DNA from: a virus
Lineage: Duplodnaviria > Caudoviricetes
Length of the DNA: 61,969 bases
Reading direction: 5' to 3' (one strand)
IMG/VR virus record: IMGVR_UViG_3300015242_000003
Span: 1-61,969 of that record
The position numbers and the translations under genes were made by a program. This document shows, piece by piece, positions 1-61,969 of the stretch. The notes below the pieces were generated by a model, which was not told where the DNA came from, searched no databases, and saw nothing but the letters and a program-made list of their open reading frames with translations. Within the stretch, counting starts at the first letter, position 1. Each line of letters begins with the position of its first letter.

Positions 1-77
1 GTCGCTCATGTCCGCTCCCGCTGTTCAGTTGGTGTAGCACCAGCCTACTCCTCAGATCTGCATTTGGCAAGTCTGGA
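1..77. repeat. 77-bp terminal direct repeat (copy at 61893-61969), indicating a circular assembly
   Basis: Exact match of bases 1-77 and 61893-61969; 77 is a common assembler k-mer size. Confidence 0.95.
42..70 (-). promoter_or_regulatory. Conserved phage promoter TTGCCA-N17-TAGGCT driving the leftward ORF at 61743-61901
   Basis: Minus strand reads TTGCCA aatgcagatctgaggag TAGGCT gg; one of six matching copies. Confidence 0.8.
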
Positions 78-182
78 GTTCTTGTGAATTCCTAGGAATT
101 TCCCGTGCGCGTACACTCGAGCGCACGGGGCTGCATTCGGCGAAGTCGGAATTGCAGCCCCTCCAACACGAAGGAGTAGGCA

Positions 183-383
183 ATGCCGGCAACACAGCCA
201 ATCCCTCGCAATGCGATGTCCTCTTCGGAGGTTGAGGCAGCTCGCGTTCTCGGCGTGCACAACAAGGCGACCGAGGGGCGACGCAAGCCTCCGGGCGTAC
301 AGGTGCAGCGCGATACGGTTCCGGGCGAGAACGCGGGAACGAAGGTCTCGGGTGGCGGCGAGATCACGGGCGGCTCGGTTTAA
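183..383 (+). CDS. hypothetical protein
   Basis: AAGGAG RBS before ATG; followed by a GC-rich hairpin. Confidence 0.55.
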   Translation: MPATQPIPRNAMSSSEVEAARVLGVHNKATEGRRKPPGVQVQRDTVPGENAGTKVSGGGEITGGSV

Positions 384-477
384 GCAGGGCACGAAACGAG
401 TAGGGCTCCCCTGGCATCCTGGTACCGGTGCCGGGGGATTGTCCTATTAGGACAACTTTGAGAACGGAAGTTCGGCT

Positions 478-663
478 ATGGCGGCAGCACCGATGTGCGA
501 TGGACCGGAATGTGACACTTGGCAGCGTGGGCCCGAGTTGCCCGTGGGCTGGGTGCGAACACAGGAGCAAGGCGCGACGAAGGTTGAGGAGTTGCTCTTC
601 TGTTCGTACGATTGCCTGCTCTTCTACTACGCGAAGCGAAGCTCGAAGGAGACTATCTTATGA
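478..663 (+). CDS. small Cys-rich protein, possibly Zn-binding
   Basis: CDGPEC...FCSYDC motif; ATGA overlap with the next ORF. Confidence 0.6.
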   Translation: MAAAPMCDGPECDTWQRGPELPVGWVRTQEQGATKVEELLFCSYDCLLFYYAKRSSKETIL

Positions 664-878
664 ATATGGAGATTAATGGTATCCCAGACGGGCATGTTGT
701 CGTCGGGCACATCTCGTATCTGAAGGTGCTCGATGCGGAGGGAGAGTGCTATTGGGCCTTTCGGAATGACGGCCTGAACAGCATGGAAGCTCTCGGGCTC
801 GCGGTCGACATGGAGAACGAGGTTCGAATGTCGGTCTCCGACATGAAGGTTGATCCTGGCGAAAGGGACGACTCGTGA
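660..878 (+). CDS. hypothetical protein
   Basis: ATGA coupling to the upstream gene; AAGGAG RBS. Confidence 0.55.
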   Translation: MNMEINGIPDGHVVVGHISYLKVLDAEGECYWAFRNDGLNSMEALGLAVDMENEVRMSVSDMKVDPGERDDS

Positions 879-990
879 ACTGGCCTATTGATTTCGGCGA
901 GTGGGCGCTCTTCACGGTTTGCCTCGCCGCTGGGATCTACTTGGTGGCTGACACGGTTCGTCAGCTCGTTCGATTCCACAGGAACAAGCC

Positions 991-3528
991 GTGACAACAG
1001 CAAGGGTTTTGTCAAAATGGGATATCCTGGATAGCCCGGAGGTCGACTGGCGGCCGCATACCGCGCAGGAAGAGGTTGTCTCGAGCACCGCTCGGTACCG
1101 CGCGGTATCCGCTGGGCGGCGTTTCGGTAAGTCCGATATTGGCGGGCATGAGCTGATTCCTGAGTTCTTTCTTACCCATGGGCAACAGAATGAATTGGCG
1201 GATGCGGGCAAGCGGCGGGAGTTCTGGATTTGCGGGCCTGAATATTGTGCTGATGTTGAGACTGAGATTCTCACGATTGACGGATGGAGGACGCAAGGGC
1301 AACTCGACGGGGACGAGATCGTCCTTACTCAGAATCCAGAGACCGGCTTAGCTGCCTGGCAGCAGATGGACGGGGTGAATGTATTTCATTCCAACCATAG
1401 GTACGTTTATGAGTCGGAATTCCGAGGCCACAGCAGTGTGACAACGGGCGAGCACCGCTGGCTTGTGAAGCATGGAAAGCCAGGTACTTACTACAAGACG
1501 CAAACTAGCGGGAAGTTCAGAAATCCCAATGCACGGCCAGGGCAAGAACGGGTTTGGTATCAGTTTGATATTACCGAAGATTTAGGAAGGGCCCAGAACG
1601 GCATGATCTCCTGTGCGGCACCTGTCGTCAACCTGCCGACGCAGGCGAAGTACGAGGACGCCCTAGTTGAATTGGTGGCTTGGTACTGGACCGAAGGACA
1701 GGCTTGGGGCAAAGGCATCGCTATCGCCCAAAATGAAGGGGTGAACTTCGACCGTATCCGAGCGGCCTGTACGGCGATGCTCGGGCCCGCGAGTGTTCAT
1801 ATGCGAACCGGTAGCGTCGTGGCTACTAAGGCGATGTGGCGCACGCTCGAACGCAAGGGGGCGAACGAGCGACAAAAGGGTGTCGCGCTCAACGGTATTG
1901 CCGCTGCTGAGATCGTGTCAGTGTGTCGAGGCAGCGACAAGATCGTCACACCAGAGTTCATCGCATCGCTTACCCAGGCCCAGCTGGAATTGTTTATCAA
2001 GGTGAGCATTCTGGCTGATGCGAACAGCACTTGGGAATGGGGCGAGGATGTTGAGATCGGCCAGAAGGTAGAGGCCCGAATTGATAGGCTGCAAATGGCA
2101 TGCCAGATTGCCGGCATCCGCACCCAGAAGTTCGAGAGCGAGAATGAATATGGCCCTTGGTATGTTTTGAGCATCTACGTGCGCTCGAATATCCAGGCTG
2201 GAACGATCGCGAAGAATGCAGTGCGGAAGAAGCATTCTGGAATTGTCTGGTGCCCGACAACACCTCATGGGACTTGGCTTGCTCGACGCAGAGGCAGCGT
2301 CTTCTTTACTGGCAATTCGGACGCCGAAAAGGAATTCCGGGTTATCTACAACAGCCTTAAGCGGCTAGGCGTTCCATTCGACCGGCCTGGTACTTACTAC
2401 AACCCGGAGAATGGCGAACTCGACCTCTCCTGCTTGAGTGGGTTGTTCCAGGTGCACGGCAAGAGCGCGAAGTATCCGGGGACTCTGGTGGGCGAGGGCT
2501 TGTCCGGCGTGATTCTCGCCGAGGCAGCGAAGCTCAAGCAGAACGTCTGGACAAAGTACCTCCAGCCCACACTCGCGGACTTCAACGGTTGGGCGCTGCT
2601 TACCTCTACGCCCGAGGGGCGGAACTGGTTCTACGACGTCTACGCGGCGGCAAAGGACCCGCGCAACCGGGACTGGGCGAGCTGGAGATTCCCCGCTTGG
2701 GCAAACCCGTACGTCTACAAGACGAAAACGAAGACCGCTGATGTGTTAGCGATTCAGAAGCTGATGCGGCTGCCGGACTATCCGGCTCAGGACGTAATCG
2801 CGAAGATGTTTGCTGTTGACGACGAGATCTTGTCAAGGCTCTTCTCTATGACAGAGGAAACCTTCAACCAGGAAATCGCTGCACTCTTTACCGAATTCGT
2901 CGGCCGGGTATTCAAGGCATTCGACGAGGAATACCACGTCCGCGACCTTCAATTCAATCCGGCCTGGAAGACGTTCGGTTGCGTCGACTGGGGCTTCACA
3001 AACCCCTCAGTTTGGTTGCTTTGCCAGGAGAGCCCCTGGGGCGAGATTAACGTGCTCGATGAGTTCTACCAGAATGGATTGACGCCTGCTGAGTTCGGTG
3101 TTGAAGTGAAAGCTCGTGGCCTGGCACCCTCGGGACTCCGGACGTTCTACCCGGATCCCGCGAGCCCCGGTGACACTCGGCAGCTCGAACAGATTATTGG
3201 GGTAAAGCACACAGGCGGCACCGGCGGAGAACTGAAGGACCGACTCGATGCGATCCGGCTCGCCCTGAAACCGATGCTGCGCCACATCCCCGCCGACGAC
3301 CCGGGCAACCGACCGCGCCTGCTCTTCTCGCGGCGGGTACCGAACTGCGTGCGGGAGTTCTCGATCTACCGGTACCCGAAAACCCGGGACGAGCAGAACA
3401 GTGCAGAATTGCCTATGAAGGAGAACGACCACACACCGGAAGCCCTCGGTCGGTTCTTCGCTGCCGACGGCACACCAGCTGTCGAGGCCCAGGCAACTCG
3501 GGTTTCCCGCGCGAACGTAAGGGGATAG
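991..3528 (+). CDS. terL: terminase large subunit containing an intein
   Basis: Walker A-like AGRRFGKS, Walker B-like VILAEAA, STPEG coupling motif, C-terminal nuclease motif VDWGFTNP...NDH; lies upstream of the portal. Confidence 0.95.
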   Translation: MTTARVLSKWDILDSPEVDWRPHTAQEEVVSSTARYRAVSAGRRFGKSDIGGHELIPEFFLTHGQQNELADAGKRREFWICGPEYCADVETEILTIDGWRTQGQLDGDEIVLTQNPETGLAAWQQMDGVNVFHSNHRYVYESEFRGHSSVTTGEHRWLVKHGKPGTYYKTQTSGKFRNPNARPGQERVWYQFDITEDLGRAQNGMISCAAPVVNLPTQAKYEDALVELVAWYWTEGQAWGKGIAIAQNEGVNFDRIRAACTAMLGPASVHMRTGSVVATKAMWRTLERKGANERQKGVALNGIAAAEIVSVCRGSDKIVTPEFIASLTQAQLELFIKVSILADANSTWEWGEDVEIGQKVEARIDRLQMACQIAGIRTQKFESENEYGPWYVLSIYVRSNIQAGTIAKNAVRKKHSGIVWCPTTPHGTWLARRRGSVFFTGNSDAEKEFRVIYNSLKRLGVPFDRPGTYYNPENGELDLSCLSGLFQVHGKSAKYPGTLVGEGLSGVILAEAAKLKQNVWTKYLQPTLADFNGWALLTSTPEGRNWFYDVYAAAKDPRNRDWASWRFPAWANPYVYKTKTKTADVLAIQKLMRLPDYPAQDVIAKMFAVDDEILSRLFSMTEETFNQEIAALFTEFVGRVFKAFDEEYHVRDLQFNPAWKTFGCVDWGFTNPSVWLLCQESPWGEINVLDEFYQNGLTPAEFGVEVKARGLAPSGLRTFYPDPASPGDTRQLEQIIGVKHTGGTGGELKDRLDAIRLALKPMLRHIPADDPGNRPRLLFSRRVPNCVREFSIYRYPKTRDEQNSAELPMKENDHTPEALGRFFAADGTPAVEAQATRVSRANVRG
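1246..2316 (+). mobile_element. intein (357 aa) with a degenerate LAGLIDADG-like homing endonuclease
   Basis: Starts C-ADVETEILTIDGW, block B TTGEHRW, ends WLARRRGSVFFTGN with +1 Ser; LAGLIDADG-like blocks LVAWYWTEG and FIKVSILADA. Confidence 0.9.
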
Positions 3529-3536
3529 GAGAAAAC

Positions 3537-5105
3537 ATGAGCTTCGAGCCATATGCGAGCGCAGTCCCGTTCTTCGACACCGCGAAAGCACCGACGCATG
3601 TCGTGGACCCGGAGGACAAGCTCCGCTTGCAGAGCTACGACCTGTACGAGAACATCTATTGGTCAGTGCCCCAGACTTTCAAGATTATGCAGCGTGGCCA
3701 GGACAGCCGGCCGATCTACCTGCCTTCCGCACGTAAGATGATCGAGGCGTGCAACCGTTTCCTCGGAGTTGACTTCGGTTTCTTCGTGACGGGCACCGAC
3801 AGCGAGGACGAGCGCGTCGGCGTTACCGCACTCCTCCATAAGCTGTTCAAGCGCGAGAACTTCTTTATGAAGTACGCGACTCAGAAGCGCTACAGTCTCA
3901 TTCGTGGCGACGCCCTTTGGCACATCGTTGGCGACCCGACGAAGGCACCTGGCGAAGGCGAGGCGCTGTCGATCTACGAGTTGGACCCGCGTACCTACTT
4001 CCCGATCTTCGACAAGGACAACGCGGAGAAGCGGATCGGTTGCCACCTCGTCGATATCATTATCGACCCGAAGGACGAGAACAAGTCGAAGAAGGTCGCG
4101 CGTCGACAGACCTACCGCAAGGAAGTTGACGATAGCGGCACGGTAACGATTACGTCCGAGTTGGCGCTGTTCGAACCGAACGCCTGGGACGATCGGCATC
4201 TGGAGCCGAAGGACATTAAGCGGATCCGGACCGTTACGAACCTGTTCCCGTTGCCACCCGCGATTACCTCGCTGCCGGTCTACGAGATCCCGAACAACCG
4301 GATCCCTGGAAAGACGTTCGGATATTCCGAGCTGCTTGGGGTCGAGCGCGTTTTCGCCGCCGTAAACCAGGCGGTTTCCGATGAGGAGCTTTCCCTCGCT
4401 ATGGCGGGGCTCGGTGTATTCTGGACCACCGCCGGTCCGCCGGTAAACGAGGCTGGCCAGATAGTGCCCTGGGACATTGGGCCCGCACAGGTTGTCGAGG
4501 TCGCGACCGACGCGACTTTCAACCGGCTGCAAGGCGTTACCAGTGTGGCCCCGATGATCGACCACATGAAGTTCATTCTGGACGAGACGCAGGGTGGTTT
4601 GGGGATTCCTGATATCGCCGCTGGAAAGGTCGATGTCTCAATCGCGGAGTCCGGCATCTCGTTGCAGTTGCAATTGGCGCCGTTGCTCGCGAAGAACGCT
4701 GAGAAGGAACTCACGCTTATTAGCTCTTATGACCAGTTCTTCTATGACCTGGTGCATAGCTGGATGGTGGCATTTGAGGGAATTTCGGACGGCAGCACGG
4801 CAACCGCAGTCGCGGTAGTCGGGGACCCGATGCCGAAGAACCGTAAGGCCCAGATTGACGAGATCCTGGCCCTCGTCGGCGGGAACCTGCTCTCGATCGA
4901 AGAGGGCCGGATCCGCCTCGTCAAGCTTGGCTACGAGTTCGATGGGATGTCAGCCGACCCGATTATCTCGCAGGAGCGCGAACTCGCCCGAGCTCGCAAC
5001 GCCGACCCCTTCCTGGACCGCCTTAACGAAGAGACTGGGGCCGCTGGGCAAGGTGTAGCACCAGCAAACAATGGCGCGGTGCCCGTTCCGGGGGTCCCGG
5101 CATGA
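3537..5105 (+). CDS. portal protein
   Basis: 522 aa directly after TerL; portal-like motifs RGDALWH, FGYSEL, AESGISL. Confidence 0.88.
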   Translation: MSFEPYASAVPFFDTAKAPTHVVDPEDKLRLQSYDLYENIYWSVPQTFKIMQRGQDSRPIYLPSARKMIEACNRFLGVDFGFFVTGTDSEDERVGVTALLHKLFKRENFFMKYATQKRYSLIRGDALWHIVGDPTKAPGEGEALSIYELDPRTYFPIFDKDNAEKRIGCHLVDIIIDPKDENKSKKVARRQTYRKEVDDSGTVTITSELALFEPNAWDDRHLEPKDIKRIRTVTNLFPLPPAITSLPVYEIPNNRIPGKTFGYSELLGVERVFAAVNQAVSDEELSLAMAGLGVFWTTAGPPVNEAGQIVPWDIGPAQVVEVATDATFNRLQGVTSVAPMIDHMKFILDETQGGLGIPDIAAGKVDVSIAESGISLQLQLAPLLAKNAEKELTLISSYDQFFYDLVHSWMVAFEGISDGSTATAVAVVGDPMPKNRKAQIDEILALVGGNLLSIEEGRIRLVKLGYEFDGMSADPIISQERELARARNADPFLDRLNEETGAAGQGVAPANNGAVPVPGVPA

Positions 5106-5518
5106 CGACGAGGAAAGGCATGCCGGCTGATCTCCGAGATCGGCTCATCGCGTCGGCTCTCGAACACGCGCCGCGCGAAATCGTCGGCTACGTCGTGCAC
5201 CCTTGGGAACTTATCTTCGTGCCAAATATCGCGGAAGACCCGAACCTGTTCGAAGTTGCTGACGAGGTGCAGCTCCAGGTCTATACGGAATATGGTAAAC
5301 GTCTAGTTGGCATATTCCATAGCCATCCGGCCGGTAGACGTACCCCGTCTACTTCGGACATCGAATACGCCCCACAAGGATTGCGCTACTGGATTATCAC
5401 TCCGATCGAAGTAATAGAATGGGATATGGAATATGACCCGCCCATTGAGAGAACGTGGAACAGCCCAGATAGCGCGGGCCTGGTTGCATCCGTTGCTCCG
5501 GATCGTCGAGAGGACTGA
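5102..5518 (+). CDS. JAB/MPN (JAMM) metalloprotease
   Basis: PREIVG (catalytic E) ... GIFHSHPAGRRTPSTSD matches HxH-x7-S-x2-D. Confidence 0.9.
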   Translation: MTTRKGMPADLRDRLIASALEHAPREIVGYVVHPWELIFVPNIAEDPNLFEVADEVQLQVYTEYGKRLVGIFHSHPAGRRTPSTSDIEYAPQGLRYWIITPIEVIEWDMEYDPPIERTWNSPDSAGLVASVAPDRRED

Positions 5519-6947
5519 CCTCGAGATTCGGCGGCTGCTGAGCAAGGCAGCGAGTGCGGCTGAGTCCGATCTCGTCCGCCTCTCCCCCGGCAACGTCGTC
5601 CGACGCGGCCAGATGTCGGGTGCGCTGCAGGCGCTACGTGGCACGCTCGGGCTCCTGTTCGCGGATGTTGGCGACACAGTCAAGGCGGGCCGGACCGACG
5701 CCGCACAGGCCGCGAGGGAGGCGTCTTTCGATTGGGTCGAGCCTCTGCTTCGAGAAGCCGGCCTGTCGACCGCCGAACGCGACATGTTGCGGGCTGGTGC
5801 GATAGCGACTACCGAGCGGAACGTCGACCTGATGCTGCGGCGGTACAACAGCGAGCAGCTTGCGTTAAGCAAGCAGGTCTACAAGACGAAGCAGCTTTCT
5901 CAAGGCTGGGTAGATCGCGTTATCAACACGTCGATCGGACGCGGCCTTACCGCTCGAGAGATCGCCCGCGAGGTCCGAAGCAGCATCCGGCCGAACACGG
6001 CGGGTGGCGTGGCTCATGCCGCCCTCCGCTTAGGACGGACAGAGCTGAACAACAGCTTCCATACGGCTGCTATCGTGGCGAACGCGGACAAGCCCTGGGC
6101 AGAGGCTATGGAATGGCATTTGTCCGGATCGCACGCGCGGAAAGACATCTGCGACGAGTATGCTGGCAAGGATAGTTGGGGTTTGGGGGATGGGATATTC
6201 CCAAAGAACAAGGTGCCAGACAAGCCGCATCCGAACTGCTTCTGCTTTATCGTGCCGAAGTTGCAGGATGAGGACGATTTCGTCGCTTCGTTCATTCGTG
6301 GGGATTATGACGACGTCATTAATATCACCCCAGCCCCTGTCGCGCCCGTGCTGCCAAAGGCAAAGGAGGGGCGAGCCGCACTAGGTGCTGTACCTCGGGC
6401 ACTGTGGGATAGCGACCTGGAATCCTTCGAGGAACGCAGCATCTTCCAGAGCTACAAGAGCTTCGCATACGTCAACTACAACAAATACTTGCGTGACGGG
6501 AGCGGCGCGTTCTACCGGGACGAGATCGAGACGATGGACCGGATTCTGGATTCCTCGCCCCTGAAAGAAGACGCGACTTTCTGGCGTGGGATTAAGGCAC
6601 CCCGGAACGTTATGGGCGACTTGGTAGACGGAGACCTGACGGGTATGGAGTGGCAGGAAGATGCCTTCTCGTCTCTGTCGGCCGATCGTCGGGTCGCGGA
6701 CGCCTTCGCAGAAGACGGCATGGTGATGCGGGTCCTGGTGCGCAAGGGCGCTCCGATGCTCCAGCTGAGCGAGTGGGCGAAAGAGGGGCAGAGCACCCAG
6801 GTCTACGAAGCGGAGGGGCTTGGCGGACGAGGCTGGAAGTTCCGTGTTATTTCGGATAATGGAATCGACGATAAAGGTGTCCGCAACGTGGATGTCGAGG
6901 TGATCAACAGTGGGCGGAACGGTACCGACCCCTGGGTCCGAAGCTGA
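5433..6947 (+). CDS. MuF-like minor head protein fused to a VIP2-like ADP-ribosyltransferase
   Basis: MuF motifs RLGRTE, DICDEYA, PHPNCFC; Pro-rich linker; ART R-S-E motifs FWRG, FSSLS, YEAE. Confidence 0.85.
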   Translation: MTRPLRERGTAQIARAWLHPLLRIVERTDLEIRRLLSKAASAAESDLVRLSPGNVVRRGQMSGALQALRGTLGLLFADVGDTVKAGRTDAAQAAREASFDWVEPLLREAGLSTAERDMLRAGAIATTERNVDLMLRRYNSEQLALSKQVYKTKQLSQGWVDRVINTSIGRGLTAREIAREVRSSIRPNTAGGVAHAALRLGRTELNNSFHTAAIVANADKPWAEAMEWHLSGSHARKDICDEYAGKDSWGLGDGIFPKNKVPDKPHPNCFCFIVPKLQDEDDFVASFIRGDYDDVINITPAPVAPVLPKAKEGRAALGAVPRALWDSDLESFEERSIFQSYKSFAYVNYNKYLRDGSGAFYRDEIETMDRILDSSPLKEDATFWRGIKAPRNVMGDLVDGDLTGMEWQEDAFSSLSADRRVADAFAEDGMVMRVLVRKGAPMLQLSEWAKEGQSTQVYEAEGLGGRGWKFRVISDNGIDDKGVRNVDVEVINSGRNGTDPWVRS

Positions 6948-7127
6948 CAAGCAGCGAGGGATATTGTCGATTGGAGAAAGGTGGATATCGGACGAAATAA
7001 CCAAATTGAATATAACGGTTCAGCCGCCCTCGAAGAGACCGGTACCGCGCGCTCGCGCATGATAGCGACCTGGGGCAGCTAGCGGGTATAGTTGGCCGAA
7101 GTATCCCGAACAATCGGAGGCAACACC

Positions 7128-7919
7128 ATGAGCCGAGCGCTCATTCTTGGGTCGGTGAGCGGAAAGAGGCTCATGGACCTTTCCCCCATTGGGGTGGTCG
7201 AAGGTCAGCCAATCTACCCGTTGCGCGGCGCCGAGAGCGATGCCGACGACGGAGGAGAAGAGAACGCGGAAGGCAACGATAGTTCCGAGGACGATGAGGA
7301 TAGCGACGATTCCGAAGAGGACGAAGATAAGAAGTCCTCTAAGGACTCGGGCAAGCGTAGGCAGTCCGGACAGCGCAACTCCGAGTTCGCCCTGATGCGA
7401 CGAGAGCTGAACGCTCTCAAGCGCGAGAAGGCAGCGAACGAGAAGAAGGAGCGGGACCGCGAGCTGGCCGATAAGCCCGAGATCGAGCGTCTCTCTGCCG
7501 AGAAGGAAGACACCGTAAAGGAACGGGATGGTCTTCGTGAACGGCACAACGAGGCGATCATCGAGCTAGAAATCATCAAGGTATCGAGTCGTGGCAAGAA
7601 GTACGACTGGAATGATATCGAAGACGTCCTGAACGATCGAAGCGTCCGCAGGGCGATCGAGATCAACGAAGATGGGGACATTTCCGGAGTTGAAGACGCA
7701 CTCAAAGATCTTGCGAAGCGGAAGCCGCACTTCCTCGCGTCGAAGTCCGATAAGGACAGTGACGACAAGGCGAAGAGCAACGGCAAGGCGTCTACAAACG
7801 GCGCGGGTACCGGCAAGACAGGGGCAGCGGTCGGCAACGGGAGTACAGGAGATCGAACCTCGGATCGTGCGAGCCTGGAGAAGAAGTACCCAACTCTGGC
7901 CCACATGATCGAGAACTAG
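7128..7919 (+). CDS. capsid scaffolding protein
   Basis: Acidic N-terminus, coiled coil, KPHFL motif, GGAGG RBS; lies before the capsid genes. Confidence 0.75.
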   Translation: MSRALILGSVSGKRLMDLSPIGVVEGQPIYPLRGAESDADDGGEENAEGNDSSEDDEDSDDSEEDEDKKSSKDSGKRRQSGQRNSEFALMRRELNALKREKAANEKKERDRELADKPEIERLSAEKEDTVKERDGLRERHNEAIIELEIIKVSSRGKKYDWNDIEDVLNDRSVRRAIEINEDGDISGVEDALKDLAKRKPHFLASKSDKDSDDKAKSNGKASTNGAGTGKTGAAVGNGSTGDRTSDRASLEKKYPTLAHMIEN

Positions 7920-7943
7920 CCCTCGACGAAAGGTATTTCCTCC

Positions 7944-8381
7944 ATGTCGCGCTACGATAAGTATGACCCGATGACGGGAGGGTTCCGAGCACCTCTGCTC
8001 GCGAACTTCGCCTACACCGCCTCTTTGCCAGACCGCAAGCACGCGGACCTTGGAAAGCTCTTCTCAGCGGGACTCAACTCGGCCGGCAAGCTGGGGAAGT
8101 TCAGCACCGCTAGCTTCCCGATTTTCGCTGGGGTTTTGATCCTGACCAGCCCCCAGGCAGCAGGGGATGTTGTCGACGTCATGACAGATGGGGAGATCAC
8201 CGATCTCCTGGATGCTGAGGTTGGCGGTACTGCTCTCGGCCCGGGCATGCGCTGGTTCGCGGATCCCGCTGTCGCAACAGGGATTCTGACCGATACGGCA
8301 ACCGCCAATCGGTTCGTGGGTTTCACGGTTGAGTCGAGTCGATTGATCGTTCGGGCCTCGCTCTCCGGATTGGCAGGCTGA
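7944..8381 (+). CDS. putative capsid decoration protein
   Basis: 145 aa beta-rich protein between scaffold and major capsid genes. Confidence 0.6.
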   Translation: MSRYDKYDPMTGGFRAPLLANFAYTASLPDRKHADLGKLFSAGLNSAGKLGKFSTASFPIFAGVLILTSPQAAGDVVDVMTDGEITDLLDAEVGGTALGPGMRWFADPAVATGILTDTATANRFVGFTVESSRLIVRASLSGLAG

Positions 8382-8384
8382 CTC

Positions 8385-9704
8385 ATGAACACCACAACGG
8401 TTATCGACCGGCCAACGAAGGAGTCCTTTTTGGACTTCTGGGACGCGCCTCGTCTCGTCAACCCGATGTTCCTCAACGCCCCGATTGCTCGGCAGGCTTC
8501 GGCCGGTCGGGAACTCGTCAACCTGTCTGAGCTGGGGATCTTCAACAAGATCGTCGGTGCTGAGACCGGTTACCACACGCAGGCCGACGCGCTCGTTACA
8601 CAGACGAGTGACAACGTCGACCTGAACGCGTTGTGGGGCGAATTCCAGGCAACCCTGGAGATCTTCAACGATCGGCGTAATGCGATCGTCTCACTGCTGA
8701 CCTACCCGGTTACCGCGCTGATTGAGCGCGTACCTCAGGTTGGTTCGGTCGATTTCGAGGACGCTTCAGAGTTCGGCGTGCCGAAGGGCGTTCGTCTCGT
8801 CCAGTCGTTCCTCTCGCTTGGATACGACTTCCGAGACTACGACATCGCCACTCGGTTCACCTGGAAGTACCTCCGGGATCACGATGCCCGTGCGGTCCAG
8901 GCTGTCCACAACGCGATCCTGGAGGCTGACAACCGCCTTCTGTTCCGTCGCGTTATGGAGGCGATTTTCGACAACTCGGCACGTACAGCGGAAATTGGCG
9001 GTGACAATGTCCCTGTTTACCCGCTGTACAACGGTGACGGCACTGTGCCGCCTACGTACAAGGGCACTACGTTCGACGGAACTCACACGCACTATTTGGC
9101 CACCGGGCACCCGACGACTGCACTCGTCGACTCGGGCGATCTCGAAGACATGTACGACAAGATCGCGGAGCACGGCTACGGAGCGGAGACTGGTGCCACT
9201 TTCATTTTGATGGTGAACCGGATCGAGGCGAAGGATATTCGGAAGTTCAAGGCTGGCGTCGCAACCAACGGCGTTACCGCGAACTACGACTTCATTCCGT
9301 CCGCGAACAGCCCGACCCTGATCGTGCCGAACGCGACCGGCCTGATCGGAAACATCCCTCCCTCGACCTGGAACGGTCTTCAGGTTATCGGTTCGTACAT
9401 GGGAATCCTCATCATCGAAGAGGACTACATCCCGACGAAGTACATGCTGATGTTCGCAACCGGTGGATCCGCTAACCTGCAGAACCTGGTGGGTATCCGT
9501 GAGCACGCCAACCCGGCGTACCGAGGCCTGCGGTTGCTCCCAGGCAACCAGCAGGGTTACCCGCTGGTCGAGTCGTTCTACTCGCGTTCCTTCGGCACTG
9601 GTGTTCGCCAGCGTGCAGGCGCGGTAGTCGCGAAGATCACGGTTGCAGGCGACACCACATACACTGTTCCGGCCCAGTACGCGCGGGGTGGTGGCAACGG
9701 CTGA
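8385..9704 (+). CDS. major capsid protein
   Basis: 439 aa, strong codon bias, position in head module; motifs FEDASEFGVP and YSRSFGTGVRQR recalled from actinophage capsids. Confidence 0.82.
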   Translation: MNTTTVIDRPTKESFLDFWDAPRLVNPMFLNAPIARQASAGRELVNLSELGIFNKIVGAETGYHTQADALVTQTSDNVDLNALWGEFQATLEIFNDRRNAIVSLLTYPVTALIERVPQVGSVDFEDASEFGVPKGVRLVQSFLSLGYDFRDYDIATRFTWKYLRDHDARAVQAVHNAILEADNRLLFRRVMEAIFDNSARTAEIGGDNVPVYPLYNGDGTVPPTYKGTTFDGTHTHYLATGHPTTALVDSGDLEDMYDKIAEHGYGAETGATFILMVNRIEAKDIRKFKAGVATNGVTANYDFIPSANSPTLIVPNATGLIGNIPPSTWNGLQVIGSYMGILIIEEDYIPTKYMLMFATGGSANLQNLVGIREHANPAYRGLRLLPGNQQGYPLVESFYSRSFGTGVRQRAGAVVAKITVAGDTTYTVPAQYARGGGNG

Positions 9705-9949
9705 TGGAATTTCAAATGCGATGTGATCACCTGGAGTCCTCGGCAACTCAAGATGACCCACTCCCCACTACGGATCATCACGCGGTTGTCCAACTCAGCG
9801 GAAAACGTCGTATTTCTATTCCTGGTAATTATATGGATCATGCTGTTTCCGCTAATTTCAGCATTGGCTATAACAATGATGAGCCAGAAATGCCTCTTTT
9901 TGAAATCGGCAAGAATTATCACGTTACCATCGAGGAGGTGACCCCATGA
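9704..9949 (+). CDS. hypothetical protein (lower GC)
   Basis: Translationally coupled on both sides. Confidence 0.55.
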   Translation: MEFQMRCDHLESSATQDDPLPTTDHHAVVQLSGKRRISIPGNYMDHAVSANFSIGYNNDEPEMPLFEIGKNYHVTIEEVTP

Positions 9950-10287
9950 GTAGGAATATCGATCTCACGAAGCCGCTTTCTGATGAGGATCGGGCCTATC
10001 TTGAGGTACGAGGTCGGTTCCACGAAATCGAGCAGGTCGACGTGCTCGTAAGGGGCACAGGAGCTACGGGAGCGTCCGAGGAGGCCTTCGGGAGCGGTCC
10101 GGCCGGGAGCGGTGGAACTAGCGGGTCGGACGAGGCCCCGGAGTTCGGTTCCGAGACGTGGTTCGACACTGCGACGGTCCCGATGTTCAAGGAAGAGCTG
10201 AAGAAGCGAAATCTCGCCGTGAGCGGGAATCGTGACGAACTCGCCGAACGACTCGAAGAAGCTCTTCTCGAGGAGGACGACGAGTAA
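9946..10287 (+). CDS. SAP-domain protein
   Basis: TVPMFKEELKKRNLAVSGNRDELAERL matches the SAP consensus. Confidence 0.75.
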   Translation: MSRNIDLTKPLSDEDRAYLEVRGRFHEIEQVDVLVRGTGATGASEEAFGSGPAGSGGTSGSDEAPEFGSETWFDTATVPMFKEELKKRNLAVSGNRDELAERLEEALLEEDDE

Positions 10288-10313
10288 AGACCCGCTGCCG
10301 CCAGCACGGGTGG

Positions 10314-10359
10314 AACGGGGCCGACCAACCCAGCGCATACGGTCGGCCCCGTTTCGTTT
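10314..10359 (+). terminator. intrinsic terminator after the capsid operon
   Basis: 13-bp stem AACGGGGCCGACC/GGTCGGCCCCGTT followed by TCGTTT. Confidence 0.7.
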
Positions 10360-10425
10360 GCCGGTAAGAAAACGGGAGTAGGAAAGGGGAACGAGGTAGT
10401 CTATTAACGACGAAAGGAAGGCATA

Positions 10426-10749
10426 ATGGCCGCCCCGGAAGATATCCAGGAAGTCCTGGACATGCTCGGGCCAGATGCTGCCGAGTCAGGATGGACAGAA
10501 GAGAAAATCGGCGCGGCATTGGATGCCGGAGATACGCCAAACGAGATCGCTCGTAAGTATTGGGAATACCGAATGAGCAGATCTTCGACGATGGCCGATG
10601 TCTCCGAATCGGGCAGCTCCCGAAAGCTCTCCCAGATCTTCGAAAACGCTAAGGCACTCGCCGCGTACTACAAGGGTGCGTCCGAAGCAGAGAACCCTGA
10701 CAACCAACCTGGCGCAACTTCGTTCAGCCGTCCGATTAGGAGAGTGTGA
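10426..10749 (+). CDS. putative head-to-tail adaptor
   Basis: Size, gene order and a DVSESGSSRKLSQ motif typical of this class. Confidence 0.6.
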   Translation: MAAPEDIQEVLDMLGPDAAESGWTEEKIGAALDAGDTPNEIARKYWEYRMSRSSTMADVSESGSSRKLSQIFENAKALAAYYKGASEAENPDNQPGATSFSRPIRRV

Positions 10750-10750
10750 T

Positions 10751-10999
10751 ATGCAAGCTAACGTTACTACTACATTATCCAATACTCTTTCTGGTTTGGA
10801 TGCAGTCCCCACCTTGATCCGAAATCTTGGTGCAGCTCCTATTTACATTGGACCTAGCACTACTAACACAAGTAATGGATTTCCTTTGTATCCTGGCGAG
10901 GCTGCTTGTGTTGTTCCTGGTGCAAACACATATATGATTTCCCAAAGTGGGATATGTACGATAGCTATTCTTCCTGACGCAAACTATCTTGCCAAATAG
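10751..10999 (+). CDS. hypothetical virion protein (AT-rich)
   Basis: ATG right after the upstream stop; IRNLGAAPIYIG...NGFPLYPGE beta-rich pattern. Confidence 0.55.
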   Translation: MQANVTTTLSNTLSGLDAVPTLIRNLGAAPIYIGPSTTNTSNGFPLYPGEAACVVPGANTYMISQSGICTIAILPDANYLAK

Positions 11000-11004
11000 A
11001 AGGA

Positions 11005-11433
11005 GTGGTTATGGGATTCCGACTTGCGGTTGCTTCCCGTAATGCCGCAGCTGATGCTGCCATAGATCGTCTTGACCTCGGGGGTGGACCTGGCACTATC
11101 AAGGTTTATACCGGGTCTCAGCCGACTAACCCAGATACGGCTATCGGCGCCGTAACGCTTCTCGCGACGTTCACGCTTGCTGACCCAGCTTTCGGTGCTT
11201 CCTCTGTAGGAGTAAAGACGATTGATGCGAGTCCTACGCTTAACACTGTCGGAGTAGCCGCAGGAACGGCTGCTTGGTTCCGAGGGGCTGACAGTACAGG
11301 CGCGCCTGTCTTCGACGGGACTGTGAGCGCTACTTCAGGGGGCGGGAATCTCGAACTCAACACCACGACGATTTCAGTTGATCTCGCCCTTTCGATTACG
11401 GGCGGCACGATTACGATGCCTTTGGGGATCTAA
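11005..11433 (+). CDS. hypothetical structural protein
   Basis: AAGGAG RBS; Gly/Ala/Thr-rich, GTAAWFR motif. Confidence 0.65.
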   Translation: MVMGFRLAVASRNAAADAAIDRLDLGGGPGTIKVYTGSQPTNPDTAIGAVTLLATFTLADPAFGASSVGVKTIDASPTLNTVGVAAGTAAWFRGADSTGAPVFDGTVSATSGGGNLELNTTTISVDLALSITGGTITMPLGI

Positions 11434-12134
11434 TGGCCGCACGGTCGGATGCTGCAACTGACCGGGTAAGTTTGGGTTCTGCCCCCACACTTACGGCATT
11501 GACTATTGGTGGTTGGGCGAGGATTGATTCGGCCGGCGTCGGGAGCTTCAACCCGATTATTCGGTTGTCGATTAACAGCGGCGATGTATCTAGTTGGATT
11601 GTGGGATTTAAGGGAACGAATGGCCGAACTCCGAGTGTCTATTCGCCCCTGAATACGACAGGTATTGTCGCACCAGAACAAGCGTTAGCAACCTGGGTGT
11701 ATATCGCTGCCACACTCAACGCTGGAGCTGCCCAATTGTTGTACGGAACTGTTCCTGGGACCTTGTCGAAGGTAACCGGAACGGTTGCCGCAAGCGGTAC
11801 AGCCGATCGTCTGACTTGGTTCTCGAGGTCTGCAGCGGACGGGACAGAATGGCTGTTGGGTGCGCTCGCCTACGAGAGGATTTGGACCGCAGTTCTGTCC
11901 GATGCTGAGATAGCTTTAGAAAGTCAGTCGGCGGTTCCGGTTCGAGCTACGAACCTTTGGGCTGACTGGAGGTTCGCGAGTGCAGGCCTGACAGACAGCT
12001 CGGGCAACGCGAGGAATCTCACGGCAGGCTCGACCGCCCTCTCCGCCGAAACTGATCCACCCTTAGGGCTCGTCACCTCTGACGCGCTCAAGCGCGACAA
12101 GCAAATGCGCCTAGGCGCCCTACTCCAAATGTGA
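11433..12134 (+). CDS. LamG/concanavalin A-like domain protein
   Basis: TWVYIAAT...LLYG...RIWTAVLSDAEI pattern. Confidence 0.7.
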   Translation: MAARSDAATDRVSLGSAPTLTALTIGGWARIDSAGVGSFNPIIRLSINSGDVSSWIVGFKGTNGRTPSVYSPLNTTGIVAPEQALATWVYIAATLNAGAAQLLYGTVPGTLSKVTGTVAASGTADRLTWFSRSAADGTEWLLGALAYERIWTAVLSDAEIALESQSAVPVRATNLWADWRFASAGLTDSSGNARNLTAGSTALSAETDPPLGLVTSDALKRDKQMRLGALLQM

Positions 12135-12141
12135 GGATGAA

Positions 12142-12615
12142 ATGGCACGAGGCGTTTACACTATCAGCTTTAATGAGCAAACCATTGCTGCCGCATCTGG
12201 AGATTATGATCTATTCGAGATATCTGTTGCTGACGACAAGCCTGTTGAGATAATTGCTCTCTCGCTTGGAAATAAGAGTGAGATTGGCGATGCGCAAGAC
12301 GAGATGCTTGCATATTCAGTTCTGAGAACAACTTCGACAACCGCTAATGGGACTGCCGCTACACCCCAAGCAACTGATCCTTCAGATGGTGCAGCTTCAT
12401 TTACTGCCGAAGTTTTGGCCACGGCAATTTCAACGGGTGGAACTGAAACATTTTTGATGCGTGACACTTTCAATGTGCGTGCGGGCCTTATGCTTGTTCT
12501 TCCCGAGGTAATGCGTATCAAGGCTGCACAAGCGACGTTGCTTGTGGTCCGTCTCACGACTGCTGTCGCGGACGACCTGACTCTATCCGGAACACTTTGG
12601 GTTAGGGAGCTGTAG
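12142..12615 (+). CDS. hypothetical structural protein
   Basis: In the operon with an RBS; beta-rich. Confidence 0.6.
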   Translation: MARGVYTISFNEQTIAAASGDYDLFEISVADDKPVEIIALSLGNKSEIGDAQDEMLAYSVLRTTSTTANGTAATPQATDPSDGAASFTAEVLATAISTGGTETFLMRDTFNVRAGLMLVLPEVMRIKAAQATLLVVRLTTAVADDLTLSGTLWVREL

Positions 12616-12617
12616 CT

Positions 12618-13853
12618 ATGCCGCTGTTCCAGGCAGACACCACCTACGCGTACGTCCGCACGCGTCGGCGCGTGCTGTCGAAAACAGCGGCCACGAATAC
12701 CGGAACTCTCACTACGGACATGCCGGCATTTACCAGCGGCCTGAACGGAACCGCTCTTGCAGCAGGGGCACTTGCCGCCGACATGCCTGCGTTCACTTCT
12801 GGGCTAAACGGAACCGCGGCAGTCAGCGGCAGCATTGCCGCTACCATGCCTGAGTTCTCCGCTGGGTTGAACGGGACGAGCACGGCCCAAGGGAACCTTG
12901 CCGCCGCGATGCCTACATTTACGGCCGACTTGGATGGAAACGCCCGAGCTACAGCGGCAGTCGGAGCCTCTCTGCCCGAGTTCACGGCAGACCTGGATGG
13001 GCTCGCACGGACCAGCGGACAGCTGGTTGCCGACATGCCTGCGATGCTCTCCGGGCTTACGGGCGTTGGGACTTCGAGCGGACCGTTGTCGGCAAGCATG
13101 CCAGTTATGGGGGCGCTGTTCAATGGGGTTGGTGCGAGTTCGGGCGTACTGGGAGCTTCGCTGCCCAGTATGACGGCTGGTCTACTCGGAACAGTCGAGA
13201 CGACCGATAATTTCTTCGCTTTGATGCCTGGGTTTACTAGTGATCTCGATGCCGTTGCTCGATCCAGCGGGTCGTTGTCCGCTGCTTTGCCGGCAATGGA
13301 CGGAGGGATCCTCGCGGTTGGTACTGGATCCGGTATCCTCGCGGGTGCGATGCCAGGCATGGAAATGTTGTTGTCTGGGGGAGTAGACCTCGAACTCGCA
13401 GGTGAGCTAATCATCATCCTGCCGAGATTCGTCATGACTAGGAATAGGGGGCCAGCCTTGGAACTCAACCAGCAACGGGCGCTGACTCGAGAATTCATTG
13501 CTTCCAATCCGATATACGTTGCTTTGATTCCGAACGTGCGGGTACGACAACCTTCCGGGGGCTATGCGCTCGACGAGGGCGTGCCTCGGCCGCAACAGAT
13601 GTTCCGTCTCATCCCCAGGAGCCACACCGAAGAGCCACGTACGTCGACCTCGGCCGCCGCGACGTCGGACTCCGGAGTGCAGCGACGATACGACTACACG
13701 TTGCTGGGCGAGTGGGACTCGACAATGCAGGTTGGCGACGAGTGGGAGACTGAGGATGGGCAACGACTCGTAATTGAGAATATGGTGTCTTACAACGGCT
13801 ACGAGCGTAAAGGCCTCGTGATCTCGTATGGAAGGAGCCCGAACCATGCCTAG
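12618..13853 (+). CDS. repeat-containing protein with a C-terminal head-to-tail stopper-like domain
   Basis: About 11 copies of a ~19-aa unit G-x-L-x-A-x-MP-x-F-x3-L-x-G; C-terminal YTLLGEWDSTMQVGDEW domain. Confidence 0.6.
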   Translation: MPLFQADTTYAYVRTRRRVLSKTAATNTGTLTTDMPAFTSGLNGTALAAGALAADMPAFTSGLNGTAAVSGSIAATMPEFSAGLNGTSTAQGNLAAAMPTFTADLDGNARATAAVGASLPEFTADLDGLARTSGQLVADMPAMLSGLTGVGTSSGPLSASMPVMGALFNGVGASSGVLGASLPSMTAGLLGTVETTDNFFALMPGFTSDLDAVARSSGSLSAALPAMDGGILAVGTGSGILAGAMPGMEMLLSGGVDLELAGELIIILPRFVMTRNRGPALELNQQRALTREFIASNPIYVALIPNVRVRQPSGGYALDEGVPRPQQMFRLIPRSHTEEPRTSTSAAATSDSGVQRRYDYTLLGEWDSTMQVGDEWETEDGQRLVIENMVSYNGYERKGLVISYGRSPNHA

Positions 13854-14211
13854 GGGAGGCTTCCGGATGGACTCCCGGGAACTTGACCGGGAACTCGGCT
13901 CGTTCAATGACCGAATGAACAAGGGGGTTGCCGCCGCTATGGATTACCAGGCAACTCGAAGCGAGATTTCAATGAAGACTAATGCCCGATGGACCGACCG
14001 AACCGGCAACGCCCGGAACAGCCTCTTCACCGCTACGAAGCACGAAGGCACGGTTCATGAGATGGTGCTGTCGCACGGGATGTCTTATGGGATCTGGCTC
14101 GAAGTTCGGTTCTCCGGGCGCTATGCGATCGTCCGGCCAACGATCCCAGTCGCCATTGCCGAGCTAAAAGTCCTCATTTCGAAGATCATGAAGAACTTGC
14201 CGAGGGGATGA
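13846..14211 (+). CDS. HK97 gp10-like neck/tail completion protein
   Basis: WTDRTGNARNSL...SYGIWLEV...GRYAIVRP motif. Confidence 0.75.
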   Translation: MPRGGFRMDSRELDRELGSFNDRMNKGVAAAMDYQATRSEISMKTNARWTDRTGNARNSLFTATKHEGTVHEMVLSHGMSYGIWLEVRFSGRYAIVRPTIPVAIAELKVLISKIMKNLPRG

Positions 14212-14214
14212 GTC

Positions 14215-14631
14215 ATGAGCGCACGGGCGGCTATCGCGAGTCTACTCGGAACAGATAGCCAGATGAACATGCTTGATATTGACGAGACAGTTATTTACGC
14301 CTCGAACGCGACAGATAGTCCTGATAGGACTCGGATGTTCCTTGTCGTTCGATTCGAGGAGGTCGGGAAGTCCTTCCCGGGCGTCGGACCTAGCCGAGTG
14401 GCAATCTGGTTCCATGTTCCGAAAGAGAAAGAGCAGGATTATGGGAAGCTTGACTTACTTATGCTGCGCACCAAAGAGCTGATGCAATCTGTCGAGCATC
14501 GTGACGGCGCGGACGGCTGGCGGCTAACCGCTCCTACCTGGGACGGAGATTCGGGCGATCTCTTCGATGACGGGTACAATACATTGACTAGGTATTCGAC
14601 GTACCGCTGTGCCGTAAGGAATCTCGATTAG
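14215..14631 (+). CDS. putative tail terminator
   Basis: Size and position before the major tail gene. Confidence 0.6.
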   Translation: MSARAAIASLLGTDSQMNMLDIDETVIYASNATDSPDRTRMFLVVRFEEVGKSFPGVGPSRVAIWFHVPKEKEQDYGKLDLLMLRTKELMQSVEHRDGADGWRLTAPTWDGDSGDLFDDGYNTLTRYSTYRCAVRNLD

Positions 14632-14642
14632 CTGGAGGAAAC

Positions 14643-14969
14643 GTGGCTAGGAATCGGAATGAGCCGGTCTCTAACGAGACTCCGTCCGAAGAGGACAGGG
14701 TGACGATCGACGAAGATTCGATCGGCGAAGCTGCTGATCTCGTCGCGGAGCCCGAGGAGGTTCCCGAGGCGAACTCCGTGCTGTACCTGGGAGTCTTCGC
14801 TGATCGTCGGATCTCGAAGGAGGAGTGGGAGCAGGCTGGTGTGCCTGATCAGGAGGGATCGGTATGGACGGAGTCGACCGGCAAGGTCCTTTCGATCTCG
14901 GACTTCAACGAGCAGGCCCTGGCGGTTCTGGCGGGGACAGGCGAGTTTCGCATCACCCGATCCGAGTAG
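14643..14969 (+). CDS. hypothetical protein
   Basis: GGAGG RBS, GTG start. Confidence 0.6.
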   Translation: MARNRNEPVSNETPSEEDRVTIDEDSIGEAADLVAEPEEVPEANSVLYLGVFADRRISKEEWEQAGVPDQEGSVWTESTGKVLSISDFNEQALAVLAGTGEFRITRSE

Positions 14970-15169
14970 GTCGAATAGAGCTTCGCTGCCCCAGTTTCAG
15001 GCTTCATGGAATCCTAATAGGACCCGGAAAAGGAATCCTGGAAGTCAAGTGTCCAGATCGAAGATGTGGGGCAGGAAGAGGTGTAGTTGTATTGCACCTA
15101 TTTGATTTGTCAACGGGCCAAACAACTGAAGACAAATTCTATAAAAATCCAGATAGGGGAATGCAATGA
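14864..15169 (+). CDS. Mu Com-like zinc-finger protein (start uncertain)
   Basis: ELRCP..RLHG...LEVKCPDRRCG; GGAGGG RBS before ATG 14864; ATGA overlap with the major tail gene. Confidence 0.55.
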   Translation: MDGVDRQGPFDLGLQRAGPGGSGGDRRVSHHPIRVGRIELRCPSFRLHGILIGPGKGILEVKCPDRRCGAGRGVVVLHLFDLSTGQTTEDKFYKNPDRGMQ

Positions 15170-16050
15170 CAGCACCGATGACCTCGTTGCCGTATGGCAT
15201 GCGAGACGTCAAGCTCACCAGGTACACCGACGCGAGCGGAAGTATCCTCGCTACCACCTCGATCGACCTCCCGAACATGCAGACGCTCTCGTTCTCCGAA
15301 GCGGAGGAGTACACCGAACTGCGTGGTGACGATCGGGTGATCGCGATTCGCGGCCAGGGCGCCCTTGTCGAGTGGGAACTGGAGGCTGGAGGCATCGACT
15401 TCCGTGCCTGGGAGATCCTGACCGGCGGAACGGTGTCTCTCTCCGGGGTCACCCCGAACCGCAAATGGACGCTCCGCAAGCGGGCGACCGATGCTCGCCC
15501 GTATTTCCGGGCCGAGGGGCGCGCGATCTCCGACAGCGGTGGCGACGTGCACGCGGTTATCTACCGGGCTCGCGCGAACGACACGGTAGAGGGCCAGTTC
15601 GCGGATGGCGAGTTCTTCATCACCTCCGCATCGGGCCAGGGCCTCCCGATGCTGGACGAGGCGTTCGATCTCCTTTACGATCTAGTCATCAATGAGACTG
15701 CGACAGCGATCGTAACCACACCGGTCACAGCCAACCCGACGTTGCAGGGTGCCCCTTCGACCCTTACGTCGACAACTGGAACTCCGACAGCAGCGACGAT
15801 GGTTAACTTGTCCTGGGTGGCTGCCACGAGTGTGGTGCCGACGGCCGACGAGTACTTTATCCAGCATCGTACTGCCTTTAGTGAGTGGACAGATTCTGTC
15901 AAGGGGGCTTCCCCGGCTCCGACGACAACTACCGCAACGGTCACGGGCCTGGTTACGGCAACATTGTACCAGTTCCGCGTGCGCGCCGTGACTTCGGCAA
16001 ATGGCCCTTCCGATTGGGCTGTGGACGTCGCAGGCCAGACAACCGCATAA
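15166..16050 (+). CDS. major tail protein with a C-terminal fibronectin type III domain
   Basis: LPYGMRDVKL...ELRGDD motif; fn3 pattern LSW...VTGLVTATLYQFRVRA. Confidence 0.85.
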   Translation: MTAPMTSLPYGMRDVKLTRYTDASGSILATTSIDLPNMQTLSFSEAEEYTELRGDDRVIAIRGQGALVEWELEAGGIDFRAWEILTGGTVSLSGVTPNRKWTLRKRATDARPYFRAEGRAISDSGGDVHAVIYRARANDTVEGQFADGEFFITSASGQGLPMLDEAFDLLYDLVINETATAIVTTPVTANPTLQGAPSTLTSTTGTPTAATMVNLSWVAATSVVPTADEYFIQHRTAFSEWTDSVKGASPAPTTTTATVTGLVTATLYQFRVRAVTSANGPSDWAVDVAGQTTA

Positions 16051-16091
16051 GCCCAACAGCTATAACAACTGGAATTTAGGAGAGCACGGAG

Positions 16092-16625
16092 ATGCCGTCC
16101 AGCGAAGACAAGTACGCTGCTACATCCTGGGGGAACTCGGGCGAGGACCTGACCTGTCCGTCTGGGCAGGTTTGCCTTGTGCGCAAGGTCGATATGGTCG
16201 ACCTGCTCGCTGAGGGACTTCTCAACAAAGTCGATTTCCTGACGAGCATCGTCTCGGAAGATCTCGTTCCGAACGCTACGCCCGGAGCGAAGGTCGTTGC
16301 CGAGACTGGGCAGAAGGCGATGCAAACTCTGCTCGATCAGCCCGAGCACATGAAGGAATTCGGCCAGGTCGTAGAGATCGTGGTCGCCTACACCGTTCTT
16401 AAGCCGCCTCTTTTCGCGCCGCCGCGCGATGCGAACGGAAAGATCGACGAGGCTCGGAAGGTTGACGGTCGGGTGTACACCGACTCGATTAACTTCACCG
16501 ACAAAATGTTCATCTTCAACTACGCACTCGGGAACAGCGGGGACCTCGAAAAATTTCGTGAGGAATCCGGGGAACCTGTGGGAGATGTGGAATCTAGCGA
16601 AAGCGTATCAGAGCCGCCCCTCTGA
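16092..16625 (+). CDS. tail assembly chaperone (G-like)
   Basis: Lies between the major tail and tape measure genes. Confidence 0.8.
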   Translation: MPSSEDKYAATSWGNSGEDLTCPSGQVCLVRKVDMVDLLAEGLLNKVDFLTSIVSEDLVPNATPGAKVVAETGQKAMQTLLDQPEHMKEFGQVVEIVVAYTVLKPPLFAPPRDANGKIDEARKVDGRVYTDSINFTDKMFIFNYALGNSGDLEKFREESGEPVGDVESSESVSEPPL

Positions 16626-16854
16626 TCTCCTCGGTCTTCCAGACAAGGTAGCGGCTTACCACCTGGACCGAGCGGTTATGCATTTCGGAACCCAGCTTGA
16701 CGAAGCATTGGAAAAGGCAACCGAGCAGGGGAAGAGAAAGAAGCCGCTTAGTGCGGCTATGCGGAACCAGAAGATCCAGGAGACGTTAAATCGCTGGCTT
16801 GGGACTAAGGAAAAGAAGCGCTACCGAGATCCCATGCTCAAGCTAAAGGGGTAG
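16554..16854 (+). CDS. frameshifted tail assembly chaperone extension (T-like)
   Basis: Overlapping +1-frame ORF ending immediately before the tape measure gene; candidate shift site GAA AAA TTT CGT at 16548-16559. Confidence 0.65.
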
Positions 16855-19800
16855 GTGAGTCCGATCGCAGACTACAACCTTGGCAGGGCGCATGGTACCA
16901 TTCGTATTGATTACGATGGTAAGCGAGTCAAGGAAGCTCAGCAGGACATAAAGAAGGTCGGGCAGGACTCCGCTGTATCTGGCGATCAGGTGCAAGGTGC
17001 AGCGGAGCAAATGCAGGCCGCGTACGACAACATCTCGCGCGCAGTCAAGCAGCTCACGACCGACGTAACTCGCCATACTGCAGCGGAAACCTCGGCAAAG
17101 GCCCGGATCCAGGCAGCCGAGGAATCGCTTGCCGCTGTCCGCGCGAAGTCGGGCGCGGCGGCGAAGGACATTACGAACGCAGAGAAGGCGCTGCAGCGAG
17201 CACAGACCCAGTCCGCTTCCGCATCGGAACGACTCGCCTCGTCTACCCGCGCGCTACAGATTGCCCGACAGAAGCTCGCGAACACTCCTGCTCCTCCGTC
17301 TGATATCAATGCCGATTCAAGCGGCCTGGATCAGACTTCCAGTCGCCTGAAGAACATTGACAAGAATACTAAGTCGGCCGCGAGCGGCCTGAATCTCTTC
17401 AGTAACCGGCTGAAGATTATGGTCGGTGGTTTGGCTATCGCTGCGCCGCATATCGCAGGGCTCGGAGTGTCGCTCGTAGCGCTCGCAGGGCTCGCAGGGG
17501 TGGCAGCAGGTGCGCTGGCTGCTCTCGGAGCCGTAGCGGGCACCCTAGCCATCGGCATGAGCGGGATCGGAGCTGTCTTTAAGGCTGCCGGGGCCGATGC
17601 GAAGTCGGCCGGCACGGGCGCGGCGAGCAGTGCGAAGGCTCAGCGGTCGGCTGCCCAGGCGATCGAGTCGGCCCAGCGGAGCCTTGCCGCTGCCTACGAG
17701 AACTTGCAGCAGGTCCGCGAGGACTCTGCCCGGGGCGCGATCCAGGCCGCTCGGGCGATCCTGTCGGCAGAGCGAGATCTCGTCAATGCCCAACGAGATG
17801 CTCAGCGGGCACAGGCCAATCTGACTAAGGCTCGGCAAGACGCTACTCGGCAACTCGAAGATATGCGCCTCGCGCTTACCGGGGGAGCGCTCGACGAACG
17901 CCAGGCGATCCTGGATGTCGCTCGGGCGCAGGAGGACCTGAATAAGGTTCTCGCCGATCCGACCGCGACTGCGAACGATCGAGCACAGGCGATCCTGAAT
18001 CTCGAGAAGCAGAAGCTCGCGCTCGAGGAAACTCGGCTCGAAAATCAGCGACTTGGGAATGATGCTGCGGAGGCGGCTGCGAAGGGGGTTGCCGGCTCGG
18101 CAGCTGTTGTCTCCGCACAAGACGATGTGCGGGACGCAAATCAGAGCGTTGCCGACGCCCAGCAGTCTCTCGCGGACGCTGGCGAGTCCGCTCGCCTGCA
18201 ACAGGTGCAAGCGGGCCGAGACATCCGCGACGCGGTCCAGGGGATCGTAGACGCCCAGCAGACTCTCGAGAACGCCTACGCGGACGCCGGGAGCGCGGGT
18301 GCGGGTGCTGCCTCGCAGGTAAGTGAAGCTATGAAGAACATCTCACCGGTTGCCCGCGAGTTTGTTGGCGCGATCCTCGATCAGGCTGGAGCCTGGAAGC
18401 AGGTCAAGTTCGCGATTCAGGATCGGCTGTTCGCTGGTCTCGCTAAGGAAATCAAGCCGCTCGCGGAAATCTACTTCCCGCTTCTGCAAGAGGGAGCTGG
18501 AGGGATTGCCGATGGCCTGAACGGGATGGTTAAAGAGGCTGTCGGATTCCTCAAGTCGGCAGATGCGATCGGGAACGTTCGACAGATCTTCGACAACACT
18601 GGGCTGGCTGTCGGCAACTTGCGGACGGTAGTTCGAGACCTGCTTGCCGCGTTCCTCGACATCGCGGCTGTCGGGAGCGACTTCCTTCCCGACCTGGCAA
18701 CTGGGGCATCGAATGCCGCTTCTCGTTTCCGGGAATTCATTGCTGCCGCCCGAGAGAGCGGGAAACTAAAGGAATGGATGCAGGGCGGCATTGACGCAGC
18801 TAAGTCGCTCTGGGAGCTTCTTAAGAACCTCGGGTCTATCATCTCCTCAATCTTCACAGGCCTAAGCCGGGATGCGGGAGGAGCCCTAGGCACCTTTACG
18901 CAGCTAACCGGGAAGGTCGCCGATTTCCTCAAGTCTGTCGAAGGCCAAGATGCCCTTGCCGCACTCGGCAACATCCTCCGAGCGATCGGCGGAGCTACTG
19001 GAAAGGTATTCCTCTCCTTCCTGAAAGTCGCTTCAGACCTGTTGGTTGCGCTCGAACCGCTTATCGTAGGAGTAGCGGACGTCGCAGGGGGATTGCTTGC
19101 CGGGGCTTTCCAGGTATTCGGGGCGGCCTTGCAGCCTGTGGCAGATCTCCTCGGTTGGCTAGCCCCATTCCTCGGCCCGTTCATCGGCAGCATCTACGCG
19201 ATGAACACAGCAATCAACCTCGCCAAAACCGCATGGGCCGCTCTGAACACTGTGATGAAGGCCAACCCGTTCGTTCTTATCGCCAGCCTTATCGCCGCTT
19301 TGATAATCCTGATTATCCAGAACTGGGACTCTATCGCCCCAAAGCTTAAGGCATTGTGGGAAGGTATCAAGAGCGTCGCTGAGACGGTGTGGAGCGCTAT
19401 CGAGCGCGCCATTATCGAACCGTTGCAACGGACATGGGACTTCATTTCCGGTGGCCTTGAAATGGTGGCAAACTTCTTCTCTACTACCCACGACCTGATT
19501 AAGGGCGGTGTGGAAAATGCCTGGAATTGGATTGGCGACAAGATCTCGGGCATGATGAATAACATCGGAAACTTCATCTCAAATGGACTCGGCAAGGTTG
19601 GCCAATTGTTCCAGGGGTTGCCTGGAAAGATTGGAAACTTTATCAAGTCGCTCCCAGGCATGATGGTCAATCTTGGTAAGGACATCATTAATGGGATCTT
19701 GCGCGGGATCGGCAGCATTGGCAGCAAGATTGGCCAGGAATTGAAGAGGCTGGCCCAGAACGCCTGGAACGCAGTTAAGAACTTCTTCGGCATCAGCTCC

Positions 19801-20193
19801 CCGTCTAAGCTCATGCAGTTCGCTGGCGAGATGCTGGGCGAGGGCTTCGTGAAGGGCCTCGAAGGGATGCGCTCGAATGTCGAGAAGGCAGCACTCAGCA
19901 TGGCGAGCGCTGCCGCCGTACCGATCCCTGGACTCGACCTGACGTCCCCCAGCGGCATGGTGTTCGCGATGACCGGGGCGACGCAAGAACCGGTCGGACT
20001 CGGCAGCTCGGCACGTCGGCCGCCCGACCCCGGCGCGGGTGTCGCGACAAGTGCAGGGGCCGCCTCGATCAGCATCGGACATCTCACGGTGCAGGTCGCG
20101 GGAAACCTCGATCCGACAGACCCGGTCGCCTGGCGCAGGGCCATGGTAGGCATCAAGGATGGGATTAGAGGGGTGGACAGGGACTATGTCTAG
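16855..20193 (+). CDS. tape measure protein
   Basis: 1112 aa, Ala-rich and helical, W/F-spaced repeats, FGISSPSKLM motif. Confidence 0.92.
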   Translation: MSPIADYNLGRAHGTIRIDYDGKRVKEAQQDIKKVGQDSAVSGDQVQGAAEQMQAAYDNISRAVKQLTTDVTRHTAAETSAKARIQAAEESLAAVRAKSGAAAKDITNAEKALQRAQTQSASASERLASSTRALQIARQKLANTPAPPSDINADSSGLDQTSSRLKNIDKNTKSAASGLNLFSNRLKIMVGGLAIAAPHIAGLGVSLVALAGLAGVAAGALAALGAVAGTLAIGMSGIGAVFKAAGADAKSAGTGAASSAKAQRSAAQAIESAQRSLAAAYENLQQVREDSARGAIQAARAILSAERDLVNAQRDAQRAQANLTKARQDATRQLEDMRLALTGGALDERQAILDVARAQEDLNKVLADPTATANDRAQAILNLEKQKLALEETRLENQRLGNDAAEAAAKGVAGSAAVVSAQDDVRDANQSVADAQQSLADAGESARLQQVQAGRDIRDAVQGIVDAQQTLENAYADAGSAGAGAASQVSEAMKNISPVAREFVGAILDQAGAWKQVKFAIQDRLFAGLAKEIKPLAEIYFPLLQEGAGGIADGLNGMVKEAVGFLKSADAIGNVRQIFDNTGLAVGNLRTVVRDLLAAFLDIAAVGSDFLPDLATGASNAASRFREFIAAARESGKLKEWMQGGIDAAKSLWELLKNLGSIISSIFTGLSRDAGGALGTFTQLTGKVADFLKSVEGQDALAALGNILRAIGGATGKVFLSFLKVASDLLVALEPLIVGVADVAGGLLAGAFQVFGAALQPVADLLGWLAPFLGPFIGSIYAMNTAINLAKTAWAALNTVMKANPFVLIASLIAALIILIIQNWDSIAPKLKALWEGIKSVAETVWSAIERAIIEPLQRTWDFISGGLEMVANFFSTTHDLIKGGVENAWNWIGDKISGMMNNIGNFISNGLGKVGQLFQGLPGKIGNFIKSLPGMMVNLGKDIINGILRGIGSIGSKIGQELKRLAQNAWNAVKNFFGISSPSKLMQFAGEMLGEGFVKGLEGMRSNVEKAALSMASAAAVPIPGLDLTSPSGMVFAMTGATQEPVGLGSSARRPPDPGAGVATSAGAASISIGHLTVQVAGNLDPTDPVAWRRAMVGIKDGIRGVDRDYV

Positions 20194-21373
20194 GCCAACA
20201 GTCTCGATAGGACGCATGGTGATGCGGGAGGACCTGTCTGTTGCCGAGAACGGCGACAACCGGGTCATGACTCTAAGCGGACAGGAGTCAGTCCCTCGTC
20301 TCACCCCAGCCCAAGTTGTTGCTCGTCGCGAAGACTTCCTCTCTATGGACGGGAAGATGGTCCCTGTCCTCTTCACCGACAAAACATATCTTGACGGTTT
20401 TTACCAGGTTGAGACTGCTTCTGGAACAATCGAAGATTGGAATGGCGGAGCTATTCGAGTTTTCCGCTGGACTTGCACTCTCATCCGTCTCGGCACGGTG
20501 TCCGAAGTAGACATCGAATCTCGGCTCAGCGGATCGATTACCCGAGTGAATGCCTTCTCGGTTGTCGGGGAGCGCACCCATGCTCCTGCGATCGGACACG
20601 ACTCTTATTGGTCAAACGCCACAGTCTCCTCGGTCCTCACCCGCACAGCGGTAGACGGGGCTGTCAAGCTGTACCGAGGCCTAGGATCCACGGTCAGCCC
20701 CCGCTGGGCGGTAGCCCCGTCTGCCTACGCAGGCGGCCGAGTTCGGTTCCTCGACTCGAACAGCACCGAACGCTCCGGTATCGCGTTCATGTGCAGCCCT
20801 ACGAGCTGGGAGCTGTCGAACGGCCTGGTTCGAGTTCGTCCCGGAACGGCGCTCGAAGTGTCTGCCTGGACCGGGGGCGCCTGGAAGCCTAAGGTCTGGA
20901 ACCTGCTCGCAGGCGGAGTCGGGCTGTCTCCGTTTACGTATTGCACGATAATTGACAACAGATATGAGTCCGCCACAATCCGGCTAACTAAATCCCAGAC
21001 GACTGGACGGACCTTTGTAGACCTCACGTTGAGGAGGGGCAGCCGGCTACTCGAGATCTATATCCAGGCTGAGTTCGCGGCTACGCTCCGGATCGCGCGC
21101 GGAACGGTCGAAGCGGGCACAAGCGCATTGGCAGGGGCGGTAGTGGCTAACGCTAACGATGGTGATACGAACAAGTACATCCTCGGATCGGCTAAGGCCT
21201 TTACCCCTGACATTACCAATGGGGCTATCGATAAAACATCAACGACAACTCTAGACGCGTATGTCGGGGTAATCGCGGGTGGGACCGGAGCCGTGGCGGG
21301 GGATCAGGCCGCTGATTTGCAGAAACAGTACGTTGGTGCACCTTCGGAATTGGTACAGGCGGTGAGACGATAA
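20186..21373 (+). CDS. minor tail protein
   Basis: Directly follows the tape measure gene. Confidence 0.75.
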   Translation: MSRPTVSIGRMVMREDLSVAENGDNRVMTLSGQESVPRLTPAQVVARREDFLSMDGKMVPVLFTDKTYLDGFYQVETASGTIEDWNGGAIRVFRWTCTLIRLGTVSEVDIESRLSGSITRVNAFSVVGERTHAPAIGHDSYWSNATVSSVLTRTAVDGAVKLYRGLGSTVSPRWAVAPSAYAGGRVRFLDSNSTERSGIAFMCSPTSWELSNGLVRVRPGTALEVSAWTGGAWKPKVWNLLAGGVGLSPFTYCTIIDNRYESATIRLTKSQTTGRTFVDLTLRRGSRLLEIYIQAEFAATLRIARGTVEAGTSALAGAVVANANDGDTNKYILGSAKAFTPDITNGAIDKTSTTTLDAYVGVIAGGTGAVAGDQAADLQKQYVGAPSELVQAVRR

Positions 21374-24234
21374 TGTCTGTGACTGAAACTCTTCGGGCAT
21401 TGGGCAGCTGGAATTTGCAGCTGAGCGAGGATATGCCTGCCAGCATCTGGGATCAGATTGGATACTACGGGCATATCGTCGTGCACGTCGGCAAGGTGGA
21501 TCCGCGCGTCGCGGGAGACTCGCTCCTGAAGACGGCGCGCTACACCGGGGTGTTGCGAGCGCGCGGCGAGAAGGGCGAGAAGAAGTCTATCGGCGGGCTC
21601 GGCATGGCGATGTGGCTCGGAGATCCCGATAGCAAGGGTGACACGATCGAAACTCTGACGACGTTCACAGGGGAAGATTTCCAAGACGTAATCACGGCGC
21701 TATTGCCGCCCTCAGGATCGGTAACCGCTGGAGCGATCTTCAACATCGCAGAGACTTGGACGGGTACGCACCAGTTTCAATCGCGGCGCGAAGTGATTGA
21801 TTATATCTGTCAGACGGTTGGAGCGGCCTGGCGGGTAAACGGAGACGCCACCCTGGATGCGGGTTTGGAAAGCGACTTGTTCCGGGTTGTTCCGAATGTG
21901 ATCGTGCAGCGGAAGCCGGACAACGCGCTATCGCTCACCGGTAGCGAACTCGATATGTTCGTGCGGGGATTCGACGGTAATCTCGAAACTGATTCGGATA
22001 CTGAAGATTTCACGACCCGAGTCCTGCTCATGGCGCAGGGGTCTAATGGATCGTTTGCAAGCGCCACAGCGGACATCGACCCAGGCCTGAACCCGTACAA
22101 GGATCTCCACGGGAACTTCGTCAAGTTGACTCGTATTGTGCAGGAATCCGAGACTGACCCTGCGAACGCACCTGCTCGAGCACAGCTGCAGCTCAATCGG
22201 TTCAGCGGTACCCGCGATGCCCTGAGTCTGTCTACAAAGTACTATGACATTAAGGGTGAAGCTCAAGTAGGGGATTATCTCTGGGTTTGGGATCCTGAGA
22301 TGGACCTGGTAGATTACGCCAACGAAGTTATGTTTCGGGGCCAGAGGATCTACCCGCTTAAATTGAAGTTTACCGAAACAACTTGGCCAATTACCGAAGG
22401 CATGTCGGTTTGCTACCGGGATGGTAATGGCAGTTGGATTGATTTGACAGATTACTTCGAACGCGAGTCTGGCGAGACGAATATCGTCGTGGGCGGTTAC
22501 AACCGGTCGCTTACAGATGGAGGCTCGGGCGCCTTCCCGGTTACTCCTCCTGACATCGACCTAACCGTTCCGGACATCACCGTCTGGGTCGAGCCGTTCC
22601 GACAGGGCGTCTATCAGAGTCCAGTTACAGGAGCGGCACGCGGGGATGCGCTGCTGGAATGGTTGACGCCTTTGAATATCGGAGGATCCCCCATTACGGA
22701 CGGATCCCATTACGACATCCGATATCGAACGGCGACCACCCCGCTCGTGCCGACTACGCACACTATGATGAGTGCTTTCACCCACGCACAGCTCGCGGTA
22801 GACGGCACTTTCGATCAGCCGATTACGTTCCCTGCCACGGAGTGGCATTACACATCGGCAGCTTTCGACCTGAACCAATTTAGACTTCTCGACCTCGTGC
22901 CTTCGATGCCGTATGAGATTCAGATTCGTGCAGTCGACCTGGCCAACCCTTCGAACTATGGGGCCTGGTCCGCACTAGCCGAATTCCAGACAACGAACGA
23001 CAACGTTGCCCCTGCTACGCCCGCTTCGCCCGAGGTCGCTTCCAACTTGCTGTCGGTCCAGATCGTGCACAGGCTCGGAGTCTCAGCAGGTGGCGCGTTC
23101 AACCTGGATCGGGACCTGCACCACCTCGAGGTGCATGGTGGTAGCGAGCCTTTGTTCCAACCAGTTGATGAGACTCTTATCGGCAAGATGATGGCTAACT
23201 GGGGCATGATCACGGGGAACATTCCCGCCGTAGCGAGCTTCCAGATTACGGGCACCCCTCGACCCCCAGACCCGGACCCCGGAGCGATTCAGGCAACAGA
23301 TACCCTGCCTGTATTTTTCAAGGTGATCGCGGTCGACGAGGCGGGAAACAAGTCTCTCCCCTCGGCGGCAGTCGAATCCTCAGCAGAGTTGATCAGCAGT
23401 CAGTACGTCTCGGACCTGACCGCGAGCAAGATTACGGCCGGCCGGATGACGGCTGAAGTGTTGATGGCTGGCAGGATCATGACGGCCGAGACTGGGCCTC
23501 GCGTTCAAATGAGCCATACGGGTATTCAGGGCTACAAGGAAGACAACACCCTGGGCCTAGATTGGAAAACTGAGAACGGCTTGCTGCACGTGCTCGGCGA
23601 GGCGGGCATCAAAGTCACCGGCGGCGGCAATGTCGAGATTACCGATGGCGCGGTGATCGTTAAGAACGCCAACGGAAATGTCATTGTGGAACTCGGAGAA
23701 TGCTCAGATGGACGCCACGGGCTTCAGGTCTACAAAGACAATGGCCTGCGTGTTGCTCGGATCGGAGAGCTAGAGTCCCCAGGCGGAGACGGAATCGAGT
23801 TTGTCGATGACGCTGGTTTATTGGTGCGCGCCAACACCCTTGCTTTCGGGATAGCGGCTGCATCTAATGCGGGAGGTATCTCCACGTTTTCTGACGTATA
23901 CAGTGCTGGATCACCAATTGTTCAGGCTACGGTCACTATCGGAGATACTGGCCGAGCTATTGTTCATATCGGAGCATGGCTAATTATGACTGATGCCTCT
24001 AATACTTCCGGAGGAAGTATGGGTTACGGGATATCCGGAGCTACTACTCGCGCTGTCAGCAATATTGATGCCATATCTTCAGGACTTGGCCAGCAAAACT
24101 TTGGGTATGGTAGGTCGTTTTTGGTGACAGGCTTGAATCCTGGAGTGACCAATTTCTATCTTGCATATAAGTCAACGGCAAATGCCCAGATCGCACAATT
24201 CTTCAATCGCACCATTGCGGTCCAACCTTTTTGA
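21373..24234 (+). CDS. large minor tail protein (hub/central fibre, fn3-like segments)
   Basis: 953 aa; YEIQIRAVD and AVDEAGNKS fn3 motifs; LTASKITAG repeat. Confidence 0.8.
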   Translation: MSVTETLRALGSWNLQLSEDMPASIWDQIGYYGHIVVHVGKVDPRVAGDSLLKTARYTGVLRARGEKGEKKSIGGLGMAMWLGDPDSKGDTIETLTTFTGEDFQDVITALLPPSGSVTAGAIFNIAETWTGTHQFQSRREVIDYICQTVGAAWRVNGDATLDAGLESDLFRVVPNVIVQRKPDNALSLTGSELDMFVRGFDGNLETDSDTEDFTTRVLLMAQGSNGSFASATADIDPGLNPYKDLHGNFVKLTRIVQESETDPANAPARAQLQLNRFSGTRDALSLSTKYYDIKGEAQVGDYLWVWDPEMDLVDYANEVMFRGQRIYPLKLKFTETTWPITEGMSVCYRDGNGSWIDLTDYFERESGETNIVVGGYNRSLTDGGSGAFPVTPPDIDLTVPDITVWVEPFRQGVYQSPVTGAARGDALLEWLTPLNIGGSPITDGSHYDIRYRTATTPLVPTTHTMMSAFTHAQLAVDGTFDQPITFPATEWHYTSAAFDLNQFRLLDLVPSMPYEIQIRAVDLANPSNYGAWSALAEFQTTNDNVAPATPASPEVASNLLSVQIVHRLGVSAGGAFNLDRDLHHLEVHGGSEPLFQPVDETLIGKMMANWGMITGNIPAVASFQITGTPRPPDPDPGAIQATDTLPVFFKVIAVDEAGNKSLPSAAVESSAELISSQYVSDLTASKITAGRMTAEVLMAGRIMTAETGPRVQMSHTGIQGYKEDNTLGLDWKTENGLLHVLGEAGIKVTGGGNVEITDGAVIVKNANGNVIVELGECSDGRHGLQVYKDNGLRVARIGELESPGGDGIEFVDDAGLLVRANTLAFGIAAASNAGGISTFSDVYSAGSPIVQATVTIGDTGRAIVHIGAWLIMTDASNTSGGSMGYGISGATTRAVSNIDAISSGLGQQNFGYGRSFLVTGLNPGVTNFYLAYKSTANAQIAQFFNRTIAVQPF

Positions 24235-24246
24235 TAGGGGATTTAA

Positions 24247-25026
24247 GTGCCCACCTTCACATCTAGGCTAGGCCTAACTCTTCCGGCTGGAATTGAAGAT
24301 TACAATATCGGGATCCACAACGGGAACATGACGTTGATCGATGGCGACATGGGTGGCCTGATTATCTGTACTTCCAGCACTCGTCCAACCACCACGTACG
24401 CCGGGATGATGGCGTTCGAGACCGACACCGCTTTGATGATTATTCGGAACGGCGCGAACTCCGCCTGGTTGCTTGCTACCACGGTTGTCACGTGCACTTC
24501 GGTGACTCGGCCGACGAGTACCCATGCTGGCATGCTTATTTACGAGACTGACACCCAATACCTCGTAATGCGTAACTCGGCCAACAGTGCCTGGATTGTG
24601 CGGCTGGGCGGGCAGACACTTCGGAGCACTGCAAACGACACCACGACGACCAACGGGACGACCTACAGCCAGGGTACCGGCGGCACAATGCCGGGGATCG
24701 CGTTCGTCGGTCCGCCCTCGGGCGAAGTGTTGATCCACTACTCGGCAGCGCTTACGTGTGGAGCTGCCACGGCTGCCGCCACGCTGTACTACACGCCCCA
24801 CATTCGGAACGGTGCTGTTGTCGGCTCGGGCACCGACTTCCTTGTCGGAACAGATAATGACGCGGTGCAGGTCGCGGGAAGTGTGTTTACGAACCGAGTT
24901 GGCTCCAGCATGGTTATCCCTGGGCTAACTGCAGGGACCCAATACAATGCCCGGATGGACGTAAAATCATTCGGCGCAACAGCGGGAACCGTGGCTGCCA
25001 AGAAGCTTGTTGTCCAGCCTATCTGA
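24247..25026 (+). CDS. minor tail protein or fibre
   Basis: Duplicated CTSxTRP...GMxxxETDT repeat common in actinophage fibres. Confidence 0.7.
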   Translation: MPTFTSRLGLTLPAGIEDYNIGIHNGNMTLIDGDMGGLIICTSSTRPTTTYAGMMAFETDTALMIIRNGANSAWLLATTVVTCTSVTRPTSTHAGMLIYETDTQYLVMRNSANSAWIVRLGGQTLRSTANDTTTTNGTTYSQGTGGTMPGIAFVGPPSGEVLIHYSAALTCGAATAAATLYYTPHIRNGAVVGSGTDFLVGTDNDAVQVAGSVFTNRVGSSMVIPGLTAGTQYNARMDVKSFGATAGTVAAKKLVVQPI

Positions 25027-25036
25027 TAGGAGTGAA

Positions 25037-25594
25037 ATGGTTTTCCTTTCCGAATCTCGCGACATTATGATTGTTGGAGACAGCGTGACGGCCGGTGTCG
25101 GACCATCCTCTTCGGACAAGGCTTACTACAATCTGGTGCAGGATGCTCGACCTCTGGATAGCTTCCACGTGCATTCCGAATTGAATAGTGATGTTGACGA
25201 TTGGCCGGGTGACGTAGGCACCACTTTGCAGAGCAACCAAGATGTCATTATTTTGCAGCTCGGTATCAATCTCTGGAGATCCTCAACTTCCTCGGCTACA
25301 TTTAAATCCAACTGCCAGGCATTTTTTGAGTTGCTGAGGCAATACAATCCTATCTCCCAAATATACTTCATTAGGGGGTGGATGCCTGCGACAGCAGTAG
25401 CTAGCCAGATCGCTTTGTGGACCGCATACGAGGGAGTCCTTGCGGCATTCGCATCAGATATTTATGTTCGCCCATTCACATTCGTAGACATGAAAGAAGA
25501 CAATTTGGAATTGTATTACGCCTCTGGCCAATCAATTCTATACAATGATATTGGCCATCAGCTCCTGGCAGATAGATTGCTTTCGATCATCTAA
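25037..25594 (+). CDS. SGNH/GDSL hydrolase-like protein, possibly inactive
   Basis: Block I IVGDSVTAG, block III LGIN; block V reads SILYNDIGH with no DxxH. Confidence 0.7.
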   Translation: MVFLSESRDIMIVGDSVTAGVGPSSSDKAYYNLVQDARPLDSFHVHSELNSDVDDWPGDVGTTLQSNQDVIILQLGINLWRSSTSSATFKSNCQAFFELLRQYNPISQIYFIRGWMPATAVASQIALWTAYEGVLAAFASDIYVRPFTFVDMKEDNLELYYASGQSILYNDIGHQLLADRLLSII

Positions 25595-25612
25595 TTTGGG
25601 AAAGGGGCTACG

Positions 25613-26014
25613 GTGCCTTGGAGACAACGCATTAGACTTAAGTGGCCATACATTTTAATGTATAGTTTCTATGTTGTCGCTGGGGTTCTTGCTTTTATCT
25701 ATCCGACTCGCGCAATCTTAGACGCGTTGCAGATCTACTTGGCTTACCTTTGGTCTTCATTCTTGTTCTTCGGAAGTGCCTTGTCGTTGTACGGCTCATT
25801 GCGAGATCGGATCTCCGGGGAGATCGTCGGTCTCCCGCTGCTTGCAACGGCGAACGCGATTTTCGGAACGGCTCTCCTCGCGTACGGGGTGTCTCCTGCT
25901 GCCTATGCGATCGGCTTGATATTCTGGGGTGTAGGATTCGGTTTAGTCGGTAGATGGTTTGAAATGAAAGCAATCCTGAAGATTGCCCGGGAGGCTCGGG
26001 ATGGCAAATCTTGA
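25613..26014 (+). CDS. four-TM membrane protein of the lysis cassette
   Basis: Four hydrophobic segments. Confidence 0.7.
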   Translation: MPWRQRIRLKWPYILMYSFYVVAGVLAFIYPTRAILDALQIYLAYLWSSFLFFGSALSLYGSLRDRISGEIVGLPLLATANAIFGTALLAYGVSPAAYAIGLIFWGVGFGLVGRWFEMKAILKIAREARDGKS

Positions 26015-26321
26015 GTTTGTTCTCGTTGCCCTCTTTGGTGCGGGAGGGGCCGGAGCTTTCTCTGGGATTCTCAGCCTAGTCCGGATCCTGAGACAGGGAA
26101 AGATCGAGAGCGAAGAAACCCTTATCAAGAGATTGGATACCAACAACGCCAAACAATCTGAGCGCGCCGATGCCGCAGAGACCCGTGCGGACGCTGCAGA
26201 CAAGGATTCGGACCGGTATCGTAAGCAGCGGGATATTGCTCGGGAACGGGTCGCACGGTTGCGGCGAGTTCTGATCGATAATGGGATAGAGCCCCCGGAA
26301 TTGGGAAAAGATGATGACTGA
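26001..26321 (+). CDS. membrane-anchored coiled-coil protein
   Basis: N-terminal TM segment followed by heptad repeats. Confidence 0.65.
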   Translation: MANLEFVLVALFGAGGAGAFSGILSLVRILRQGKIESEETLIKRLDTNNAKQSERADAAETRADAADKDSDRYRKQRDIARERVARLRRVLIDNGIEPPELGKDDD

Positions 26322-26994
26322 GGAAGGACAGAAGCTGCTCAAGCTTCAGAAGCAGCGTATCAGCCAGAGGTTCTTGAATGGCATTATGGTAATCGGCATC
26401 GCGTCGGTTATGGCTGTTGTTGTAATCCTCTGGACAGACTCCTCTAACGCCGCCAACGCCAATCGTCAAATCCTCGTCGATATTCAGGACTCGCTCAACG
26501 CGACGTGCGATGCGGCCCCGGTAGAAACCCTAGCCGTCAGTGTTCAGGCCGACTGTATCGCCGCCGCCAACAATGAGATTCCCGAGAGAGTCGATAGCGT
26601 CCCCGGGCCAGTAGGTGCAGCCGGTGCCCAAGGCGAACGGGGCGAACAAGGTGAGCCCGGAGCCCAAGGCGAACCAGGCCCGCAAGGCGAACAGGGCGCC
26701 CAAGGTGCCCAGGGTGAGCCGGGTCTATCAGGCCTCCCGGGAACGATCGGCGAGCCCGGATTGACGGGCCCATTCGGAGCCCAGGGCGAACCGGGTCCAG
26801 CCGGACCGCAAGGGCCTCCTGGCGAGACCGGAGCCACCGGAGCCCAAGGGGAAGTTGGCCCTGCTGGGCCGGAATGTCGAGACGGCTACACCGCACAGGA
26901 GTTTCAATACTGGGGCCCCAATATGGTTAATGATGAAGAGGGCTCCGCTACGGACGATGATGAAGACTGGCTTATCTGTAAGAAGGTGGGATAA
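26311..26994 (+). CDS. membrane-anchored collagen-like protein
   Basis: One TM segment, then about 30 Gly-X-Y triplets flanked by Cys pairs. Confidence 0.8.
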   Translation: MMTEEGQKLLKLQKQRISQRFLNGIMVIGIASVMAVVVILWTDSSNAANANRQILVDIQDSLNATCDAAPVETLAVSVQADCIAAANNEIPERVDSVPGPVGAAGAQGERGEQGEPGAQGEPGPQGEQGAQGAQGEPGLSGLPGTIGEPGLTGPFGAQGEPGPAGPQGPPGETGATGAQGEVGPAGPECRDGYTAQEFQYWGPNMVNDEEGSATDDDEDWLICKKVG

Positions 26995-27848
26995 TGGCAA
27001 GAATGCCCGGAGCCCAGTGGCAGGGCGAGCATGGCGTCACCAAGATGTCCGCCTACCGGCGGGTCTGCATCCACACGATCGTCGGTAACCCACCAGCCCA
27101 CGCGGCGCACTTCTCCACGGCCGCCGACGGCACGGTCTACCAGAGTCGCGACACCGCGTGGCAGTCCGCCGCGAACTACCAGGGCAACCACGACACGATC
27201 GCCATCGAGAACGACGATCACGGCTCGGAGTATGGGGCGTGGAGCGTGAACGACGGGCACGCGGTGCCTGGGTTCACCACCCGCCAGGCCGAGGCGATCG
27301 CCAACATCCTGGTCTGGGCGCACAAGCAGCATGGCGTCCCGCTCACGCTGTGTCCGGGCTCGCGCCCGGGGTCGGTCGGGGTCGCCTACCACCGGCAGGG
27401 CATCGACGGAAGCTGGGCCGGCTACGCCTATGGCGGCCGCGCAGGTGGCGGGGAGAAGTGGTCGAAGTCCGGCGGCAAGGTGTGCCCTGGGGATCGGCGG
27501 ATCAGCCAGCTCATCAACGAGATCATCCCGCGAGCACGCTACCTGGCGGGGCTCGACCAGCCGATCGAGGAGGAGTCAGAAATGTCGAAGGTTTTCTTCG
27601 TTCACGGGGACAGCACTACGAAGGTTCCAGGCAAGAACTACAATTATGGGGATGCGCTCTTCATGGTTGTCTCCGATGCGGACGGCACCCGCCGTCGTCA
27701 CATGCATCCCGACGAGTGGGCTTGCCTCGCGGCGGACGGCGCGAAGGCGCATACTCGTTCGCAGAACTACGTGGACAGCATCCCCTGGGGCGCTCAGCCT
27801 GGCCTAGAGCCCTGGGTCACAGGTGGACCCATTCCTGGTACGCCTTAA
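26994..27848 (+). CDS. endolysin, N-acetylmuramoyl-L-alanine amidase (Amidase_2-like)
   Basis: CIHT, AHF, IAIEN, AYHR, KVCPG zinc-amidase motifs. Confidence 0.85.
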   Translation: MARMPGAQWQGEHGVTKMSAYRRVCIHTIVGNPPAHAAHFSTAADGTVYQSRDTAWQSAANYQGNHDTIAIENDDHGSEYGAWSVNDGHAVPGFTTRQAEAIANILVWAHKQHGVPLTLCPGSRPGSVGVAYHRQGIDGSWAGYAYGGRAGGGEKWSKSGGKVCPGDRRISQLINEIIPRARYLAGLDQPIEEESEMSKVFFVHGDSTTKVPGKNYNYGDALFMVVSDADGTRRRHMHPDEWACLAADGAKAHTRSQNYVDSIPWGAQPGLEPWVTGGPIPGTP

Positions 27849-27864
27849 CAACGAAAGGAAATTC

Positions 27865-28209
27865 ATGAATTTCAACAAGCTGCTTTGGTCACTGCTCGGC
27901 ACCGTGCTCCTGGGTGTGCAGACTGGCCTGTCTGACGGGGACTTCTCTCTAGTCGAGAGAATCGCCGTAGGCGCGGTGCTGTTCAGCACGGTCGGGACCT
28001 GGCTGGTGCCGAACACGCCAATCCTCAACGTCGCGAAGACTTGGGTTAACGCGATCGGTACCGCCACAGCTCTGCTCGCCACGGTCGCGGACAACGGCAT
28101 CACCGGGCAGGAATGGCTCACGGCCGTGATCCTGGTCCTGACTACCGCCGGGGTCTACGTCGTGCCGAACCTGACTGCAGCGGACAGGGAGCTTCCTCGC
28201 GTCGCGTAG
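27865..28209 (+). CDS. holin
   Basis: Duplicated two-TM units ending in VPN, after the endolysin. Confidence 0.75.
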   Translation: MNFNKLLWSLLGTVLLGVQTGLSDGDFSLVERIAVGAVLFSTVGTWLVPNTPILNVAKTWVNAIGTATALLATVADNGITGQEWLTAVILVLTTAGVYVVPNLTAADRELPRVA

Positions 28210-28219
28210 ACTGCTAGTA

Positions 28220-28263
28220 CCGTGCCCTGGGCGACACTTCCTCCGTCCCAGGGCACGGCTTTT
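28220..28263 (+). terminator. intrinsic terminator ending the late operon
   Basis: 12-bp stem CCGTGCCCTGGG/CCCAGGGCACGG followed by CTTTT. Confidence 0.8.
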
Positions 28264-28282
28264 CGCTGGTAGAACCGTTTAG

Positions 28283-28311
28283 TTGCCAATCTGGAGGAAG
28301 TCGAGTAGGCT
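28283..28311 (+). promoter_or_regulatory. promoter TTGCCA-N17-TAGGCT
   Basis: Matches the repeated consensus. Confidence 0.8.
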
Positions 28312-28420
28312 GGTGTTCGGTCTCAGGCCCGGAGAGACCAGAAAACCCAGACCCGGGCATCGCTGGCCGGCCCTACTGACAATCGGCGGCAGTAGGGTCG
28401 GTCCGGTTACGGAGGAAGCC

Positions 28421-28990
28421 GTGCTGGACCAGACGAAAGTATTGTTCAAGTTGTCCGCATTCTTCAACGTGAAGGATCGCGACACCCCAACCCACTTTAA
28501 CGCGGTTGCGAAAGTCCCCGCCGAAGACGCGCGGCAGCTCGCGCTCATGTTCCCGAAGTTGGTGAACCTAAAGATAGCTCGGGACGGCACGGTGTCGCTG
28601 TTCGGAGATCTCCGAGAGCCGTTGCTTATCGCGGGGGTCCGGAAGTACCACGGCTTCCGCCGTGCTGCCGAACGGCTCGGGTTCCGGATCGAGTACGTGT
28701 ATCCTGCCTCGAACGCTTACCGCGACGAGGACGCGTTCGAGTCAGCGGTAATCGGGCCTCGGGAGCTACTTCGTGTTCGGGGCGCCGCTCTCAAGCAACT
28801 CGACATCGTGCATTTCCACAGCGGCATTGCCTGGAGGATCGAGTCGATCGGCGATCAGGGCCGGACGCGACTGGCTAAAGTGCGCTACATCAAGTACGAC
28901 CACGACCCACAGAAGATCGGGAAACGCAAGGATTGGACGTTTTCCTCGCAAACGGTATTCGCAATCACGCGGCGGAAGACGACCCCCTAG
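28421..28990 (+). CDS. hypothetical protein
   Basis: GGAGGA RBS with GTG start, downstream of the promoter and a structured leader. Confidence 0.6.
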   Translation: MLDQTKVLFKLSAFFNVKDRDTPTHFNAVAKVPAEDARQLALMFPKLVNLKIARDGTVSLFGDLREPLLIAGVRKYHGFRRAAERLGFRIEYVYPASNAYRDEDAFESAVIGPRELLRVRGAALKQLDIVHFHSGIAWRIESIGDQGRTRLAKVRYIKYDHDPQKIGKRKDWTFSSQTVFAITRRKTTP

Positions 28991-29055
28991 ACTCCGGTCG
29001 GCCGACTTGCCTCGCTGCGGTCGGCCGACTGGGACCCAAACAAACGGAGGAAGAC

Positions 29056-29361
29056 ATGCCACGTAGGAAGATCGCTCCGCTACAGGAAGCAGGGGAAATT
29101 GAAGTGGTTGACTACCCAATCCATGACGACGTGCAACTGACGATCTCGGAGGTGTTCGACGTCGCCGAACTTGCCGACCTCGCGCACGCATGGGCACGGG
29201 AGGGCGCGGGGATGTCCCCGGAGCGAATCGACCGGTACCACGTGCTCGCGAAGATGTTCTCTGTCGAGCCGGCTCTCCTGCTCTACGTCTGCCAGCGGAA
29301 GCTTGCCGAGCTGCCAGATGGGCTACCGACCAGCGAAGATGGGGTGAGCGACAACTCCTGA
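29056..29361 (+). CDS. hypothetical protein
   Basis: GGAGGA RBS. Confidence 0.6.
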   Translation: MPRRKIAPLQEAGEIEVVDYPIHDDVQLTISEVFDVAELADLAHAWAREGAGMSPERIDRYHVLAKMFSVEPALLLYVCQRKLAELPDGLPTSEDGVSDNS

Positions 29362-29370
29362 AAGAAGTAG

Positions 29371-29399
29371 TTGCCAACTTCTGGCGATTGCCGTAGACT
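29371..29399 (+). promoter_or_regulatory. promoter TTGCCA-N17-TAGACT
   Basis: Matches the repeated consensus. Confidence 0.8.
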
Positions 29400-29432
29400 G
29401 GTGTCACACCAGGAAGCGACCAAGGAGCGGAC

Positions 29433-29633
29433 ATGACGCAGACCTTCCCTTACATCCCGGCCGGCACGAAGGTCATGTTCACCTCCAACACCGACGACAA
29501 GGTTCGGGAGGGTGTTATCGAGGGGATTAACCGGCGGACCGCGAACGAGTTTTCAGCTCCGACGTCCTACACGGTGCACAACTCGCGTGGCCAGTGGCAC
29601 GTGTCTGCCGACGAGGTTCTTCCGATCGACTAG
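29433..29633 (+). CDS. small SH3-like beta-barrel protein
   Basis: AAGGAG RBS; GTKVMF...GVIEG...YTV pattern. Confidence 0.6.
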   Translation: MTQTFPYIPAGTKVMFTSNTDDKVREGVIEGINRRTANEFSAPTSYTVHNSRGQWHVSADEVLPID

Positions 29634-29697
29634 GCCGAAACGCCCGAGGGGAGACCCGAGGGCGTCGCGGGGATCGAGACCCGCCTGAGGATGGCCT
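29632..29697 (+). ncRNA. type II hammerhead ribozyme
   Basis: AGGCC-GAAA-CGCCC...GGGCG-TC-GCGGG...CCCGC-CTGAGGA-T-GGCCT: full catalytic core and three stems; predicted cleavage after C29666. Confidence 0.85.
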
Positions 29698-29721
29698 CAG
29701 CTCTACCGAAGGGTGCAACCC

Positions 29722-29997
29722 ATGCCGAACGAACTTACGGTCTCGCAGCTCGTTGCCGAACTTCGCGAGCACCACGACAACGGAGCGCTTCCGGCCGGCT
29801 GGTCGAAGCTGCGCAAGGCCGAGCTGCTTGAGCTGCTCGAGGCGTTGCGCGTCTCGGCTCGTCGGGCGCCGAAGGCCTCGAAGGAGCGTCGCCTGCGCGA
29901 GAAGGGCTCCCGCGTCGGCCGTCGGTTCGGCACGAAGAACCGGGCGAACCGGCAGGACCCGAGGAACGTTCACCACAAGGTCCCCTCGGCGGCCTAG
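29722..29997 (+). CDS. basic protein with a Rho N-terminal-like (HEH) domain
   Basis: LTVSQLVAELRE...GWSKLRKAELLELL. Confidence 0.6.
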   Translation: MPNELTVSQLVAELREHHDNGALPAGWSKLRKAELLELLEALRVSARRAPKASKERRLREKGSRVGRRFGTKNRANRQDPRNVHHKVPSAA

Positions 29998-30085
29998 CCG
30001 TTTCCGGTTGTCGGTTCGATGTAACGAGCCGGCTTCCGAATGCGACTAGTACGATAGGCGCACCAAACAAGAAAGGGTTTAACCC

Positions 30086-30415
30086 ATGAAGATCCGAAAC
30101 GCTTTCGTCGCCCTGCTCTCCCTCGCCTTCGTTGCGACTGCGGTGCCCGCCGTTGCGGCTTCCTCAGCTTCGACCACGACCCACTACGAGTACCCCTCCG
30201 ACGTGCAGGCCGCTCGCAAGGTGTGCTTCCGGGCGGAGCGCGAGGCTCGAGACATCCCGGGCGGCGACCAGGAGTACATCGCCTGGTGGAATGCGAACGA
30301 GGGCACCGTTGCCCAGCTCGACTGGACCGCCGCGTTCGACGCCTGCAAGGACGCGAACGAGGTCGCGGGTGCGAAGTGGTCCGCTGAGTGGTACTCGAAC
30401 TTGGTTCGCAAGTGA
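30086..30415 (+). CDS. secreted hypothetical protein
   Basis: Signal peptide MKIRNAFVALLSLAFVATAVPAVA; one Cys pair. Confidence 0.7.
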   Translation: MKIRNAFVALLSLAFVATAVPAVAASSASTTTHYEYPSDVQAARKVCFRAEREARDIPGGDQEYIAWWNANEGTVAQLDWTAAFDACKDANEVAGAKWSAEWYSNLVRK

Positions 30416-30497
30416 AGCCGACGCTGTTCGGTGGCGGTTGCGTCGTCCTGCTCTTTATCCTTCTTCTCTCCACCTACGCGATTGTCGAGGTAGTCCT

Positions 30498-30695
30498 GTG
30501 ACTGAACTCCGCGAAGCACTCGCCTGGGTTGTCCTCATCGTCCTACTCGCCATCCTCGCCGTGGGGACCGTGTACCTCATCGCCAACGGGGTCGCCAACC
30601 ACTACCAGGACAAGCAGCAGGAATGCCTGCAAAGCTATTTCCCCACTGAATGTCACATCGATCCCATCATCACTGTTGTTGGAGGGAAGCTGTGA
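30498..30695 (+). CDS. small membrane protein
   Basis: One TM segment and a Cys pair; GAGG RBS. Confidence 0.5.
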   Translation: MTELREALAWVVLIVLLAILAVGTVYLIANGVANHYQDKQQECLQSYFPTECHIDPIITVVGGKL

Positions 30696-30954
30696 AAACC
30701 TGGCCGTTCACCTGGACTCCACCGGCCCCGTCGTTTCCTCGTCCGCCCCGGGAAATCACTGAAAGCGAGCGTGCGTCCATCATGGTCGCATCCCGGGTGG
30801 TATCCATCGGGTAGCACAAAGGAGGTTTGATCGCTATGAAGAGCGAGCGTAAGTTCGTTGATGGCGAGGAAGTCGTCTGGGATATCTTCGAGAACGATTG
30901 GGTGACTCTTGCCTATTGGGAATGGGTAAACGGGAGATCGATCGAGGAGGAGTC

Positions 30955-31089
30955 ATGAAGAGCATCTTCTTCGGGGCGATGTGCTTCTGGGCCGGCTACC
31001 TGACGTCGGTGTTCGCGAACTTGCTCGGAGCGAAGATGATCAACTGGAGCGAACAGGAGCAGACGCTCATCCGGGCGACTGCCGACTAG
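30955..31089 (+). CDS. small membrane protein
   Basis: GAGGAGGAG RBS; hydrophobic. Confidence 0.45.
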   Translation: MKSIFFGAMCFWAGYLTSVFANLLGAKMINWSEQEQTLIRATAD

Positions 31090-31106
31090 CAGAAAGGGTT
31101 CAACCC

Positions 31107-31460
31107 ATGCCACTTTGGAGCAGCGACCCCAAGAAGAAGGCCCAGGTAGCGAGAGACCGAGCGGACATCGCGAAGACAGAGCGCGCGACGAGGCAGAAGG
31201 CGTACACCGACAAGGTGCGCCACGAGGCGATCCGCGAGGACCTCGACAAGGGCGGCACAGCGGAAGACGCGAAGTTCATCGACGATTTTTACGGCCTGCT
31301 TGGCGGCATCAAGCCAGGCAAGATCGCCAAGGCCTCGAAGAACAAGCGGGCAACCAAGGAAACCGTCAGGCAGATCAAAAAGGTCGAGGCCAACCCAAAG
31401 CTCAGCCGAACCGTCCGAAACAAGGCCGCCAAGGTCCGCAAGCAAATTGAAGGAAAGTAG
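31107..31460 (+). CDS. basic hypothetical protein
   Basis: Preceded by the AAGGGTTCAACCC start motif; phage-like codon bias. Confidence 0.65.
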
Positions 31461-31470
31461 AATTCAAAGA

Positions 31471-31529
31471 GCCTCGTTGCTCGGTAGGGAGCATAAGGTG
31501 CAGGTTCGACTCCTGCACGAGGCGCGCCA
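31471..31529 (+). ncRNA. tRNA-like element without an anticodon arm
   Basis: Acceptor stem GCCTCGT/ACGAGGC, D-like arm TGCTC-GGTAGG-GAGCA, canonical T arm GCAGG-TTCGACT-CCTGC. Confidence 0.75.
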
Positions 31530-31552
31530 ATAATGGCAACGAGAGGGAGAAG

Positions 31553-32497
31553 ATGAAGCGATTCGCACTAGCTTTAGCAGCGTTGCTGCTGGGGTTCTTC
31601 GGGGTATTCGCGGGCACAGCTTCGGCCCAAGAGCCGGCCGTTGCATCGGCATGTGCGCCTGGTTGGGTGGCGACTTACGAAACAGATGTAGTCGCCAGGG
31701 AGGATGACAGCCCGAGTCACGGGGTCTGGGCAACGGATGCGTTCCATCGTCAGTCGATCGTGTATTGCAATGAGAATGGGACTTTCAGCCTGGAGTTGAT
31801 TGACTCGGGTGAATTCACGGCTACCAAGTCGCCAGTTACAGGTGCCGCTATCACGGCGACCGGGGATTTCTCTGGGGGAGCGAAGTTCGTTGTCACCAGC
31901 GAGGAGTCTCCAGTCAACAATACGTCGGTAGGCGCGGATGGATCGAAGAGTTCCCAGGACTGGGCGAAGCTTATTTTCCCGAATAGCACCCACGAAACAA
32001 GTCATTGGGGCTGGACATATTCCACCAATTGCGAGAGCTACTCGCAGGTAAATTCGGTTTACACAGGTGACATCACAGGCAAAGTTTGCGAGACTCCGCC
32101 CGGGCCGGTCGACCCAGACCCCGTCGATCCGATCGACCCCGTTGTACCGGAACCGACCGATACTCTGAACTGTCCGGATTTCCAGTATCAGGAGGACGCC
32201 CAGGCCGAGCTGAACAAGGATGTCTCGGACCCGCACCAGCTTGACGGCGACTCGGATGGCGTGGCGTGTGAGAGTCTGCCGCATCGGCCGGTCGTCACCC
32301 CGGAACCGGTTGTGCCTGTCGATACAGATGGCGGTCTGACAAGTGGAAGTAGCAACAGTAACGATCCGCAGGATCTGGCCTACACGGGCACCGATGGCTC
32401 GAGTGTAGGCTGGATGCTCGGGATCGGCGCAGGCTCCCTGCTGGCGGGTGTCGGCCTGGTGCTGTGGCGACGCAAGACCAACAAGGACGTGCTCTAG
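31553..32497 (+). CDS. sortase-anchored surface protein with an Excalibur-like Ca-binding domain
   Basis: Signal peptide; LNCPDF...[11 protein letters not shown]; LAYTG motif followed by a TM segment and WRRK tail. Confidence 0.85.
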
Positions 32498-32526
32498 CTT
32501 GACGGCCTGCGCCAAGAAGCCTGAAC

Positions 32527-32555
32527 TTGCCAAGTTTAAGGAACTCGGGTAGACT
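32527..32555 (+). promoter_or_regulatory. promoter TTGCCA-N17-TAGACT
   Basis: Matches the repeated consensus. Confidence 0.8.
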
Positions 32556-32593
32556 GGCGCAGGCCAGAGCGGAACGACGAAGGGTTCAACCCG

Positions 32594-33037
32594 ATGAGTA
32601 TCACCTGCGGACACTGCAAGGGCACCCACACCAGCGTGGACGAGGTTCGTGCCTGCTCGCAGGGCAAAGGTGTCTCTGCCGAAGAGCGCGAGGCGGCGGC
32701 CGTCCCGACAAAGAAGCGGGCCGACGAGGGCATGTACCGCAAGGCCGGCTCGATCTACAAGGTCCAGAAGGCCGTGCACGGCTCGGGCCGCAACTACGCG
32801 AAGCGTCTTGTGCAGGTGCTCGCGAACGACCCGAAGACCGGCAAGCCGAAGTTCCGGTTCGAGTACGCCCCAGGTTTCATCTTCGAGCTGCGGAGCGAGC
32901 ACAAGCTCTCGCTTGAGCAGGCGAAGGAATTTGGCGCTCTCTATAACACATGTGTGGTGTGTGGGAGAACCTTGACAAATGAAATTTCTGTAGAATTGGG
33001 AATTGGACCTATTTGCCGAGACAAGTACTTCTCATGA
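32594..33037 (+). CDS. DUF6011-like Zn-binding protein
   Basis: CVVCGRTLTNEISVELGIGPIC. Confidence 0.75.
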   Translation: MSITCGHCKGTHTSVDEVRACSQGKGVSAEEREAAAVPTKKRADEGMYRKAGSIYKVQKAVHGSGRNYAKRLVQVLANDPKTGKPKFRFEYAPGFIFELRSEHKLSLEQAKEFGALYNTCVVCGRTLTNEISVELGIGPICRDKYFS

Positions 33038-33468
33038 GTCGGCCGCGCAAGAGCATCACATATCGCGCGATTCACAAGCGCCTAAGTGTTGATCGGGGAC
33101 GAGCCCGAGATTTTGCTTGTTCCCGATGCAATGCTTTGGCCCGGGAATGGGCATATCTTTACAATGGCGATCCTGAACTTGTGGCTCCAGACGGAAAAAG
33201 ATATTCAGTAAATCAGGATTGCTACGAACCGATGTGTAGCAGTTGCCATAAGAAGTGGGATCACCAGAAGGATCCAGATCGGCATGCAGTCAAAACACAA
33301 AAGGCTCGCGAACGGATGATTGCGATGAATAAGGATCCGAAATATCGCGAAGTCCGATTGGAAAACAGTCGACGAAATGGTAGAAATGCAATTGCCCGAA
33401 TGCGAGAAAATGGAAATCTAGAAGAGTTCGCTCGGAAGGGCGGTCTAGCTAGGCATCGGAAGTTCTAG
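33034..33468 (+). CDS. HNH-like homing endonuclease (divergent)
   Basis: YRAIH...RGRA...CSRC...YEPMCSSCHKKWD; lower GC than its neighbours. Confidence 0.65.
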   Translation: MSRPRKSITYRAIHKRLSVDRGRARDFACSRCNALAREWAYLYNGDPELVAPDGKRYSVNQDCYEPMCSSCHKKWDHQKDPDRHAVKTQKARERMIAMNKDPKYREVRLENSRRNGRNAIARMRENGNLEEFARKGGLARHRKF

Positions 33469-33548
33469 GCGCTACACTGCTCGCGGGAGCCGGTCTCGTC
33501 GCCCGACATCGGACCGGCTCCCCTCCTCCGCTAGAAGGGTATAACCCC

Positions 33549-34574
33549 ATGGACACACCCCAGCACATCCTCGACAAGGTCTCGAACCTCGTCGGGAAAG
33601 CCGAAGACTTCCGCAGGCATGGGGAGCACGGCAGCGCAGACGCCGCACTAGCGCTCGCAGACAAGATGATGGTGAAGTACGCGATCGACGCTGCTCTTCT
33701 CGAGTCGCACAGGCCGAAGAACGAGCGCGAGGTCCCGATTTCGATCGACATCGTGTTCCCCTCCGAGCACGTCTTCGAAGACGACCTGTTCCTCCTGATC
33801 TCCAGCATCACGCAGCACGCGCGCTGCAAGACGGTTGTCCGCGCCTGGGGTGGCAAGGCAACGGTCGTCGGCTTCCCGGTTGACGTCGAATACGTTCGGA
33901 TGCTCTGGACCTCTGCCTACCTCGCTTTCGTCTCGAAGCTCGACCCGTCCTGGGATGCGAGTCGACCGGCCGACGAGAACATCAAGATCCTTAAGGAAGC
34001 CGGCTGGAAGTGGGACGACATCGCGACCCAGGCGAACGCGCACGACTTCCCCTGCAAGTCGAACGACGGCAAGTTGAAGGCCGCGTATCGGCGGCAATGC
34101 AAGCTCGAAGGGGTCGAGCCCGTTCCCCACACCCAACGGCACGCGGCCTACCGTGCCGCCTACGCCGAGGGTTTCCAGCGCACGATTCGCTACCGTCTCG
34201 AAATCCAGCGCCGCGCGGCGGAAGACGTCGTCTCGAAGACGGCCGGTAGCGCGGTTGCGCTTCGGGACCGGTTCTCCGACGTGAGCGATGCCTACTACGA
34301 GCTGTTCCCGCACCTGCGCCCGATGTCCGCCGAAGCTCTCGCGAAGTACCGGGCCGAGCAACAGGCGAAGCTGGACAATATGACACCAGCCCAGCGAGCC
34401 GCACAGGAGCGTGCGGAACAGCGCGAGCGCAAGCAGAGTCATGCTCGTTGGGAGCGCGAGCAGGCGAAGCGACAGGATGCCGTCGGACGTGCCGCCGGAA
34501 GTGCAGCGGCCCAGCAGGTCGACCTCGGAGCCACGAAGGTCAACGCTGATAGTACGAAGAAGGAGATCTCATGA
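33549..34574 (+). CDS. DUF2786-like domain protein
   Basis: ILDKVSNLVGKAE...AALALADKMMVKYAID; AYAEGF motif. Confidence 0.7.
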   Translation: MDTPQHILDKVSNLVGKAEDFRRHGEHGSADAALALADKMMVKYAIDAALLESHRPKNEREVPISIDIVFPSEHVFEDDLFLLISSITQHARCKTVVRAWGGKATVVGFPVDVEYVRMLWTSAYLAFVSKLDPSWDASRPADENIKILKEAGWKWDDIATQANAHDFPCKSNDGKLKAAYRRQCKLEGVEPVPHTQRHAAYRAAYAEGFQRTIRYRLEIQRRAAEDVVSKTAGSAVALRDRFSDVSDAYYELFPHLRPMSAEALAKYRAEQQAKLDNMTPAQRAAQERAEQRERKQSHARWEREQAKRQDAVGRAAGSAAAQQVDLGATKVNADSTKKEIS

Positions 34575-34849
34575 CCGATGATCATGATTTGGGATATCTA
34601 GGTTGGGCAGATGCGATACCCGAGGAAGAATTTACGGATTTGGACCTTAGGATCGTAGGGGCCTGTCTCGTTCAGGATGAACAGCATCCCGAACGCGAAG
34701 TAGTTAAGTATGAGGTTACCAAGGATGGAGATAAAGAATTCCAAGGATTGCCTAGGATTATTCACGTAGGATTATTCATCACCCCCACGACGAGTCGGCT
34801 CGGCAAGCTCCTGCTCGAAGAAATCGAAAAGGTCCAAAGGGGAGAGTAA
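34571..34849 (+). CDS. hypothetical protein
   Basis: AAGGAG RBS, ATGA overlap. Confidence 0.55.
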   Translation: MTDDHDLGYLGWADAIPEEEFTDLDLRIVGACLVQDEQHPEREVVKYEVTKDGDKEFQGLPRIIHVGLFITPTTSRLGKLLLEEIEKVQRGE

Positions 34850-35042
34850 GTGTTCAATTTGTTCGTTCTCGTCGGTCGGGGTCTCGTTCTTCTTCTCTCA
34901 ATCGCAACCTTCCTGTTCTTCGTCCTCGGATACTTTGGAGCAATCTCATGAACGGATATGAACTGGCCTTCTGGATCGTTGTCGTCGTGATCGTCGCTCT
35001 CATCGCTGTGATTTGTTGGCCCGGGGGAAACGGAGAGGAAGA

Positions 35043-35318
35043 GTGACCGCCGGACGTAGCCTCCTGGAGATGCTCTGGGAGGAACTCGACTCGATCGTCG
35101 ACCAGATCATGAGCGAAGACGGACGGCCTTCTGTTCCCGACACGCGGATGTCAGGAGAGCTACAGGAGATAGCGGACGAGCAGATGGCATACGGCGAGCT
35201 ACGCGGGCAGGCACAAGGCGTCGCGTACGCTATCGCCGTGATAACGGACCCCTATGCGCCCGATGTGCCGAAGATCCGGGAGCAGGCCATGCAGCGCTGG
35301 GAAGATGGTGCGGAATGA
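35043..35318 (+). CDS. hypothetical protein
   Basis: RBS with GTG start, coupled to the next gene. Confidence 0.55.
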   Translation: MTAGRSLLEMLWEELDSIVDQIMSEDGRPSVPDTRMSGELQEIADEQMAYGELRGQAQGVAYAIAVITDPYAPDVPKIREQAMQRWEDGAE

Positions 35319-36121
35319 TCCTGCACTACGTGGAGATGGCCGAGGGGACCGTCCATGTGCACGCTCCGGGATGTGAGGGGCTCCGGTCCCAGGTCAAGGC
35401 TGGCCTTGTGTTCGAGATCGACGTGGAGGACGAGGACGACGCGCTCACGGCAATCTGGGAGGAGTTCCTCGGAGACCAACCCATTACCGAAGAGGAACTC
35501 GACACCTTCGCGGAGATTACGGTCTTCCGCGACTGTGCCGAACCCCTGCTCGAGGAAGCAAGCGAGGCAAGCGGGAACGAGCGCGCCGACGCGTTCATGG
35601 ACACGGCCGAGCAAGCAGGTTGGGACGTCGAGTTCGAAGAGGCAGACGGCGCGGTAATCGTCAAGGCGATGCGCGACACAGAGGTTATCGAGATCGTTTG
35701 GGAAGGCAAACGGATCCTGCATGTTCCGCAGTATGGCACCGACGGCGGCATGTTTCGGAACTTGCGCAACGAGTCGGACGCGCGACGTATGCTCGAGCAG
35801 CCGGCCCCTGGACCAGATGTAAAACCAACCGTGGCGGTAGAGACGCGACAGGTGAAACGAGCCGAGCCTGTGCGACGTACCCTGAAGGTCAAGTTGCCAT
35901 TCGATATTGAGGAGGCGTATGACGACGAGATCCTCAACGCAGTGCGCGGGAGACGTTTGACTTGGTGGAACAACATCTCTGAGAGTTACGAGACGACTCG
36001 CGTCGCGGGAGTCAAGCACAACAAGATCGAAACTGGAAATGCCGGCAGGGCCATCCTCACTTTTATCTCGCCCGAGGGTTTCCGCTCTGTCGCCCTAGAA
36101 GATTTGGTGCAGGTGAAATGA
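35315..36121 (+). CDS. acidic hypothetical protein
   Basis: 268-aa ORF with phage-like codon bias. Confidence 0.7.
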   Translation: MILHYVEMAEGTVHVHAPGCEGLRSQVKAGLVFEIDVEDEDDALTAIWEEFLGDQPITEEELDTFAEITVFRDCAEPLLEEASEASGNERADAFMDTAEQAGWDVEFEEADGAVIVKAMRDTEVIEIVWEGKRILHVPQYGTDGGMFRNLRNESDARRMLEQPAPGPDVKPTVAVETRQVKRAEPVRRTLKVKLPFDIEEAYDDEILNAVRGRRLTWWNNISESYETTRVAGVKHNKIETGNAGRAILTFISPEGFRSVALEDLVQVK

Positions 36122-36490
36122 TGAAGAAGGCAATGAAAGTGATGTTTAGCCCCTTACTGCTTATCGTCATTTTAATTGGCGTAGGAGTTTGGGCTGAACA
36201 TGAAAATCCGCATGGGCCGACCGTTCAGGATTGCGAGCGGATGCACGCCCGTTCATTCACTATGAAGCAACTCCAAGACATGGGATGCTGATAATGGAAA
36301 ATATGAAAAATGTCTTTGTGGTATTAGCTTGGATTCTTGCTGTTGGATTCGGGGGTGCAGCGATCGTAGCTGCGGTTACCACTCTGGTGATGGCTGTCGT
36401 TCGGGACGAACAGGCACGGAAGCCACGTCGACCGGAGATCGGTTCCGACCTGGAAAGCTTGTTCGGTCCCGACCAGGCGTAACTCCAGAT

Positions 36491-36519
36491 TTGCCAATTT
36501 CTCCAAGTTGGAGTAGGCT
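36491..36519 (+). promoter_or_regulatory. promoter TTGCCA-N17-TAGGCT with an internal palindrome CTCCAA-G-TTGGAG
   Basis: Matches the repeated consensus; lies upstream of the helicase gene. Confidence 0.8.
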
Positions 36520-36550
36520 GGCGGCCGAGTGAAGTTCTGAGGGAGGCGAC

Positions 36551-38500
36551 GTGCGCAAGGTCCAGGTTGAACGTAGCGACAGCGGCAAGCGGAACCGTAT
36601 CTACTTGCGCACGCCCTATTCGCCCGACATCCCGCGCCTGTGCAAAAAGGTGTCCGGGGCTTCCTGGTCTTCGGCTAAGAAGCTCTGGAGCTACCCGCTC
36701 GAGTACTCGACCTGTGTCGAGCTGCGAGAGGTGTTCGGCACGGCGCTCGAGATCGGCCCGGAGCTGTGGCAGTGGGCTCGGAACGAGCGTGTGCGGGCCG
36801 ACGAGATCGCGAGCGCCCTCGGGTCTGGCGAGGTCGATTGCCCGCGCGTACGGACGCAGGAGCCCCGGCTATGGGCCGCGTTCGAAAACCGCCCCTACCA
36901 AAAGGTGCAGGCAGCCGTAGCGGCGAAATCTCGTTACTGGCTTAATGGAGACGACCCGGGGCTCGGCAAGACACTCGAGACGTTCGGCGCGGTAGTCGAA
37001 GCCGGCATCGAAACGGGCGTCGTGTTTGTGCTCTGCCCGTCCGTCGCGATCGACTCGACCTGGGCCCGCGAGATCGCTCGCTGGCTGCCGAACGACAACA
37101 TCCTGCCGTGCGTTGGAGATCGTAAGCAGCGGCTCGCCACGCTCGAATCCCTTGCTCACATCCCGACCGACCGCCGGACCTGGTTGATCGGCAATATCGA
37201 AATGTTGCGCGTGAAGTTTTCCGCGCATTGTCCGGGGCCGACCGATAAGGAAATGAAAACCCTCATAGGGCGAGGGGACGGGGATCCGTGCGATGGGGAG
37301 TACGTCGGGTGCCTGTACGCGGGGCGGCATAAGCAGGTTGCCGAGCCGAGCTACCCGGGTCTGTTCGAGCCGAATTGGCAGGCTATCGTGCTGGACGAGT
37401 CACACAAGGCGATCGTCACGACGAAGAGCCGAAAGCAGAAGCAGAGCCAGACACGCGTCGGTTTCGGCATGCTCAAGCTCGCCGAAGACGGCTTGCGGCT
37501 CGCGTTGTCCGGGACCCCCTGGCGCGGAAAACCTCAGAACTTCTGGGGCACGTTGAACTGGTTGCGGCCCGAGATCTACACCGGATATTGGCGATGGGCC
37601 GAGAAGTTCTTCGACATCGAATCGAATGGCTTCGGCCGGACGATCGGCGATATAAAGCCTGAGATGGAAGAGGATTGGGGCAAAGAACTCGATTCCGTTA
37701 TGCTGCGCCGAACGAAGGGCGAGGTCGCGAAGGACTTGCCGCCGAAGCTGTACGCGGGCACGCCCCACGATCCGGACGACGAGGACAGCCCTGTCGGGGT
37801 GTGGCTCGACATGGATCCCGCGCAGGCGAAGGCCTACCACGCGATGCGTGCGAACGCGGCAGCACAGCTCGAGGGCGGCACGCTCATGGGGAATGGCTTG
37901 CTCTCTGAGATGACTCGGCTCATGCAATTGTCGGTGTCTTCCGCGAAGCTTGCAAACGGCGAATTCGTCCCGACGTTGCCGAGCAACAAATTTAACTGGC
38001 TGGTGGAGAAGTTCCTCCCAGAGCGCGGGATCCTTGGAGATGCCTGGGGAGATAAGAAGGTCGTTATCTCGTCGAAGTACACGTCAGTCTTGAACATGTT
38101 CCGTGCCGAGCTGACGAAGCGAGGCGTTGCGAGCCACATCCTGACTGGCGAGACGAAGGCTCGTGACCGGACAAGGCAGATTGCCGAGTTTCAGGGCGAG
38201 GGCGGACCGCGTGTGTTCTTCCTGAACACGAAGGCTGGTGGCGTATCGATCACCCTGGATGCAGCGGACGACCTGGTTGTACTTGACAGAACCTGGATTC
38301 CCGACGACGATACGCAGGTCGAGGACCGGATCCACCGCGTCTCCCGCACAGACCACCAGGCTACGATTTTCTACCTGTACAGCGTCGGCACGATCGAAGA
38401 GCACATCGCCGTGACAGCTGAAGGTCGCGACAACATCCAACGTAAATTTCTCGATGGCCGCAGGGGCGTCGAATACGCGAAAAGGTTGGTAGGATCATGA
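36551..38500 (+). CDS. SNF2-family DNA helicase
   Basis: DDPGLGKT, VLDESH, LSGTP, MLRRTK, AGGVSITL, QVEDRIHR. Confidence 0.92.
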   Translation: MRKVQVERSDSGKRNRIYLRTPYSPDIPRLCKKVSGASWSSAKKLWSYPLEYSTCVELREVFGTALEIGPELWQWARNERVRADEIASALGSGEVDCPRVRTQEPRLWAAFENRPYQKVQAAVAAKSRYWLNGDDPGLGKTLETFGAVVEAGIETGVVFVLCPSVAIDSTWAREIARWLPNDNILPCVGDRKQRLATLESLAHIPTDRRTWLIGNIEMLRVKFSAHCPGPTDKEMKTLIGRGDGDPCDGEYVGCLYAGRHKQVAEPSYPGLFEPNWQAIVLDESHKAIVTTKSRKQKQSQTRVGFGMLKLAEDGLRLALSGTPWRGKPQNFWGTLNWLRPEIYTGYWRWAEKFFDIESNGFGRTIGDIKPEMEEDWGKELDSVMLRRTKGEVAKDLPPKLYAGTPHDPDDEDSPVGVWLDMDPAQAKAYHAMRANAAAQLEGGTLMGNGLLSEMTRLMQLSVSSAKLANGEFVPTLPSNKFNWLVEKFLPERGILGDAWGDKKVVISSKYTSVLNMFRAELTKRGVASHILTGETKARDRTRQIAEFQGEGGPRVFFLNTKAGGVSITLDAADDLVVLDRTWIPDDDTQVEDRIHRVSRTDHQATIFYLYSVGTIEEHIAVTAEGRDNIQRKFLDGRRGVEYAKRLVGS

Positions 38501-38835
38501 GCGAGATATTTTGGGAAGTAGTGGGTACTGCTGAGCAGGCATCCTGGTCTATGGACGCTTTGGTATTTGGCGGACTTTTCGTGTTGGGCTGCCTCTGCGC
38601 TATCGCGGGTATCTGTATTCGGGCCTATCTGCGGAGCTACCTGCTCGGGATGTACCGCAAGGCCTATCGGCGCGGGCACGAAAGCGGGGCTACTCAGGGT
38701 TGGGAACTTTGCAACGCAGGTTGGCTCGCGCGTCGACGCGAGGAATTGCGTAACGCCCGACGTACGTCGGAGCCCCGCGAGGACGCTGGCCCGAGTGCCC
38801 GAGTCTCCAAGGCACGATTTACCAGCAAGGGGTAA
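38497..38835 (+). CDS. membrane protein
   Basis: One TM segment; ATGA overlap. Confidence 0.5.
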   Translation: MSEIFWEVVGTAEQASWSMDALVFGGLFVLGCLCAIAGICIRAYLRSYLLGMYRKAYRRGHESGATQGWELCNAGWLARRREELRNARRTSEPREDAGPSARVSKARFTSKG

Positions 38836-38910
38836 TGCCGCTAATTGCGGCACCAGCATCTATCAGAGTAAGGTTGCGAACAGACTTACCAACTAGGAGG
38901 AAGTTCCGAC

Positions 38911-39570
38911 ATGGCAACGAAGAGTAGCAAGGTCGACCCGGAGTACGCGAAGTACCTCGACAAGGAACCTACGACGCTGATGGAGCACATCACGGAGTGG
39001 ATCCTCGAGAAGACGGGTTTCGACCCGAGCGATAGCACCCCGGAGGAGGCGTTCGAGCGTGGCGTGGAGCTGACGGTCGCGCTCCGCAGCCACCACCAGG
39101 CGTCCGAGGAGAACCAGGCTCGACTCGAGGTCGCTCGCGAGGCGGCCGAGGCACGCGAAGCCGAGAAGGCAGAGCGACGGGCCGAGCGTGAGCGCGTCGG
39201 GGCGGCAGCGCGTGGACGGCTGCCGAAGCCTGCGGCCGACGACGACGAGGAGCCGAAGCCGGCTCGCCGTGGGCGAAAGGCAGCCGCGCAGGTAGCCGAG
39301 GAGGCTCCTGTCGAGGCGCCGAAGCGTCGGGGGCGCCGTACGGCCGCTCCGGTCGCAGAGGCAGTTACCGAGCCCGCTAAGCCGCGTCGCGGTCGGCCGC
39401 GCAAGACGGCTGGAGCGGGAGGCGTTGACGGTGTTGAGGCGGCCGAGTCCGCGTCCGTTACCCCGATCCGCAAGCGGAGTACCCCGGTAAAGGCCACCGA
39501 TCCCACGACGGATGAGGCGCCGAAGCCGACTCGTCGGGCAGCGCGGCGAGATGGCGAAGCCGCGTTCTAG
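38911..39570 (+). CDS. histone-like/AT-hook DNA-binding protein
   Basis: Strong RBS; PRRGRPRK and several RRGR repeats. Confidence 0.65.
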   Translation: MATKSSKVDPEYAKYLDKEPTTLMEHITEWILEKTGFDPSDSTPEEAFERGVELTVALRSHHQASEENQARLEVAREAAEAREAEKAERRAERERVGAAARGRLPKPAADDDEEPKPARRGRKAAAQVAEEAPVEAPKRRGRRTAAPVAEAVTEPAKPRRGRPRKTAGAGGVDGVEAAESASVTPIRKRSTPVKATDPTTDEAPKPTRRAARRDGEAAF

Positions 39571-39758
39571 ACTTTCCGACAGGCTGGTGCGCCTGTAAGC
39601 ACCATTCACGACGTCCGGGCTACATACCGGTGGTCCGGCCGTTGTGGTGGAGGCTCCCGAGGTTTGGTCCGCTGCCTACGCGGGAGCTTCCTCCAGAACG
39701 GTTTTCAACGGAGGGAAACCATAGTGAAGCTTTATTTGTTGACTCGTAAAATCTCGCC

Positions 39759-40757
39759 ATGGTAGCACAACGGATCCCGATGCTTCGGAATTCCGAACGC
39801 AAGGACTTCAAAAGGTGCCCCCAGAGGTGGTGGTGGGGGTGGCGGGAGGGCCTGAAGAAGCAGGGGCCGCCGAACGATAAATTGTGGTTCGGCGAGGGGA
39901 TGCACCTTGCCTTGGCACTCTGGTACATTCCCGGGATGAAGCGTGGTGTCGACCCGCGAAAGACGTGGCGGAAGTTCGCGAAGGACGACATCAAATTTAT
40001 CAAAACCGAGTACGCGAAGGAATACGATCCGGCAAAATATGAGGATGCCGCGACGTTTGGCGAAGAGTTGCTCACGAACTACCTCGACCACTGGGGACGC
40101 GATCGGTCTTGGGACGTTATCGCACCCGAGCAGCGGTTCGAAGTGCTCGTTCCGGACCACAACGGCAAGCCGGTTGTCCGCTTGTTCGGCACGTTTGACG
40201 GGGTGTATCGCGACCTGGACGATGGCAATCGGCCGAAGCTGATGGAGCATAAGACGGCCGCCGCGATCTACACCGGGCATCTCGAGCTAGACGAACAGGG
40301 CGGCACATACGTTACGGTCGCTACGCACACCTGTCGCGAACAAGGGTTGATTGGACCGAACGAAACCATAGAAGAGATCACCTACAACTTCCTGCGCAAG
40401 GGCAAGAAAGACGATCGGCCGACGAACGAGAAGGGGCAGAGCTTGAACAAAGACGGCACGATCTCGAAGAGCCAGCCCTCCCCGCTATTCGTTCGACTGC
40501 CAATTACCCGTTCTCGGAGCGAGCAACAAACGCAGTTGCGCCGCATCGCGGAAGAAGTAGAGTCGATGAATGACTTTCGACGTGGCGATCGGGAGCTGTG
40601 GAAAAACCCAACAAGGGATTGCTCGTGGGACTGCGACTTCTACGAGATGTGCCTCCTGCACGAGAGCAACCCTGAGGATGCCGACGAGTTCAAAAACATG
40701 GTCTTCCGAGTACAAAACCCGTACGCGGACCACCTGCGGAAAACCGCAGCTACATAG
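39759..40757 (+). CDS. Cas4/RecB-like PD-(D/E)xK exonuclease
   Basis: FKRCPQRW, GTFDGV, MEHKT, CSWDCDFYEMC. Confidence 0.88.
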   Translation: MVAQRIPMLRNSERKDFKRCPQRWWWGWREGLKKQGPPNDKLWFGEGMHLALALWYIPGMKRGVDPRKTWRKFAKDDIKFIKTEYAKEYDPAKYEDAATFGEELLTNYLDHWGRDRSWDVIAPEQRFEVLVPDHNGKPVVRLFGTFDGVYRDLDDGNRPKLMEHKTAAAIYTGHLELDEQGGTYVTVATHTCREQGLIGPNETIEEITYNFLRKGKKDDRPTNEKGQSLNKDGTISKSQPSPLFVRLPITRSRSEQQTQLRRIAEEVESMNDFRRGDRELWKNPTRDCSWDCDFYEMCLLHESNPEDADEFKNMVFRVQNPYADHLRKTAAT

Positions 40758-40765
40758 GAGCAAGT

Positions 40766-40990
40766 ATGGCGAATAAGAACTGGCTGTTCACGGTCGTATA
40801 TCAGTCGCCCGAGGATGCCCATCTCACGCCCGCGAAGCGTGGAGAAGAGAAGGTCGAGGTCAACTCGACTTCCGCGAACCGGGCCTTGTCGAAGGCGAAG
40901 AAGGAGATTCTCGAAGACTGGGAAGGCCTCGAGGCTCGGAACCTTGTCATCCTGGACGTCTACCGCACCATCCGATATGAGGAGATCTGA
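40766..40990 (+). CDS. hypothetical protein
   Basis: AGGAG RBS. Confidence 0.6.
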   Translation: MANKNWLFTVVYQSPEDAHLTPAKRGEEKVEVNSTSANRALSKAKKEILEDWEGLEARNLVILDVYRTIRYEEI

Positions 40991-40991
40991 T

Positions 40992-41237
40992 ATGGAATAT
41001 GCTAAGGCGAAGAGCGATTCTCCGGTTCGATCCAGCAACATTGACATGGTTGGTGCGAACAACGAAGCTATCAGCGAGGTGCTCGAGCGCGCCATGGGGT
41101 ACGTAAAGGAGCACACCAACGAGGCGATGCGCCATCAGGAACTCGCTAAGGAGCATTTCCGGGTTGCGGAGATGTGGGCCCAGGTGCTGAGCGGAACGTC
41201 GGCAGAGTTGGGTGACCTACCCGATATCGACCGCTGA
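40992..41237 (+). CDS. hypothetical protein
   Basis: GAGGAG RBS; coupled to the next gene. Confidence 0.55.
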   Translation: MEYAKAKSDSPVRSSNIDMVGANNEAISEVLERAMGYVKEHTNEAMRHQELAKEHFRVAEMWAQVLSGTSAELGDLPDIDR

Positions 41238-42055
41238 TGGCAGGCGCACGGGCGAAGTCCGGCATCATCGCGCTTGCCGACTATGACGAATCCGTAAACA
41301 TGCTGGTCTATGGCGACTCTGGGATCGGCAAGACTGTGTTCGGCGGTACGGCGGCAAGCGGCCTGATCCTTGGACTCGAGGCGGGCGTAATCTCCGCGAA
41401 ACGGCAAGGGAGCACCTGCGACCTTTGGCCGGTGGAGCAATGGGAGGATGTGCAGAACTGCTATACCTGGGTGCGAGACAACCCAGGGAAGTACAAGTGG
41501 CTCGTGATCGACTCAATTACCGACATGCAGGAAAAGCTGTTGCGTTACATCCTGGACAAGGCAATGGAGGAGAACAAGTCGCGGGATCCGGATATCCCAG
41601 CAATTCAGGATCACCAAAAGTGGCAGAACATGCTGAAGAGGTTCGTCAACTTGTTCAATGATCTGCCTATCAACGTGTGCTACACCGCTTTGGAGATGAA
41701 GCGCGAGAACGAGGAGGCGGAAGACATCGTGCTACCGCTTCTGCTCGGGAAGGACTACGAGATCTCGCAGACCATTTGCGGCAAGATGCACGTCGTCGGG
41801 CGGATGAGCGATAAGGTTATTGGGTCTGGTGACGAACGGAAGAAGGTGCGTCGGATTCAGTTCGAGCACATCTCGCCGTACTTCGCGAAAGATCGCTACG
41901 ATTGCCTTCCGCGCTACATGGCGGCACCAACCATCCCGAAGATCGAGAAACTGATCAACGATAGTGGCGGTCTGAAAACCGCGACAGCTACCCAGCCGCG
42001 CACACGCACGGCAGGGACCCGGAGGGCCGGCTCGCGCCGGACAACAGGAAGGTAG
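41237..42055 (+). CDS. AAA_24/Sak4-like ATPase (single-strand annealing)
   Basis: YGDSGIGKT, LVIDSIT, YFAKDR; lies between the nuclease and SSB-like genes. Confidence 0.85.
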   Translation: MAGARAKSGIIALADYDESVNMLVYGDSGIGKTVFGGTAASGLILGLEAGVISAKRQGSTCDLWPVEQWEDVQNCYTWVRDNPGKYKWLVIDSITDMQEKLLRYILDKAMEENKSRDPDIPAIQDHQKWQNMLKRFVNLFNDLPINVCYTALEMKRENEEAEDIVLPLLLGKDYEISQTICGKMHVVGRMSDKVIGSGDERKKVRRIQFEHISPYFAKDRYDCLPRYMAAPTIPKIEKLINDSGGLKTATATQPRTRTAGTRRAGSRRTTGR

Positions 42056-42061
42056 TTCCGA

Positions 42062-43069
42062 ATGCCGAAGGCGACATGGGGAAATATCGAAGGCAACCCC
42101 TTCGAGGATGACCTCGAAGACTATGACGTTTATGATGGCGAGATGCCGCCGAAGGGCGTCTACCGCTGCACGCTCAAGTTCCTGCGGCTGAAGGAGAACT
42201 CGAACGGCGACCCGATGCTGAACGGCCTGCTCGTTATCAATGAGCCGAAGGGATCGAAGAAGTCCCAGTACAACGGATACGACTTCTGGTTCAACCAGAA
42301 CGTCACGAAGCAGGGTGCGCCGTACCTGAACAACTTCCTTTCGGCCCTCGTCTCGGAAGACAAGGTGCCCGCGCTCCGGAAGGCGTTCTGGGGACAGAAG
42401 GTCATGCTCGACAAGAACGAGCCCCCGAACGTCGTGTCGATCGGCACACTCAAGCTGCTCGACAAGACGCCTCTCGTCGCCGTGAACACGAAACTCAAGA
42501 CGTACAACGGCGACGTCTCGCTGGACGTGTCGAAGTTCATGCGTCCGAAGGACGAGGACCTGGGCACCGATGCACCCGTGGAGGACGAGGAGGAGTGGGT
42601 CGAGGAGCCCGACGCCGACGCCGACGCACCTGAGTCCGAGGGCGAGGGCGACGAGGAGTTGGCGGAGCGCGAGGAGGAGCTGTCAGAGATGACACTCGCC
42701 GAGCTGAAGAAGATCGCACGCGGCGAACTCGGCATGAAGCTGGCGGAGGTGAAGGGTCTCGACGAGGAGGGGCTCATCGACGCCATCCTGGAGCGTGAGT
42801 TCCCGGAGGGTGATGACGAGCCCGACGAGCCCGAGGAGGACGAGGAGGACGAGGAGGACGAGGAGGAAGAGGAAGAGCTGGAGGACGAGGACGAGGAAGA
42901 CGACGAGGAGGTCGAGCCCGAGCCCCCGAAGCGCACGCGTCGGTCGGCTGTTCCTGCTCCTGCGGCCCGTCAGGGGCGTTCGGCTACTCCTGCTGCCGAG
43001 GAGGCCCCGGCCCGCGCTCGGACCGGTACGCGGCGTCGTAAGGCCGCTGCCGGGGATCCTCCGTTCTGA
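42062..43069 (+). CDS. ssDNA-binding-like protein with a long acidic tail
   Basis: PPKGVY...NSNGDPML OB-fold-like N-terminus, D/E tracts, ends DPPF. Confidence 0.7.
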   Translation: MPKATWGNIEGNPFEDDLEDYDVYDGEMPPKGVYRCTLKFLRLKENSNGDPMLNGLLVINEPKGSKKSQYNGYDFWFNQNVTKQGAPYLNNFLSALVSEDKVPALRKAFWGQKVMLDKNEPPNVVSIGTLKLLDKTPLVAVNTKLKTYNGDVSLDVSKFMRPKDEDLGTDAPVEDEEEWVEEPDADADAPESEGEGDEELAEREEELSEMTLAELKKIARGELGMKLAEVKGLDEEGLIDAILEREFPEGDDEPDEPEEDEEDEEDEEEEEELEDEDEEDDEEVEPEPPKRTRRSAVPAPAARQGRSATPAAEEAPARARTGTRRRKAAAGDPPF

Positions 43070-43252
43070 TCGGCTAGCGTGGATGGCCACATAAGAACTA
43101 GAGATATGACACTGGGCTAGTTGGGTGTCTGTAGGCTGCAGATATCTCTGGTCGCTAGGTGAGTAGCGGGAGGTCGGTACAACCGGCCTTCCGTTGCTCG
43201 TTCCCCACGTGTACACTCATGCCAAGGCTTCTAAACGGAGGAGGAAGCCCTC

Positions 43253-43819
43253 TTGTTAACTCTCATGCCCAACATCGGGTTTTTCAAGTCGCTTCGCCAA
43301 CTTGACGACGATCGGTTGAGCAAGCAGCGGCAAGACGCACTCGCCGCATTGCAACTTTTACTGGGCCCCAAAACGAAAATTCGCCACGCCATTATGGATA
43401 TGTGGGGCGGGTACGAATATGTTCTTGGGGTCTACGGGATGTCCGCGTGCAGCGAGTGGCAGAACAAGCGTGGCAATCGGGACAAAATCGCGTTCGATAT
43501 CCATGCACTCCTGGATGGGCTGCCGAAGGAATTCGACGTGCCGCCCTGGATGGGTGATCTCGATTTCCACCGTTCACACCGCTCCTATCTGATCCGGAAG
43601 ATGCCAGAGGTCTACGAAGAGTATTGGCCGAATACACCCCTGAACATGCCGTTACTCTGGCCGAAGCTCACCGACGCGGACCCTCGCGGCTACTTCCTGC
43701 GCCCATCAACCCTGGGCGATCGGCAGCTCCATAGCGGAGAGCGCGAATTGCCAGAATGGCTGCATTACAATAAGCTCACGCGTGAAGTAATCAACCTGGA
43801 GGAAGAGGAAGAGCAATGA
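43253..43819 (+). CDS. pyrimidine dimer DNA glycosylase-like protein (MSMEG_6728 / DenV-like)
   Basis: LDDDRLSKQR...MWGGYE...PPWMGD..FHRSHRSYLIRK. Confidence 0.8.
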   Translation: MLTLMPNIGFFKSLRQLDDDRLSKQRQDALAALQLLLGPKTKIRHAIMDMWGGYEYVLGVYGMSACSEWQNKRGNRDKIAFDIHALLDGLPKEFDVPPWMGDLDFHRSHRSYLIRKMPEVYEEYWPNTPLNMPLLWPKLTDADPRGYFLRPSTLGDRQLHSGERELPEWLHYNKLTREVINLEEEEEQ

Positions 43820-44025
43820 GCGAGGTAGAGCAGAAGCTCTGGAAGCAAGGCGACCGTGTCCGGGTCAAGCCTGGGTACCACGACCTGATCCCAGAGCAGG
43901 CCGGCACGGTTATCGTTGTCGATAAGAACAGTTCTTTCCGTCCGTTCTGTGTAGAGTTTGACGGTGCTGAGTCTAGAGATCAGGGTCGCCTTTGGGCCTG
44001 GGGTCATGAACTGGAGGCAGAGTGA
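43816..44025 (+). CDS. small SH3-like protein
   Basis: KQGDRVRV...GTVI...VEFD. Confidence 0.6.
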   Translation: MSEVEQKLWKQGDRVRVKPGYHDLIPEQAGTVIVVDKNSSFRPFCVEFDGAESRDQGRLWAWGHELEAE

Positions 44026-44828
44026 GGCAGCGAGTTGCGATTCTCGGTTCCGGGCCGGCTGGGCTGTTGGCCGCGCATGCGGCCACGCTCCACGGATTCG
44101 AACTAACGATTATCTCGGCTAATCCTGGACCCTCGAAATTGTACGGAGCCCAGTATCTGCACGCGGCGATTCCGGAGATCCCGCACGTGCCGCCCGTGCA
44201 GATCTCGGTTGAGTTGCGTGGCACAGCGGACGACTACCGCGAGAAGGTCTACGGCGCGGACTACAAGGGGCCGGTCTCGCCACAGGTACTTTCGGGCGGC
44301 CACCTCGGGTGGGATATTCGGCAGGCATACGCTTGGCTCTGGGATCGGTACGGGGGCCAGATCGACAGTTTCCGGTTCACTGCCATTGACTTTGCCGACT
44401 TGGCGAAGGAGAAGTACTACGACTACGTATTCTCGTCGATCCCTCTCGTTAAGGTCTGCGGGGATGTCGCGCACGAGTTCTCGTCGCAGCACGTCTACGC
44501 GATCGGCGACGCGCAGGATCTCGGGATCGAGTGTCCTGTTCGAACCGAACCCAACATGATTCGGTATGACGGGACGAAAGATACATCCTGGTACCGGGCA
44601 TCAAATATCTTCGGACATGGTACGGCAGAGTGGCCCGCGAGGAAGAAGCCGCCGATCTCAAGACTCGCTGTCGTGTCGAAGCCTCTCAGCACAACCTGTA
44701 CGTGTGGACCGAATATCGTTCGAATCGGAAGGTATGGAAGATGGAAGAAGGGCGTACTTGCCCACACTGCTTTCGAGCAGGTCGAGGGGATCCTAAGAGG
44801 AACAGGTGTGCAAGGTGCGCTCTTCTAA
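44022..44828 (+). CDS. FAD/NAD(P)-dependent oxidoreductase
   Basis: VAILGSGPAGLLAA Rossmann motif; C-terminal RIGRYGRW. Confidence 0.82.
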   Translation: MRQRVAILGSGPAGLLAAHAATLHGFELTIISANPGPSKLYGAQYLHAAIPEIPHVPPVQISVELRGTADDYREKVYGADYKGPVSPQVLSGGHLGWDIRQAYAWLWDRYGGQIDSFRFTAIDFADLAKEKYYDYVFSSIPLVKVCGDVAHEFSSQHVYAIGDAQDLGIECPVRTEPNMIRYDGTKDTSWYRASNIFGHGTAEWPARKKPPISRLAVVSKPLSTTCTCGPNIVRIGRYGRWKKGVLAHTAFEQVEGILRGTGVQGALF

Positions 44829-45438
44829 TGGAAAGCGACCCGTTATCGCTCTCGACATCGACGGGACTCTCGGAAATTATCACGCGCACTTTATCACCTT
44901 CGCGGAAGCCTGGACCGGGCGAGCGCTCCCGGATCCTCTCGATATCAATCCCGGGATCCCTCTCCACAAGCACCTCGGTTTGGGCAAGGCGACGTACCGC
45001 GCATGCAAACTGGCATATCGACAAGGTGGAATGAAACGGAGTATGCCCGTCTACCCGCACGCGGCGGAGCTAACGAAGAACTTGCGCCGTGCGGGAGCCG
45101 AAGTCTGGATCTGTACGACTCGGCCTTACCTTCGACTCGACAACATCGACCCCGACACAAGGCATTGGCTACGGCGGCACGGCATTCAATATGACGGGGT
45201 GTTGTTTGGCGAGAACAAGTATCGCGAACTCGTTAAGCGCGTCGATCGCAAACGGGTTGTCGCGGTTCTCGACGATCTTATGGCGATGGTAGGACAGGCA
45301 CAGGGGCTCGGGTTGCCCGCGTACCTGCGAGACCAGCCGTACAACCAGTACGTCAGCAACACATATCGAATCCACGACCTCAAAGAGGCAGAAGTCTTCT
45401 TCTGGAACCTCATCCAGCAATGGAAAGCGAACCAATGA
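44806..45438 (+). CDS. HAD-family phosphatase (5'-nucleotidase-like)
   Basis: ALDIDGTL, CTTRP, VLDD. Confidence 0.85.
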   Translation: MCKVRSSNGKRPVIALDIDGTLGNYHAHFITFAEAWTGRALPDPLDINPGIPLHKHLGLGKATYRACKLAYRQGGMKRSMPVYPHAAELTKNLRRAGAEVWICTTRPYLRLDNIDPDTRHWLRRHGIQYDGVLFGENKYRELVKRVDRKRVVAVLDDLMAMVGQAQGLGLPAYLRDQPYNQYVSNTYRIHDLKEAEVFFWNLIQQWKANQ

Positions 45439-45776
45439 AAGAGCAGCGGACTGAAATAGCCGAGAACATTCGAAAAGCTAGCATCAAATATGAATTCCCG
45501 ACCTTACAGTCAGCTCGGGTATTCGAAGAGGTTTTGCCGGATGTCGCGGACCTCTTCTTGGAGAAGAACAAGGACTATGGCGATGCTGCGGTGCACCTCG
45601 GTGCGAAGGGGCAGTTCGCCGATATGAATCGGAAGTTCTGGAAGATGAAGTCTGCTCTTTGGGACGGCAAGAAATTGTCTGGCGAGCCGATCGAAGAAGT
45701 CGTACGGGACATGATCGGGCATTGCCTACTCACCCTGCTTTTCCTGCTCGAGGAGACTGAGGAGCCTTTCAAATGA
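45435..45776 (+). CDS. Nmad1/DUF1599-like all-helical nucleotide-modification-associated protein
   Basis: LFLEKNKDYG...NRKFWKMK...EPIEEVVRDMIGH. Confidence 0.7.
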   Translation: MKEQRTEIAENIRKASIKYEFPTLQSARVFEEVLPDVADLFLEKNKDYGDAAVHLGAKGQFADMNRKFWKMKSALWDGKKLSGEPIEEVVRDMIGHCLLTLLFLLEETEEPFK

Positions 45777-46438
45777 ACACCCTCATTATCGGTGGGAACT
45801 CGGGCATCGGACAGGCGATCGGCGATCGGTTGATGCAGATTGGCGAGCAGACATATAGACCGACCGAAGAGCGTCTCGATGTGCGGGACTTCCTTTCGAT
45901 CCGAAAGTGGTTCGCGGACCACGAGTTCCCTGACTCGATCGTGTACAGCGCGGGGGTCAATTACCCGGAGATGCTTGGTGACGTTGGGATGGCCAATCTG
46001 TTCAACACCTACGCCATCAACGTGCTCGGGTTTATCGAGATCATGAACGAGGTGGCTCGACAAGAGAAGCGGGTGTCGGTTCTCGCGATCGTCTCCGACT
46101 CGGCCCACACCGCGATGCGCGGGAGCATCGCGTACGCCTCGTCGAAAGCCGCTATGCAGCACGCCATTAAGTGTGCCGCCCGCGAACTCGCGCCCCGCGT
46201 CCGGGTGAACGGGATCTCCCCCAGCATGGTCGAGGGCACCCCAATGACGGCGCATGTTGACAACGTTATCCCGAAGATCCGGGGCTGGTCGCCCGAGCGA
46301 GCCCGCGCGTACGAGAACAGCATGTCGCCGTCCGGCCGACGCTGTACGACAGAAGAGGTGGCACAGCTCGCGGTAGACCTACTCCTCGGGCCCGAGTTCT
46401 TGACGGGTGCGATCGTTCCTCTCACCGGAGGCAAGTAA
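45773..46438 (+). CDS. short-chain dehydrogenase/reductase
   Basis: GGNSGIG, SAG, YASSK (YxxxK), RVNGISP. Confidence 0.9.
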   Translation: MNTLIIGGNSGIGQAIGDRLMQIGEQTYRPTEERLDVRDFLSIRKWFADHEFPDSIVYSAGVNYPEMLGDVGMANLFNTYAINVLGFIEIMNEVARQEKRVSVLAIVSDSAHTAMRGSIAYASSKAAMQHAIKCAARELAPRVRVNGISPSMVEGTPMTAHVDNVIPKIRGWSPERARAYENSMSPSGRRCTTEEVAQLAVDLLLGPEFLTGAIVPLTGGK

Positions 46439-46450
46439 GGGGTTTGGCGC

Positions 46451-49400
46451 GTGAAGTATGTAAGTCTCCATCACCATTCCACTTATTCATATAAGGATGG
46501 GTTCGGCATGCCGAAGGAGCATGTCGAGCGGGCCGCTGATCTCGGGATGTCCGCGCTAGCGCATACAGAGCATGGCAATACCAGCTCTCATGTTCAGCTA
46601 GAACGAGAGGCGAACCTAGCCGGCATTAAGCCGCTGTTCGGTTGCGAGATGTACACGGCGGCCGAGCAGATCCAGGCGAAATGGCACCTTACGGTGCTCG
46701 CGGAAACTCAGCCAGGCTACCAGAACTTGAATCGGCTCGTCTCCCGCACCTGGGCTGAGGGGTTCTACTACTGGCCTACGGCATCCGGAGTGATGCTCCG
46801 AGACCACGCGGACGGTCTGCTGGTGCTGTCCGGGTGCGCGGACTCGCTCTTGAGTTGCACGTTGCTTGGCGGCAAGTCGAACGGGCCGAAGCGGGAGACA
46901 GCATCGCGTTGGCACCTGGATGCGGCCGAGCAAGTCGTGCGCAAGTTTCAAGATCTGTTTGGTGACGCTTACTACCTGGAGACTCAGCAATTTCCCGAGC
47001 TGCAACGTACTCGGACACTCAACCCGATTCTCGCCGAGTTGTCGCGGCGGACCGGCGTGCCACTCGTTGCGACGTCCGATGTGCATTACCCATTCCCAGA
47101 CGATAACGAGATGCAGAAGATCCTGCACGCGGCTGGTCGTGGAACTGGATCGGTTGAAGAGCAGGAAGCGACCTGGGAATACGATATCCGGCTCACCTTC
47201 CCGACCTCGGACCGGGCGATCTTAGATCGTCTCGTCACAACAGGACTGACTAGGAAGCAAGCGCAACAAGCAGTCGCCTCGACGGGCGAGATCGCCGATC
47301 GTTGCACGGTCGTACTGCCGAAGAATGAGCGGATCCGTTTCCCGCTGCCTGGGGGTTATGCCTCCACAAGCGAATTGATTTGGGATTGGCTTCGCGAAGG
47401 CTGGAGCTTCCGGTTCGCGGAGAACAAGCACATGCGCAAGCGGGCCGACGAGTACGTGACTCGGATGCGATATGAGATGGGCCTTGTGGAAGGCAAGGAC
47501 TTCCTAGATTACTTCCTGACGCTCTCCTATCTCGTCCGATGGGCGAAGGGGAACGGCATCGCGGTCGGACCGGCTCGCGGTAGTGCCGCCGCCTCGCTCG
47601 TCTGCTACCTCCTCCGGATCACAGAGGTCGATCCGATGCAATTCCCGACGATGATGTTTGAGAGATTCGTCGACGCGACCCGTGAAGATCTCCCGGACGT
47701 AGACCTCGACTTCGCTGACGATCGGCGGCACGAGGTGGTAGCGGAAGCCGGCCGAGTGTTCGGGAAGGATCATGTCGGGCAACTCGGGAACTTCGTTAAG
47801 TACCGTGGCAAGAATAGCATTAACGACGTAGCCCGCGTCTACCGGATCCCGAAGTTCGAAGTCCAACCTGCCCTCGACCTGATTATCGAGCGCTCGGGCG
47901 GTGACTCTCGGCTGGACTCTTCGCTCGAAGACACGATCTCCACCTTCCCGCAAGCTGCGGAGGTGTTCGAGAAGCATCCCCAGATGCACGCTGCGTTGCG
48001 CCTCGAGGGCAACATGTCGGGTTTCTCTGTGCACGCGTGCGGAATCGTTATCTCGAACGATCCGATTACCGACACCTGCGCGGTCTACGAACGGGAAATC
48101 GGCAAGGACAAGCATCGCGTTTCAGTTGTGGCATATGACAAGAAAGACGCCCAATATCTTGGGATGCTGAAGGCTGATTTCCTCGGGCTCTCGAATATGG
48201 GCATGATAAATATCGCGCTCGACCTAATCGGCATGAAACTGGAAGAGCTGTACCGGGTGCCGCTTGACGACCCGAAGACGATGGAGGGATTTCGGACCAA
48301 TGATGTCGTCGGCATCTTCCAATTCGAAGGACGAGCGACTCGGCTCGTTTGCCGCGAAGTAAAGCCAGACAACTTTATGGAGATCGCAGACATCAACGCG
48401 CTGTCTCGGCCGGGGCCGCTCTTCTCGGGCACGAAGACGCGGTACGTGAACGTTAAGCATGGGCACGCGGAAGTCGACCACTTGCATCCCCTCATCGACG
48501 ATATGACCAAGGACACCAAATACCAGATTGTCTACCAAGAGCAGGTGCTCGCGATTATTCGCGTAATCGGTGGGTTCCCAGTTACTAAGGTCGCGGACAT
48601 CCGGAAAATCATCTCCCAGAAACTTGGCGAGGCATCTTTCAACAAGATGGTAGACGCGTTTTGCGATGGGGCCCTAGAGCTGCATGGCATTAAGCGGGAC
48701 CTCGCGATGCGCATCTGGAAATATCTAGTTACCAGCGCAACGTATTCATTCAACGTGGCGCACAGCGTTTCTTACAGCATGTTGGCGTTCTGGAACATGT
48801 GGCTAAAGCAGCATCACCCGCTCGAGTTCTACACCGCGACGTTGCGCAAGGTTGATGGCGGCAAGTGGAAAGACAAGGGCCCGCGCCTGTTGCGCGACGC
48901 ACAACGCAGAGGGGTGAAGATCCTTCCGCCCGATCCGGAGGAAAGCTCCGGTTCCTGGGTTCCAGCTCGCGAGAAAAATGCGATCCGGGCCGGATTCGAG
49001 CAAGTTCCGGGTATCGGAGAGCGCACTGCATCGGCTATGCTCGAGTACCGGTCGGACGTTGCGAGGCTGAGTCCGAACGCTTCGCTCGACTGGAGCGACT
49101 ACACGGCAGTTCGCGGAATTGGCGACAAGACGATGGAGAAGATCCAGGACTTCGCAACTAGCGACGATCCGTTTGAACTGGATCTCGTCGGCAAGATCCT
49201 TCGCGAGTACCGGATCGGCCTGAAAGATCAATTTGGATTCTGGAGGGGATTCCCGAAGCCGACACATACTGGTGAACAGATGGTTGATCTGGCCGACAAC
49301 AGCCGCGTGGTCTGGATCGGAGTCGCGAAGCTTGTGGAGTACAAGGACCTGATCGAGGACCAGCGCGCTCGTTTCGGCACCAGCGAAGAAGAGATTCGGG

Positions 49401-49657
49401 CCAATATCAAGAACAGCCACTTGCAGAAGTGGGCCACTATTCACGCGTATGACGACAGCGAGGAAGAGGTCTACCTCCGTTTCGACCGATACCAGTTCCC
49501 GAAGTTCAAGGCTGGGCTCGAAGGAATCCGACCGAACGCTGATGTCCTTCTGGTAATTGGCGAGAAGAAGAAGGGCTTCGGCAATTCGGTCAAGGTAAAG
49601 AATATGGCTATTATCAACCCTGATGAACCTGACGAAGGAGAGAGTGATGATGAATAG
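46451..49657 (+). CDS. dnaE: DNA polymerase III alpha subunit-like
   Basis: PHP motif HHHSTYS, GPARGSAAAS, PDVDLDF, KADFLGL, YSFNVAH. Confidence 0.96.
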   Translation: MKYVSLHHHSTYSYKDGFGMPKEHVERAADLGMSALAHTEHGNTSSHVQLEREANLAGIKPLFGCEMYTAAEQIQAKWHLTVLAETQPGYQNLNRLVSRTWAEGFYYWPTASGVMLRDHADGLLVLSGCADSLLSCTLLGGKSNGPKRETASRWHLDAAEQVVRKFQDLFGDAYYLETQQFPELQRTRTLNPILAELSRRTGVPLVATSDVHYPFPDDNEMQKILHAAGRGTGSVEEQEATWEYDIRLTFPTSDRAILDRLVTTGLTRKQAQQAVASTGEIADRCTVVLPKNERIRFPLPGGYASTSELIWDWLREGWSFRFAENKHMRKRADEYVTRMRYEMGLVEGKDFLDYFLTLSYLVRWAKGNGIAVGPARGSAAASLVCYLLRITEVDPMQFPTMMFERFVDATREDLPDVDLDFADDRRHEVVAEAGRVFGKDHVGQLGNFVKYRGKNSINDVARVYRIPKFEVQPALDLIIERSGGDSRLDSSLEDTISTFPQAAEVFEKHPQMHAALRLEGNMSGFSVHACGIVISNDPITDTCAVYEREIGKDKHRVSVVAYDKKDAQYLGMLKADFLGLSNMGMINIALDLIGMKLEELYRVPLDDPKTMEGFRTNDVVGIFQFEGRATRLVCREVKPDNFMEIADINALSRPGPLFSGTKTRYVNVKHGHAEVDHLHPLIDDMTKDTKYQIVYQEQVLAIIRVIGGFPVTKVADIRKIISQKLGEASFNKMVDAFCDGALELHGIKRDLAMRIWKYLVTSATYSFNVAHSVSYSMLAFWNMWLKQHHPLEFYTATLRKVDGGKWKDKGPRLLRDAQRRGVKILPPDPEESSGSWVPAREKNAIRAGFEQVPGIGERTASAMLEYRSDVARLSPNASLDWSDYTAVRGIGDKTMEKIQDFATSDDPFELDLVGKILREYRIGLKDQFGFWRGFPKPTHTGEQMVDLADNSRVVWIGVAKLVEYKDLIEDQRARFGTSEEEIRANIKNSHLQKWATIHAYDDSEEEVYLRFDRYQFPKFKAGLEGIRPNADVLLVIGEKKKGFGNSVKVKNMAIINPDEPDEGESDDE

Positions 49658-49997
49658 CGAAAAGCCTTATGGCAAGCGCGAGCGCCTGCTCCGACGTGCG
49701 GCAGCGGCCCGACGAGACGCGCTCTCCCGCCTGCAGAGTGCCCGGACGAGGGCAGAGTCCGTCCTACGGCAGCACGCGGCACAGCGCCCCGCCAGGAGCA
49801 CGGGACGGCACCGCAAGCCGACCCTTCGCGAGCGTTTCGCGGGCAAGCTGTTCGACTTCGCGGTTCGCGCGGTGTGCTGGAAGATCGAGCGCGACACGAC
49901 GCGGGTAATGCTGGCCCGCCTACAGCCGATGGGCCTCGACAAGTGGCTCAAGATCATGAAGACAGGACCGACGATGAATTGGAGTGCGACAGCGTGA
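49647..49997 (+). CDS. basic hypothetical protein
   Basis: GGAG RBS; overlaps the dnaE stop. Confidence 0.5.
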   Translation: MMNSEKPYGKRERLLRRAAAARRDALSRLQSARTRAESVLRQHAAQRPARSTGRHRKPTLRERFAGKLFDFAVRAVCWKIERDTTRVMLARLQPMGLDKWLKIMKTGPTMNWSATA

Positions 49998-50263
49998 CGA
50001 ATAAGCGCGAGCGTAGCCCGCTCGAGGTGGCTCTTGGGTTCCGGATCGACATGCGCAAGGACAAGGACCCTGAACATCGTGTTGGTAGCCTGATCTGGTC
50101 TAGCGAAGACGGCACCGACAGGGCGACTCGCCCAGCCACAGTCGCGGAAATCCAGATGTGGGAATGGCTCCAGAAGGACAACGCAGCGACTCAAGTCCTC
50201 ATCGACGCCCTCAAGCGCACGGGCTCCCTTAAGAAAGGGAAAGATGAAGTTCAGAGTAAGTGA
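49994..50263 (+). CDS. hypothetical protein
   Basis: GTGA coupling. Confidence 0.5.
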   Translation: MTNKRERSPLEVALGFRIDMRKDKDPEHRVGSLIWSSEDGTDRATRPATVAEIQMWEWLQKDNAATQVLIDALKRTGSLKKGKDEVQSK

Positions 50264-50522
50264 AGTTCGGTTTATCGAAACTAGATATGAGCCGTTTGGA
50301 ACTTGCGAAGAAGAGGATTGCCTTTGGGATACTCGCTTCCAGAGGAAGTCGGCCAAGCTAGCAGCCAAGGACCATGTCGCGTATACCGGACATTATGTAA
50401 AGGTGGTTACGGAGACGATAGCGAACTACTGGGCGCCCGAGCCGAAGGAGGTATCGAACGGCGATGGAGGGGATCGAAGCTCTGACGGACGCACTGGCGC
50501 CGAAGGGGTTGGGCGCGCCTAG
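50244..50522 (+). CDS. small C2H2-like Zn-binding protein
   Basis: C-x4-C-x-W...AAKDH...TGH. Confidence 0.55.
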   Translation: MKFRVSEVRFIETRYEPFGTCEEEDCLWDTRFQRKSAKLAAKDHVAYTGHYVKVVTETIANYWAPEPKEVSNGDGGDRSSDGRTGAEGVGRA

Positions 50523-50682
50523 CCGACGGCACTTCGACGCCCGAGCCTACCAATTATCTATGCAGTGGCCCTCGTTAGCCGCTGCTCTGGCTCTCCTGCT
50601 CGCAGAAAACGGCATCCCAGTACCAGGCCCATTCCGACACGCTAAGACCGTAATCGAACAGGAAAAGAGGAAGTAATCCATA

Positions 50683-51042
50683 ATGGTGCAAATGAATCCA
50701 GCAGTGCAGGGCCAGATTCTAGACGGCATGGTTCGGGAAGTCCGCGAGCTGAACCGCGAGAAGGGTTGGTACGACGAGGACCGTTCGGTCGGAGACATGG
50801 TCGCGCTCCTGCACGCGGAAGTCTCCGAGATGCTCGAGGCGTACCGCGAAAACAAGCTGGAGCCCTGGTTCGCGGGGGAGGGTCTAACCAAGCCCGAGGG
50901 CTTCAAAGTGGAAGCAGCCGATGTTTTCATTAGGCTGCTCGACATGTGCTCGCGATACGACATCGACCTTTGGGCAGAGTTTCGTAAGAAGATGGAGTTC
51001 AACTGGGCTCGACCCTACAAGCACGGGGGCAAGACATTGTGA
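50683..51042 (+). CDS. mazG: MazG-like nucleotide pyrophosphohydrolase
   Basis: LLHAEVSEMLEA...VEAADVFIRLLD...KMEFNWARPYKHG. Confidence 0.88.
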   Translation: MVQMNPAVQGQILDGMVREVRELNREKGWYDEDRSVGDMVALLHAEVSEMLEAYRENKLEPWFAGEGLTKPEGFKVEAADVFIRLLDMCSRYDIDLWAEFRKKMEFNWARPYKHGGKTL

Positions 51043-51335
51043 GCGCATTCGCGAACTACGACCCATTGGGGCATGTCACATTGTTGTTTGAGGAGAACGG
51101 AGTTTCCTGCCATGTGCGCATGGATCCGGAAGCGGCACAGGCCTTTTGGGCAGACCTTGGATCGGCGATCGGCAGCGCGAGATCTCTTTGGGAGGCGAAA
51201 AATGATCGGGAAGCAGCTCGGCAACGGGATGAGGTTCGAGGACGAATTGGAGGAGAACCTGGAAAGACTAATTACGTCCGACTCACCAACCGAGGGATCG
51301 AGCCGGCTACCGGAGCCCCTGGCGAAATGCCATGA
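51039..51335 (+). CDS. hypothetical protein
   Basis: GTGA coupling. Confidence 0.5.
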   Translation: MSAFANYDPLGHVTLLFEENGVSCHVRMDPEAAQAFWADLGSAIGSARSLWEAKNDREAARQRDEVRGRIGGEPGKTNYVRLTNRGIEPATGAPGEMP

Positions 51336-51583
51336 CGACGATGACTGAGCAGGGCAGCCTCTCGCGGTTTGTCCGCCTGCTGAGCGAGCACATGCAGAAC
51401 AGGGTTGTCTCGAATAGCCGGCTCAAGGGTGGTTACGAAGCGACGCTCGAGCTTATCGATCAACCCTGGGAAGATCTTCCCGGAGATATGGAATTGTGGC
51501 GCGACGGATATGAGCAGTGCATGCGCGACATTGTGGATGCAATCGCGGACGAGTGGGGAGTAACACTTCCTGAGGAGGGGTGA
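51332..51583 (+). CDS. hypothetical protein
   Basis: ATGA coupling. Confidence 0.5.
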   Translation: MTTMTEQGSLSRFVRLLSEHMQNRVVSNSRLKGGYEATLELIDQPWEDLPGDMELWRDGYEQCMRDIVDAIADEWGVTLPEEG

Positions 51584-51831
51584 TGGGGCCTGTCCTCGTC
51601 ATAATCGGATCAATCACTTTGATAGCAGTTCTCGGGATTCCCGCCGAAGCAGCCGGGGTAATCGTCGGAATTGGGGTCCTGATCGGAATTTGGTATATCA
51701 GCCTGCTGGTTTGGCCTGATAAGAGATGCCAGAGTTGCAATGGGCAAGGTTCAAAAGGCCCGTTTTCTCTTAGGCGGAGATGCAGCCCGTGCAAGGGTAG
51801 GGGCCGAGTTTCCCGGATAGGAGCAAAATGA
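51580..51831 (+). CDS. membrane protein with DnaJ-type CxxCxGxG repeats
   Basis: Two TM segments plus CQSCNGQG and CSPCKGRG. Confidence 0.65.
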   Translation: MMGPVLVIIGSITLIAVLGIPAEAAGVIVGIGVLIGIWYISLLVWPDKRCQSCNGQGSKGPFSLRRRCSPCKGRGRVSRIGAK

Positions 51832-51832
51832 C

Positions 51833-52219
51833 ATGAATATTTATATCTCAGGTGCGATACACGGCAAGGCGAAGCGGGGTGAAGATCCGTTCCGGCAAGC
51901 CGAGGAGCTGCTTGGTAGCCTCGGGCATGTCGGGATCGTGCCGCACGACATCGAGCCCTGGGCACACGAGGGCGACTGCCCGCCTGCGTACAGCGGGGCC
52001 GAACACTCGGCAGCCTGCTACATGCGCGGGGACCTCCTCAAGATGCTGGGGTGTGATGCGATACTCATGATCGGCGAGTGGCACCATAGCGTGGGTGCCC
52101 AGCGCGAGCACAGCGTGGCCTGCTGGACCGGCATGACGATCTTCTATCGGGCCTCAGAGATCCCAGACGCGCGAGACCTTGCCAAATTTGAGGCATTGCC
52201 GTACACTGGCGGTCTCTAG
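51833..52219 (+). CDS. DUF4406 / nucleoside 2-deoxyribosyltransferase-like protein
   Basis: IYISGAI...CDAILMIGEWHHSVGAQRE. Confidence 0.8.
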   Translation: MNIYISGAIHGKAKRGEDPFRQAEELLGSLGHVGIVPHDIEPWAHEGDCPPAYSGAEHSAACYMRGDLLKMLGCDAILMIGEWHHSVGAQREHSVACWTGMTIFYRASEIPDARDLAKFEALPYTGGL

Positions 52220-52234
52220 CGGAGGGTAGAACCC

Positions 52235-52501
52235 ATGCGCATCACGAACCGGACAGTCCGGCATCACTGCCTCTTTACCGATGTCTGGAAGTGGATCCAT
52301 ATTGAGGAACTCGGCTCGGGCACGGTACTGCGCTGCGACGAGTGCGGACAGCGCTGGGAGTTGATTTCTTACTCGCCAAACTCCTCCTCGCTGCAGCGGA
52401 TAACGGCGAGTCGGGCAGTGTTTCTCTGGTTCTTCGGAGGAGCCAAATATCAGGACAAGCTCGAACGATATTGGGAGTGGAGGAAGCAGCAGGATGGCTA
52501 G
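52235..52501 (+). CDS. hypothetical protein
   Basis: Preceded by the GGGTAGAACCC start motif; CDEC. Confidence 0.55.
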   Translation: MRITNRTVRHHCLFTDVWKWIHIEELGSGTVLRCDECGQRWELISYSPNSSSLQRITASRAVFLWFFGGAKYQDKLERYWEWRKQQDG

Positions 52502-52745
52502 GCCTAGACTGGCGACACAGCTTTTCGAGGTAATTTACCACAACATCACATACCAACCGATCTCATATTGCGCGGACGAGAAGTGCGAATGGAAGTACGA
52601 CGTCGGGTCGGAGTTTTACGACCCGAAGCAGACCCGCGCGAAGGCCAAGCAGCACGTAGAGGAAACTCAGCATAAGGCTTATGTCGACAAAATCAATCGC
52701 TCCACCTACCAGGTCCGTCCGGAGGATGACGATGAGCAGGCCTAG
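52494..52745 (+). CDS. small C2H2-like Zn-binding protein (likely paralogue of 50244..50522)
   Basis: C-x4-C-x-W...KAKQH...TQH. Confidence 0.55.
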   Translation: MARPRLATQLFEVIYHNITYQPISYCADEKCEWKYDVGSEFYDPKQTRAKAKQHVEETQHKAYVDKINRSTYQVRPEDDDEQA

Positions 52746-52944
52746 CCCCAAGTCAGGCGACGTTTTCCGCTGGCGGGGCATCTACGTTTTCGTTCTGAGT
52801 GTTGACGAGGCGGATGCAACATGCATGATGTACCAGTTGAGCACTATGCAGTCTTGGCCTAAAAAGCAGTCGATCCCTTTTCCAGATGGTTTCGAGTGGC
52901 TTATCCCAGAGAGTAAATTGGAGGGGCAATTCAATGTCCGATGA
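52732..52944 (+). CDS. hypothetical protein
   Basis: GGAGG RBS. Confidence 0.45.
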   Translation: MSRPSPKSGDVFRWRGIYVFVLSVDEADATCMMYQLSTMQSWPKKQSIPFPDGFEWLIPESKLEGQFNVR

Positions 52945-53248
52945 CGACGAAGACCGCTACTGCCCGGAGATTATCGACATGCTCGGCACTGGCGATACCA
53001 TCGCCTGCGGTCGGTTCGCAACCGTCCAGGGGGATGACGGTATCTGGCGCTGCTACAAGCACCACGTAGCTCGACAGGTTCTCGAGTACATCCCGGAGCA
53101 GCAGTTTCCCCTGAGCGGTCGGCCTGGCGGCTTCACCCTGTCTGAGTTGCCGGAACTCCCGCAGATCACAACTGGTGAATACCAAATGCGTGTGCAGGGT
53201 GGATTTGTAATCATCAAAGTTCAATTCATCCCGGACGTGAAGTCATGA
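52934..53248 (+). CDS. hypothetical protein
   Basis: RBS present; coupled to thyX. Confidence 0.5.
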   Translation: MSDDDEDRYCPEIIDMLGTGDTIACGRFATVQGDDGIWRCYKHHVARQVLEYIPEQQFPLSGRPGGFTLSELPELPQITTGEYQMRVQGGFVIIKVQFIPDVKS

Positions 53249-54390
53249 GCGATGTTAAGTGCCAGAGAAAAGTTTGGTCTATTAAAAAAGTGTGCGGCCA
53301 TACCGAAAACGAGCACGGCAAAATCACTCCCTTCCCCTGCGACAATTCGTTCTGTGAATGCGAAGGTTTTGACCCGTTGCCGGCTGGCGTTCGTCGTGAA
53401 AACAAGACGATCACCAAGTGGGCTGATTCTGCGATGTTTACGGCTGAGCCGATCGTGGCCGAGGAGGGGCCTCGGGTCTACCTCCTCTCGATGACGCCGG
53501 ATCCGCTTGGGGCTATCGCGGCGGCGGCGAAAATGTACAAGGGCGAAGTCGTGCGCGACCTCTCTTCGGTCACCGACGCCGAGCGGCTCGAGTACTTCGA
53601 GCAGGTCCAGAAAACCAAGCTGCAGGCGCCCTTCGAGTTCGTCAAGTTTCACTTCCTGATCGAAGGGGTCACCCGCGCATTCACGCATCAGATGGTCCGA
53701 CAGCGCACAGCGGTCTACGCGCAGGAGAGCCTGCGGTTCGCTGTGAAAGAAGACATGCCAGTCGGGATGCCACCTTCGTTGGCAGGCAGTCGGGGGCTTT
53801 CGGACATCCAGGTAGACGTAGACCTCGGGAATTTCGATCGCCTATCCGATATTGACAAGCAACGTTTCCGATGGGAGAAGGCAATCGGGCAAGTTCGTGT
53901 CGCCTATGAAGATGTAGTGGGCGCGGGGATGCCAGCGGAAGACGCGCGCGGCCTGTTGCCGCACAATGTCCTCACACGGCTGCACTACAGCACCGACCTG
54001 CGCGCGCTCCTCGACCACGCCGGTAATCGGCTATCGGTTCAAGCGCAGTTCGAGTGGCGATTGGTGTTCTCGCGTATCGCCGAAGCTATTAGGGGCAAGA
54101 CGGTCCTGGACATCGGAGAGCAGGACGCTGGCCCAGGAGATATCTGGGCAAAGGCAACTGCAGCGGACGCGAACGGCTCTTCGCACATCTACATGGCCGA
54201 CAAGATCGCTGACATGTTCAGGCCGGTCTGCTACCAGACTGGAAAGTGCGAATTCAAGGCCAATTTTGACCGGGCATGCAGCATCCGCGAGCGGGTTGAC
54301 GCACATCACGCGAAAGGGGAGCCCTCTTCAGAGTGGGTGGACATTCAGCCGTGGGAATGGCTCGCTGATCCTGGCGCTGCGAGGAGGTGA
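53245..54390 (+). CDS. thyX: ThyX-like flavin-dependent thymidylate synthase with an N-terminal Cys/His module
   Basis: PFEF..FHFLIEGVTRAFTHQMVRQR...QESLR, PAEDARGLLP, AQFEWR. Confidence 0.88.
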   Translation: MSDVKCQRKVWSIKKVCGHTENEHGKITPFPCDNSFCECEGFDPLPAGVRRENKTITKWADSAMFTAEPIVAEEGPRVYLLSMTPDPLGAIAAAAKMYKGEVVRDLSSVTDAERLEYFEQVQKTKLQAPFEFVKFHFLIEGVTRAFTHQMVRQRTAVYAQESLRFAVKEDMPVGMPPSLAGSRGLSDIQVDVDLGNFDRLSDIDKQRFRWEKAIGQVRVAYEDVVGAGMPAEDARGLLPHNVLTRLHYSTDLRALLDHAGNRLSVQAQFEWRLVFSRIAEAIRGKTVLDIGEQDAGPGDIWAKATAADANGSSHIYMADKIADMFRPVCYQTGKCEFKANFDRACSIRERVDAHHAKGEPSSEWVDIQPWEWLADPGAARR

Positions 54391-54391
54391 T

Positions 54392-54659
54392 ATGACGCAC
54401 GGGAAAGGGTTCTGCAAATGCCCGATGCACAATGGACCGCGTGGCAAGATAAAGTCGAGGCATGGTCCTGGCGTGTGCAAATGTCCACGACACGAACAAC
54501 GACCCGGAAAATTGGCAGCCGATGCATCACAACTGCCACGCTCGCAAGTCGGCTATTGAAGACGGAAGAGGGAGTCGAGTAGTGCAAATGAATTCTCACC
54601 CGAACAACAGTCGAGAAGCCCGAGCCGAAAGGGCTCGGCGTCAATGGAGTGCCCGATGA
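54392..54659 (+). pseudogene. split or degenerate HNH-like ORF
   Basis: One frame has two HGxGxCKCPxH repeats; an overlapping frame has HDTNNDPENWQPMHHNCH, resembling an HNH C-terminal half. Confidence 0.45.
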
Positions 54660-55027
54660 TGGAGTCGGAGTCAGGTCCTCCTCGGACGAAGAAGTCCGTC
54701 ACTATCGCCTTCGTGCTCTGGACGTTGTTCTGCATAACGATCGGGTTTGCCAGTGGATTCCTGACAGCTATAGTTATTGGGTTGCTACCATGAGCAAGTT
54801 TTTGTTCTTCCTTCGGGTTTTGGCGCTCGTTTTGCTCGTCGCCACGGTATCGGGCGGCATCGGCTTGGTGCTCCTCCTCTGGGTATTGGACGGCATGGAA
54901 TGAGACATAATACGAAGCCGATCGAGGTCCGTGGGAACCCGATGTACGAGTGCAAGCGCTGCCACGTACGCTGGCTGCCCGAGCAGGATACGGCTCGCAT
55001 GAAGGAACGATGCCCGGGGAGGCAACA

Positions 55028-55357
55028 ATGAGCACACTCAGAACTTGGTGCTGCAACACCCCGATTCACAAGCCGCACGAGAAGAGCTGCAACTTTATGC
55101 CGAAGCCCGACGACGAGGTGTATGGCCCTGCGTTCGTCCGATGGGACGAGAGCGACCTCGACCGTTGCGAGCACGGGCGGCACTCGATCGACTCGTGCAT
55201 CGACTGTCCGAACGAACAGAGTTCCGGAAACCTGTTTTTGCTTGGGCTTTCTCTTGGGAAGATGACGACGCGAATTGAATCTGGAACCGTACGTATCGGG
55301 ACCGCTATCAACGGAGAAGGTATCTGGGTCTCGCCTGTTCGTAAAGGCCGACAATGA
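55028..55357 (+). CDS. Cys/His-rich hypothetical protein
   Basis: GGAGG RBS; CEHGRH..DSCIDC. Confidence 0.55.
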   Translation: MSTLRTWCCNTPIHKPHEKSCNFMPKPDDEVYGPAFVRWDESDLDRCEHGRHSIDSCIDCPNEQSSGNLFLLGLSLGKMTTRIESGTVRIGTAINGEGIWVSPVRKGRQ

Positions 55358-55551
55358 CCGGGGTATATGACAAGGTGCTGCGGGCTGCGAAGGTGCCCGA
55401 TACCGCTCGGCAGATGCTCGAGGCGGTCATGATCATGCATATGCGTTCTCAACGCGACACATGTACGGAATGCACGGTGCGCGGACGCGAATCCGAATAT
55501 CCTTGTCAAACCATGCGGGCAATTACTAAGGCGGCTGGAATCAATGGATGA
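55354..55551 (+). CDS. small Zn-binding protein
   Basis: H...CTEC...YPCQT. Confidence 0.55.
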   Translation: MTGVYDKVLRAAKVPDTARQMLEAVMIMHMRSQRDTCTECTVRGRESEYPCQTMRAITKAAGING

Positions 55552-55744
55552 TGAAATTTTTTATAAGTTTTCCAAAGTTGAAAACAAAATGGAAGATGTT
55601 CTTTCAGATCTCGGCGAACTTGAGCAGGCGTATTCGAATCTGAAAAACCGACTCGAGAACCTGTACTCGATTTACGATGGAAACCTACTTCATCTAGACG
55701 TGGAAGACGTCGCAAAAGATATCCGGGAGGCAATTGATGGATAA
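55544..55744 (+). CDS. coiled-coil hypothetical protein
   Basis: Overlapping, coupled ORF. Confidence 0.5.
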   Translation: MDDEIFYKFSKVENKMEDVLSDLGELEQAYSNLKNRLENLYSIYDGNLLHLDVEDVAKDIREAIDG

Positions 55745-56000
55745 GAAGAACCTTGGGGATATTATTCGAGAGCACCTCCTCGTTAATATCCCCGGGAAGT
55801 ATGACGAGAAGGTCGAAGCTCTCGTCGCAGTGCTCGACATCCACCAACCTTTTGCTCCTCCGCCTGAGTTCTCCTGGGTGAGCGGCGGCAATACCCCGCA
55901 CTGCGAAGGGTGCGATTACGACGACCCGTTCATGGCCACCGAATACCCGTGCCCCACAGTGAAGGCAATCGCAGAGGTAGTGCTCCATGAACGAGATTGA
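55737..56000 (+). CDS. small Zn-binding protein (same motif as 55354..55551)
   Basis: H...CEGC...YPCPT. Confidence 0.55.
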   Translation: MDKKNLGDIIREHLLVNIPGKYDEKVEALVAVLDIHQPFAPPPEFSWVSGGNTPHCEGCDYDDPFMATEYPCPTVKAIAEVVLHERD

Positions 56001-56274
56001 GGGTGAAACCGTAGTGCTCGCGGATTGGCCGGACGGCTCGCGGGTAATCGTTGACCGCTACCGGGCTGATTTGGTAGCTCCATGGGCATATGGGATGTAC
56101 GAGGCGTACTGCGGTAGCTGCCAGGAACAGGTCCACGAGGCAAGCGAGGAGGCAACGGCGCGGATCAAGTTGCTCGAGCACCTGCTCTCCCATGCCTTCG
56201 AGGAGATCCAGGAAATCACGCGCTGGATAAAGAACCAGCCAACTTTGGGCCGGCTTCGGTTTGAGAATGGCTAG
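55987..56274 (+). CDS. hypothetical protein
   Basis: GAGG RBS; CGSC...H..H. Confidence 0.5.
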   Translation: MNEIEGETVVLADWPDGSRVIVDRYRADLVAPWAYGMYEAYCGSCQEQVHEASEEATARIKLLEHLLSHAFEEIQEITRWIKNQPTLGRLRFENG

Positions 56275-56887
56275 GAAGAAGGGCGAAGAGGTAAAGCCTC
56301 TGGATAACCCGACGTTAGTGTCGATCGATCCCGGTGGGACTACGGGTTGGTCAGTGATGTCGGTGCATCCGGAGGCTCTCTGCGTGCCTGGAGTCCAAAT
56401 TCTACCGAACGTACTGCATTGGTCACACGGCCAAATTGTTGGAGACGAAAACGAGCAGACAACCCAGATCCTCGGCATCGTCGACAGTTGGCCGGGGTGC
56501 TATGTCCTTATCGAAGATTTCATTTTGAGAACGACTGTTACTTCGCGCGAAGTTCTCTCGCCCGTGCGGATTACCGCGAAGCTCGAATATGCGCTATGGG
56601 TATCGAGTCGGGCCTCGTCTCGCCAGATGCCGTCCGAAGCAAAATCCGTCGCCACAGATGAGCGATTGAAGAGTTGGGGATTTTACCAAAGAGAAGGCGG
56701 GCTCGAACACGCCCGGGACGCCGATCGACACGGCCTAACCTGGCTCCGCAAATGCAAGGAAAAGCAATGGCTTAGGCAGGCCTGTTGGCCATATATTTAT
56801 GGACCTGGCGGTGAGTTTGGTGCACCCATTCCGGCACCCATTCCGACGCTTATCTCCGGGCCTATTTTGCCGGCCGTAACGAGCTAA
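56267..56887 (+). CDS. ruvC: RuvC-like Holliday junction resolvase
   Basis: SIDPGGTTGW, LIEDF, HARDA. Confidence 0.85.
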   Translation: MARKKGEEVKPLDNPTLVSIDPGGTTGWSVMSVHPEALCVPGVQILPNVLHWSHGQIVGDENEQTTQILGIVDSWPGCYVLIEDFILRTTVTSREVLSPVRITAKLEYALWVSSRASSRQMPSEAKSVATDERLKSWGFYQREGGLEHARDADRHGLTWLRKCKEKQWLRQACWPYIYGPGGEFGAPIPAPIPTLISGPILPAVTS

Positions 56888-56996
56888 GATAGAACCGCGA
56901 GACGCTTAGTCCTTTGTGCACTTAGAGCACGTGCCTAAGCGTCTCGCGGGGGTCCGTACGGAGGGCCGGACATTCGAAGTCTAGCAGGAGGTAAAC

Positions 56997-59579
56997 GTGG
57001 TACGACGCACGCCGAATTCGCCTGGTCCCAGTGCGTCGGAAAGCGGTTCGAATTCGGGTGGTGGCGACAACCTCCGAAGCAAGCGTCCTTGGCATTCCTT
57101 TGCCCAAAAATACTTTGAAGCCGGCTGGGTGCCGCTCCCTTTGCCGCCTCGGCGGAAAAGTTCACCGCCCACTGGCAGCACTGGCAAGTACGATATGCCA
57201 GACAAGCAAAAGGTCATGAAGTGGCATAAGGATTATCAGGCTAACGGCAATATCGCGCTGCGGATGCCCGATACCGTAATTGGTATTGACGTAGATGCCT
57301 ATGGCGAGAAGGTCGGCCGCGCCTCGTTCGATGAACTCCTCGCAGACCTCGGGCCGCTCCCGGACACCTGGACTCTTACGGCGCGGTCGGACGGCGTCTC
57401 GGGCATCCGGTTCTTCCGGGTCCCGGGCGGCCTTCATTGGTCGGGCCAACCGATCGCCGATATCCAGATAATTCAGAATCATCACAGGTACGCAGTCGCA
57501 TACCCCTCGGTTCACCCGGACACGAAAAAGATCTACCTGTGGTATCCTCCTGGCACGAGCCTGAATGGGACGCCCGAAGGCATTACGGTCGACAACGAGA
57601 TCCCGCTGCTCTCCGACCTCGCGAAGATGCCCGCTCCGTGGGTCGAGGGGCTCTCGGGCGGCAAGATCTGGTCCGCTCTCCCGTCCGACGTCTCCGCGAC
57701 CCGGACGGACATCCTCCGGTGGGTAAAGGAGCGGCCTGCCGGGGAGATGTGCCGCCTCATGCGGAAGCAAGCGCAGGCAGCGGTCGACGAGATGTCCGGC
57801 GGCGCGCACGACGCATTGAACTCCCGAGTCTACTCAGTCGTTAGTTTGGCTAGCGAAGGACATTCCGGCATCGTCAAAGCGATCCGGCTGATGCGAGATT
57901 CCTTCTATGAAGAAGTAAAGGCCCCCGGACGCAAGGGGCGACGTTCAGACAGACAGGCCATCCTCGAGTTCAACCGGGTCCGAGACGGCGCCGTTCGTAT
58001 CATGATGGCTTCGGTTGCCGACGGCGAATCGGTTGCTGAGGACGAGTGCGGGTGCGCGGAAAACTCGTTGTCGTGGGGCGAGAAGCTCGGCATCCAAGTA
58101 GAGGAACCGGAGAGTGGTTCGGTTCGTAAACGTGCTCGAATGGGTAAAGCTAAACCAGCCGATAAATATACATATGACGATTCGGGGAACGCAGACCATT
58201 TGTTGGATATCCTAGATGGGTCAGCGTATTACGTCGCAGGGGATAAGGCTTGGTATTTCTGGGCCCCAGATACAGGGGCTTGGGTTCCTGACCCAAATGG
58301 GAACCGAGCTATGCAGGCGTCTCAGCTTGTCGGGAAGCGACAGCGAGAGTTGTGTGATGAGTGGACTGACAAGCTCGTATCATCAGGGTCATCAGTATCA
58401 GCAGATGTCGGAGGAGACCTGGCCGGAAAGATCGGGTTGCTTTCTAAGCACGCGAAGATCTCTTCAGACCACAAAGGGCTCGTTAATATGGCGAAGATCG
58501 CCGCATCGCAAGATCGGGCACTGCAGGATGCCGAAGCCTTTGATTGTTTACCCGCGCTGCTTGCCTGCCCGAATGGAACGCTTGAGTTAGGGGCTTCGGA
58601 GGTTCGGTTCCGGCCGGCTTCCCGTTCAGATCTCATTTCGCTGTCCACTGGAACCCGTTACGCTCCAGGGGCTAAATTGGAAGCCTGGGATGCGTATCTT
58701 GCTCGTTTCTTGCCCGATGCCTCGGTTGCGCGGTATGTGCAGAAAATCGCGGGCTACACCCTGTTCGGTTCCAACCCAGAGCGAAAAATGTTCTTCATGC
58801 AGGGCACCACCTCTACTGGAAAAACCACCTTCGTCAACGCGTTTAATGGGGCGCTCGGAGAATATGCTGGCACAATGAACTTGTCGCTGTTCAGAGACAA
58901 CCAGGATGAGCGGCCGAGAGCAGACCTTGTTCGTGGGCTTGGGAAAAGGCTGTTGGCCGCTTCGGAGGCCTCGGCGGAGTGGTATCTGCACGCGGACCAG
59001 GTCAAGCGGCTCACTGGCGGAGATCCGATCCGGGCACGGCTGCTCAACTCGTCGAATTATGTCGAGCGGATTCCCGCGTTTACTCCGTGGGTCGCGACGA
59101 ACGCGATGCCGCAGATCCTCGGCAAGGACAAAGCGATCGAACGGCGGCTTGTCTGCGTGCCGTTCCGCGAGGTTGTAGATGCCGGTAGCGAGAACTTCGC
59201 CGTGTCGGTCGCCCTCGCATCCGCGGAGGGGCGTTCTGCCCTGCTCGCGTGGGCTGTACGGGGCTGGGAGCTGTACCGGGAAGAAGGCATGGCCGCGCCC
59301 GAGGTGGTGCTACAGGAGACCGCGAAGATGCTGGGCGAGATGACCGATCTCGATGTGTTCTTGACCGAGGTAACGCGGGTCGACGCTGGTGGCAAAGTCC
59401 TGGCGCACGAGCTTTTCGAGCGCTGGATGATGTGGGCTGAAGTGGGGAATGTAGACGTCTCCCGGATGTCAATTAACAAGTTCGGACGGGAGCTAACTGG
59501 ACGGGGATACGGCATTCAGACTACATCGAAGGGCGGCAAAAGCGTAAAGATTCGTACTGGTCTTTCCTGGGTTAAGTAG
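56997..59579 (+). CDS. bifunctional primase-polymerase fused to an SF3 (D5/P4-like) helicase
   Basis: VIGIDVD, YPSVHP; GTTSTGKTT, ASE, VATNAMP, ERRLVCVPF. Confidence 0.92.
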   Translation: MVRRTPNSPGPSASESGSNSGGGDNLRSKRPWHSFAQKYFEAGWVPLPLPPRRKSSPPTGSTGKYDMPDKQKVMKWHKDYQANGNIALRMPDTVIGIDVDAYGEKVGRASFDELLADLGPLPDTWTLTARSDGVSGIRFFRVPGGLHWSGQPIADIQIIQNHHRYAVAYPSVHPDTKKIYLWYPPGTSLNGTPEGITVDNEIPLLSDLAKMPAPWVEGLSGGKIWSALPSDVSATRTDILRWVKERPAGEMCRLMRKQAQAAVDEMSGGAHDALNSRVYSVVSLASEGHSGIVKAIRLMRDSFYEEVKAPGRKGRRSDRQAILEFNRVRDGAVRIMMASVADGESVAEDECGCAENSLSWGEKLGIQVEEPESGSVRKRARMGKAKPADKYTYDDSGNADHLLDILDGSAYYVAGDKAWYFWAPDTGAWVPDPNGNRAMQASQLVGKRQRELCDEWTDKLVSSGSSVSADVGGDLAGKIGLLSKHAKISSDHKGLVNMAKIAASQDRALQDAEAFDCLPALLACPNGTLELGASEVRFRPASRSDLISLSTGTRYAPGAKLEAWDAYLARFLPDASVARYVQKIAGYTLFGSNPERKMFFMQGTTSTGKTTFVNAFNGALGEYAGTMNLSLFRDNQDERPRADLVRGLGKRLLAASEASAEWYLHADQVKRLTGGDPIRARLLNSSNYVERIPAFTPWVATNAMPQILGKDKAIERRLVCVPFREVVDAGSENFAVSVALASAEGRSALLAWAVRGWELYREEGMAAPEVVLQETAKMLGEMTDLDVFLTEVTRVDAGGKVLAHELFERWMMWAEVGNVDVSRMSINKFGRELTGRGYGIQTTSKGGKSVKIRTGLSWVK

Positions 59580-59930
59580 AGGGCCTATTCGATCTTGAAA
59601 ACGGTAGTTAAAAGGGTAGTTCGATCTTGGTTTGATATTTTTACTGCACGGTTGGTTGTTGGTTTGCAATTAACCAGTTGAAAAAGCTCCTGAAGACGAG
59701 TAGTTAGCTACTGGTTTCAGGAGGGATCGGTAGCCAATGAAATGCCTGGTAGAGATGGGTTTCTACTATAATAACTACCGAACTACCGATTTTAAAGGGG
59801 GAGAGGTAGTTTAATAGAGTAACCGGAGAGCCTCTCCGTTTAGAGGGTTTTGAAACGCTACGCAGCTCTAACTTCTAGCAATCGGTAGCCGGTAGTTTTC
59901 AGGGTAGGATTTCGGTGTAATTTGGAGGGA
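59580..59930. repeat. putative replication origin: AT-rich with GGTAG(TT)/(AA)CTACC repeats
   Basis: Non-coding and AT-rich, about ten GGTAG/CTACC copies in both orientations right after the primase-helicase gene. Confidence 0.6.
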
Positions 59931-59932
59931 AA

Positions 59933-60082
59933 GTGAGCGAAAATCCGCTGGATTATTTGGATCTACATATCGCGTTGTTGGCGGAGAAGTTGGAGTCGAT
60001 CGAGAGCAGGATCTCTGGGGTATCGTCTTCGTTAGATCGGATTGCCGATGCTTTGGAAGCGATGTTGGAGAAGGGCGAGTAA
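59933..60082 (+). CDS. small coiled-coil protein (not in the ORF track)
   Basis: GGAGGG RBS, GTG start, 49 aa heptad pattern, TAATG coupling to the next ORF. Confidence 0.5.
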   Translation: MSENPLDYLDLHIALLAEKLESIESRISGVSSSLDRIADALEAMLEKGE

Positions 60083-60276
60083 TGGCTGACAAGCTGAGGG
60101 ATGTTGAGCCCGAGGGGCCAACTGAATTTAGTTGGGGACGGGGAATTCAGGCGCCCACGAGTTTGGGAGCCGTTCCCAGTAACCGCGAGGCGCATCGGGC
60201 GATGCTTCGAGTTGACCAGGAGAGCGAAGATCCGGGAGCAGTGGCGAGCTATGAGCACTACATTCGAGAGGGATGA
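60082..60276 (+). CDS. hypothetical protein
   Basis: TAATG coupling. Confidence 0.4.
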   Translation: MADKLRDVEPEGPTEFSWGRGIQAPTSLGAVPSNREAHRAMLRVDQESEDPGAVASYEHYIREG

Positions 60277-61087
60277 GGAAGCTGAGTGGGACGCGCTGCC
60301 TTTGGACGACCCACGAAGGAAGCTGACGCCTGAACGCTTTCGGGAACTGAGGGCGCAGGCCACGAAGACGCGAGACGACTACTACTCGACTCCGGAGCCC
60401 GAGCAACCCACAGACGCGGATATCGACGCGTCGTGGGGCTTTACCCCGACGATGACGCCTGAGGAGCGACGCGCGCTAATTCGCCAACGCGCGGACGACG
60501 ACGAGATCGAGGAAGACCCGGAACTCGCCGAGCGCACGAAATGGGAGATTCGGGCTCTTCGCGAGGAAGAAGACCTCGTCGCCGAGCTGTCGCGGAAGTC
60601 GCTCACGTCGCTGCCGCGCGAAGTGCGCAAGCTCGTTCGGCAGTTCCCGAACAACATGAAGCTGAGGGCGCTGTACGACCGGCTCGCGACCGAGCTGTAC
60701 GAGCGCACTGACGAGACGCTCAAGGCCGGCCTGCTCGATGCGGTCGACACGATGCTGGACGTTATGGAGAATGGCGAGGACGCGCAACGGCTCAAGGCCG
60801 CGACCTACGTTTTCGAGCGGTTGCGCGGCAAGACTCCAGAGATCGTGCAGGTTTCGGCCGACAAGCCGTTCCAGGTCGTGCTCGAGCGTCTCGTAACGGG
60901 GCCTAGGAGGGCCCGTGCGGCTCTCGAGGCTGCCGAGGGGGAAGAAGTGCTCGATGCGGAGGTAATCTCGGGAGAGGCCCATACAGGGCCGCCAGAGGCG
61001 CAGAAAGCCGAGAAGGCCGACAACGGCTCCCGTACTGGGGAAGACTTGTTCGGCGAAGAGCGCGCGATGATGCGCGAGTGGAGCTGA
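60251..61087 (+). CDS. putative terminase small subunit (start uncertain)
   Basis: AVDTMLDVM...QRLKAATYVFERLRGK motif; lies upstream of terL on the circular map. Confidence 0.55.
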   Translation: MSTTFERDEEAEWDALPLDDPRRKLTPERFRELRAQATKTRDDYYSTPEPEQPTDADIDASWGFTPTMTPEERRALIRQRADDDEIEEDPELAERTKWEIRALREEEDLVAELSRKSLTSLPREVRKLVRQFPNNMKLRALYDRLATELYERTDETLKAGLLDAVDTMLDVMENGEDAQRLKAATYVFERLRGKTPEIVQVSADKPFQVVLERLVTGPRRARAALEAAEGEEVLDAEVISGEAHTGPPEAQKAEKADNGSRTGEDLFGEERAMMREWS

Positions 61088-61090
61088 AAG

Positions 61091-61274
61091 GCAACTTCAC
61101 AGAGCGAGGACCAGGCGGGATGACGCGAGCCGAGCGTTCGCGGGTTTCATCCCCGCGACTCGATCGACCCTTGCCTCTGCCACCCTCGCGGGTGCGGGCT
61201 GTTCAGGCGTTCCGTTGCCCCGATGTACTCGGGTACTCCTCGCGGCCCTACTTGGTGTCGCTCTGTGAAGTTGT
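61091..61274 (-). ncRNA. candidate ~184-nt structured non-coding RNA
   Basis: Consensus promoter at 61281-61309; predicted start coincides with a perfect 16-bp 5'/3' closing stem; internal helices and a GNRA loop. Confidence 0.65.
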
Positions 61275-61280
61275 AACGCC

Positions 61281-61309
61281 AGTCTACTGGTTGGTCTGGA
61301 GTTTGGCAA
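61281..61309 (-). promoter_or_regulatory. promoter TTGCCA-N17-TAGACT
   Basis: Matches the repeated consensus. Confidence 0.8.
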
Positions 61310-61338
61310 TACTCCGAATGGGGCAACTTGGAGACATG

Positions 61339-61360
61339 AAAAAGCCCCCTTTCGGGGGCC
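61339..61360 (-). terminator. intrinsic terminator
   Basis: Minus strand GCCCCC-GAAA-GGGGGC-TTTTT. Confidence 0.8.
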
Positions 61361-61377
61361 TGTGTGCGGGAAGGGTT

Positions 61378-61584
61378 TTAGGCCTTGTCGGCCGCCCACT
61401 CGCGGTTGGCCAGCTGGCGGGCCTTGTGGTAGTCGCCCGTACGGTGGATCGTCACGGTCTGGTTCGCGGGGGAGACCCGAGCGATCTCGTAGCAGTCCGA
61501 GCCGTCGCGGTAGGTGCTGGTGATGAGCGCGATGGCCCAGCCGTTGCGGGTGTTGGCAACCTTGGCGTTCTGCGAGTTCGTCAT
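61378..61584 (-). CDS. small hypothetical protein, probably leaderless
   Basis: TATAGT -10 box 6 nt upstream of ATG, no SD sequence; followed by a terminator. Confidence 0.65.
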   Translation of the reverse strand: MTNSQNAKVANTRNGWAIALITSTYRDGSDCYEIARVSPANQTVTIHRTGDYHKARQLANREWAADKA

Positions 61585-61707
61585 ACCACAACTATACACG
61601 GATCTCCAGAACTGGGAATACTCCGAATGGCTTAACTTGGACACGCCAGCAGCCCGACCGTTGCCGGTCGGGTCTTGCGCAAAAGAGCGGGTAACCTCCA
61701 GATACGA

Positions 61708-61738
61708 GAAAACCCGACCCCCGTAGGGGCCGGGTCTT
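61708..61738 (-). terminator. intrinsic terminator
   Basis: Minus strand GACCCGGCCCC-TACG-GGGGTCGGGTT-TTCT. Confidence 0.75.
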
Positions 61739-61742
61739 GGTG

Positions 61743-61901
61743 TTAGCCGTTGAGGAGGGCTGCGTACTCGTGCGCCTTCTCGCGGGTGAGGTTGTCGCTG
61801 TGGAGTCCGGTCTTCAGGTCCTCGACCCGGTAGGTGCTCTCCTGTCCGGTGACGCTGCGCTCCATGACGATGAATTGCTCGGTGATCAGGTTGTCGCTCA
61901 T
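61743..61901 (-). CDS. small hypothetical protein, 52 aa (not in the ORF track)
   Basis: MSDNLITEQFIVMERS...AALLNG*; GGGAG RBS, with its own promoter and terminator. Confidence 0.7.
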   Translation of the reverse strand: MSDNLITEQFIVMERSVTGQESTYRVEDLKTGLHSDNLTREKAHEYAALLNG

Positions 61902-61969
61902 GTCCGCTCCCGCTGTTCAGTTGGTGTAGCACCAGCCTACTCCTCAGATCTGCATTTGGCAAGTCTGGA

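Follow-up and report, generated by a model that had tools for sequence, protein, structure and literature searches.

The locus and its gene setting

The window (that is, the whole stretch of DNA analyzed here, 61,969 bp) is the complete record of an uncultured soil phage with direct terminal repeats, and all its large ORFs are located on the + strand. Its portal protein reaches no more than 45% identity with those of Nocardia, Gordonia, Mycobacterium and Microbacterium phages (45% in the case of Nocardia phage P3.1), and the GenBank records with a matching portal are actinophages without exception (161 of 161). Judging by these relationships, the host is probably an actinobacterium. In a search of sequencing runs the stretch was found in a single one, a soil metagenome DNA run from which it may derive; no RNA run contained it, a result that speaks neither for nor against cleavage.

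The region considered here is flanked upstream by a tail-fibre-like gene, an amidase and a holin-like membrane protein, and downstream by a SNF2 helicase (coordinates of all features are given in Table 1). The small ORFs in its immediate neighbourhood belong to no known families. The first of them, of 66 aa, looks coding, with a GC3 (0.82) like that of the other genes; it has no Pfam or PHROG match, and no relatives of it were found in viral or metagenome contigs. The second, of 91 aa and with a likely ribosome binding site of its own, gives only faint, sub-threshold HeH/SAP hints. It has a homologue (59% identity) in a close relative of the phage, L322, and one weak partial match elsewhere, in a contig (L002) that has no ribozyme.

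A conspicuous component of the region is a promoter-like motif upstream of the 66-aa ORF. In its general form (TTGCCAA-N16-GTAGRCTGG) it appears in 8 copies in the window at no more than one mismatch, against 0.07 per shuffle, and the + strand copies are found at 28283, 29371, 32527, 36491 and 52179. This distribution fits a series of putative host-type promoters in the non-structural arm of the genome. An earlier note, made from the sequence alone, had placed the element described below inside an early operon. The setting agrees with this, with the promoter-like motif about 230 nt upstream and the site itself between the lysis and the replication genes; the operon as such is a plausible reading of this arrangement.

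Architecture of the hammerhead

Between the two small ORFs lies a sequence with all the parts of a type II hammerhead ribozyme. The complete core, the three stems, the tandem G-A pairs, the GAGA loop and the GUC triplet, which the earlier note had described, can all be read in the sequence at their respective positions. The 5' strand of stem II is followed by GAAA, stem III, GUC, stem I, CUGAGGA and the 3' strand of stem II, and this order and the fold give the type II topology, in which stem II is open and stems I and III are capped by loops. All three helices meet at a single junction, as seen in the minimum free energy (MFE) fold, in the match to a structural descriptor (stems of 5/5/5 bp) and in the alignment to a covariance model (R1), both described below. 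The MFE fold of the 66 nt from 29632 to 29697 is precisely this three-way junction (-36 kcal/mol, z = -3.1).

The required core set is present, including CUGAGGA, GAAA, the A29640-U29665 pair (A15.1-U16.1) and C29666 at position H17. From its base, stem III is made of this A-U pair and CGCCC/GGGCG, followed by tandem G-A pairs (GA versus GA, 29646-47 and 29658-59), GGG/CCC and the GAGA loop (29651-54). The G10.1-C11.1 pair is also present (G29693-C29636), but an extra base, U29692, is inserted between A9 and this pair. By hammerhead numbering, the predicted cut would leave G29667 with a 5'-OH. Two further statements of the earlier note, concerning the neighbouring genes, agree with the coordinates. 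The upstream ORF (29433-29633) ends in a TAG at 29631-33 that runs into stem II, whose first strand contains the AG of the stop codon, and the ATG of the next gene, at 29722, lies 55 nt past the predicted cut.

Table 1. Features of the ribozyme locus, in order of position in the window
Feature	Position	Strand	Basis and remarks
Promoter-like motif TTGCCAA-N16-GTAGACTGG	29371..29401	+	Upstream of the 66-aa ORF
Block absent from L322	29420..29702	+	AAGGAG, 66-aa ORF, ribozyme and 4 more bases; clean indel
66-aa ORF	29433..29633	+	AAGGAG at 29422-27; stop TAG at 29631-33
Whole conserved hammerhead unit	29630..29698	+	R1 match; stem II bounded by invariant C-U (5') and C (3')
Stem II, 5' strand AGGCC	29632..29636	+	Pairs with GGCCU, 29693-29697
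Core G12 A13 A14 A15.1 (GAAA)	29637..29640	+	Sequence read; invariant in sub-family alignment
Stem III hairpin	29640..29665	+	Sequence and MFE fold
Predicted cleavage site	29666..29667	+	After C17 = C29666, by hammerhead numbering; triplet GUC
Stem I hairpin GCGGG/CCCGC	29667..29684	+	Sequence and MFE fold; strands 29667-71 and 29680-84
Stem I loop GAUCGAGA, 8 nt	29672-29679	+	Sub-family consensus RAUCGAGA
Core C3-A9 CUGAGGA (29685-91) and inserted U29692	29685..29692	+	Sequence read
Anti-core CCUCAG	29695..29700	+	Complement of core CUGAGG, 29685-29690; rival hairpin
91-aa ORF	29722..29997	+	GAAGGG at 29708-13, likely ribosome binding site

Expectation by chance

In order to search for hammerheads we have used a descriptor of our own that covers types I, II and III, requires stems of at least 3 bp, allows zero or one extra nucleotide after A9 and is applied to both strands. 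In the window it matched this site only, and no other ribozyme or second hammerhead was found there with Rfam, the descriptor or R1. In 300 dinucleotide shuffles of the whole window the descriptor found one match with stems of at least 3 bp and none at 4 bp or more or at 5 bp or more, from which the chance rate for stems of 5/5/5 bp can be extrapolated to about 1e-5 per window. Since such a rate is not negligible across a very large scan, we have sought comparative evidence.

A sub-family of related hammerheads

Matches to the pattern GAAACGCCC...GGGCGTC...CTGANGA were found in at least 117 IMG/VR contigs, and among phage type II hammerheads no stem III sequence is commoner than GAAACGCCC...GGGCGUC. 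By eye, the 133 sites among the matches listed are almost all type II hammerheads, about half of them with a U after CUGANGA. A second pattern specified none of the stems, only GAAAC, GTC, CTGANGA and the 8-nt loop RANNGWGA. It gave 36 sites on 35 contigs, and 25 of these sites have a perfect stem I of 5 bp; the other 11, with one to four stem I pairs, were dropped as chance matches. The 25 sites and the window make up the set that we have parsed (n = 26).

Throughout this set positions 1-4 of stem II are paired (26 of 26, with GC, AU, CG, UA and GU types), positions 3-5 of stem III covary and C17 is always C. The extra U that the earlier note had recorded after A9 turns out to be the rule and not an oddity, as 20 of the 26 members have an insertion there (U in 17, UU in 2, G in 1, none in 6). 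The insert tracks the length of stem II, being absent from all 6 members with a stem of 4 bp and present in all 20 with 5 bp. The C-U just before stem II and the C just after it are also invariant (26 of 26), though they lie outside any search pattern, and therefore the conserved unit is 3 nt longer than the span first noted. The consensus of loop I is RAUCGAGA. With its 5-bp stem I, a loop of the form RANNGWGA and the CU...C bases around a stem II of 4-5 bp, the window has the features by which we define this sub-family.

For the covariance model R1 we have used 8 other contigs, leaving the window out. It scores the window at 73.6 bits (E ~1e-17; the runner-up in the window reaches 12.8 bits), a score in which the share of core and loop is partly circular because the members had been gathered with the window's own core and loop patterns; the stems and flanks, unlike loop and core, lay outside those patterns. 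Across 66 sources R1 found 51 matches at E<=0.001. In the alignment of these 51 sequences, which is fitted to the model, 98.8% of the pair cells hold standard pairs (in shuffles the figure is 70%, and with the partners slid it is 31-49%), and the covariation score is 0.63 versus 0.16. Changes on both sides were seen at 13 of the 16 pairs, all five of stem I included. These compensatory changes support the helices, and the independent parse of the 26 sequences agrees with the 51-sequence alignment.

The sub-family is also found in bacterial genomes (one per species), where 12 of 121 pattern matches have the full architecture. Two copies come from Saccharopolyspora, three from Amycolatopsis (on two contigs), two from Pseudonocardiaceae MAGs and one from a Solirubrobacterales MAG; others were seen in two MAGs labelled Melainabacteria and at one locus, L288. 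The genome copies are mostly from Pseudonocardiaceae.

A pseudoknot of 4 bp or more between loop I and the 3' tail belongs to the published type II consensus, being present in most of these hammerheads though not in all, and is described as critical for their fast cleavage (PMC3088659). The longest Watson-Crick run available for this contact is 3 bp in the window. Runs of 4 bp are found in 5 of the 26 sub-family members and runs of 5 bp in none, to be compared with 79 and 40, respectively, of 125 other phage type II hammerheads. A pairing of loop I (GAUCG) with an upstream CGAUC at 29623-27 was considered and rejected; by eye, other members do not preserve the complement, which rests on the palindromic GAUC and UCGA.

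Comparison with Rfam

A match to the Rfam type II model, which the earlier note had proposed as a check, did not materialize at the curated level. RF02276 (Hammerhead_II) is the top match in a search of 351 nt, with 19.8 bits against a gathering cut-off of 37 bits (per-genome E-value 0.005); no Rfam family reaches its gathering score in the window, and a whole-window scan at E<=1 lists no match. At E<=10, matches below the cut-off appeared in 11 of 14 control genomes and none above it. Rfam by itself would give no support for the hammerhead call.

The same model, applied as a control to 8 loci with canonical sites, gave 15 matches of 38-78 bits. Members of the sub-family score lower, for example 26.8 and 26.7 bits in L032 and L113, and the 12 loci holding sub-family members gave no Rfam match at the gathering level. 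A sub-group with 26 parsed members and 51 model matches is therefore unreported at the curated threshold of Rfam, and counts of phage ribozymes based on Rfam are underestimates, because a well-populated sub-group is missed.

Conservation and absence among relatives

One distant relative is G001, a complete record of 65.6 kb. For most of its length it shows synteny with the window, and the proteins are 28-60% identical. It has a single copy of the ribozyme, in the same module as in the window. There the ribozyme sits behind a different, unrelated ORF of 61 aa and directly 5' of the homologue of the window ORF at 30086-30415; the TAG of the 61-aa ORF runs into stem II in just the way seen in the window. 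Between the two phages, 50 of 59 positions are identical in the ribozyme, compared with 24 of 60 in its 5' flank and 16 of 27 on the 3' side. The apical extension of stem III is missing from G001 (a 10-nt indel) and the pair C29635-G29694 is replaced by U-A, a compensatory change. Another contig, G002, matches the window almost perfectly in stem I and its loop; no protein similarity was found nearby.

L322 is a much closer relative (80-90% protein identity, about 80% DNA identity), and R1 found no match in it. What it lacks is a clean block of the window made of the 66-aa ORF with its AAGGAG, the ribozyme and a few bases more. The flanks are conserved on both sides; the sequence before the block (29359-29419) is 95% identical in both phages, and the leader CTACCGAAGGGTGCAACCCATG of the 91-aa ORF is kept too. 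L323, which has the same identity as L322 to the 109-aa query, gave no R1 match either; searches with this 109-aa protein returned only G001 and the L322-type phage. Judging from its absence in L322 and L323, the ribozyme is dispensable. Among five cultured relatives picked by portal similarity (Nocardia phage P3.1, Gordonia phages Suzy, LuckyLeo and Patos, and Micrococcus phage Kurnik) none has a credible R1 match, the top score being 12.9 bits. In GenBank phages no match was found for the locus (blastn, megablast) or for the 91-aa ORF (tblastn), and blastn with the 69 nt of the conserved unit at E<=10 gave only short matches with E>=2, all inside coding genes.

The sub-threshold Rfam score, the similar weak matches in most of the control genomes and the lack of the element in the closest relative are what would be expected from a hammerhead-like sequence arisen by chance, or from another structured RNA (a terminator, protein-binding hairpins) that does not cleave itself. 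We consider this highly improbable given the lack of any shuffle match with stems of 4 bp or more, the R1 score, the covariation in all three helices and the preservation of the ribozyme against diverged flanks in G001. An intrinsic terminator in particular was rejected, as the hairpins are not followed by a U-run and nothing resembling a terminator was reported at the locus. Taken together, the model score of the sub-family, the covariation and the conservation in a distant syntenic relative uphold the assignment to type II made in the earlier note. The covarying and conserved hammerhead structure, placed after the end of a gene, is genuine, and the segment 29630-29698 is probably a functional type II hammerhead, predicted to cut a polycistronic mRNA after C29666, 55 nt before the next start codon.

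Placement behind gene ends

A way to approach the role of the ribozyme is its position relative to the neighbouring genes. Every one of the 26 members has, no more than 30 nt upstream of GAAA, a stop codon that ends a frame of at least 66 codons, which is the case at 13% of random positions. In 15 of the 26 the stop overlaps stem II (within 8 nt), compared to 3.5% at random. In our own reading, the invariant U together with the two purines that begin stem II reads as a stop codon (UAG, UGA or UAA) in 18 of the 26 members, and 15 of these 18 triplets terminate the upstream frame; the TAG of the 66-aa ORF is formed in this way from the conserved U and two purines of the ribozyme. The next start codon lies anywhere between 8 and 119 nt from the ribozyme, and one member has no start in range. 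With a stop always close upstream and the distance to the next start variable, the ribozyme is tied to the end of the preceding gene.

Along these lines, the ribozyme might be the 3' end module of a mobile cassette made of a small ORF and a ribozyme, a tentative refinement of the main explanation that we hold to be possible though somewhat unlikely. When such a cassette arrives within an operon, the cut would free the resident gene from the inserted ORF and give it back a short leader whose ribosome binding site is accessible; the main role of the ribozyme would be insulation, and the anti-core (see below) would then lock the cleaved state. The clean indel against L322 with conserved flanks, the unrelated ORF in front of the G001 ribozyme and the tie to the upstream gene end are in keeping with such a module. 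So are the multiple copies behind successive genes seen elsewhere, for example in L132 with 8 R1 matches, and the flanking of single genes of varying identity by hammerheads that is described in PMC3088659. Set against this, there is only one presence/absence pair, for which a deletion in L322 is an equally good explanation, no second copy of the 66-aa ORF exists in the viral or metagenome contigs searched, and no insertion scars were identified.

A competing fold

The 3' strand of stem II and the bases that follow it contain a complement of the core CUGAGG, the anti-core CCUCAG, and the two can form a rival hairpin in which the core is buried. In a context of 88 nt, and with a nearest-neighbour energy model that includes neither tertiary contacts nor Mg2+, the predicted energy of the rival fold (-37.9 kcal/mol) is 1.4 kcal/mol below that of the hammerhead fold (-36.5 kcal/mol), with probabilities of 0.67 for the rival fold and 0.065 for stem II. 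The rival hairpin also forms in the MFE structure of 211 nt and in the fold of the 3' product. According to these predictions, the anti-core could slow down cleavage, make it conditional, or lock the cut product.

An anti-core of at least 5 bp is found in 8 of the 26 members, against 5.7% in shuffles, and one of at least 6 bp in 5 of the 26, against 1.1%. Among 128 other distinct phage type II sites the figures are 21 (against 5.5%) and 15 (against 0.7%), the sites with an anti-core being largely one related set. As 18 of the 26 members have no anti-core of 5 bp or more, it is not a defining feature of the sub-family.

The enrichment and the predicted stability of the rival hairpin would suit a weak or regulated ribozyme, in which the hairpin, or ribosomes at the TAG in stem II, keep most transcripts uncut and cleavage is tied to upstream translation or to conditions. 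Judging by the coordinates of the stop codon, a ribosome standing on it would cover stem II. Nevertheless, the majority of members without an anti-core, the relatedness of the enriched sites outside the sub-family and the omission of tertiary contacts and Mg2+ from the energy model all weigh on the other side, and we find such a regulated ribozyme unlikely.

Predicted consequences of cleavage

For the functional hammerhead that we favour, the following course of events would be expected. A rightward polycistronic mRNA, probably starting at the motif at 29371-29401, would be made by the host polymerase. Once the 3' strand of stem II has been made, the three-way junction would fold and the RNA would cut itself after C29666. 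The 5' product would carry the complete 66-aa ORF with its stop codon and end in the G-C-rich stem III hairpin with a 2',3'-cyclic phosphate; with the ORF intact and its stop codon 33 nt before the end, no non-stop message would be generated. The 3' product would begin with the 5'-OH of G29667 and have the stem I hairpin at its very end, followed by a leader of 55 nt, the 91-aa ORF and the genes beyond. In this way the cut would uncouple the resident genes from the small gene in front of them.

The earlier note had proposed a downstream mRNA with a 5'-OH and altered stability. The first part is to be expected from hammerhead chemistry, and the change in stability is a proposal; cleavage itself, the promoter and any effects on downstream stability or translation are predictions from the arrangement just described. 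One such effect could be a lower expression of the downstream genes, with the 5'-OH end acting as a degradation signal in hosts with RNase J, as with the glmS of Bacillus. Collins and co-workers are said to have reported in 2007 that RNase J1 degrades the 5'-OH product of glmS. A probable actinobacterial host, and the predominance of Pseudonocardiaceae among the genome copies, would go well with this possibility. However, the 3' product would open directly with a G-C hairpin of 5 bp and no single-stranded 5' overhang, and a 5'-terminal hairpin of this kind hinders nucleases that depend on the 5' end. A role of the cut in lowering expression is, in our opinion, doubtful.

Relation to known systems

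Hammerheads have been known in phages since 2011, and the type II hammerheads of bacteria and prophages are described by Perreault et al. (2011; PMC3088659) and collected in Rfam as RF02276. The processing of long phage transcripts has been proposed for such ribozymes (PMC3088659; PMC6765202), and the 2019 review (PMC6765202) describes their role as still open. This kind of ribozyme is therefore already known, and the present locus is new as an example. With the published type II hammerheads it shares the core, the topology, the CGCCC/GGGCG stem III, a setting among co-directional phage genes and the proposed role. It differs from them in the lack of the pseudoknot in the window, the stem I of 5 bp, the conserved 8-nt loop RAUCGAGA, the sub-family's stem II of 4-5 bp inside the invariant CU...C, the usual U insert after A9 and the low scores with RF02276 (19.8-26.8 bits), although the alignments that accompany PMC3088659 may already include the variant or the inserted U. 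A literature search turned up no paper linking hammerheads to actinophages.

An extra base at this point of the core has a reported parallel. De la Pena and Flores are said to have described in 2001 that the (+) hammerhead of chrysanthemum chlorotic mottle viroid, natural and active, has one extra nucleotide between A9 and G10.1. The viroid hammerhead is of type III and its extra base is an A, whereas the window has a type II hammerhead with an extra U. With regard to insulation, the obvious comparison is with synthetic insulators of the RiboJ type, in which a hammerhead located before the ribosome binding site cuts off the upstream RNA and leaves a constant leader for the downstream gene. RiboJ is engineered, while the arrangement in the window is natural and its putative insulating role is suggested by the L322 indel. 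The glmS ribozyme provides a natural case of self-cleavage in an mRNA leader, giving a downstream product with a 5'-OH whose fate sets expression (PMC6765202). The glmS of Gram-positive bacteria has an unrelated fold, needs a cofactor and serves one gene; the window has no sign of a ligand.

These features could be combined into a broader picture, which as a whole we regard as speculative and rather unlikely. The ribozyme would belong to a lineage of type II hammerheads in actinophages and actinobacteria in which another tertiary clamp, a RAUCGAGA loop docked on the invariant CU...C at the end of stem II, has taken the place of the published pseudoknot, and in which the length of the helix is tuned by the inserted U. 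The lineage would spread as the 3' end of small-gene cassettes, the U-purine-purine triplet supplying the stop codon, and the cut would insulate the recipient operon; in some members the anti-core would lock the cleaved state.

What the locus adds to the known hammerheads is a sub-family that is invisible to Rfam and has its own conserved peripheral elements, a block of ORF and ribozyme that differs between close relatives, the anti-core, and a stop codon that forms part of the ribozyme itself. The two close phages with and without the block, behind the same conserved promoter-like element, represent a clean natural comparison. With this pair, and with G001 carrying a different small ORF in front of its ribozyme, the effect of the cut on the neighbouring genes is directly testable.

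Architecture of the ribozyme sub-family

In the alignment of the 26 parsed hammerheads of the sub-family, the length of stem II varies strictly with the presence of an additional nucleotide after A9, the last nucleotide of the core segment CUGANGA. All sequences with the insertion (20/20) have a stem II of 5 bp and all those lacking it (6/6) have one of 4 bp, while the CU...C ends that flank this stem do not vary at all. This strict coupling, together with the invariant ends, suggests from the alignment that the end of stem II might form a tertiary contact with loop I that would measure length.

A feature that the window has in common with some other type II hammerheads is a 3' tail predicted to bury the core. 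Among the matches listed there is a group of short ribozymes with the 3' end CUGACGA-GGCC-GUCAG (for example, L015, L042, L054, L073, L082, L086, L101, L104, L111 and L118), in which the GUCAG tail is exactly complementary to the core and gives a core-burying hairpin, as in the window. Complementarity between core and tail of at least 6 bp was found in 15 of the 128 distinct type II sites among the matches listed, versus 0.7% of shuffles.

Copy number and distribution

The window, G001 (a distant syntenic phage) and G002 (a contig with a similar stem I and loop) contain one match each to the covariance model R1. Other phage contigs have several, closely spaced and located behind successive genes (eight in L132, three in L177 and two each in L163, L165, L169, L174, L140 and L141). 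The distribution of the sub-family is otherwise actinobacterial; outside it lie L202 and L205, genome contigs labelled as Candidatus Melainabacteria MAGs with one full member apiece, which may be phage contigs binned to the wrong genome.

Genomic context in the window

The 91-aa ORF 3' of the ribozyme (29722-29997, plus strand) has faint, sub-threshold HeH/SAP matches only (E 0.07-0.11) and a basic tail, and its product may be a small nucleic-acid-binding protein. The phage-encoded 314-aa protein has a hydrophobic signal-like segment at the N terminus, an Excalibur calcium-binding domain just below the Pfam cut-off (21.8 versus 22 bits) and a C terminus with LAYTG, a hydrophobic stretch and RRK; in this layout it resembles the surface proteins that sortase anchors in Gram-positive hosts.

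The promoter-like motif TTGCCAA-N16-GTAG(A/G)CTGG appears eight times at one mismatch or less, versus 0.07 per shuffle, and two minus-strand copies fall within the terminal repeat. The TTG predicted as the start codon of ORF 28283 belongs to the first hexamer of one of these copies, and the true start is therefore probably later.

Positions of the 314-aa protein and the promoter-like motif
Feature	Position	Strand	Basis
314-aa protein	31553-32497	+	translation; Pfam search
Motif copies	28283-28313, 29371-29401, 32527-32557, 36491-36521, 52179-52209	+	<=1 mismatch
Motif copies	61279-61309, 61932-61962, 40-70	-	<=1 mismatch

Follow-up and report, generated by a model that had tools for sequence, protein, structure and literature searches.

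A candidate non-coding RNA element with a phage-family promoter and paired ends beside the terS-like gene of a soil actinophage genome

Genome and locus

We describe here a promoter-led element lying next to a terS-like gene in an IMG/VR virus record of 61,969 nt, the whole of which is the window analyzed. The record is complete, and its terminal 77 nt are identical at both ends, so that the map is circular or terminally redundant. It encodes a Prim-Pol/D5 primase, a DnaE-type polymerase, ThyX, an SNF2 helicase, a Cas4-like nuclease, a portal protein, and terL, a gene set typical, judged from its predicted products, of a lytic actinophage. By terL and the terS-like protein, its nearest named relatives are phages of Gordonia and Mycobacterium, which point to a host among the actinobacteria. 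[quoted passage not shown] The stretch was found in one sequencing run, a soil-metagenome DNA run that may be the source of the record, and in no RNA run; in the DNA run a single 61,916-nt contig spans the region with no differences and no alternative joint. Five other matches in the same run are short, weak pieces from other organisms.

Two features of the structural gene region were recorded in passing. The terL gene (991-3528) encodes 845 aa, and Gordonia phage terminases match it in two pieces with 62% covered, which suggests an intein or other large insertion. A 504-aa protein (5433-6947), whose gene adjoins the portal gene, carries at its C terminus a domain of the ADP-ribosyltransferase type (PF03496, E 1e-6).

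The gap of ~1.9 kb between the terS-like gene and terL begins with a small minus-strand cassette of three units, the third of which is the element. The features of this region are as follows:

60101-61087, plus strand: terS-like gene (phrog_10899, E 1.5e-13), 278 aa from the protein-database start
61092-61107, minus strand: left arm of the inverted repeat, forming the 3′ arm of the stem in the RNA, followed by CCUUUCA
61108-61257, minus strand: interior, 150 nt, GC-rich, with local hairpins (e.g., 61138-61158 and 61182-61193)
61258-61273, minus strand: right arm of the inverted repeat, forming the 5′ arm of the stem in the RNA
61274, minus strand: predicted transcription start, an A 7 nt after the −10 hexamer, as read from the sequence
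61277-61309, minus strand: promoter P3, leading into the element (third unit), TTGCCAA-N15-GTAGACTGGCG, an exact match to the phage consensus
61304-61335, minus strand: 32-nt motif upstream of and overlapping the −35 of P3, 84% shared with a motif at P2
61361-61342, minus strand: intrinsic terminator of the 71-aa gene unit, a canonical hairpin with a U-tract
61618-61591, minus strand: promoter P2, leading into a leaderless gene of 68 to 71 aa at 61378-61593 (second unit)
61962-61930, minus strand: promoter P1, followed by a 52-aa gene and a terminator (first unit)

The original prediction placed the element in convergence with the terS-like gene, and it does converge: the stop of that gene at 61087 faces the left arm of the repeat across 4 nt.

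Promoter and promoter family

The hexamers of P3 are TTGCCA-17-TAGACT, with the −35 at 61309-61304 and the −10 at 61286-61281. The phage promoter consensus, TTGCCAA-N15-GTAGRCTGGYG, has 18 specified positions. When up to one mismatch was allowed, it was matched eight times in the record and not at all in 100 shuffles; the eight matches represent seven distinct sites, since the matches at 38-70 and 61930-61962 are one site read twice through the 77-nt terminal overlap. Six distinct sites are exact, which accounts for the six promoters counted originally, and P3 is indeed one that faces a region with no ORF. Each of the other six family sites precedes an ORF with a Shine-Dalgarno sequence. At five of them the start codon lies 28 to 39 nt past the −10 hexamer, and the remaining one, at 28283, has a 109-nt leader. 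P3 is thus the sole family member without a Shine-Dalgarno-bearing ORF. The leader at the 28283 site (28283-28420) contains two hairpins and is followed by the GTG start of a 189-aa gene; at this length the structured 5′ UTR is unusual for the phage.

The upstream terminator named in the original prediction was recovered at 61361-61342, where a canonical hairpin and U-tract insulate P3 from upstream transcription. The counterpart of the 32-nt motif at P2 occupies 61613-61644, and the 13-mer core is found nowhere else in the genome. The motif is probably a site for a regulator common to P2 and P3, and its restriction to these two promoters suggests joint regulation of the element with the neighboring small protein. 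A search of IMG/VR with the P2/P3 motif pattern found no other occurrence of the element. For the early timing originally proposed, the sigma-70-type promoter is the one indication.

Closing stem, interior, and 3′ end

The element is bounded by a perfect 16-bp inverted repeat (61092-61107 and 61258-61273) with a spacer of 150 nt. Among perfect inverted repeats with loops of ≤400 nt in the 61,969-nt record this is the longest, followed by repeats of 15 and 13 bp; the longest repeat in each dinucleotide-shuffled sequence was 11 to 14 bp, and 16 bp was reached in 0 of 40. The predicted start was described as abutting the stem, and with the repeat confirmed the offset is exact, the stem beginning at 61273, 1 nt after the predicted +1. 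In folding predictions the stem has a mean pair probability of 0.99 in contexts of 190 to 475 nt with any 3′ extension, and the duplex is predicted at −27.2 kcal/mol. Promoter and closing stem together are a real, statistically solid sequence feature. All pairs are Watson-Crick, with zero G-U pairs, so a DNA-level origin, or a mutational one (quasi-palindrome correction), fits the stem as well as an RNA helix does.

The folding z score of the whole element was −4.1 and −5.2 in two runs, with no shuffle as good, against −2.1 to +2.0 in 24 background windows. For the interior alone z was −1.73 on the minus strand (12 of 300 shuffles equal or better) and −0.32 on the plus strand (99 of 300), with minimum free energies (MFE) of −65.2 and −62.1 kcal/mol, respectively, a slight minus-strand advantage. 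Since the interior lies inside the background spread, the strong value of the whole element stems from the closing stem. The inward pairing described originally (ACCA/TGGT, CGCGAG/CTCGCG, CCGAG/CTCGG, and two hairpins) is present in the sequence, but the interior as a whole folds no better than its shuffles. The MFE, centroid, and MEA folds, all single-sequence predictions, are mutually discordant; the CCGAG/CTCGG helix is missing from the centroid, where CTCGG pairs locally. All three are multibranched, so the rod shape first suggested gives way to a predicted multibranched junction. Duplexes of the interior with 73 phage start regions reached −65.6 kcal/mol at best, against a shuffled-interior mean of −62.8 kcal/mol, and one third of 60 shuffles did equally well, which leaves no signal for trans targets.

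Both neighboring minus-strand units finish in hairpins with U-tracts. At the element, no U-tract terminator was found 3′ of the stem, where the minus strand continues with CCUUUCA; on the plus strand the repeat runs into UAACGCC. A test of the element for intrinsic termination, scanning 59500-61969, returned only 61361-61342, and in the same interval no plus-strand terminator was found. The inverted repeat itself was considered as an intrinsic terminator, possibly a bidirectional one, and was rejected: its arms are 150 nt apart and neither is followed by a U-tract. Because no canonical terminator lies past the 3′ arm, the length of 184 nt is a presumed one. Beyond the stem the minus-strand RNA would be C-rich and G-poor (C/G 1.65 over 200 nt) and antisense to the terS-like gene. 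Such RNA is rut-like, and an untranslated read-through could plausibly meet a Rho stop and be trimmed back to the stem.

Coding potential

The original prediction saw no convincing ORF downstream of P3. This was upheld, and codon periodicity is absent as well: GC content in the three codon phases of the element is 0.61, 0.66, and 0.69, a spread of 0.08, whereas coding sequence in this phage has a mean spread of 0.29 (309 windows from 19 genes), with 5.5% of windows equally flat. The two neighboring small genes have GC3 values of 0.90 and 0.91. Downstream of P3, a GTG at +98 opens a 28-aa frame that abuts its own purine run with no spacer; the other frames run antisense into the terS-like gene. 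A GAGGAG occurs in the leader, and no start codon lies within usable range of it. A tblastn search with two reading frames of the element gave no protein-level match, and a word search for a 59-aa frame in a set of 5.8 billion proteins gave none. On these sequence grounds the element is unlikely to be coding.

RNA family searches

An Rfam cmscan of 60800-61969 on both strands at E ≤ 10 gave three matches, all at noise level, and the minus strand of the element had none. The sole match inside the element is mir-3940 on the plus strand, scoring 16.5 bits where the gathering cutoff is 84 (E 8.8). At gathering thresholds the whole window gave 0 matches, and ARAGORN found 0 tRNA or tmRNA genes in it. 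The original reader had recognized no family, and the Infernal/Rfam check agrees, with no matching family even at E ≤ 10. Membership in 6S RNA, Y RNA/YrlA, phage pRNA, or the tRNA- and tmRNA-like families is not supported, for want of any Rfam covariance-model match. The suggested likeness to 6S/Ms1 polymerase decoys does not hold up beyond this either: the predicted element is not a rod with a central bubble, and its interior is not significantly structured. Ro60 had been named as a possible partner; the phage record has 0 matches to the TROVE domain (PF05731), for which positive controls were obtained in two genomes, so no such protein is phage encoded, and a host Ro60 is possible. A retron was rejected, as the phage record has 0 matches to the reverse transcriptase model PF00078 and no gene follows the element on the minus strand.

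Relatives and the variable slot

No copy of the element was found by megablast and blastn against 50,697 phage records or by blastn against 72,556 plasmids, and the phage genome holds no second copy. The two-arm pattern had 0 matches in 185,579 species genomes. In IMG/VR the exact 16-mer occurs at 24 loci, each with a single arm and no other BLAST similarity; lacking further likeness, these are treated as chance. The element is therefore an orphan, present in one genome among the collections searched.

A large protein set contains 17 relatives of the terS-like protein, not counting the protein itself. A search with the alignment of this protein found five metagenome loci, four distant IMG/VR loci, and none in species genomes; single-protein scans of IMG/VR with the terS-like protein and terL found no relatives. 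In the closest relative (L030/L031) the terS-like protein is 77% identical in amino acids and terL 86% identical in nucleotides. The terS-like gene of L031 can be aligned with the window up to 61097, and likeness returns at the terminator of the 52-aa unit (61700-61734, 97%) and runs on through P1, small plus-strand genes, and terL. What lies between is a variable slot: in the window 61098-61699, with the element, P3, the terminator, the 71-aa gene, and P2; in L031 4841-5641. In L031 the slot is AT-rich, is 801 bases long, and carries on its plus strand a gene for a DNA methyltransferase (5031-5534; phrog_757, E 5.9e-19), which looks like foreign cargo. That the contents of the slot differ between close relatives makes the element accessory cargo. 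In L033 the region between the terS-like and terL genes is different again and uninformative.

The small leaderless gene (68 to 71 aa) has six homologues of 58 to 90% identity in varied genomic contexts. For the 88%-identical homologue in IMG/VR loci L039/L040 (L039 2501-2707), the common part is the coding sequence only, at 91% over 208 nt; this homologue is also leaderless, and neither P3 nor the element follows it. The element is likewise absent from the whole records L039 and L041, both of which carry the 71-aa gene. By these comparisons the gene is a mobile accessory gene, present elsewhere without the element. Pfam gave no match for the small neighboring genes. The 68-aa protein is predicted to form four strands and a C-terminal helix (pLDDT 78.8), with a best Foldseek E of ~0.1 (PUR repeat) and a best VIA Z of 6.4.

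Two other noncoding sites of the window were compared with relatives. The AT-rich intergenic array at 59580-59930, between the primase and the terS-like gene, contains at least 10 GGTAGTT/CGGTAG motifs in both orientations. L031 retains it (78%), and the corresponding position in L034 carries GTACCGA repeats; the array is a candidate for a replication origin or for a site recognized by terminase. A perfect hairpin of 15 to 16 bp with a loop of 25 lies in the primase leader (56894-56950), and its counterpart in L031 (594-648) is still perfect through two compensatory double changes (GACGC to GTCCC and the partner arm). This covariation would fit an RNA leader with structure or, alternatively, a palindromic site for a protein.

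Interpretation

The reading we tentatively prefer, at somewhat under an even chance, is that of an accessory, moron-like non-coding unit, whose product would be an RNA of ~185 nt with locked, protected ends that acts in trans. From the membership of P3 in the promoter family, the stem, the lack of coding signal, and the presence or absence of the element between relatives, all directly observed, we infer transcription, a 3′ end, stability, and a trans function. The host sigma-70-type RNA polymerase would start at about 61274 on the minus strand from the phage-family promoter. The first 16 bases after the +1 A would pair with RNA bases 168 to 183, followed by a 4-bp extension, and this pairing would close the 150-nt GC-rich interior into a panhandle. 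The 3′ end would most likely arise by Rho-type termination in the untranslated C-rich RNA and trimming to the stem or, alternatively, by cleavage at the stem itself. The resulting RNA of ~185 nt, protected from nucleases by its locked ends, would probably serve as a decoy or sponge for a host or phage protein and be dispensable cargo.

An insulated promoter of exact consensus with nothing to translate supports this reading, as do the 32-nt motif that P3 shares with P2 and the fact that the one exceptional structure joins the start of the transcript to a position lying 4 nt beyond the converging gene. The orphan status of the element and its absence from the closest relative and from L039 and L041 count against the reading, as do an interior no more structured than its shuffles, the discordant folds, the missing terminator, the stem free of G-U pairs, and the lack of an Rfam family. 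The dedicated non-coding RNA originally proposed thus stands in its parts (promoter, no ORF, paired ends, upstream terminator) and as a whole is, tentatively, the best single reading of the sequence.

One competing explanation, which we consider unlikely, is cis-antisense or convergent transcription, in which P3 fires into the 3′ end of the terS-like transcription unit, and duplex formation or polymerase collision lowers or delimits expression of that gene and of read-through RNA, with no trans role. The convergent geometry, with its 4-nt gap, suits it well. In the absence of a plus-strand terminator in 59500-61969, the two RNAs would be complementary over ~184 nt, and the lack of a discrete minus-strand terminator after the stem and of significant interior structure favors this explanation too. 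For antisense action, however, a perfect 16-bp repeat placed exactly at +1 is unnecessary, and the closest relative manages without the element. An RNA ending at the stem, moreover, would overlap the terS-like coding sequence by 0 nt.

It is also rather improbable, though worth weighing, that the locus is a non-functional remnant, either a promoter that has lost its small gene or a duplicated promoter module with junk, the repeat having arisen by a template-switch (quasi-palindrome) mutation. The stem without G-U pairs favors this, and occurrence in one genome only and an interior z near background are consistent with decay. The GAGGAG lies ~33 nt into the transcript, at the Shine-Dalgarno position of the sister promoters, and is followed by ...ACATC where two sister promoters have ...ACATG. 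Against decay, the promoter consensus is intact at 18 of 18 positions, no codon periodicity is left where the neighbors have a GC3 of 0.9, and the repeat, far above shuffles, sits exactly at +1; phage genomes are also compact.

A role at the DNA level, as a pac/cos or terminase-binding site, as the ends of a miniature transposon, or as an invertible segment, is very unlikely. In favor of such a role, the element adjoins the terS-like gene, distant relatives have their physical ends between the terS-like and terL genes, and the repeat is perfectly Watson-Crick. The packaging site that the original prediction held open as an alternative is made unlikely by the closest relative, which keeps both the terS-like gene and terL without the element; this argues against a pac/cos role in the lineage, and the pac/cos site was rejected on that ground, with the conserved 59580-59930 motif array the better candidate. 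A miniature inverted-repeat transposable element was rejected too: it would have its repeats, but the flanks (AAAGG and TAACG) show no target-site duplication and there are no further copies. The two-arm pattern, at 0 of 185,579 species genomes, and the 24 IMG/VR 16-mer loci, which carry one arm each and are alike in nothing else, also speak against a DNA-level element. No resolvase or tyrosine recombinase is encoded in the phage record, and the independent 61,916-nt contig has no alternative joint.

An mRNA for a micro-peptide (a frame of 28 aa from the GTG, or 17 aa from its internal ATG, that closes in the 3′ arm; or one of 25 aa from an ATC 11 nt past GAGGAG) is extremely unlikely, for although the frames are open and the leader has its GAGGAG, the GTG and ATG starts both abut purine runs without a spacer, ATC is a rare start codon, codon periodicity is lacking, the frame searches found no homologues, and the start and stop regions are buried in predicted helices.

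Returning to the non-coding unit, a more far-reaching version of it is a long shot: an "RNA moron," that is, an exchangeable structured cassette in a counter-defense hot spot beside the terminase genes, where a sister phage has its DNA methyltransferase, co-regulated through the 32-nt motif with the small protein of four strands and a helix and acting as a decoy or sponge against a host immune sensor, nuclease, or RNA polymerase. If true, both the RNA family and this class of RNA-based accessory function in actinophages would be new. A mere remnant or an antisense brake would be ordinary. The base of evidence is one sequence from one soil metagenome. As a test case the locus would be compact and cleanly delimited, with an exact-consensus promoter, locked ends, a length of ~185 nt, and dispensability in a sister phage.

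Comparison with known systems

Phage morons are cargo units of promoter, gene, and terminator inserted between conserved genes. The element resembles them in its own promoter, its insulation by an upstream terminator, and its place in a slot that varies between close relatives, where the neighboring cargo genes are exchanged independently; the moron-type cassette features of own promoter, insulation, and presence or absence between relatives were thus all found. Unlike morons, it carries a payload without an ORF, and no terminator belonging to it was found.

The RNA polymerase-binding RNAs 6S and Ms1 have 5′ and 3′ ends joined in a closing stem, and 6S RNA forms a long, irregular rod whose large central bubble imitates an open promoter. 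The candidate is similar in its length of about 184 nt and its paired ends, but unlike 6S RNA it has a predicted low-confidence multibranched junction for an interior, is phage borne, and is dispensable in a relative. A 6S-like polymerase decoy would therefore make up a small subset of the non-coding reading. The OOP RNA of phage lambda is a short antisense RNA with a promoter and a terminator of its own; it is transcribed toward the 3′ end of cII and overlaps the end of the coding sequence. The candidate, too, would be a small RNA transcribed from a separate promoter toward the 3′ end of a neighboring gene; in contrast to OOP, it has a long-range stem and, if it ends there, falls 4 nt short of the stop codon. 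Retron msr-msd RNA is closed by the a1/a2 inverted repeats and shares with the candidate the inverted repeats at the ends of a non-coding RNA of ~150 to 200 nt.

A literature search, with terms not aimed at "panhandle" phage RNAs, found no description of the element. Among actinophages, an abundant right-end non-coding RNA driven by Pleft has been described in mycobacteriophages L5, D29, and StarStuff (PMC5712189), and Rhodococcus phage WC1 has three highly transcribed non-coding regions, nc_1 to nc_3 (PMC10986025). As presented in the portions of these papers drawn on here, the end RNAs share with the candidate the host group, a leftward host-type promoter directed into an ORF-less stretch, and a location in the region where relatives have their genome ends. 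They differ in comprising a ~500-nt region with several RNA species, against ~185 nt for the candidate, and in having been shown experimentally, where the candidate is known from its sequence; a 16-bp end-to-end stem is not described for them in those portions (PMC5712189, PMC10986025). In a blastn search of 50,697 phage records, said to come from GenBank and not necessarily including these phages, the element showed no sequence similarity. The candidate would thus be a new, unrelated addition to the known actinophage non-coding RNAs, with a distinctive panhandle design.
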